Virus record (IMG/VR): IMGVR_UViG_3300035502_000179
Reading direction: 5' to 3' (one strand)
DNA: 20,000 bases
From: an uncultured virus (IMG/VR IMGVR_UViG_3300035502_000179)
Lineage: Duplodnaviria; Heunggongvirae; Uroviricota; Caudoviricetes
Part shown: positions 1 to 20,000 of the stretch, piece after piece
How the letters are laid out: every line of letters starts with the position of its first letter
Numbering within the stretch: the stretch's first letter is position 1
The notes under the pieces: model-generated
Databases searched by the model: none
What the model was told of the DNA's origin: nothing
What the model saw: only the letters and a program-made list of their open reading frames with translations
Program-made: the position numbers and the translations under genes

Positions 1-19
1 GCAGTTTCAATCTAAAAGC

Positions 20-48
20 TTGACATTTGCGATATAATGTGCTATAAT
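20..48 (+). promoter_or_regulatory. Consensus sigma70/sigmaA promoter with extended -10
   Basis: TTGACA (20-25), 17-bp spacer, TG at 40-41, TATAAT (43-48). Confidence 0.9.
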
Positions 49-57
49 AAATAAAAA

Positions 58-169
58 GTTGGTTAGGTATTGGCAGATGCCTAATGCGGGGGACAACTGA
101 ATATCTAACCGACAACTAATGTCCACATGATGGTGCTGCCACACCTGATTGTGGGCATTATTTTATTTT
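58..169 (+). ncRNA. Structured 5' leader / candidate attenuator with kissing loops (leader 1)
   Basis: Hairpin 62-70/77-85 has loop TGGCAG. An alternative 14-bp stem forms at 58-71/100-113. Hairpin 117-127/150-160 has inner stem GGTG/CACC and loop CTGCCA (136-141), followed by TTTTATTTT. Confidence 0.65.
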
Positions 170-181
170 AAGGAGACTAAC

Positions 182-496
182 ATGGGAATTTTATCATTAC
201 TTTGTAAATCTAATTACATCTGCTTCTTCCGTCCGATTGCTAAAAAACTTGGCGTTGAAGCTGCTGTCCTATTTGGTGAATTGGCTACTTGCGAAACAGT
301 TTATGGACAAGAATTTTTCATTCAGCGCGAACGACTGATGGATGCTACAATGTTATCCGAAAAACAACTGAATAAGGCATTCGCAGTATTAAAGGAAGCA
401 GGGCTACTAACAGTGACGAGAAAAGGAATGCCCGCAAAAAACTATTATAGAATAAATGAGGATGCTTTTTTAGCTAACTTTTTTGAGTATAAGTAA
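182..496 (+). CDS. Winged-helix protein resembling the N-terminal DNA-binding domain of phage replication initiators/replisome organizers (104 aa, no C-terminal domain)
   Basis: RBS AAGGAG (170-175) precedes ATG 182. The motifs IAKKLGVEAAVLFGEL, FF..RERL...TMLSEKQ...A...LKEAGLL and RKGMPAKNYYRIN are typical of this family (recognised by eye). Confidence 0.75.
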   Translation: MGILSLLCKSNYICFFRPIAKKLGVEAAVLFGELATCETVYGQEFFIQRERLMDATMLSEKQLNKAFAVLKEAGLLTVTRKGMPAKNYYRINEDAFLANFFEYK

Positions 497-501
497 TGCC
501 A

Positions 502-628
502 GTTTTGCCCCTGGGGCAAAACAAGATTTGCTCCTGGGGCAAAACAAAATAGAGAATATAATAAATAGATAATAAATATATTTTATACTTCGTATAAAAT
601 AGAGGAGCGAACTATCGTTCGCCTCTAT
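502..628. repeat. Origin-like region: two palindromic iteron-like repeats, AT-rich tract and short hairpins
   Basis: GTTTTGCCCC-T-GGGGCAAAAC (502-522) is a perfect palindrome, with a near copy 23 bp later (527-545). An AT-rich tract spans 546-600. Hairpins lie at 579-601 (TATTTTATAC ttc GTATAAAATA) and 599-628. Confidence 0.65.
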
Positions 629-749
629 TAGAAGCATACTATAAATATCTGTACAGAAATTATCTAATATATATGGCTGTTAGGATATATCCTATATACT
701 CATATAATAGGCGCGGCACGGGCACAGTGGTTACAAAATGCGCAAATGC

Positions 750-803
750 CCCTGAGAGGCTCAGAAATGCCCCACAAGCCGTTTTTATGGTTTAGATGGT
801 ATT
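750..803. repeat. Dispersed diverged repeat, copy 1 (copy 2 at 3991-4042)
   Basis: CCCTGAGAGGCTCAG is identical at 750-764 and 3991-4005. Both continue with RAATGC and, about 40 bp from the start, TTTAGATGRTATT. Confidence 0.7.
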
Positions 804-923
804 AGTATCATTTCGGGGCAAAAACGGCTTAGAAACGATTTTAAAGCCTAAATACAGATAGTAGTATTTTCGATAACTTTCTGTATTTAGCAAATTGCAC
901 AAATTTAAGGCTTAATTTTTGGC

Positions 924-952
924 TTGACAGCTAAATTAGATTATGTTAAGGT
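924..952 (+). promoter_or_regulatory. Probable sigmaA promoter for the small-gene cluster
   Basis: TTGACA (924-929), 17-bp spacer, TG at 944-945, TAAGGT (947-952). Confidence 0.6.
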
Positions 953-1012
953 ATATAATCATAGCAAGGCACTTAAATTTGATTGAGCGATACGCTCGGA
1001 AAGGTGAAAATT

Positions 1013-1045
1013 ATGGACAAATTGAGAGAGAAGGGAAGAATATGA
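1013..1045 (+). CDS. 10-aa mini-ORF (MDKLREKGRI), leader peptide or gene remnant
   Basis: RBS-like AAAGGTG about 6 nt upstream. Its TGA overlaps the next ATG (ATGA, 1042-1045). Confidence 0.35.
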   Translation: MDKLREKGRI

Positions 1046-1230
1046 TTTTAGCGAAGAATGGCGATTATACATTGGAGCAATCAGATTGCACTGGTGAATA
1101 TGCGGTACTCAAAAAAGTAAGATATCCAAGCGGAGAAGTGATGTTTCGGCAACAAATCAGTAAGTGGTATCGTTACCGTGGATGCGCAGCAATAGTTTAC
1201 CGTCAATGTTGTGGGGGAGAAAAGAAATGA
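1042..1230 (+). CDS. Hypothetical phage protein (62 aa)
   Basis: Purine-rich RBS region before ATG 1042. ATGA-coupled to the next gene. Confidence 0.7.
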   Translation: MILAKNGDYTLEQSDCTGEYAVLKKVRYPSGEVMFRQQISKWYRYRGCAAIVYRQCCGGEKK

Positions 1231-1403
1231 AAAGAAAAATAGCGGGCATAGTAATAGCATTATCCGCTATATTTAGCTTAGGCATTGTAGGTAGCGTAGA
1301 ATGCGGAGCACCATTAAGCAAGATGTTCTGGCAAATTCCAATTTTAATCTGTTTGTATGTATCAACTAATATTTATTTGAGAGGGGGAAATAACAATGAT
1401 TAA
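1227..1403 (+). CDS. Small membrane protein, two hydrophobic segments (58 aa)
   Basis: RBS GGGGGAG and ATGA overlap. Basic N-terminus MKRK followed by two hydrophobic stretches. Confidence 0.75.
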   Translation: MKRKIAGIVIALSAIFSLGIVGSVECGAPLSKMFWQIPILICLYVSTNIYLRGGNNND

Positions 1404-1698
1404 CAGTTTTGAGCTGACTCCGAATGATAGACACAAGAGTTTTTACGGCAAGACAACAGTAATATCGGATGGCAGACATTATTGGCTTCGCTCCTATAAC
1501 ACTATTGTGATGAGATATGACAGCGACAGCAACACATTCCACCGTCTATGGTGGGGTTGGAGTGCCACAACTGCAAGACACGTCGATGCCTTCCTCGCAT
1601 ACCTACATCATCACGCAATTAGTAAGTCGGAATGGGAAACTATGCCTGTTGAAGAAGATAGAACCATGTGGTGCGGTGAATGGAGGTATGCCAAATGA
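1396..1698 (+). CDS. Hypothetical phage early protein (100 aa)
   Basis: RBS GAGGGGG, overlaps both neighbours. Motifs KSFYGK, LRSYNT.V and WSATT.RH look like a conserved phage family. Confidence 0.85.
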   Translation: MINSFELTPNDRHKSFYGKTTVISDGRHYWLRSYNTIVMRYDSDSNTFHRLWWGWSATTARHVDAFLAYLHHHAISKSEWETMPVEEDRTMWCGEWRYAK

Positions 1699-1898
1699 AA
1701 AAGTGGTATAATGTGGAACTAAATGAACGTGATGCGCTTGAGTTTAGGAAATATCTGTTAGACAATAACATTAAGTTTGAGACTTCTGGATGCTTTGAAC
1801 TTGTACACTTTGAAGTATGGCTGGCTGAAGAAGAAGTGGAAAAAGTGGATAAAGTCATTGATAGAATATTTGGAGACATTATAAAGGAGGTTAAGTAA
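1695..1898 (+). CDS. Hypothetical phage protein (67 aa)
   Basis: RBS GGAGGT precedes ATG 1695, which overlaps the upstream stop (ATGA). Confidence 0.8.
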   Translation: MKKWYNVELNERDALEFRKYLLDNNIKFETSGCFELVHFEVWLAEEEVEKVDKVIDRIFGDIIKEVK

Positions 1899-1899
1899 A

Positions 1900-2541
1900 A
1901 TGACTGTGGTGGAAATTGAAGTAGTATTGCAGAAGCATTTGCTGTGGTTAGCTGGCGCCGCTGATGGGGAGAGAGCAAACTTGCATGGAGCAAACTTGTG
2001 TGAGGCAGACTTGCAGGGAGCAAACTTGTGTGAGGCAGACTTGTGTGAGGCAGACTTGTGTGGAGCAAACTTGTGTGGAGCAAACTTGTGTGGAGCAAAC
2101 TTGTGTGGAGCAAACTTGTATTGGGCAGACTTGTGTGGAGCAAACTTGTGTGGAGCAAACTTGTGTGGGGTAAGATATAACTATTCCACGGCATCATTTA
2201 ACCTGGTTTGTCCTGAGTCTGGGGCATATATCGCATATAAAAAAGTAGTAGGATTTGATGACATCCCCGTAATAGCTAAATTACAAATTCCAGAAGATGC
2301 ACTACGTTCTTCCGCTACCACAAGGAAGTGTCGAGCCAGCAAAGCTATAGTGCTGTCATTGGAAAACATAGATGGTACACCGTATCTTGGAATAGCACAC
2401 AGTAGATATGACTCAACATTTATTTATGCGGCGGGAGCGGAATTAGAAGTTAAAGATTTTGACTTAGATAGATGGAAAGAGTGCGCTGCTGGTATTCATC
2501 ATTTTATCACGCGCCATGAAGCTGAAATGTGGGATGACTAA
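1900..2541 (+). CDS. Pentapeptide-repeat protein with C-terminal DUF5758-like domain
   Basis: RBS AAGGAGG. 13 A(N/D)Lxx repeats. The C-terminus (CPESGAYIAYKK...IAKLQIPEDALRSSATTRKCRASKA...ECAAGIHHFITR.EA) matches the common phage pentapeptide/DUF5758 architecture. Confidence 0.9.
   Translation: MTVVEIEVVLQKHLLWLAGAADGERANLHGANLCEADLQGANLCEADLCEADLCGANLCGANLCGANLCGANLYWADLCGANLCGANLCGVRYNYSTASFNLVCPESGAYIAYKKVVGFDDIPVIAKLQIPEDALRSSATTRKCRASKAIVLSLENIDGTPYLGIAHSRYDSTFIYAAGAELEVKDFDLDRWKECAAGIHHFITRHEAEMWDD
1975..2169 (+). repeat. 13 x 15-bp coding tandem repeat (consensus GCAAACTTGTGTGGA)
   Basis: Directly visible. It encodes the pentapeptides. Confidence 0.95.
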
Positions 2542-2600
2542 ATAATAATAAGCCAGCGCCGGGAGAAATAAAAAAGAAAAAGAATACTAAACAACAAAGA

Positions 2601-2632
2601 GGGAGAAGCAATAATAAGCTTCTCCCATTTTT
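2601..2632 (+). terminator. Rho-independent terminator
   Basis: GGGAGAAGC-aataataa-GCTTCTCCC followed by ATTTTT, 60 bp after the gene cluster. Confidence 0.8.
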
Positions 2633-3166
2633 ATACCTATCAGCGCGGGAGAATAAAGAAAAGAAAAATAATATTTTATATTCCATAAATATATTAAAAT
2701 ATAAATAAGTAGTATAAGAGATAAGTAAATAAGCAGTAATGGAAAGCTACACGGAACAAAAATTCTGTCATCTTTTCCCTCAATTAAAAAGGAAACCGTT
2801 TGGTTTCTATGTTGACTGATGACGAGACACATGTCAAGACACCCCCACCACTCAAGGATTAGCCGTCCACCACACACATACTGAAATTCACTTCAAAGCG
2901 CAATTCCAGCCCCACAAATGCCCTATTTTCAATGGTTTTTAGGCTTCCGTGCCCCACTTTTAGCGAATTAAAGTAAGCCAGCCAACCGCCGATTATGACG
3001 GAAGACTGGCTTTATCATATATTATATATGTATATTACATACAGTTTGGAACAATTCCTGGACTCCGTGCTTCGCCGGCAATACATTATATATATAATAT
3101 GTATATATTATATAAGCAAAAAACACGTAATCCAGCACGTCAAGTTATATCACTTGACAGCAAAAT

Positions 3167-3253
3167 GCACAAAAAACCGGCTTGTTTTTTGTGCGGAATT
3201 TAAACCAAAAATTAAAAATAATTGTTGACAAATGCGGCGCAATGCACTAGTAT
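3167..3253 (+). promoter_or_regulatory. SigmaA promoter with upstream palindromic operator-like site
   Basis: GCACAAAAAAC-cggctt-GTTTTTTGTGC (3167-3194). TTGACA (3225-3230), 17-bp spacer, TAGTAT (3248-3253). Confidence 0.7.
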
Positions 3254-3310
3254 ATAGCTGTGGTCTATCTCTAACCACAACTATATGAAAAAGAAAGTAG
3301 GTAAGAAAAA

Positions 3311-3889
3311 ATGAAAAAAGTTAGTCCCCAAAATGCGCTTGAAATGGAAATTAAGCGCGGAATCCATAGCGCGGTATGGACTTATGCAGTCAATCATTCC
3401 GCTGACATGACCGCAGCTGAATTTATCACCATGATAACTCGTCTAGATAATGCTTATTTTTACGCACAAAAATTCCTGCGGGAATACATGGGGAAAACCA
3501 CATGGTTAAGCGTGGAGCTCCCCGAGTATCGCAACGCCATGCATGATAAAATAGCAGGAGCGCGTCAAGAATATGAGCACGCCAGACAAACTGTTACCCA
3601 GATTTACACCGAGGACAGACATCGGGCAATACAGGAAGCGGAAAATAATTTGGAGTCGGCAAATAACGACTTTACCGCCGCTATTGCCTCTGGAGATAGA
3701 GATGAGATACTACGTACTGGGACAGATGTTTCCAACGCGGAAAAAGCACTTATTACTTGCAATAGTACGCCAGAAATTCCCACGGACAGTTACATCGCAG
3801 AAAAATTATCGGAAATGGGCGTTGCCCTGGATTATCCTCAGCATTATCTCGACGCGGTCAACCTAGTCTGTAATACATGGACGGATTGA
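3311..3889 (+). CDS. Hypothetical alpha-helical/coiled-coil protein (192 aa) in a monocistronic cassette
   Basis: Long ORF with RBS-like AGGT, its own promoter and its own terminator. No family recognised. Confidence 0.8.
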   Translation: MKKVSPQNALEMEIKRGIHSAVWTYAVNHSADMTAAEFITMITRLDNAYFYAQKFLREYMGKTTWLSVELPEYRNAMHDKIAGARQEYEHARQTVTQIYTEDRHRAIQEAENNLESANNDFTAAIASGDRDEILRTGTDVSNAEKALITCNSTPEIPTDSYIAEKLSEMGVALDYPQHYLDAVNLVCNTWTD

Positions 3890-3897
3890 TGTATAAT

Positions 3898-3930
3898 AAT
3901 AACCCGGCTACATAGCCGGGTTATTTTTTT
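3898..3930 (+). terminator. Rho-independent terminator
   Basis: AATAACCCGGCTA-ca-TAGCCGGGTTATT followed by a T tract. Confidence 0.9.
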
Positions 3931-4182
3931 ACCTATCATGATTACTATTTGTATACATTCTATTGCAATTTAATAACAATTTGTATATAGCCCTGAGAGG
4001 CTCAGGAATGCGTTCTAACGGCTTTTTATTTTAGATGATATTCTATACCACCATACCAGGGGGGCGGGTAGAGGGCGTTTCGGCTAACTATCTAAACATT
4101 TTTCCTAATTTTCTATATTGAGTCTCGCCAATTTTATTTTTCCTAAATTTTAGGTATTGATGGGCATCGGCTTTATGTGTTT

Positions 4183-4357
4183 TCAAGTTCTACTATATAC
4201 TGTTTTACAATACTTTCTGTGACCATCATCACAAGGACAATCGCCAAATTCATCTTTATCTAATTCATCATTGTAACGACAATTATCACAATACGCATAG
4301 TTTAATCTGCTATAGATTATATCTTCTAATATCTTAGAATTTATTTTTTTCTTTCAT
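4183..4357 (-). pseudogene. Small Cys-rich protein gene frameshifted in an A7 tract
   Basis: RBS AAGGCGG, then ATG AAA GAA AAA AAT AAA TTC TAA. Removing one A gives MKEKINSKILEDIIYSRLNYAYCDNCRYNDELDKDEFGDCPCDDGHRKYCKTVYSRT (57 aa). Confidence 0.65.
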
Positions 4358-4415
4358 TTTATCCGCCTTGTCAAAAAATATTTTTTCTAATTTTTGCTAA
4401 TAGAAGGGCTTGGCT

Positions 4416-4601
4416 CTATATCTGTATATCGCACTTTAAGAATGTCACCAGTTGCGCCATACAATCTTTGCATAAATCATAAACAATAATGGTGGCTACA
4501 TTATCATATAAATCTGTATTTACCAGCTTTATTGTATTTGGTTTACCGCTATCATACCTATCATAATACTTATTACATCTATCGCACTTTAATGCTTGCA
4601 T
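4416..4601 (-). CDS. Small putative zinc-binding protein (CxxC...CxxC)
   Basis: KCDRC near the N-terminus and DLCKDC near the C-terminus, a pattern common in phage accessory proteins. Confidence 0.8.
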   Translation of the reverse strand: MQALKCDRCNKYYDRYDSGKPNTIKLVNTDLYDNVATIIVYDLCKDCMAQLVTFLKCDIQI

Positions 4602-4623
4602 AATAAAAATCTCTCTTTCTTTT

Positions 4624-5004
4624 TTATTCTCCAGCTAAATCTTCTTTAATATCTTTTTCGGTAAGTGGCATATTTAACCATGCTTTAAACCCGCAAGGCT
4701 CTTTACCTGTACGATACTTGCTATAATAACATTCATCGCAACTGTATATCCCATGGCAGTAAAATGTAATCAATTCTTCTTCATTCATTTCTTTTAGCCA
4801 ATCAAAATGTGTTTTAGGAAAATATGGTTCAAGTAGTTCGATTTCGTGTTCTACCGCCCTATCATAGCTGTCATATTCTGCCATATCGCTTGTTTTATAT
4901 TTAACTGCACAACTTACCAGCACTGTTCCATCATCTTCATATAGAGAATAATCTTTTTTGTAACTACAAATTCTTTCTTTTGCTTCTTCTTGTATAGTTT
5001 TCAT
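4624..5004 (-). CDS. Hypothetical phage protein (126 aa)
   Basis: RBS GAGGAG. The C-terminal T.FDWLKEMNEEEL...C..C...C....WL motif is typical of phage hypothetical proteins. Confidence 0.8.
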   Translation of the reverse strand: MKTIQEEAKERICSYKKDYSLYEDDGTVLVSCAVKYKTSDMAEYDSYDRAVEHEIELLEPYFPKTHFDWLKEMNEEELITFYCHGIYSCDECYYSKYRTGKEPCGFKAWLNMPLTEKDIKEDLAGE

Positions 5005-5025
5005 GTTGTACTCTCCTCAACTTTC

Positions 5026-5082
5026 TTAATTATGTGAGCAAGTATCGCAGTGGCACACCAATTCACCATTTTCATCATTCAT
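5026..5082 (-). CDS. 18-aa Cys-rich mini-ORF (MNDENGELVCHCDTCSHN), probable gene remnant
   Basis: RBS GAGGGG 8 nt upstream. It fills the gap between its two neighbours. Confidence 0.45.
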   Translation of the reverse strand: MNDENGELVCHCDTCSHN

Positions 5083-5094
5083 TTTCGTAACCCC

Positions 5095-5250
5095 TCACAC
5101 AGTTATTATGGTTATCTTGTATTCTTGCCCTGCAAGTTGGTTTACAATTCTCTCTACACTTTTGACATAGACTTTATATTTTTTGTCATCTATAAGCATA
5201 TCGCCAAAAGCACTACTACCATCAAATGTTATAGTCACTTTAGTTTTCAT
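5095..5250 (-). CDS. Hypothetical protein (51 aa, not in the ORF track)
   Basis: RBS GAGGT. Sequence MKTKVTITFDGSSAFGDMLIDDKKYKVYVKSVERIVNQLAGQEYKITIITV. Confidence 0.7.
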   Translation of the reverse strand: MKTKVTITFDGSSAFGDMLIDDKKYKVYVKSVERIVNQLAGQEYKITIITV

Positions 5251-5260
5251 AAATTATACC

Positions 5261-5650
5261 TCAATAGCTGTCATAAAAATACACATAAGCGGTTCTGTCT
5301 GATTTTAGATATTCTATAAGCCAAGTAATATTTGCTATATCTTGTGCCAAGCTGGGTAACATTTCATCATATGACCATCTACAATCTGACCAAGCATCGC
5401 CACCATCTTTTATCAGCTTAATAAGTTTACGCTGGATATCTTTTAGTTCGGGAATAGATAACTCATATGTAACATCAACAGACTCGCCTATAACATCAAT
5501 TATTTCAGCGCGAATGTTATGACACTTTCGCCAGTAACAGATTTCATAGGTGCGAACTTGTTCTAATACAGTAATCTCGTCAATATGTACCCAAGACGGC
5601 GGGTCTAAAGTTTTTCTTGTTCTCAGTGTAATGCCATTATCAAGTCCCAT
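5261..5650 (-). CDS. Hypothetical phage protein, MGLD-start family (129 aa)
   Basis: MGLD...EICYWRK...YFYDSY pattern. ATG 5650 has a GGGG RBS and overlaps the upstream gene. Confidence 0.8.
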   Translation of the reverse strand: MGLDNGITLRTRKTLDPPSWVHIDEITVLEQVRTYEICYWRKCHNIRAEIIDVIGESVDVTYELSIPELKDIQRKLIKLIKDGGDAWSDCRWSYDEMLPSLAQDIANITWLIEYLKSDRTAYVYFYDSY

Positions 5651-6125
5651 GATTTTTGCCCCTATTCTTAAATCTTTCATGGATAGATACTGCCCATCTG
5701 TATTCTCTTTCAGTAAAACCTATAAGCGTATCAGTCTTAACCCAATGGTCTACAAACTTATCGCCAAAGTATTCATCATCGACTATCACATAATTATCAA
5801 TTTCTGGATGTGTATTTAAATATTCAGCAATTTCATCTTCTCGATTAGACAATAGCCTTGTTTTACCTGCAATCTCTACTGTGTTTCTTAGCCCACCATT
5901 TATTAGGCACTCTTTGTAATTATCATGCAATCGCCAAGAAGATGTTACTACAATCTTATAGTTATATTTTTGGCAAAATTCACTTACCCACTGCACAGCA
6001 TTATAATTACTAACCTTATAGTCGGCGGTAAAATTAAAACTGTTATAGTAGTTGTCTGTAAGAATATTATAATGCCAAACCGGAGTATTTACTACACCAT
6101 CATAATCGAGAAAAATTACATTCAC
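5640..6125 (-). CDS. HAD-superfamily phosphatase (Swiss-army-knife RNA-repair-like HAD)
   Basis: Motifs VIFLDYDGVVN, IVVTSSWR, R.DEI..YL and YVIVDD. GTG 6125 follows RBS GAGGTG. Confidence 0.88.
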   Translation of the reverse strand: MNVIFLDYDGVVNTPVWHYNILTDNYYNSFNFTADYKVSNYNAVQWVSEFCQKYNYKIVVTSSWRLHDNYKECLINGGLRNTVEIAGKTRLLSNREDEIAEYLNTHPEIDNYVIVDDEYFGDKFVDHWVKTDTLIGFTEREYRWAVSIHERFKNRGKNHGT

Positions 6126-6135
6126 ACTAAACACC

Positions 6136-6339
6136 TCAAAGTTTAATATTATAGCCTTGACCTATTTGATATAATCTACTGCCTAAACCTTTAGCAAGGT
6201 TCTGTAATTCTGATTTAGTCATTTTTGATACTACTGTTTCTCTTTCTGCATCATTCATATCTGAAAAACATATTGCCTGATATTTACCCTCATGTAGTAT
6301 TCTAAAATAATAGCCATCTAAATGTCTCTGTACACTCAT
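6136..6339 (-). CDS. Hypothetical phage protein (67 aa)
   Basis: RBS AAGGGG. Motif R.LDG.YFR....GK...ICFSD. First gene of the leftward operon. Confidence 0.8.
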   Translation of the reverse strand: MSVQRHLDGYYFRILHEGKYQAICFSDMNDAERETVVSKMTKSELQNLAKGLGSRLYQIGQGYNIKL

Positions 6340-6400
6340 TTCGGCTTTAGCCCCTTTTATTTATATATTATTTATTTATTATATAATGTATAGACCCCTT

Positions 6401-6479
6401 GACCTACGAACTCAGTTCGGGGGTGGTACGAACTCAGTTCATATGAACTCAGTTCGGGGGTGAACTCAGTTCGTAGGTC
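6401..6479. repeat. Array of four palindromic 11-mers GAACTCAGTTC bounded by inverted repeats
   Basis: Copies at 6408, 6430, 6445 and 6462, flanked by GACCTAC (6401-6407) and GTAGGTC (6473-6479). An AT-rich tract lies at about 6355-6392. Confidence 0.9.
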
Positions 6480-6485
6480 TTAGGC

Positions 6486-6590
6486 AATAAAAACACCACT
6501 ATAATTTGGGTGGTGGGGGCAAATTATAGTGGCTGAGCCAGTCAAATATATCGCTCAGCTAAGTAGACCACCATACTTAATTGGCTCTTG
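6486..6590 (-). ncRNA. Structured 5' leader / candidate attenuator with kissing loops (leader 2)
   Basis: On the - strand: hairpin TAAGTA-tggtggtc-TACTTA (6579-6560), an alternative stem 6587-6574/6548-6535, and a 13-bp hairpin 6532-6520/6508-6496 whose loop contains CCACCA, followed by TGTTTTTATT. Confidence 0.65.
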
Positions 6591-6603
6591 TTTTTATGAG
6601 TAT

Positions 6604-6632
6604 AGTATAGCATATTTAGTGCTATTTGTCAA
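6604..6632 (-). promoter_or_regulatory. Leftward sigmaA promoter, extended -10
   Basis: On the - strand: TTGACA (6632-6627), 17-bp spacer, TGc, TATACT (6609-6604). Confidence 0.85.
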
Positions 6633-6676
6633 GCATAAATTTAATAAATTTAGCACTTTTTGCTTTTATACAGCAC

Positions 6677-6705
6677 TTGACAAATCCGGTTATTTATGCT
6701 ATAAT
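6677..6705 (+). promoter_or_regulatory. Rightward sigmaA promoter for terL, divergent from the leftward promoter
   Basis: TTGACA (6677-6682), 17-bp spacer, TGc, TATAAT (6700-6705). Confidence 0.88.
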
Positions 6706-6726
6706 AATCTATATTTGGGGGTAAAT

Positions 6727-7977
6727 ATGCCAGAATTTAATATAAAATTAAGCGACCATTTCATACCGAAATATTTTGATTTGGTTGATGATGTTTTAGA
6801 CCATCGTCATACACACTACAAATTATACGGGGGTCGTGGTAGCACCAAGTCATCTGCTATTAGTTTACTAATACCACTAATCATGCTGAACAATCCAAAA
6901 GTTCATGCTATTTGTTTTAGAAAAGTAGCTAATACCCTAAAGACTTCTGTATATGCACAATTAGAGTGGGCGATAGAAGAATTAGGTTGGCGAGAATATT
7001 TCAGATTTAGAACTAACCCAATGGATATAACATTCAAACCTACTGGTCAGAAAATATTATTCATGGGTTTGGATGACGCCGGTAAGATAAAATCTGTTAA
7101 AGTACCATTTGGTTACATTGGCATAACGTGGTGGGAAGAAGAAGACCAATATACAGGTGAAACAGAAATTCGTAAAGTCTTACAGTCTACTATGCGTGGC
7201 GGCGATAAGTTCTGGGACTTTAGGTCGTTTAACCCTCCTATTTCAGCAGCAAACTGGGCGAACAAAGATGTGTTATTAAATCGTGATGACACATTTGTTA
7301 TGAAGTCTTGCTACTTAGATGTGCCTAAAGAATGGCTGGGTCAAGCATTTATAGACGAAGCTGAATATCTAAAAGAGATAAATCCTAAAGCCTACCAACA
7401 CGAATATTTAGGCGATGCAATAGGCGATGGCGGTAATGTATTCGAGAATGTAAAAGCATACGTTATGCCTGATGAACTCATTAAAGAGTTCGATAGAATA
7501 TACAATGGTATTGACTGGGGATATTTCCCTGACCCATTTGTTTTTGTTCGTATGCACTTTGATGTATCAAAACGTGATTTATATATCTTTGCAGAACATA
7601 TAGCCTATAAGCAAACAAACAGAGCAGCGTTTGACCAAGTATACAATGAGCGTAAGTTAGCGAGTTTAGAAGAATTAGTTACTGCTGATAGTGCAGAACC
7701 GAAATCAATAGCAGACTTTAACGAATATGGCGCAAACTGTCGCCCCGCTGAAAAAGGAGCCGACAGTGTTACATATAGCATGAAGTGGCTCCAGGGATTA
7801 AATCACATTTACATTGACCCTAATAGATGCCCATTTACTCTTGAAGAATTTATAACTTATGAGTATGAGCGAGATAAAGATGGCAATGTTATTAGTGGTT
7901 ATCCAGATATAGGTAATCACGCGGTCGATGGAGTCAGATATGCTCTAAACCGTCACTGGAAGCGCAGAGGTAATTAA
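6727..7977 (+). CDS. terL: Terminase large subunit, PBSX/SPP1-like
   Basis: Walker A GGRGSTKS, Walker B WWEE, SFNPP motif, and nuclease residues GIDWG, ADSAEP and NHAVDGVRYA. The start is ATG 6727 (RBS GGGGG). The track's extension to 6529 runs over the promoters. Confidence 0.97.
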   Translation: MPEFNIKLSDHFIPKYFDLVDDVLDHRHTHYKLYGGRGSTKSSAISLLIPLIMLNNPKVHAICFRKVANTLKTSVYAQLEWAIEELGWREYFRFRTNPMDITFKPTGQKILFMGLDDAGKIKSVKVPFGYIGITWWEEEDQYTGETEIRKVLQSTMRGGDKFWDFRSFNPPISAANWANKDVLLNRDDTFVMKSCYLDVPKEWLGQAFIDEAEYLKEINPKAYQHEYLGDAIGDGGNVFENVKAYVMPDELIKEFDRIYNGIDWGYFPDPFVFVRMHFDVSKRDLYIFAEHIAYKQTNRAAFDQVYNERKLASLEELVTADSAEPKSIADFNEYGANCRPAEKGADSVTYSMKWLQGLNHIYIDPNRCPFTLEEFITYEYERDKDGNVISGYPDIGNHAVDGVRYALNRHWKRRGN

Positions 7978-8028
7978 ACTAACCACTCTTGGCATTTGGT
8001 TAAAGTTGTGTATTAAAGGAATTTTGAC

Positions 8029-8289
8029 ATGTTTAATGACTATAAAATAATACAATGTCTCGATAATATGGATGAGGTCGTAGACTTTGTTCTGTCTAAT
8101 GGCGGTGAAATGTATGCTGGCACAGTCACCAGCGGCGTCATACCTTCAACTATGGATTATTATTTAACTACACTTGATGGCGATGTGCAACTGCATTATG
8201 GTGACTACATAATCTGTAAATCAGCATTTGAGTTTGAAGTTCTAAGCGAAGCTGAATATGATGACATATATGGGGGTTTGGCAGATTGA
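8029..8289 (+). CDS. Hypothetical acidic protein (86 aa)
   Basis: RBS AAGGA. Contains a TLDGD......GDYII motif seen in small phage proteins. Confidence 0.75.
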   Translation: MFNDYKIIQCLDNMDEVVDFVLSNGGEMYAGTVTSGVIPSTMDYYLTTLDGDVQLHYGDYIICKSAFEFEVLSEAEYDDIYGGLAD

Positions 8290-8477
8290 TTTCAGTATTG
8301 TATAATGGCACTGAGTATGTTGGTAGACTAATCTCAATTAACAGCATAGCGCGAGAGGTCTATACAGACGATGGCACAGCTATTAAGAATGAAGCATACA
8401 ATGTTTTGCTAATAGATGCGTTTGGCGCAATGATAGGTCTTACGATAACTGATTTATCTGATATAATACCACTGTAA
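8286..8477 (+). CDS. Hypothetical protein (63 aa)
   Basis: TTG start overlapping the upstream TGA, with RBS GGGGG. Fills the gap before the portal gene. Confidence 0.65.
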   Translation: MISVLYNGTEYVGRLISINSIAREVYTDDGTAIKNEAYNVLLIDAFGAMIGLTITDLSDIIPL

Positions 8478-8489
8478 CTGGGGGTAAAT

Positions 8490-10046
8490 ATGTTTACTCG
8501 ACTTATTGAGATTGTAAGAGGGGTTGTACGAAGATTGTTAGGTAAAAGAGAATTACAAGACATAATAAACGTAGAAGCGGCGGTATCAGATAAGATGCGT
8601 GATGCAATCTCTCTCTGGAGTGATATGTATACTGGTCAAGCGCCGTGGGTAAAAGAGCCTACTTACGATAACCCTGAAAGGGTTGTATCTTTAGGCTTAC
8701 CAGCTTTTATTGCAAGTGAGAAAGCAAGAATGGCAACGCTTGAAATGAAGTCTGTTGTTACTGACGGTAAATCTCCAGCAAGCGATAAAGACGATTTAAC
8801 AACTCGTGCTGGCTACCTGAATAGTCAGTATAAGAAGTTGTTAAAACAAATCAGAAAGCAACTTGAATACGGTATAGCCCTTGGGGCATTAGTTATTAAA
8901 CCTTACATTTATGTTGATAACTCTATTGAATTTAGTTTTACTACTGCTGATAACTTCTATCCTATCACATTTGACAGCACTGGTAAGCTGATTAGTGCCG
9001 CTTTCTTAGACAGCTTTACCGATGGTAAAATGGCTTACACTAAGGTTGAGCTGCACACCCTTGATGTTCAGAATAGAACAGTCACAGTGCTGAACACTGC
9101 TTATAAGTATGACCTCGGTAACAAATATAATAATCAGCGACTTAATTATTTAGGTCAAGAAGTGCCCCTCACTTCTATTCCTGTGTGGGCGCACATTGCT
9201 CCAGAAGTGACAATCAGTGGTGTTGATAGACTACTGTTCAGCTATTTTCGTATGCCAGAAGCAAATACTGTCGATAAGAATAGCCCTCTCGGTGTGAGCG
9301 CTTACAGTAGAGCAGTTAGCCTAATAAAAGATGCTGATATACAATACAGTCGTCTGCTCTGGGAATTTGAAGGCGGTCAAATGGCTATTGACATTGATGT
9401 ACACGCTCTTAGAACTGAATTAACCCAAGATGGCAAAAAGGTAGAAGTAGCTAATAATTTCCAGCGTAGATTGTACCGTAAGGTTGACCTGAATGATGAT
9501 GCTACCTACAGTGTATTTAATCCTGCTCTACGTGATATTAACTATGTCAATGGCTTAAATACAATCTTCATGCGAATTGAAGATGTTTGTGGCATTAGCC
9601 GTGGTGTTATCAGTGATATAACCAGAAGTGAAGCAAAGACCGCTACTGAAATGCTTATCTTAAAGCAGAGAAGTTTTGCAGCAAACAGAGATATTCAAAC
9701 AGCTTTACAGTACGCACTTGAAGACGCTGTATATGTAATGAATGTCTACTGTGACCTGTATAATCTTGCTCCTGCTGGTGAATATCATGTGTCTTATGAG
9801 TGGGACGATAGTTTAATCACCTCGCCTGACGAGGAACTTGCCCGTAGACTTAGCTTGCTGTCGAGCGGCATTGACTCTAAGTTGAATATCAGAATGTGGT
9901 ATTTCGGTGAAACTGAGGAACAGGCAAAAGTAGCCTTAGAGCGAGTTGACGAAGAAGCAGAAAGAAAAGCCGAATTAGCCGCTAAAGCGACTGGCTTACA
10001 AAATAAGAGCGATACCCAAAATAAAGATGAACGAGGTACTAAATGA
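8490..10046 (+). CDS. Portal protein (A118/SPP1 gp6-like)
   Basis: 518 aa, located after terL. Motifs W.DMY.G..PW, LEYGIALG...KPY, P.AN.VD..SPLGVS.Y, KTATE and WDDS. Confidence 0.93.
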   Translation: MFTRLIEIVRGVVRRLLGKRELQDIINVEAAVSDKMRDAISLWSDMYTGQAPWVKEPTYDNPERVVSLGLPAFIASEKARMATLEMKSVVTDGKSPASDKDDLTTRAGYLNSQYKKLLKQIRKQLEYGIALGALVIKPYIYVDNSIEFSFTTADNFYPITFDSTGKLISAAFLDSFTDGKMAYTKVELHTLDVQNRTVTVLNTAYKYDLGNKYNNQRLNYLGQEVPLTSIPVWAHIAPEVTISGVDRLLFSYFRMPEANTVDKNSPLGVSAYSRAVSLIKDADIQYSRLLWEFEGGQMAIDIDVHALRTELTQDGKKVEVANNFQRRLYRKVDLNDDATYSVFNPALRDINYVNGLNTIFMRIEDVCGISRGVISDITRSEAKTATEMLILKQRSFAANRDIQTALQYALEDAVYVMNVYCDLYNLAPAGEYHVSYEWDDSLITSPDEELARRLSLLSSGIDSKLNIRMWYFGETEEQAKVALERVDEEAERKAELAAKATGLQNKSDTQNKDERGTK

Positions 10047-11011
10047 ACGAGTGGCAAGAGTTAGCAATAGCTTTAGAAGAGCAAGGATTAACCAATTCTG
10101 AGATTACTCAGGCGATTAGAGAACGTGGCATATTAGCCGATATACCTCGCCGTAAGGCTTATGACCGTGTTCGTAAGTATCTTACCCGGCGAAAGGCTAA
10201 AAAGCCGACAGAAGCCACTACAAAGCCTGTGGTGGTGCAAAATTATGAACCTATTGCCTATGATGCAAAGTGGTCGGGCGATAAAGTAATTAGATTTGCT
10301 TTAATAGGTGATACTCATATCAATAGTAAGTATACTCAGCTTACACACTTGCATAACTTTTATGAAGTTTGTAAGCGGGAGGGCATTGATACTGTATACC
10401 ACACTGGCGATATAGATGATGGCGACCAGATGCGTGTTGGACACCAGTATGAGCTTTACAAAGTCGGTTCAGATGACCATGTGAACGAGATTGTTAGAGT
10501 ATACCCTAAGATAGATGGTATTACTACTAAGTTTATTTGTGGCAATCACGATGCTTCCATCTACAAGCATTGTGGGCATGACATTGGTGTTCAAATAGCT
10601 GCGCAGAGAGACGATATGGTTTATCTCGGCAGAGATTGTTCAGTTATCAACCTCACACCTAACTGCACATTAGAACTTCGTCATCCTTGGGATGGTACAA
10701 GTTACGCTTTATCTTATAAGATGCAAAAGATAATTGACACTATGGATAGTTACAACAAGCCTAATATTCTTGCCGTAGGTCATTATCACAAGATGGAACA
10801 AATATACTACAAGAACGTGTTCGCATTTCAGACAGCTTGTTTTCAGTCTGCTACCCCCTTTACTGTTGGTAAGGGTTTAAGTGTATCTATGGGTGGTTGG
10901 ATAATTGAGGTAACTGTTCACGATGACGGCACTATTGACAACTTAGTGGCTAAGTTCGTGCCATATAGTGATTTTATCAAAAACGACTATCTGAATTTTG
11001 TGAACACTTGA
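10043..11011 (+). CDS. Calcineurin-like metallophosphoesterase with N-terminal helical (HTH-like) extension
   Basis: Motifs GDTH, GDIDDG, GNHD, LRHP and GHYH. ATGA-coupled to the portal gene. Confidence 0.92.
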   Translation: MNEWQELAIALEEQGLTNSEITQAIRERGILADIPRRKAYDRVRKYLTRRKAKKPTEATTKPVVVQNYEPIAYDAKWSGDKVIRFALIGDTHINSKYTQLTHLHNFYEVCKREGIDTVYHTGDIDDGDQMRVGHQYELYKVGSDDHVNEIVRVYPKIDGITTKFICGNHDASIYKHCGHDIGVQIAAQRDDMVYLGRDCSVINLTPNCTLELRHPWDGTSYALSYKMQKIIDTMDSYNKPNILAVGHYHKMEQIYYKNVFAFQTACFQSATPFTVGKGLSVSMGGWIIEVTVHDDGTIDNLVAKFVPYSDFIKNDYLNFVNT

Positions 11012-11036
11012 CAAATCCAACATTTTGTGGTATAAT
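11008..11036 (+). promoter_or_regulatory. Consensus sigmaA promoter upstream of the head genes
   Basis: TTGACA (11008-11013), 17-bp spacer, TGg, TATAAT (11031-11036). Confidence 0.88.
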
Positions 11037-11065
11037 ATAATGAAGATAGTTTGAGAGAGTGCGTT

Positions 11066-11230
11066 ATGATAAATAAATTACGATGTGACTGCGGAAAATG
11101 GTTAGCACGTCTCGATGACAATGGTGACATTTTCGTGTGGTGCAAAAATTGTAAAAAAGAAGTCAAACTGACACCAACTAAACCCGTTAGGCACAAAGAT
11201 AACAAGTCGGAGGTAGTTGACAGTGAGTGA
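11066..11230 (+). CDS. Mu Com-like zinc-ribbon protein (54 aa, not in the ORF track)
   Basis: MINKLRCDCGKWLARLDDNGDIFVWCKNCKKEV... fits the RC.CGK.LA ... WC..C pattern. Confidence 0.75.
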   Translation: MINKLRCDCGKWLARLDDNGDIFVWCKNCKKEVKLTPTKPVRHKDNKSEVVDSE

Positions 11231-11492
11231 ATGGGCTGTTGTCGGAGTAATAGTTGTTCTTGTAGGCTTGGTAGCAACCATAGTGAAGCCTATGATAACT
11301 TTAACTAAGACACTGACAGAATTGACCGTGCTTGTTCGTGAATGTCAGACTGCGGTCAATGAACTTACAGCCAAAAGTCATAAGACCCACGAAGATATTT
11401 ATGACAAGCTTGATGCTCACGGTAATCAAATTCGTGACCATGAGTATCGGCTACAAACTATTGAAAAACAAGAGCAATCCCATAATTTATGA
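11223..11492 (+). CDS. Single-pass membrane protein with coiled-coil tail (XhlA/holin-accessory-like)
   Basis: RBS GGAGG (11209-11213) suits GTG 11223. Hydrophobic N-terminus and C-terminal LD.H...I.DHE.RL..IE. Confidence 0.75.
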   Translation: MSEWAVVGVIVVLVGLVATIVKPMITLTKTLTELTVLVRECQTAVNELTAKSHKTHEDIYDKLDAHGNQIRDHEYRLQTIEKQEQSHNL

Positions 11493-11520
11493 ACATAAGT
11501 TAGCCTACTAATAAGGGCAA

Positions 11521-11561
11521 AACACAAGTCGATAGCATCAGACTAAAAACTGCTTAGTGTT
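11521..11561 (+). promoter_or_regulatory. Candidate H-type pseudoknot in the scaffold gene leader
   Basis: Stem AGTC/GACT (11527-30/11541-44), loop AGCA pairing with TGCT (11534-37/11551-54), and outer AACAC/GTGTT, directly before RBS GGAGG. Confidence 0.5.
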
Positions 11562-11572
11562 ATGGAGGAAAA

Positions 11573-12172
11573 ATGACTAACGAATTTCTCAGAGGATTAA
11601 ACCTTGATGAAGAAATCATTAAGCAAATTCAGGCAGAAGCGGGTAAAGACCGAACTGCGATGCAAAGGCAGATTGATACTTTAACTACTAATGTATCTGA
11701 TTTGCAAGGTCAAATTACTGAGCGTGAAAATAATATTGCTAATATACAGCAACAATTAACCGAAGCGCAAGGTAGCAAAACTAAGATGAACGAATTACAG
11801 CAGAGTCTTACTAATCTGCAAAACCAGTATGAAGCCGATAAGACTTCTTGGCAACAGAAGATGAACACTCAGCAGTATGAGTTCCTCGCAAAAGAAACCA
11901 TTGGCGGTATTAAATTTAGTAGTAATGCCGCAAGAGAGAACTTCTATCAAAAGCTGATAGAAAAGAATTTACCTGTTGAAAATCAAAAGTTATTAGGCTT
12001 TGACGATTATCTGAACGAGATAAAGACTCAAGACCCCGGAGCATTTGTGGTTGAGCAGTCACAAGAGCCTGACCATCCTATTTTTGCTGATGGCGGAGGT
12101 CAGAAACCACCTGATAGCGGTAATAAAAACTCCTTTAACTTTAATTTCACGGGTATAAGAAAACATGAATAA
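11573..12172 (+). CDS. Capsid scaffolding protein (Phage GP20-like)
   Basis: Located before the major capsid gene. MT.EFL..L.L.EE.I..I....GKD start, coiled coil, and LLGFDD....IK..DP.AF. Confidence 0.88.
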   Translation: MTNEFLRGLNLDEEIIKQIQAEAGKDRTAMQRQIDTLTTNVSDLQGQITERENNIANIQQQLTEAQGSKTKMNELQQSLTNLQNQYEADKTSWQQKMNTQQYEFLAKETIGGIKFSSNAARENFYQKLIEKNLPVENQKLLGFDDYLNEIKTQDPGAFVVEQSQEPDHPIFADGGGQKPPDSGNKNSFNFNFTGIRKHE

Positions 12173-12194
12173 AATTTAAGGAGAAATCTATAAT

Positions 12195-13109
12195 ATGGCA
12201 ACTTTAAACTATGCAGTTGATTATTCTCGTGAGCTTGACCAAGCATTTCCTTATGTGCTTAATTTCGGCGCTCTGTACGCGACCCCTAATAATGGTCGTT
12301 ATCGTTGGGTAAATGCTAAGACCATTGAGATACCCCATATCACTACCACTGGTCGTGTGAATGCAGACCGTGACTCTATTGCAACTGCGTCTCGCAACTA
12401 TGATAATAGCTGGCAGACCAAGACGCTCAAGAATGAGCGTAAATGGTCCACTCTGGTTCATCCCATGGACATTGACGAGACTAATATGACCACCACCATT
12501 GGTAATATCACTCGCGTGTTCAATGAGGAGCAGAAGTTCCCCGAAATGGATGCCTATCTTATCTCTAAGATTTATAATGAGTGGACTACCTCTGTTGATA
12601 GTGAGGGCTATGTCGGCAAGACTGCTGATACTACTGCTTTGACTGTTGATAACGTGCTGAATGTCTTTGACCAGCTTATGCTGAATATGGATAATGCGCG
12701 TGTGCCTGCAAATGGTCGTATTCTGTATGTGACCCATGAGATTAAGACCATGCTCAAGCAAGCCACTCAGATTACTCGTAACTTCGATGTTCAGACTGGC
12801 GCTGACCGCATTAACCGTGCCGTGTCTCGTCTTGACGAGGTTGAGGTCATTGGTGTTCCTGCTTCTCTGATGAAGACCGCCTATGACTTTACTACTGGCT
12901 TCAAGGTTGCTGGCGGTGCAAAGCAGATAAATATGCTGCTCATTCATCCCACTGCGGTTATCACCCCCGTGAAGTATACTTTCTCTCGTCTTGACGAACC
13001 CTCTGCTGGCTCTGAGGGCAAGTATGTGTACTACGAGGAGTCTTACGAGGATGTGTTCATTCTGAACAACAAGGCTGACGCTATTCAGTTTAATATCTCT
13101 GCTGAGTAA
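12195..13109 (+). CDS. Major capsid protein
   Basis: 304 aa after the scaffold gene, strong RBS AAGGAG, highly biased codons. Motifs LNYA..Y...LD.., VHPMD.DET and PEMDAY..SK. Confidence 0.93.
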   Translation: MATLNYAVDYSRELDQAFPYVLNFGALYATPNNGRYRWVNAKTIEIPHITTTGRVNADRDSIATASRNYDNSWQTKTLKNERKWSTLVHPMDIDETNMTTTIGNITRVFNEEQKFPEMDAYLISKIYNEWTTSVDSEGYVGKTADTTALTVDNVLNVFDQLMLNMDNARVPANGRILYVTHEIKTMLKQATQITRNFDVQTGADRINRAVSRLDEVEVIGVPASLMKTAYDFTTGFKVAGGAKQINMLLIHPTAVITPVKYTFSRLDEPSAGSEGKYVYYEESYEDVFILNNKADAIQFNISAE

Positions 13110-13123
13110 TAGGTGATTAACCA

Positions 13124-13363
13124 ATGGCTTTTGTAAAAAGAGCAAATGTTGTTCTTGAAGTGAAAGACGAAGATATTCAGATGTATATGAGCAAAGGCTA
13201 TAGTGTTATTGACGAGAATGGCAATATGCTTAAAGAGTGTATGCCGACTGATATAAATGCTTTACAGCTTGCTTATATAGCTGACAAGAAAACTATCGCT
13301 TCTCTGCAAGAGCAAATAAAAGAACTTACTGCCCAATTAAAGGCAAGTAAGAAATCTAAGTAA
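13124..13363 (+). CDS. Small head-associated hypothetical protein (79 aa)
   Basis: RBS AGGTG. Position after the major capsid gene. C-terminal coiled coil. Confidence 0.8.
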   Translation: MAFVKRANVVLEVKDEDIQMYMSKGYSVIDENGNMLKECMPTDINALQLAYIADKKTIASLQEQIKELTAQLKASKKSK

Positions 13364-13383
13364 CTAATGAGGTGGCTTCATTG

Positions 13384-13821
13384 ATGTATTTGACCTACGA
13401 TGAATATGTAACAGAGTATGGTGGTACTATTGATGAAGCCACCTTTACGCAGTACGCTTTCAAAGCACAAAAGGCAATAGATAAAGTTACAGCTTGCCGT
13501 GTCGAGAAAATGAAAGAAGTTCCAGTCGCTGTAAAAATGTGTATGAATGAGTTGATAAAACTTGAAGTCATATACAATGCAAATGTGGCTACTGTCGTAG
13601 AGGGTACAGCAAACGGCGGTAATGGAAGTGGCAAGCTAATCAGCAGCTTCTCTAATGATGGCTATTCTGAAACTTATTCATCTGGACAGTCTGATGTGGG
13701 TTCTTACCTATTCGCTGTAAGAAAAGCCCTCGATAAGAACCAAGCAAAAATGATTGGCGATTATCTTGTGGGTGAATATGATGATTTTGGAGTGCCACTT
13801 TTATATAGAGGTGTTCGCTAA
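13384..13821 (+). CDS. Head-tail connector/adaptor protein
   Basis: YLTYDEY...YGG.....F.....KA...ID..T..R, S.SNDGYSETY and C-terminal LLYRGV. Confidence 0.85.
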   Translation: MYLTYDEYVTEYGGTIDEATFTQYAFKAQKAIDKVTACRVEKMKEVPVAVKMCMNELIKLEVIYNANVATVVEGTANGGNGSGKLISSFSNDGYSETYSSGQSDVGSYLFAVRKALDKNQAKMIGDYLVGEYDDFGVPLLYRGVR

Positions 13822-14246
13822 TGCGATTATGTGATGATGTAATAACAGTTTATAACAGTTATACAGACCCACTAACTCGATACAAAGTTTATTTGCCGAC
13901 TGTACTAAGAGGTGTCTCATGGTTTGGTAGTCTACAAGTGACTGTCGGTAATGATGGTTTACTTAGTGCCAGCCAGTATTCTATACGAATACCGTCTGAT
14001 GCTGACTCGGAAGGTAAACAGTACGTTTCGCCTAAAGAATTTGCTGCAATACCTAATGACCAGATGCCTAATTATTGGACATTATCAGAAGGTGACAGCA
14101 TAGTTCATGGGGCTGTAAACGATACTGGCACAGACGCAAAACCCGGAGCGCTTGAAGCTAAATATGACGAGGTAATAAATATAGTTGCCGTTACAGACAA
14201 CAGACGTGTGACCAATGCGCCACACTGGAAAGTGGTGGGCAAGTGA
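13821..14246 (+). CDS. Putative head-closure protein (DUF6751-like)
   Basis: Position. Motifs IT.YN, L.GVSW, WTL..GD.IV.G and C-terminal HWKV.G. Confidence 0.75.
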   Translation: MRLCDDVITVYNSYTDPLTRYKVYLPTVLRGVSWFGSLQVTVGNDGLLSASQYSIRIPSDADSEGKQYVSPKEFAAIPNDQMPNYWTLSEGDSIVHGAVNDTGTDAKPGALEAKYDEVINIVAVTDNRRVTNAPHWKVVGK

Positions 14247-14683
14247 CAGAAATAAATACTCTTGAAAATCTCAGATTATGGTTTTTATCTTGCCCACTGG
14301 TAAACGCAATATTTAACTTTGGCGTAGATTATATAGGCACGAAAGCTACTGAATGCTCGATTTACTCTACCTCATCTAATCTTCGTTATATAGAAGATAT
14401 AATGGGTAATATAACGTATACAAAGAGACAGACGTTGTACTTCTACTTTGATGTAAGATTTCCGTATGGTGATGATGCTGAACAGAATTTAATAAACTTA
14501 CATTTCTTTGAGAATGTGCAACAATGGATGTATGAACAGAACGTCCTGAAGAACTTTCCAGAAATTGCCGAGGGCACTGTTGTTAGTATAATGCCAACTA
14601 AAACTGTAAGTGGCGTTACCGCTGATGCAGATAGCGCAGTTTACGAAATACAGTGTGCAATGAATTACGATAGGTTTGATTGA
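14243..14683 (+). CDS. Putative tail-completion/terminator protein
   Basis: GTGA overlap. The motifs CP, VDY.G, N.....FFE...W..EQ and A.Y.IQC...Y resemble clostridial siphophage neck proteins. Confidence 0.7.
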   Translation: MTEINTLENLRLWFLSCPLVNAIFNFGVDYIGTKATECSIYSTSSNLRYIEDIMGNITYTKRQTLYFYFDVRFPYGDDAEQNLINLHFFENVQQWMYEQNVLKNFPEIAEGTVVSIMPTKTVSGVTADADSAVYEIQCAMNYDRFD

Positions 14684-14685
14684 CC

Positions 14686-15156
14686 ATGGGCAAAGCTAAT
14701 ATAAAAGTCTCAAAAGGATTAAACTGGCTGATAAACCCTAAAGAAATATTACCAGCTTTAGCTCGTAGCAATGACTTGGCTTTAGACATGATGGTTCCAC
14801 ATATAATAAAAGATACTGAGCCATTTGTGCCTAAAAACACTGGTATGTTACGCGAGAGCGCGTATGATGATATTGATATAAAAAGTCATGGCGCATATAG
14901 TGATGCGCAACTCACTATACACTATTCAAGACCAATACAACACGTTGGTAAAAATGGTCGAGTGTATACTAAAGAGGGCGCGCCTATGTTGTATAAAGGG
15001 TTAAACCCGATAACGGGCGCTCCAATTAAAAAATGGACAACCGAGGGTACTGATGCGCAATGGGTAGAGCGGTCAATAGAAGTTAATTCAGCAAAATGGA
15101 AAGACCAATTCGGCAAAGAGTACGTTCAAATATTCAGAAAAGAAATGAAAATGTAA
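14686..15156 (+). CDS. Neck/minor virion protein (A118 gp10-like minor capsid family)
   Basis: Motifs D...FVP..TG.L..S and W.ER......W. Confidence 0.75.
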   Translation: MGKANIKVSKGLNWLINPKEILPALARSNDLALDMMVPHIIKDTEPFVPKNTGMLRESAYDDIDIKSHGAYSDAQLTIHYSRPIQHVGKNGRVYTKEGAPMLYKGLNPITGAPIKKWTTEGTDAQWVERSIEVNSAKWKDQFGKEYVQIFRKEMKM

Positions 15157-15172
15157 TTAAGGAGATAAATAT

Positions 15173-15679
15173 ATGGAAAAGATTAAGCGTCCTTTAATCG
15201 CTCACTTTTTAGATACTGCTGAGACTCACGATGGTTTTAGTGGTGCTACTTGGACTCGCATTGGTACTAATGTTACTGATATGAGCATTGATTACGGCGC
15301 ACAGACTGAGACTGAGCAAGACATTGTGTCTAACTCTGCTTCTACTGATGTTACTGGCTATCAGCCTACTGCCGCTGTGTCTCAGCAATGCACTAAGGAC
15401 GAGCCTATTTTTGAGTACATCACTAAGCTGAGACGTAATCGTGCAATTCTTGGTGATGCTCAAACTTATATGCTGAATGTTGACCTTTGGGACGGCTCTG
15501 CTGACGAGGGTTATTCTGCCGAGGTTCAGCAAGTGTCTGTGCAAGTCGATAGCTACGGCGGTGCTGGTGGCGAGACTCCCACTCAAGAGTTCACCATCAA
15601 CTTTATTGGCGACCCTGTTAAGGGCACTGCAAAGATTACTGGCGGCAAGGTTTCTTTCACCGAAGCATCTTCTCTGTAA
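15173..15679 (+). CDS. Major tail (tube) protein
   Basis: Strong RBS AAGGAG, biased codons like the capsid gene, 168 aa, located before the chaperones. Motifs V.SYGG and G.P..GT. Confidence 0.88.
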   Translation: MEKIKRPLIAHFLDTAETHDGFSGATWTRIGTNVTDMSIDYGAQTETEQDIVSNSASTDVTGYQPTAAVSQQCTKDEPIFEYITKLRRNRAILGDAQTYMLNVDLWDGSADEGYSAEVQQVSVQVDSYGGAGGETPTQEFTINFIGDPVKGTAKITGGKVSFTEASSL

Positions 15680-15730
15680 TCTTTGATTAAATGAACCCGA
15701 AGAACAATATAATTGCCACGGAGGTTAAAG

Positions 15731-16138
15731 ATGGCTGAAAAACTTAGAATTGTAGTAGATAATGTAACTCTTGAAGTCAATGATAATGGAGATACGATTG
15801 TCTTACCGCTCGGTGATGAACGGTTTATTAAGCGTGTTTACGACTACGCCGAAAAGATGCAAAACGGCGCAGAAGAATTAAGTAAAAAGCAATCAGAAGA
15901 TGATATAATTGGCACAATAACCGCTGATATAGAATATCACGATATGCTAAAAACTGAGTTCGACAGCGTGTTTGGCACTGGCGCGTACAATAAGGTATAT
16001 GGCGATAACATTGTAGTTGGCGTTGAATATATCATACAATTTATTGGCCAGATAATGCCTTATGTGCAGAAGCATCAAGCTAATCGTAGCACAAAGTTAA
16101 GTAAATACAGTGCAAATCGCACGGGGTCATCTTTATAA
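15731..16138 (+). CDS. Tail assembly chaperone
   Basis: RBS GGAGGT. Position between the major tail and tape measure genes. Motif D.VFG.GA..KV.G. Confidence 0.82.
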   Translation: MAEKLRIVVDNVTLEVNDNGDTIVLPLGDERFIKRVYDYAEKMQNGAEELSKKQSEDDIIGTITADIEYHDMLKTEFDSVFGTGAYNKVYGDNIVVGVEYIIQFIGQIMPYVQKHQANRSTKLSKYSANRTGSSL

Positions 16139-16145
16139 AAATGTT

Positions 16146-16197
16146 TGCCCACAATATGAGTAGTGGTTGCCCCACAAAAATATTGTGGGCATTTTTT
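16146..16197 (+). terminator. Terminator-like hairpin between the two chaperone genes
   Basis: Perfect 12-bp stem TGCCCACAATAT/ATATTGTGGGCA followed by T6, with inner stem GTGG-ttgcc-CCAC. Confidence 0.6.
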
Positions 16198-16206
16198 GGT
16201 GATAAA

Positions 16207-16770
16207 ATGTTTAACATATTACTTGATAAGCTACCAAATGAATATGAGGGCTATTTAATTAGACCATCTTTCAGAATTGGTATGCAAATCTGCCTTTGCA
16301 TGGACGACCCAGACTATACAGATGAAGAAAAAGCATACATATGCTTAAACCTGCTTTACGGTAATGGTGTGCCTGATATAGAGACTGCTGTTAAAGGTTT
16401 ACAATGGTTTATGGCTTGTGGTAATCCTGAACATAAAACTGTTGGCGAAAATAAAACCCTGTTTTATTGGGACTTTGATGCTGCAAGATTGTTTAGTTCA
16501 TTCAAACAAACCTACGGCATTGACTTACATAAAGTAGACTTGCATTGGTTTGAGTTTATAGCCATGATAGGCAGTTTAGATAAAGATAGCGCCTTTCAAA
16601 AGGCAGTTGAAATAAGAGGGTACGATATGAAAGACCTTAGGGGTAAACATCGTACCGATATGCAAAATATGAAGAAAAATCTGACTCCCGAAAAGAAGTT
16701 AAGTGACGAGGAGCAAAAACAACTTGACGAATTTGACCTACTTCTTGCTGGGGGTGACGTAAATGGCTGA
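16207..16770 (+). CDS. A118 Gp15-family protein (second tail chaperone)
   Basis: Motifs N.LLD.LP, I...FR, F..D...L.S.F.Q.YGIDL....LHW.EF and IR. RBS GGTGA precedes ATG 16207. Confidence 0.88.
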   Translation: MFNILLDKLPNEYEGYLIRPSFRIGMQICLCMDDPDYTDEEKAYICLNLLYGNGVPDIETAVKGLQWFMACGNPEHKTVGENKTLFYWDFDAARLFSSFKQTYGIDLHKVDLHWFEFIAMIGSLDKDSAFQKAVEIRGYDMKDLRGKHRTDMQNMKKNLTPEKKLSDEEQKQLDEFDLLLAGGDVNG

Positions 16771-19700
16771 TGGAAAAGTTAGCATTCGAATGAATGCTGA
16801 TGTAAAAGATTTAAATAAACAGTTGAATGCTGTTTCAAAAGAATTTAAGAAGTCCGCCGATGCCGTTGACAAATACCAGAAAAAGCTTGATGAATTAGAG
16901 AGAATTAAGTTTTCTACAGCCTTTGGTGTTTCGACACAGGCTGAGCTTAATGCACAGCGTGAAGCTCTTGCTAAAAACCTTTCAGACAAAGAGAAATTAT
17001 TAGCTGACTATGTAAGTGAGTATAAGAAGTTTCAATCTTTAACATCCCAGTACGGCGAATTATATGACTTTTCGCAACAAAAAGGGGTAAATAAAGGTTT
17101 AACTACCATAAAAGCCAATAAAATGGGCATAGATATGAGCGAGTATAATAAATATGTAGCTCAAATTTCTGCCATGGATGACAAATTAGCCGAATTAAAA
17201 AGCGCAGTTGCCAGTGCAAAAGAGAGTTTAACTGGGTTTGACCAACAAGTGGCTATGTCTACGGACGTATACAATAATTTTGCTTCTATAAGTGGTGCTA
17301 ATGCCGATATACAACAACGTATCGACGAGGCAAAGAAAAGTCTTAGCATTGAAGAACAGTTAGTTGCTGAACTAAAAAGTAAATATACAGAACTTAACTC
17401 AAAAATATCTGACATCGAAGCTGAAAAACAGGTAATTTCCGCAATTAACACCATAAAAAAGTTTATTTCAGCACTTATAGCACCGATTAAAAAAGTTGCA
17501 AGTGCTGTTCATACCGCGTTTGGCGCAGTAGCTAAAAAAGCAGTTGAGTCACTTATTTCTCCATTTAAGAAATTAGGTAAGTCCATACAATCTTTCGGAA
17601 AAAGATTAAAATTCGCTGCTTTACAAGGTTTAGTTTTTAGACAGGTTAGAACTTATCTGAGCAACTTATTGCAAACTATTGGAACTTATCTAAAAACAAA
17701 TGCAAAGTTTGTGGCCTCTCTAAACCAGTTAAAAGGCACGGCAATAACCGCTTTTCAGCCTTTATTAAATGCTGCAATACCTATTTTAATAAAACTGATA
17801 AATTGGGTTCAGATTGCCATAACTTATATATCTGCGTTGCTATCTTTGTTTAAGGGGTTAAGCAAAGCATCTTCCAGTAGCGCAAAAGCCATGTACGACC
17901 AAGCAGAAGCTATGGAATCTGCTGGAGGTTCAGCTGATAAGTTTTTAGCTTCGTTCGATACTATAGAAAAAGTCACATCTGGTGGGGGCGGTGGTTCTGC
18001 TACTGATACGCCTACTTTTGACTTTGATGTTGATAACGTATCAGAAGGTTTCCAACAGCTTCTTGATAAGATTTCTCTTGGCGACTGGTATGGTACGGGA
18101 ATGGAAGTAGCTAAGAAACTTGACGAAATTATTAGCAACGCCAATTCTTGGATTACTACCACATTCACGCCTTGGTGTACTGCTGCTGGCACAGATATAG
18201 CAGACTTGCTGAATGGAATGGTTGATGGTGCATTAGCAGCACCTGATTTGGCTCAGTTAGGAACTTTAGTTGGAAACTTTTTTAACGCAATATCAGGAGA
18301 GTTAAAAAATTTTGCCGAAACTTTTAATTTCTCTGAGGCGGGTATGCTGTTAGCAAGGCAAGTAAATACATTTTTCTCTACGGTAGATGCATCTCAATTT
18401 GCCGATGCCGCCAACGGAATAATCGGAGGATTATTTCAAAGCCTAATTAGTTTCTTAGAAACCACAAATTGGACACAAATTGGCTCAAAAATTGGGGAGT
18501 TTTTAAGGGACTTAGATTGGAGCACCTTATTGAACGACGCCTGTACTGCAATAAAAGATGCAATAATTGGTGGAATTTCCATCATAGAGGGCGCAACAGG
18601 ACTAGATTTTCAATGGATAAAAGATGGGCTTGATGATGTATTTGACGGCATGGGTGACATTATCGACTTAGTGTCAGGTAACACTTCCGTATCTGAGTGG
18701 TTTTCTCAGTTATCCGATGGGCAAGAAGTATTAGTTATTCTGGCGGGTGCAATAGCGGGGGTTGTAACTGCTTTAACGGTTTTGCAAACGCTTACAGCCA
18801 TAGCCACATTTATTCAAAATGTTAAATCGCTGGACAGTAGCGCGGGAATTTTTGGAAAGCTTTTACAAGTTATTACATTGACATCCTCCGGTTGTGGTAC
18901 ATTGTCAGAGGCTTTTACCACTATTTTTGGTGCGGTCACTACTAAAATTATAGGAATTACAGCAATCGTTGCAGGAGCAGTTACTGCGGTAACAAATTTT
19001 ATTAGTATGCTACAAGGTGGCTTTTCTTGGGCAAAAGAGGCATTGATGGTGGTCGGAATACTAATTGCAGCTTTAGGTGCCATTATATTAGGCGCACCGG
19101 CTACAGTAGCACTTGTCGTTGCTGGAATTGTTGCTGCTGTTGGGACGTTAGTTGTTCTAATAAAGGAACACTGGGACTCCATTGTAGAAGGTGTAAGCGG
19201 GGTATGGGAAAAAGTTAGTGAAATATTCAGCGATTTATGGGAAGATATAAAGGAGATATGGGAAAGCGTTTCGGCATGGTTTGATGAGACGGTGATTACT
19301 CCCGTATGTGACTTTTTTACCGATTTGTACAAAGATGTTAGTAAATACTTCAGTGACCTCTGGGAAGATATAAAAGGGGTATGGAGCAGCGTTTCTACAT
19401 GGTTTTCCACAAATGTTATTGAGCCAATTACAAGCTTCTTTAAGGGCATTTATGATGATGTGTCTAAGTGGTTTAAAACTACCGTATCCCCAAAACTCAC
19501 CGCCACATACTGGACAGATAAGTTTTCTGGAATAAAGGATGGTATGAAGTCCGCAATGAATAGTGTGATTAGTCATGTGGAAAGCGCAATAAATAAAATC
19601 ATTCGAGCGCTAAATAACCTTAGTATTAAATTGCCGGAATTTTTAGGCGGCGGCACAATAGGGTTCAACATCTCTGAAGTGAAGCTTCCTCGCCTTGCGC

Positions 19701-19948
19701 AAGGCTCAGTTGTTAATCCGGGTCATGAATTTGCGGCAATACTTGGTGATAACAGGTATGAGCAAGAAGTTGTTTCGCCACTGTCTACCATGAAGCAAGC
19801 ATTTATTGAGGCATTGGCTGAAAGCGGCTATTCTAATAGCGGTAGACCTGTTGTACTGCAAATAGATGGCACAACTTTTGCAAGAATAACTAATCCGTAT
19901 ATGGCAAAAGAAAATACCAGAATTGGTATTAAAGCTATGGGGGTATAA
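16763..19948 (+). CDS. Tail tape measure protein (1061 aa)
   Basis: MADG.V.I start, coiled coil, LASFD.I..., hydrophobic segment, 11-residue W/F periodic repeats and C-terminal P.LA.G.V. Confidence 0.95.
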   Translation: MADGKVSIRMNADVKDLNKQLNAVSKEFKKSADAVDKYQKKLDELERIKFSTAFGVSTQAELNAQREALAKNLSDKEKLLADYVSEYKKFQSLTSQYGELYDFSQQKGVNKGLTTIKANKMGIDMSEYNKYVAQISAMDDKLAELKSAVASAKESLTGFDQQVAMSTDVYNNFASISGANADIQQRIDEAKKSLSIEEQLVAELKSKYTELNSKISDIEAEKQVISAINTIKKFISALIAPIKKVASAVHTAFGAVAKKAVESLISPFKKLGKSIQSFGKRLKFAALQGLVFRQVRTYLSNLLQTIGTYLKTNAKFVASLNQLKGTAITAFQPLLNAAIPILIKLINWVQIAITYISALLSLFKGLSKASSSSAKAMYDQAEAMESAGGSADKFLASFDTIEKVTSGGGGGSATDTPTFDFDVDNVSEGFQQLLDKISLGDWYGTGMEVAKKLDEIISNANSWITTTFTPWCTAAGTDIADLLNGMVDGALAAPDLAQLGTLVGNFFNAISGELKNFAETFNFSEAGMLLARQVNTFFSTVDASQFADAANGIIGGLFQSLISFLETTNWTQIGSKIGEFLRDLDWSTLLNDACTAIKDAIIGGISIIEGATGLDFQWIKDGLDDVFDGMGDIIDLVSGNTSVSEWFSQLSDGQEVLVILAGAIAGVVTALTVLQTLTAIATFIQNVKSLDSSAGIFGKLLQVITLTSSGCGTLSEAFTTIFGAVTTKIIGITAIVAGAVTAVTNFISMLQGGFSWAKEALMVVGILIAALGAIILGAPATVALVVAGIVAAVGTLVVLIKEHWDSIVEGVSGVWEKVSEIFSDLWEDIKEIWESVSAWFDETVITPVCDFFTDLYKDVSKYFSDLWEDIKGVWSSVSTWFSTNVIEPITSFFKGIYDDVSKWFKTTVSPKLTATYWTDKFSGIKDGMKSAMNSVISHVESAINKIIRALNNLSIKLPEFLGGGTIGFNISEVKLPRLAQGSVVNPGHEFAAILGDNRYEQEVVSPLSTMKQAFIEALAESGYSNSGRPVVLQIDGTTFARITNPYMAKENTRIGIKAMGV

Positions 19949-19951
19949 TAA

Positions 19952-20000
19952 ATGGCAAAATCAGTATTCTCGATTGACGGCATAGAATACCCCCATATTA
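19952..20000 (+). CDS. Start of the next tail gene (likely distal tail protein), truncated by the window
   Basis: RBS GGGGG. MAKSVFSIDGIEYPHI... Position after the tape measure gene. Confidence 0.65.
   Translation, partial: MAKSVFSIDGIEYPHI

What the first reader, a model, noticed from the sequence alone, without database searches (positions are those of the whole stretch)
20..6632. Two sequence-divergent leaders share one kissing-loop attenuator architecture at the head of both early operons
Seen: leader 1 (58-169, +) and leader 2 (6590-6486, -) each follow a TTGACA-17-TGnTATA(A/C)T promoter. In each, the 5' segment can form either a short hairpin exposing a loop (TGGCAG in leader 1, TGGTGG in leader 2) or a mutually exclusive 14-position long-range stem. 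A terminator-like hairpin with a T tract follows, and its loop is the exact complement (CTGCCA, CCACCA). The primary sequences differ while the pairings are preserved, which amounts to covariation within one genome. Inference: this is a cis-regulatory RNA switch family in which the 6-nt loop pair acts as a specificity code for termination versus read-through. The logic resembles P4 CI and P1 C4 RNA immunity or plasmid antisense attenuation, but I cannot assign it to a named family.
Basis: partly seen in the sequence, partly recalled or inferred. Interest (0 to 1): 0.85.

Follow-up and report, generated by a model that had tools for sequence, protein, structure and literature searches.

The report
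Twin phage leader RNAs with terminators
Two related, roughly 110-base structured RNA leaders, each ending in a terminator whose loop matches an upstream loop, sit before two replication-origin-like DNA modules in a gut or rumen phage, and probably throttle transcription into them.

Summary
Both leaders follow consensus TTGACA-17-TGnTATA(A/C)T promoters and fold far better than shuffles (z -4.7 and -5.9). Each has a 5' strand with two exclusive partners, a short hairpin or a 14-15-bp long stem. Each ends in a strong intrinsic terminator whose loop carries the exact 6-nt complement of the 5' apical motif (UGGCAG/CUGCCA; UGGUGG/CCACCA).

These are not shown to be "both early operons". The 6.7-kb stretch lies between terS and terL and holds two convergent operons. 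Each leader runs straight into an iteron plus AT-rich, origin-like module. Leader 2 precedes four GAACTGAGTTC iterons, the same as inside the phage's full-length O-like initiator gene. Leader 1 precedes a 104-aa O-like N-domain gene followed by two palindromes.

No homologue was found in Rfam, GenBank phages, IMG/VR pattern scans, about 1 Mb of related phage DNA, or by a covariance model. The two paralogues are therefore the only covariation evidence.

The long stem plus terminator is 14-18 kcal/mol more stable than any antiterminator-like fold, so termination is the predicted default.

Best reading: paired attenuator or insulator leaders gating origin-module transcription, with a probable loop-loop contact. 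The mechanism is unproven. This is a new variant of a known kind, of moderate interest.

The parts
20..48 (+). Promoter P1: TTGACA, 17-nt spacer, TGcTATAAT
   Evidence: 12 of 12 hexamer matches, with TG extension
55..169 (+). Leader 1 RNA. The start is inferred at about 55, and termination in the U tract 161-169, giving about 110 nt.
   Evidence: The 5' and 3' ends are inferred from the promoter and terminator and were not measured.
58..71 (+). Leader 1 5' strand (S1). It pairs either with 77-85 (short hairpin) or with 100-113 (14-bp long stem).
71..76 (+). Leader 1 apical motif UGGCAG
100..113 (+). Leader 1 3' strand of the long stem
117..169 (+). Leader 1 intrinsic terminator: stems 117-127:150-160 and 132-135:142-145, loop CUGCCA 136-141, U tract 161-169
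182..496 (+). Gene for a 104-aa protein that matches only the N-terminal winged-helix part of O-like replication initiators
   Evidence: phrog_9773 8.5e-08, plus phrog_270, 678, 428, 186. One search found no other protein of similar length. Searches show relatives' genes are 759-807 nt.
501..600 (+). Two tandem palindromes (TTTGCYCCTGGGGCAAA at 504 and 527) followed by an AT-rich stretch 549-600. This is origin-like module 1.
   Evidence: (D9, I10, I1)
6604..6632 (-). Promoter P2: TTGACA, 17-nt spacer, TGcTATACT
   Evidence: 11 of 12 hexamer matches, with TG extension
6486..6597 (-). Leader 2 RNA. The start is inferred at about 6597, and the end in the U tract 6494-6486.
   Evidence: The ends are inferred.
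6572..6587 (-). Leader 2 5' strand (S1). It pairs either with 6565-6559 (short hairpin) or with 6550-6535 (long stem).
6568..6573 (-). Leader 2 apical motif UGGUGG (second register GGUGGU at 6572-6567)
6486..6533 (-). Leader 2 intrinsic terminator: stem 6533-6520:6508-6495, 11-nt loop 6519-6509 containing CCACCA (6516-6511), then a U tract
6408..6472 (.). Four copies of the 11-bp palindromic iteron GAACTGAGTTC / GAACTCAGTTC, starting at 6408, 6430, 6445 and 6462
   Evidence: (D2). No open frame runs across them.
6345..6400 (.). AT-rich stretch after the iterons, a putative unwinding element. Positions 6359-6391 form an 82% inverted repeat of 549-581.
   Evidence: I1
6136..6339 (-). First gene of the minus-strand operon (67 aa, no family assigned)
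6677..6705 (+). Consensus promoter of terL, placed back to back with P2
6727..7977 (+). Terminase large subunit gene, the right border of the cassette

Best explanation
The two elements are paralogous leader transcripts of about 110 nt that work as transcription attenuators or insulators.

**Anatomy and default state.** A consensus host-type promoter fires. The nascent RNA first folds a short 5' hairpin. That hairpin is replaced by a much more stable 14-15-bp long stem as soon as the 3' partner strand emerges. About 45 nt later a strong intrinsic terminator forms. The predicted default is therefore termination, yielding an abundant small RNA and only a trickle of read-through.

**What lies downstream.** In both cases the next DNA is an origin-like module of iterons plus AT-rich sequence. 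For leader 1 this comes after a 104-aa O-like N-domain gene. For leader 2 it comes directly, as four iterons identical to those inside the phage's own full-length O-like initiator gene. The leaders therefore most likely set how much transcription enters these modules and the accessory genes behind them. All of this sits in a 6.7-kb cassette between terS and terL.

**Role of the loop complementarity.** The leader-specific 6-nt complementarity between the apical region of the 5' domain and the terminator loop most likely forms a loop-loop (kissing) contact. This contact would couple the fold of the 5' domain to the terminator and tune termination efficiency. In leader 1 it could also nucleate a longer antiterminator helix, 61-76 with 136-150.

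**Shown versus inferred.**
- Shown: the promoters, the strand-specific structure, the alternative pairings, the terminators, the loop complementarity and the genomic context.
- Inferred: the transcript ends, actual termination, formation of the loop contact and its direction of effect, and any regulator.

**My odds.**
- About 0.85 that these are functional structured leader/terminator elements.
- About 0.4 that the loop-loop contact is what sets termination.
For: - **Promoters.** 12 of 12 and 11 of 12 hexamer matches, both with the TG extension. They are two of the three best promoter matches in 1-7000.
- **Structure on the sense strand.** z -4.73 and -5.94, with 0 of 200 shuffles folding as well. 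The antisense strands fold worse by 12.6 and 5.6 kcal/mol, as expected from the G-U pairs in the stems.
- **Folding path.** The short hairpin forms first (-10.5 and -7.7). The long stem takes over by 55-60 nt (-23.8 and -20.5). The terminator is complete at 100-105 nt.
- **Covariation between the paralogues (read).**
  - The outer 5-6 pairs of the long stem differ entirely yet still pair.
  - The core position G66/A6577 changes together with both of its partners: C81/U6562 in the short hairpin and C105/U6545 in the long stem.
  - The loops change at two positions, with compensation on both sides.
- **Loop statistics.** Joint chance 4e-7 for random loops and 1.2e-3 for permuted loops.
- **Rarity of the architecture.** In 0.83 Mb (the G000 record plus related loci), a consensus promoter, terminator and loop complement together were found five times. 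Four of the five rows are these leaders: two for leader 1, one for leader 2, and one for the near-identical leader-2 copy L184. The fifth is a weak candidate in L134.
- **Leader 1 extended pairing.** Beyond the loop, 61-68 pairs with 143-150. The duplex scores -22.9, z -2.97, and 0.75% of 2000 shuffles do as well.
- **Context.**
  - The iteron motif occurs in tandem in 17 other IMG/VR contigs.
  - I tested one open frame beside or across the arrays in each of 16 of those contigs. Fourteen match O-like replication-initiator PHROGs.
  - The G000 record's 255-aa O-like initiator gene holds two copies plus an AT-rich stretch.
  - The AT-rich stretches of the two modules form the longest inverted repeat in 1-6800 (I1).
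Against: - **No homologue anywhere searched.** Nothing matched in any search (detailed under Tried and rejected), so covariation rests on two paralogues in one genome.
- **No competitive antiterminator.**
  - Forcing the loop-loop helix as a nested helix gives -26.3 for leader 1 and -25.0 for leader 2.
  - The MFE values are -44.7 and -39.1.
  - Neither alternative 5' pairing touches the terminator stem.
- **Leader 2 complementarity is weak beyond the 6-mer.** The duplex scores -13.3, z -1.18, and 12% of shuffles do as well. Under composition-preserving permutation, 14.6% of loops still match.
- **Cross-pairing is not excluded**.
- **A covariance model from leader 1 alone barely finds leader 2.** It scores 14.4 bits, E 0.037, below an unrelated site at 18.3 bits.
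- **Free-position background is about 10%**.
- **No expression data.** No transcript ends, no regulator and no host are known.
Confidence: 0.45

Rival explanations
1. The terminated RNAs of about 110 nt are the real product: small riboregulators acting in trans. One molecule carries both members of a complementary loop pair. Free RNA could therefore pair with nascent copies, giving autogenous, plasmid-like control of initiator synthesis and origin transcription, or immunity RNA logic as in P4 CI and P1 C4. It could also self-associate 'hand in hand', as phi29 packaging RNA does.
For: - Strong promoters followed at once by strong terminators predict abundant short RNAs.
- In leader 2 the 5' A tract can pair with the 3' U tract, closing a three-way junction with two long arms that carry the complementary loops.
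- The terminator loops are large for terminators (6 and 11 nt), which suggests they are used.
- The genes lie beside terS and terL and before origin-like modules.
- Terminator loops are known to take part in regulation and in kissing with targets (PMC11979758, passages read).
- pRNA multimerises through intermolecular kissing between identical molecules (PMC4201828, start of abstract in the search listing only).
Against: - No trans target with 13 or more nt of complementarity exists in the 63-kb record. Matches of 10-12 nt are roughly 2-3 times the uniform-composition expectation and none suggests a target.
- Rfam has no match to any family, sRNA and antisense families included.
- The phage has a standard terS/terL/portal set and needs no packaging RNA.
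- No antisense promoter scores above 9 of 12.
Confidence: 0.2
2. These are plain insulating terminators plus 5' stabiliser hairpins. Each module starts with a strong promoter, a 5' stem that protects the RNA, and a leaky terminator. The loop complementarity and the second partner of the 5' strand would be leftovers of how the palindromic leader arose, for example by inverted duplication, and would have no function.
For: - Other consensus promoters in this phage are also followed at +1 by a hairpin (window-oriented -516, 3225, -15173).
- Leader 1 as a whole is an imperfect palindrome: the rod structure pairs 61-95 with 120-150.
- The two modules are inverted copies of one layout.
- A free-position 6-nt complement is common, at about 10%.
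- The long stem plus terminator is far more stable than any alternative.
Against: - The complementary 6-mers sit at the same structural position in both leaders, although the sequences differ at two positions on each side (joint chance 1e-3 to 4e-7).
- Both alternative partners of the 5' strand are kept in both leaders, with a three-way compensated change.
Confidence: 0.15
3. The 5' domains are processive antitermination sites, like lambda nut (protein-dependent) or HK022 put (RNA alone). They would modify RNA polymerase so that it reads through the terminator right behind them and those further down.
For: - Two related two-hairpin leaders sit directly after two promoters and just before terminators. 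This is the layout recalled for nutL/nutR and putL/putR.
- The conserved 5' core UUARGUAU could be a protein or polymerase contact.
- More terminator-like hairpins lie downstream in both operons.
Against: - Complementarity to the terminator's own loop is not a feature of nut or put, as far as I recall.
- No boxA-like motif was seen in the two leader sequences.
- PHROGs or Pfam named no antiterminator-like protein among the 74 G000 proteins scanned (about 40 got no family; window genes beyond 11011 and the end of the record were not scanned).
- No Rfam hit.
Confidence: 0.1
4. These are DNA-level features of the origin regions. The hairpins would form in single-stranded or supercoiled DNA as priming signals, cruciforms or protein sites. 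The 6-mers would be inverted DNA half-sites.
For: - Both elements adjoin iteron plus AT-rich modules.
- TGGCAG...CTGCCA and TGGTGG...CCACCA are inverted repeats at the DNA level, 60-65 bp apart.
- A further palindrome carrying iteron half-sites lies just upstream of P1.
Against: - The structure is clearly better on the transcribed strand, because of G-U pairs that become A-C mismatches on the other strand.
- Each element is framed by a consensus promoter and a U tract, which only makes sense for RNA.
Confidence: 0.05
5. This is ribosome-mediated attenuation. A mini-ORF in each leader ends in or next to the 3' strand of the long stem. A translating ribosome would melt the long stem and free the 5' strand to pair with the terminator loop and 3' arm.
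For: - Leader 1 has AUG77-UGA100 (7 codons) and AUG84-UAA119 (11 codons). Leader 2 has AUG6574-UGA6542 (10 codons). All were read.
- The stops fall at or inside 100-113 and 6550-6535.
Against: - There is no good Shine-Dalgarno sequence: only AGGU or AAGAG 8-10 nt upstream, and these lie inside the stems. Real genes here have AAGGAG- or GGGGG-type sites.
- The peptides are unrelated to each other.
- Short ORFs of this size are expected by chance.
Confidence: 0.05

Closest known systems
Zipper-type transcriptional attenuator cATT of plasmid pLS20 (Gonzalez-Alvarez et al., NAR 2026, PMC13401043; abstract and first part of the Discussion read)
   Same: - It is a leader with a weak upstream stem-loop, a middle stem-loop and an intrinsic terminator.
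- Upstream stem-loop sequence is complementary to terminator sequence that includes the terminator loop, giving an extended antiterminator rod.
- The upstream stem-loop is the most conserved part.
- Leader 2 has a matching middle hairpin (GCUGAGC/GCUCAGC), and both leaders can form such a rod.
   Different: - In pLS20 the 3' arm of the upstream hairpin pairs with the 5' arm and loop of the terminator, the two folds have similar energies, and antitermination is the default.
- Here the 5' arm plus loop pairs with the terminator loop plus 3' arm, and the rod is 14-18 kcal/mol worse than the terminator fold.
- Here a 14-15-bp long stem sequesters the 5' strand first.
- The context is a phage origin-like module, not a conjugation operon.
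Countertranscript-driven attenuation of rep mRNA in plasmids pT181, pIP501 and pAMbeta1 (recalled)
   Same: - A rep-gene leader carries a terminator.
- The choice of fold is set by a loop-loop (kissing) RNA contact.
- The purpose is replication control.
   Different: - In the plasmids the partner loop is on a separate antisense RNA made from the opposite strand.
- Here no antisense promoter scores above 9 of 12, and both loops are on the same sense transcript.
- No Rfam ctRNA family matched.
P4 CI and P1/P7 C4 immunity RNAs (recalled)
   Same: - The small RNA comes from the leader of the operon it controls.
- Short complementary boxes lie within the same transcript.
- Specificity is changed by compensated differences of a few nucleotides.
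   Different: - Those RNAs are cut out by RNase P from a tRNA-like fold and pair with targets upstream and downstream to cause termination or block translation.
- Here the RNA would end at its own terminator, and the complement is the terminator loop itself.
- ARAGORN finds nothing tRNA-like, and Rfam gives no match.
HK022 putL/putR and lambda nutL/nutR (recalled)
   Same: Two related structured RNA sites sit right behind two promoters and ahead of terminators. Their structure was originally supported by differences between the two copies.
   Different: - put and nut do not pair with the terminator.
- They act on RNA polymerase.
- No such activity or factor is shown here.
phi29-family packaging RNA (PMC4201828; start of abstract in the search listing only; other details recalled)
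   Same: - It is an RNA of about 110-120 nt made from a strong promoter.
- Two loops on two arms are complementary to each other.
- Loop sequences differ between relatives while complementarity is kept.
- The gene lies beside the packaging genes.
   Different: - pRNA belongs to protein-primed podoviruses that lack a terS/terL terminase.
- This phage has terS, terL and portal.
- No Rfam match.
- The loops here are 6 nt, and one of them is a terminator loop.
Guanidine-II (mini-ykkC) riboswitch (recalled)
   Same: It is a cis-regulator built from two hairpins whose loops kiss.
   Different: Its loops are conserved ACGR tetraloops that bind a ligand. Here the loops differ between the two copies and are plain Watson-Crick complements.
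Lambda pR-tR1-O/ori arrangement and transcriptional activation of ori-lambda (recalled)
   Same: The order is promoter, then a terminator that limits read-through, then an O-type initiator gene with iterons and an AT-rich region. Transcription into the origin matters for initiation.
   Different: - In this phage the functional-looking O-like gene lies 28 kb away and has no such leader.
- The modules behind the two leaders are a truncated O-like N-domain with different palindromes, and a gene-free iteron array.

Membership tests
Terminator/antiterminator transcription attenuator (generic) | Promoter-proximal intrinsic terminator (G+C-containing hairpin followed by a U tract) ahead of the first gene | tested here: met
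   The hairpins score -20.1 and -15.4 kcal/mol and are followed by UUUUAUUUU and GUUUUUAU.
Terminator/antiterminator transcription attenuator (generic) | An alternative fold that overlaps the terminator stem and can compete with it | tested here: inconclusive
   The short hairpin and the long stem do not touch the terminator. A rod that uses the loop and 3' arm exists but is 14-18 kcal/mol less stable than the MFE. It is significant for leader 1 only.
Terminator/antiterminator transcription attenuator (generic) | A sensed signal (protein, RNA, ribosome, ligand) | not testable with these tools
   No candidate regulator was identified. The mini-ORFs lack good ribosome-binding sites.
Zipper-type attenuator (pLS20 cATT) | Weak upstream stem-loop, central long stem-loop, then the terminator | tested here: inconclusive
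   A weak upstream hairpin is present in both leaders (-10.5 and -7.7). Leader 2 has a 7-bp central hairpin, but leader 1 has no strong one.
Zipper-type attenuator (pLS20 cATT) | The 3' arm of the upstream hairpin is complementary to the 5' arm and loop of the terminator, extending the central stem | tested here: not met
   Here the main complementarity runs from the 5' arm plus loop of the upstream hairpin to the loop plus 3' arm of the terminator.
Zipper-type attenuator (pLS20 cATT) | Terminator and antiterminator folds have similar free energy, and the antiterminator is the default | tested here: not met
   -44.7 against -26.3 for leader 1, and -39.1 against -25.0 for leader 2.
Countertranscript (antisense RNA) attenuation, pT181/pIP501 type | A promoter on the opposite strand inside or just after the leader that makes a complementary small RNA | tested here: not met
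   The best opposite-strand match near either leader is 9 of 12 (188-160), no better than in shuffles.
C4 / P4 CI antisense RNA family (Rfam) | Match to the family covariance model | tested here: not met
   No family reached its gathering score. No match with E below 0.3 overlaps the leaders, even in short-input scans.
phi29-type packaging RNA (Rfam) | Match to the family model, and a phage without a terS/terL terminase | tested here: not met
   No Rfam match. terS, terL and portal are all present.
HK022 put / lambda nut antitermination sites | Makes RNA polymerase terminator-resistant (put), or has boxA/boxB bound by N and Nus factors (nut) | not testable with these tools
   This needs transcription assays. 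No antiterminator-like protein was named among the proteins scanned.
Lambda-O-type replication origin (for the DNA behind leader 2) | An array of repeated initiator-binding iterons followed by an AT-rich stretch, with the same iterons associated with an O-like initiator | tested here: met
   - Four iterons plus an AT-rich stretch are present.
- The same motif lies inside the G000 record's 255-aa O-like gene.
- It lies inside or beside O-like frames in 14 of 16 other contigs tested.
- Binding and origin firing were not tested.

The most novel reading that the evidence does not exclude
Each origin-like module would be guarded by a 'self-addressed' kissing-loop attenuator. The 6-nt loop pair would be a private address, so that terminated leader RNA accumulates and feeds back only on nascent copies of its own leader. 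This would set how often transcription enters that origin or makes the truncated initiator. It would amount to an antisense-free, same-strand version of plasmid copy-number control operating in a lytic-type phage.
Probability: 0.15. Interest if true: 0.8.

Novelty: new variant of a known kind. Interest (0 to 1): 0.5.

Why it matters
- If the loop contact is functional, this would be a terminator whose own loop is the regulatory receiver for an upstream hairpin on the same transcript. That design is not among described attenuators, and it comes with two natural, orthogonal-looking versions in one genome.
- It would also tie RNA-level gating to phage replication origins.
- The element is compact (about 110 nt, host RNA polymerase only). 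This makes it easy to test and potentially useful as a pair of insulated genetic parts.
- If the loops turn out to be inert, the result is still useful. It documents a terS-terL cassette carrying a spare iteron array and a truncated initiator, each behind a promoter-terminator gate.

Tried and rejected
**Database and homologue searches**
- Rfam: the whole window at E up to 1 gave 5 weak hits, none in the leaders. Short-input scans of 40-190 and 6340-6610 at E up to 10 gave only noise.
- GenBank phages: megablast and blastn of 1-6760 gave no match. tblastn with the 104-aa protein gave 16 records at 45.7% identity or less. The two I inspected (PMBT5, Ld17) are not syntenic with a leader. The HAD-domain protein gave only matches below 60% identity, mostly in large phages of Gram-negative hosts (Klebsiella, Vibrio, Aeromonas).
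- Relatives found through terL:
  - 80 IMG/VR loci were kept of 92 found, 80 metagenome loci of 103, and 7 loci came from genome contigs.
  - The best non-self identity was 67%.
  - No leader-like sequence appeared by blastn, by a core-motif regex over 1.10 Mb, by inspecting promoters upstream of terL, or in 17 terS-terL inserts.
- IMG/VR pattern scans built on the shared core gave 13 and 26 loci. All are unrelated except one near-identical copy.
- The 104-aa protein has only itself among proteins of 57-182 residues in the 5.8-billion-cluster collection; the 'longer' and 'shorter' length classes were not searched.

**Covariance model**
- MAFFT could not align the 3' strands of the two leaders consistently with the structure.
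- I therefore built a model from leader 1 alone.
- It finds leader 2 only at E 0.037 and finds nothing at E up to 1 in 0.876 Mb.
- A model search of IMG/VR itself is not possible with these tools.

**Other checks**
- Trans targets: sliding RNAduplex was uninformative, and there is no exact complement of 13 nt or more.
- Sequencing runs: none was listed for 1-6760, and no RNA holder was listed.
- Alternative genetic codes do not open the non-coding gaps.
- No tRNA-like gene is present.

**Considered and rejected by eye**
- Recalled consensus motifs were compared.
- None fits: ANTAR dual hexaloops (A1/G4), RAT, TRAP (G/U)AG repeats, HutP UAG repeats, or CsrA GGA loops.

Full report
**1. What is there**

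The window is the minus strand of positions 5689-25688 of a 63,262-base IMG/VR virus record, called G000 here, estimated 88% complete.

P1 (20-48, +) and P2 (6632-6604, -) are TTGACA, a 17-nt spacer, then TGnTATAAT or TGnTATACT. With the terL promoter at 6677-6705, they are the three best sigma-70-type matches in 1-7000: 12, 11 and 12 of 12, all with the TG extension.

Both leaders fold into a 5' long hairpin plus a terminator hairpin.
- Leader 1: MFE -44.7 kcal/mol, z -4.73.
- Leader 2: MFE -39.6 kcal/mol, z -5.94.
- None of 200 shuffles of either leader folded as well.
- The opposite strands fold worse: -32.1 (z -2.95) and -34.0 (z -1.85).

The stems contain several G-U pairs, so the better fold on the sense strand points to RNA of the transcribed strand rather than a DNA palindrome.

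**2. Anatomy**

Leader 1:
- The 5' strand 58-71 pairs with 100-113, a 14-bp long stem.
- Alternatively, 63-70 pairs with 77-84 as a short hairpin. RNAfold extends this to a GGCA tetraloop closed by U71-G76.
- The terminator has stems 117-127:150-160 and 132-135:142-145, separated by a symmetric UGAU/UGAU internal loop.
- Its loop is exactly CUGCCA (136-141), and UUUUAUUUU follows.

Leader 2:
- 6587-6582 and 6580-6572 pair with 6540-6535 and 6550-6542.
- Alternatively, 6580-6574 pairs with 6565-6559, with loop UGGUGGUC. A 7-bp hairpin GCUGAGC/GCUCAGC can form alongside this alternative.
- The terminator is 6533-6520:6508-6495 with an 11-nt loop, CCCCCACCACC, followed by GUUUUUAU.
- The loop offers two registers: UGGUGG with CCACCA, and GGUGGU with ACCACC.

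Prefix folding shows the order of events.
- The short hairpin forms first (-10.5 and -7.7).
- The long stem takes over by 55-60 nt (-23.8 and -20.5).
- The terminator is completed about 45 nt later.

**3. Is it more than chance?**

With the hairpins held fixed, a random terminator loop carries the complement with probability 1.6e-4 for leader 1 and 2.5e-3 for leader 2, jointly 4e-7. Permuting the actual loop letters gives 0.008 and 0.146, jointly 1.2e-3.

If the position of the complement is left free, the event is common.
- 77 of 694 terminator-like hairpins in G000 plus 80 related loci have a 6-nt loop complement within about 100 nt upstream, against 59 of 694 with reversed loops.
- A second detector gave 103 of 907 against 93 of 907.

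The argument therefore rests on both complements sitting at the same structural place. In 0.83 Mb, a consensus promoter, terminator and loop complement together gave five rows. Four are these leaders: two rows for leader 1, one for leader 2, and one for the near-identical leader-2 copy in L184. The fifth is a weak candidate in L134.

The two leaders are paralogues, not unrelated sequences.
- They share the 5' core UUARGUAU.
- Around that core, the outer 5-6 pairs of the long stem are entirely different yet still paired.
- Core position G66/A6577 changes together with both partners: C81/U6562 and C105/U6545.
- The loops differ at two positions, compensated on both sides (read).

**4. Limits of the switch idea**

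Neither alternative pairing of the 5' strand overlaps the terminator. The long stem leaves five (leader 1) or four (leader 2) of the six motif bases outside its terminal pairs, in a weakly structured apical region of 21-28 nt. A loop contact is therefore possible in the ground state too.

Forcing the loop-loop helix as a nested helix yields a rod. In leader 1 this rod also pairs 61-68 with 143-150, 78-81 with 132-135, and 91-95 with 120-124. It is 18.4 kcal/mol (leader 1) and 14.1 kcal/mol (leader 2) less stable than the long stem plus terminator.

The extended 5'-domain/terminator complementarity is significant only for leader 1.
- Leader 1: -22.9, z -2.97, with 0.75% of 2000 shuffles doing as well.
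- Leader 2: -13.3, z -1.18, with 12% doing as well.

Specificity is asymmetric. The cognate 6-mers score -8.4 each. UGGUGG with CUGCCA scores -5.1, and UGGCAG with CCACCA scores -1.9. The leader-2 5' domain pairs with the leader-1 terminator region at -16.9. Termination is thus the predicted default, and a factor or kinetic effect would be needed for read-through.

**5. Context changes the story**

The gene just upstream of P1 (window-oriented -431..-51) is a small terminase subunit: Pfam Terminase_2 at 2.8e-11 and phrog_51 at 3.2e-13. terL is 6727-7977. The 6.7 kb between them therefore forms a cassette with two convergent operons, 182-3889 on the plus strand and 6339-4416 on the minus strand.

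Among 80 metagenomic terL relatives, 40 have a terS homologue upstream. The terS-terL gap runs from under 0.1 kb to 6.6 kb, and 19 of the 40 gaps exceed 1 kb. This junction therefore often holds extra DNA. None of the cassette proteins recurs there except one weak match.

Immediately behind the leader-2 terminator lie four copies of the 11-bp palindrome GAACTGAGTTC (6408-6472) and an AT-rich stretch (6345-6400). No open frame crosses them.
- An IMG/VR scan for two tandem copies found 18 loci: one near-identical copy of this phage and 17 others.
- I sent one open frame beside or across the arrays from each of 16 of those 17 (L187, the same as L182 over the stretch shown, was left out).
- Fourteen match 'replication initiation O-like' PHROGs, and two (L180, L191) match nothing.
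- L185 carries the same initiator N-terminus as G000 and is therefore not independent.

G000 itself has a 255-aa O-like initiator at window-oriented -28436..-27669. It contains two of these iterons plus an AT-rich stretch. DnaC-like and DnaB-like proteins, primase, SSB and a polymerase follow it. Its own upstream region has a promoter and a small 5' hairpin but no such leader (locus L185).

Behind leader 1 comes a 104-aa protein that matches only the N-terminal DNA-binding part of O-like initiators. It has no BLAST similarity to the 255-aa protein. Two different palindromes follow it at 504-543, and then an AT-rich stretch 549-600. Positions 549-581 form an 82% inverted repeat of 6359-6391, the longest inverted repeat in 1-6800.

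Both leaders therefore head the same layout: promoter, leader with terminator, iterons, AT-rich DNA. The two copies lie in inverted orientation.

**6. Search for relatives**

Nothing was found.
- Rfam gave no match, and GenBank phages gave none.
- blastn, a regex and manual inspection of about 1.1 Mb of related loci found nothing.
- Two IMG/VR pattern scans returned 38 unrelated loci of 39.
- The protein next to leader 1 is alone among proteins of 57-182 residues in the 5.8-billion-cluster collection; longer and shorter length classes were not searched.
- A covariance model built from leader 1 alone found leader 2 at only 14.4 bits, E 0.037, below an unrelated site. It found nothing at E up to 1 in 0.876 Mb.
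- MAFFT could not produce a structure-consistent alignment of the two leaders, so a two-sequence model was not built.
- No sequencing run was listed.

**7. Mechanism**

The best-supported reading is a pair of attenuator or insulator leaders that let only a controlled fraction of transcription from two very strong promoters enter origin-like modules and the accessory genes behind them. Those genes include a pentapeptide/DUF5758 protein and a HAD_SAK_2 protein.

The loop pair most likely makes a kissing contact between two roughly parallel helices joined by a 1-3-nt linker. The helix heights are about 16 and 14 base-pair layers in leader 2, and about 14 and 19 in leader 1. This geometry is my inference from the secondary structures. 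Whether the contact raises or lowers termination cannot be told from sequence.

The rivals, with my odds, are listed below.

| Rival | Odds |
|---|---|
| The short RNAs are the product and act in trans or self-associate | 0.2 |
| Inert leftovers on plain insulating terminators | 0.15 |
| nut/put-like antitermination sites | 0.1 |
| DNA-level origin features | 0.05 |
| Leader-peptide attenuation | 0.05 |

**8. Comparison with known systems**

- The nearest described logic is the zipper-type attenuator of pLS20 (PMC13401043; abstract and part of the Discussion read). There, upstream hairpin sequence pairs with the terminator's 5' arm and loop. Two of its three listed defining features were tested and not met here (which strands pair; the energy balance), and the third was inconclusive.
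- Countertranscript attenuation lacks its antisense promoter here.
- The C4/P4 CI and phi29 pRNA families give no Rfam match, and their contexts differ.
- put, nut and the guanidine-II riboswitch are functional analogies only, recalled from memory.
- Terminator loops taking part in regulation and kissing have precedent in sRNAs (PMC11979758, passages read).

**9. Verdict**

This is a new variant of a known kind, seen so far in one phage lineage. Interest is moderate, and it would be high if compensatory loop mutants behave as predicted.

Noticed in passing
window 6345-6479: A gene-free array of four GAACTGAGTTC iterons plus an AT-rich stretch. The same iterons lie inside the phage's 255-aa O-like initiator gene 28 kb away. 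This could be a second origin or an initiator-titrating site.
   Followed up: yes
window 182-600: A 104-aa protein equal to only the N-terminal domain of O-like initiators. Two palindromes (504-520, 527-543) and AT-rich DNA follow its stop codon. It looks like a truncated second rep/ori of different specificity.
   Followed up: partly
window-oriented -431..7977 (G000 record): terS and terL are separated by a 6.7-kb cassette. In 19 of the 40 related loci that have a terS hit, the terS-terL gap exceeds 1 kb (up to 6.6 kb), so this junction often holds extra DNA.
   Followed up: partly
window 725-860 and 3966-4100 (+): A direct repeat of about 60 nt with an identical 15-nt core, CCCTGAGAGGCTCAG (750-764 and 3991-4005), and a second shared block, TTTAGATGRTATT. 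Both copies lie in non-coding DNA, and the function is unknown.
   Followed up: partly
L001 1897-1921 (- strand; window-oriented about -21..+4): A perfect 10-bp hairpin, GGAACTCTAC-gatta-GTAGAGTTCC, lies between the terS stop and the -35 of P1. Its arms carry the iteron half-sites GAACTC and GAGTTC.
   Followed up: no
window 77-119 and 6574-6542: Mini-ORFs of 7, 11 and 10 codons lie inside the leaders and end at or within the 3' strand of the long stems. They have no convincing ribosome-binding site.
   Followed up: partly
window 1943-2188: Eleven tandem 15-nt units lie inside the 213-aa gene, as expected for its pentapeptide repeats (Pfam Pentapeptide plus DUF5758).
   Followed up: partly
G000 window-oriented -516, 3225, -15173: Other consensus promoters of this phage are followed right at the predicted transcript start by a 10-15-bp hairpin, possibly 5' stabilisers. 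The one at -516 is followed by a T-rich run.
   Followed up: no
window 16136-16240: This site shares a 12-nt identity with the 3' arm of the leader-1 terminator and scores 18.3 bits with the leader-1 model. Matches of 12 nt came to 3, against under 1 expected by my own uniform-composition estimate, so I cannot call it more than chance.
   Followed up: partly
window 3898-3925: A strong terminator (12 bp, 6 G-C) ends the plus-strand operon. About 490 nt of non-coding DNA follows before the end of the convergent minus-strand operon.
   Followed up: no
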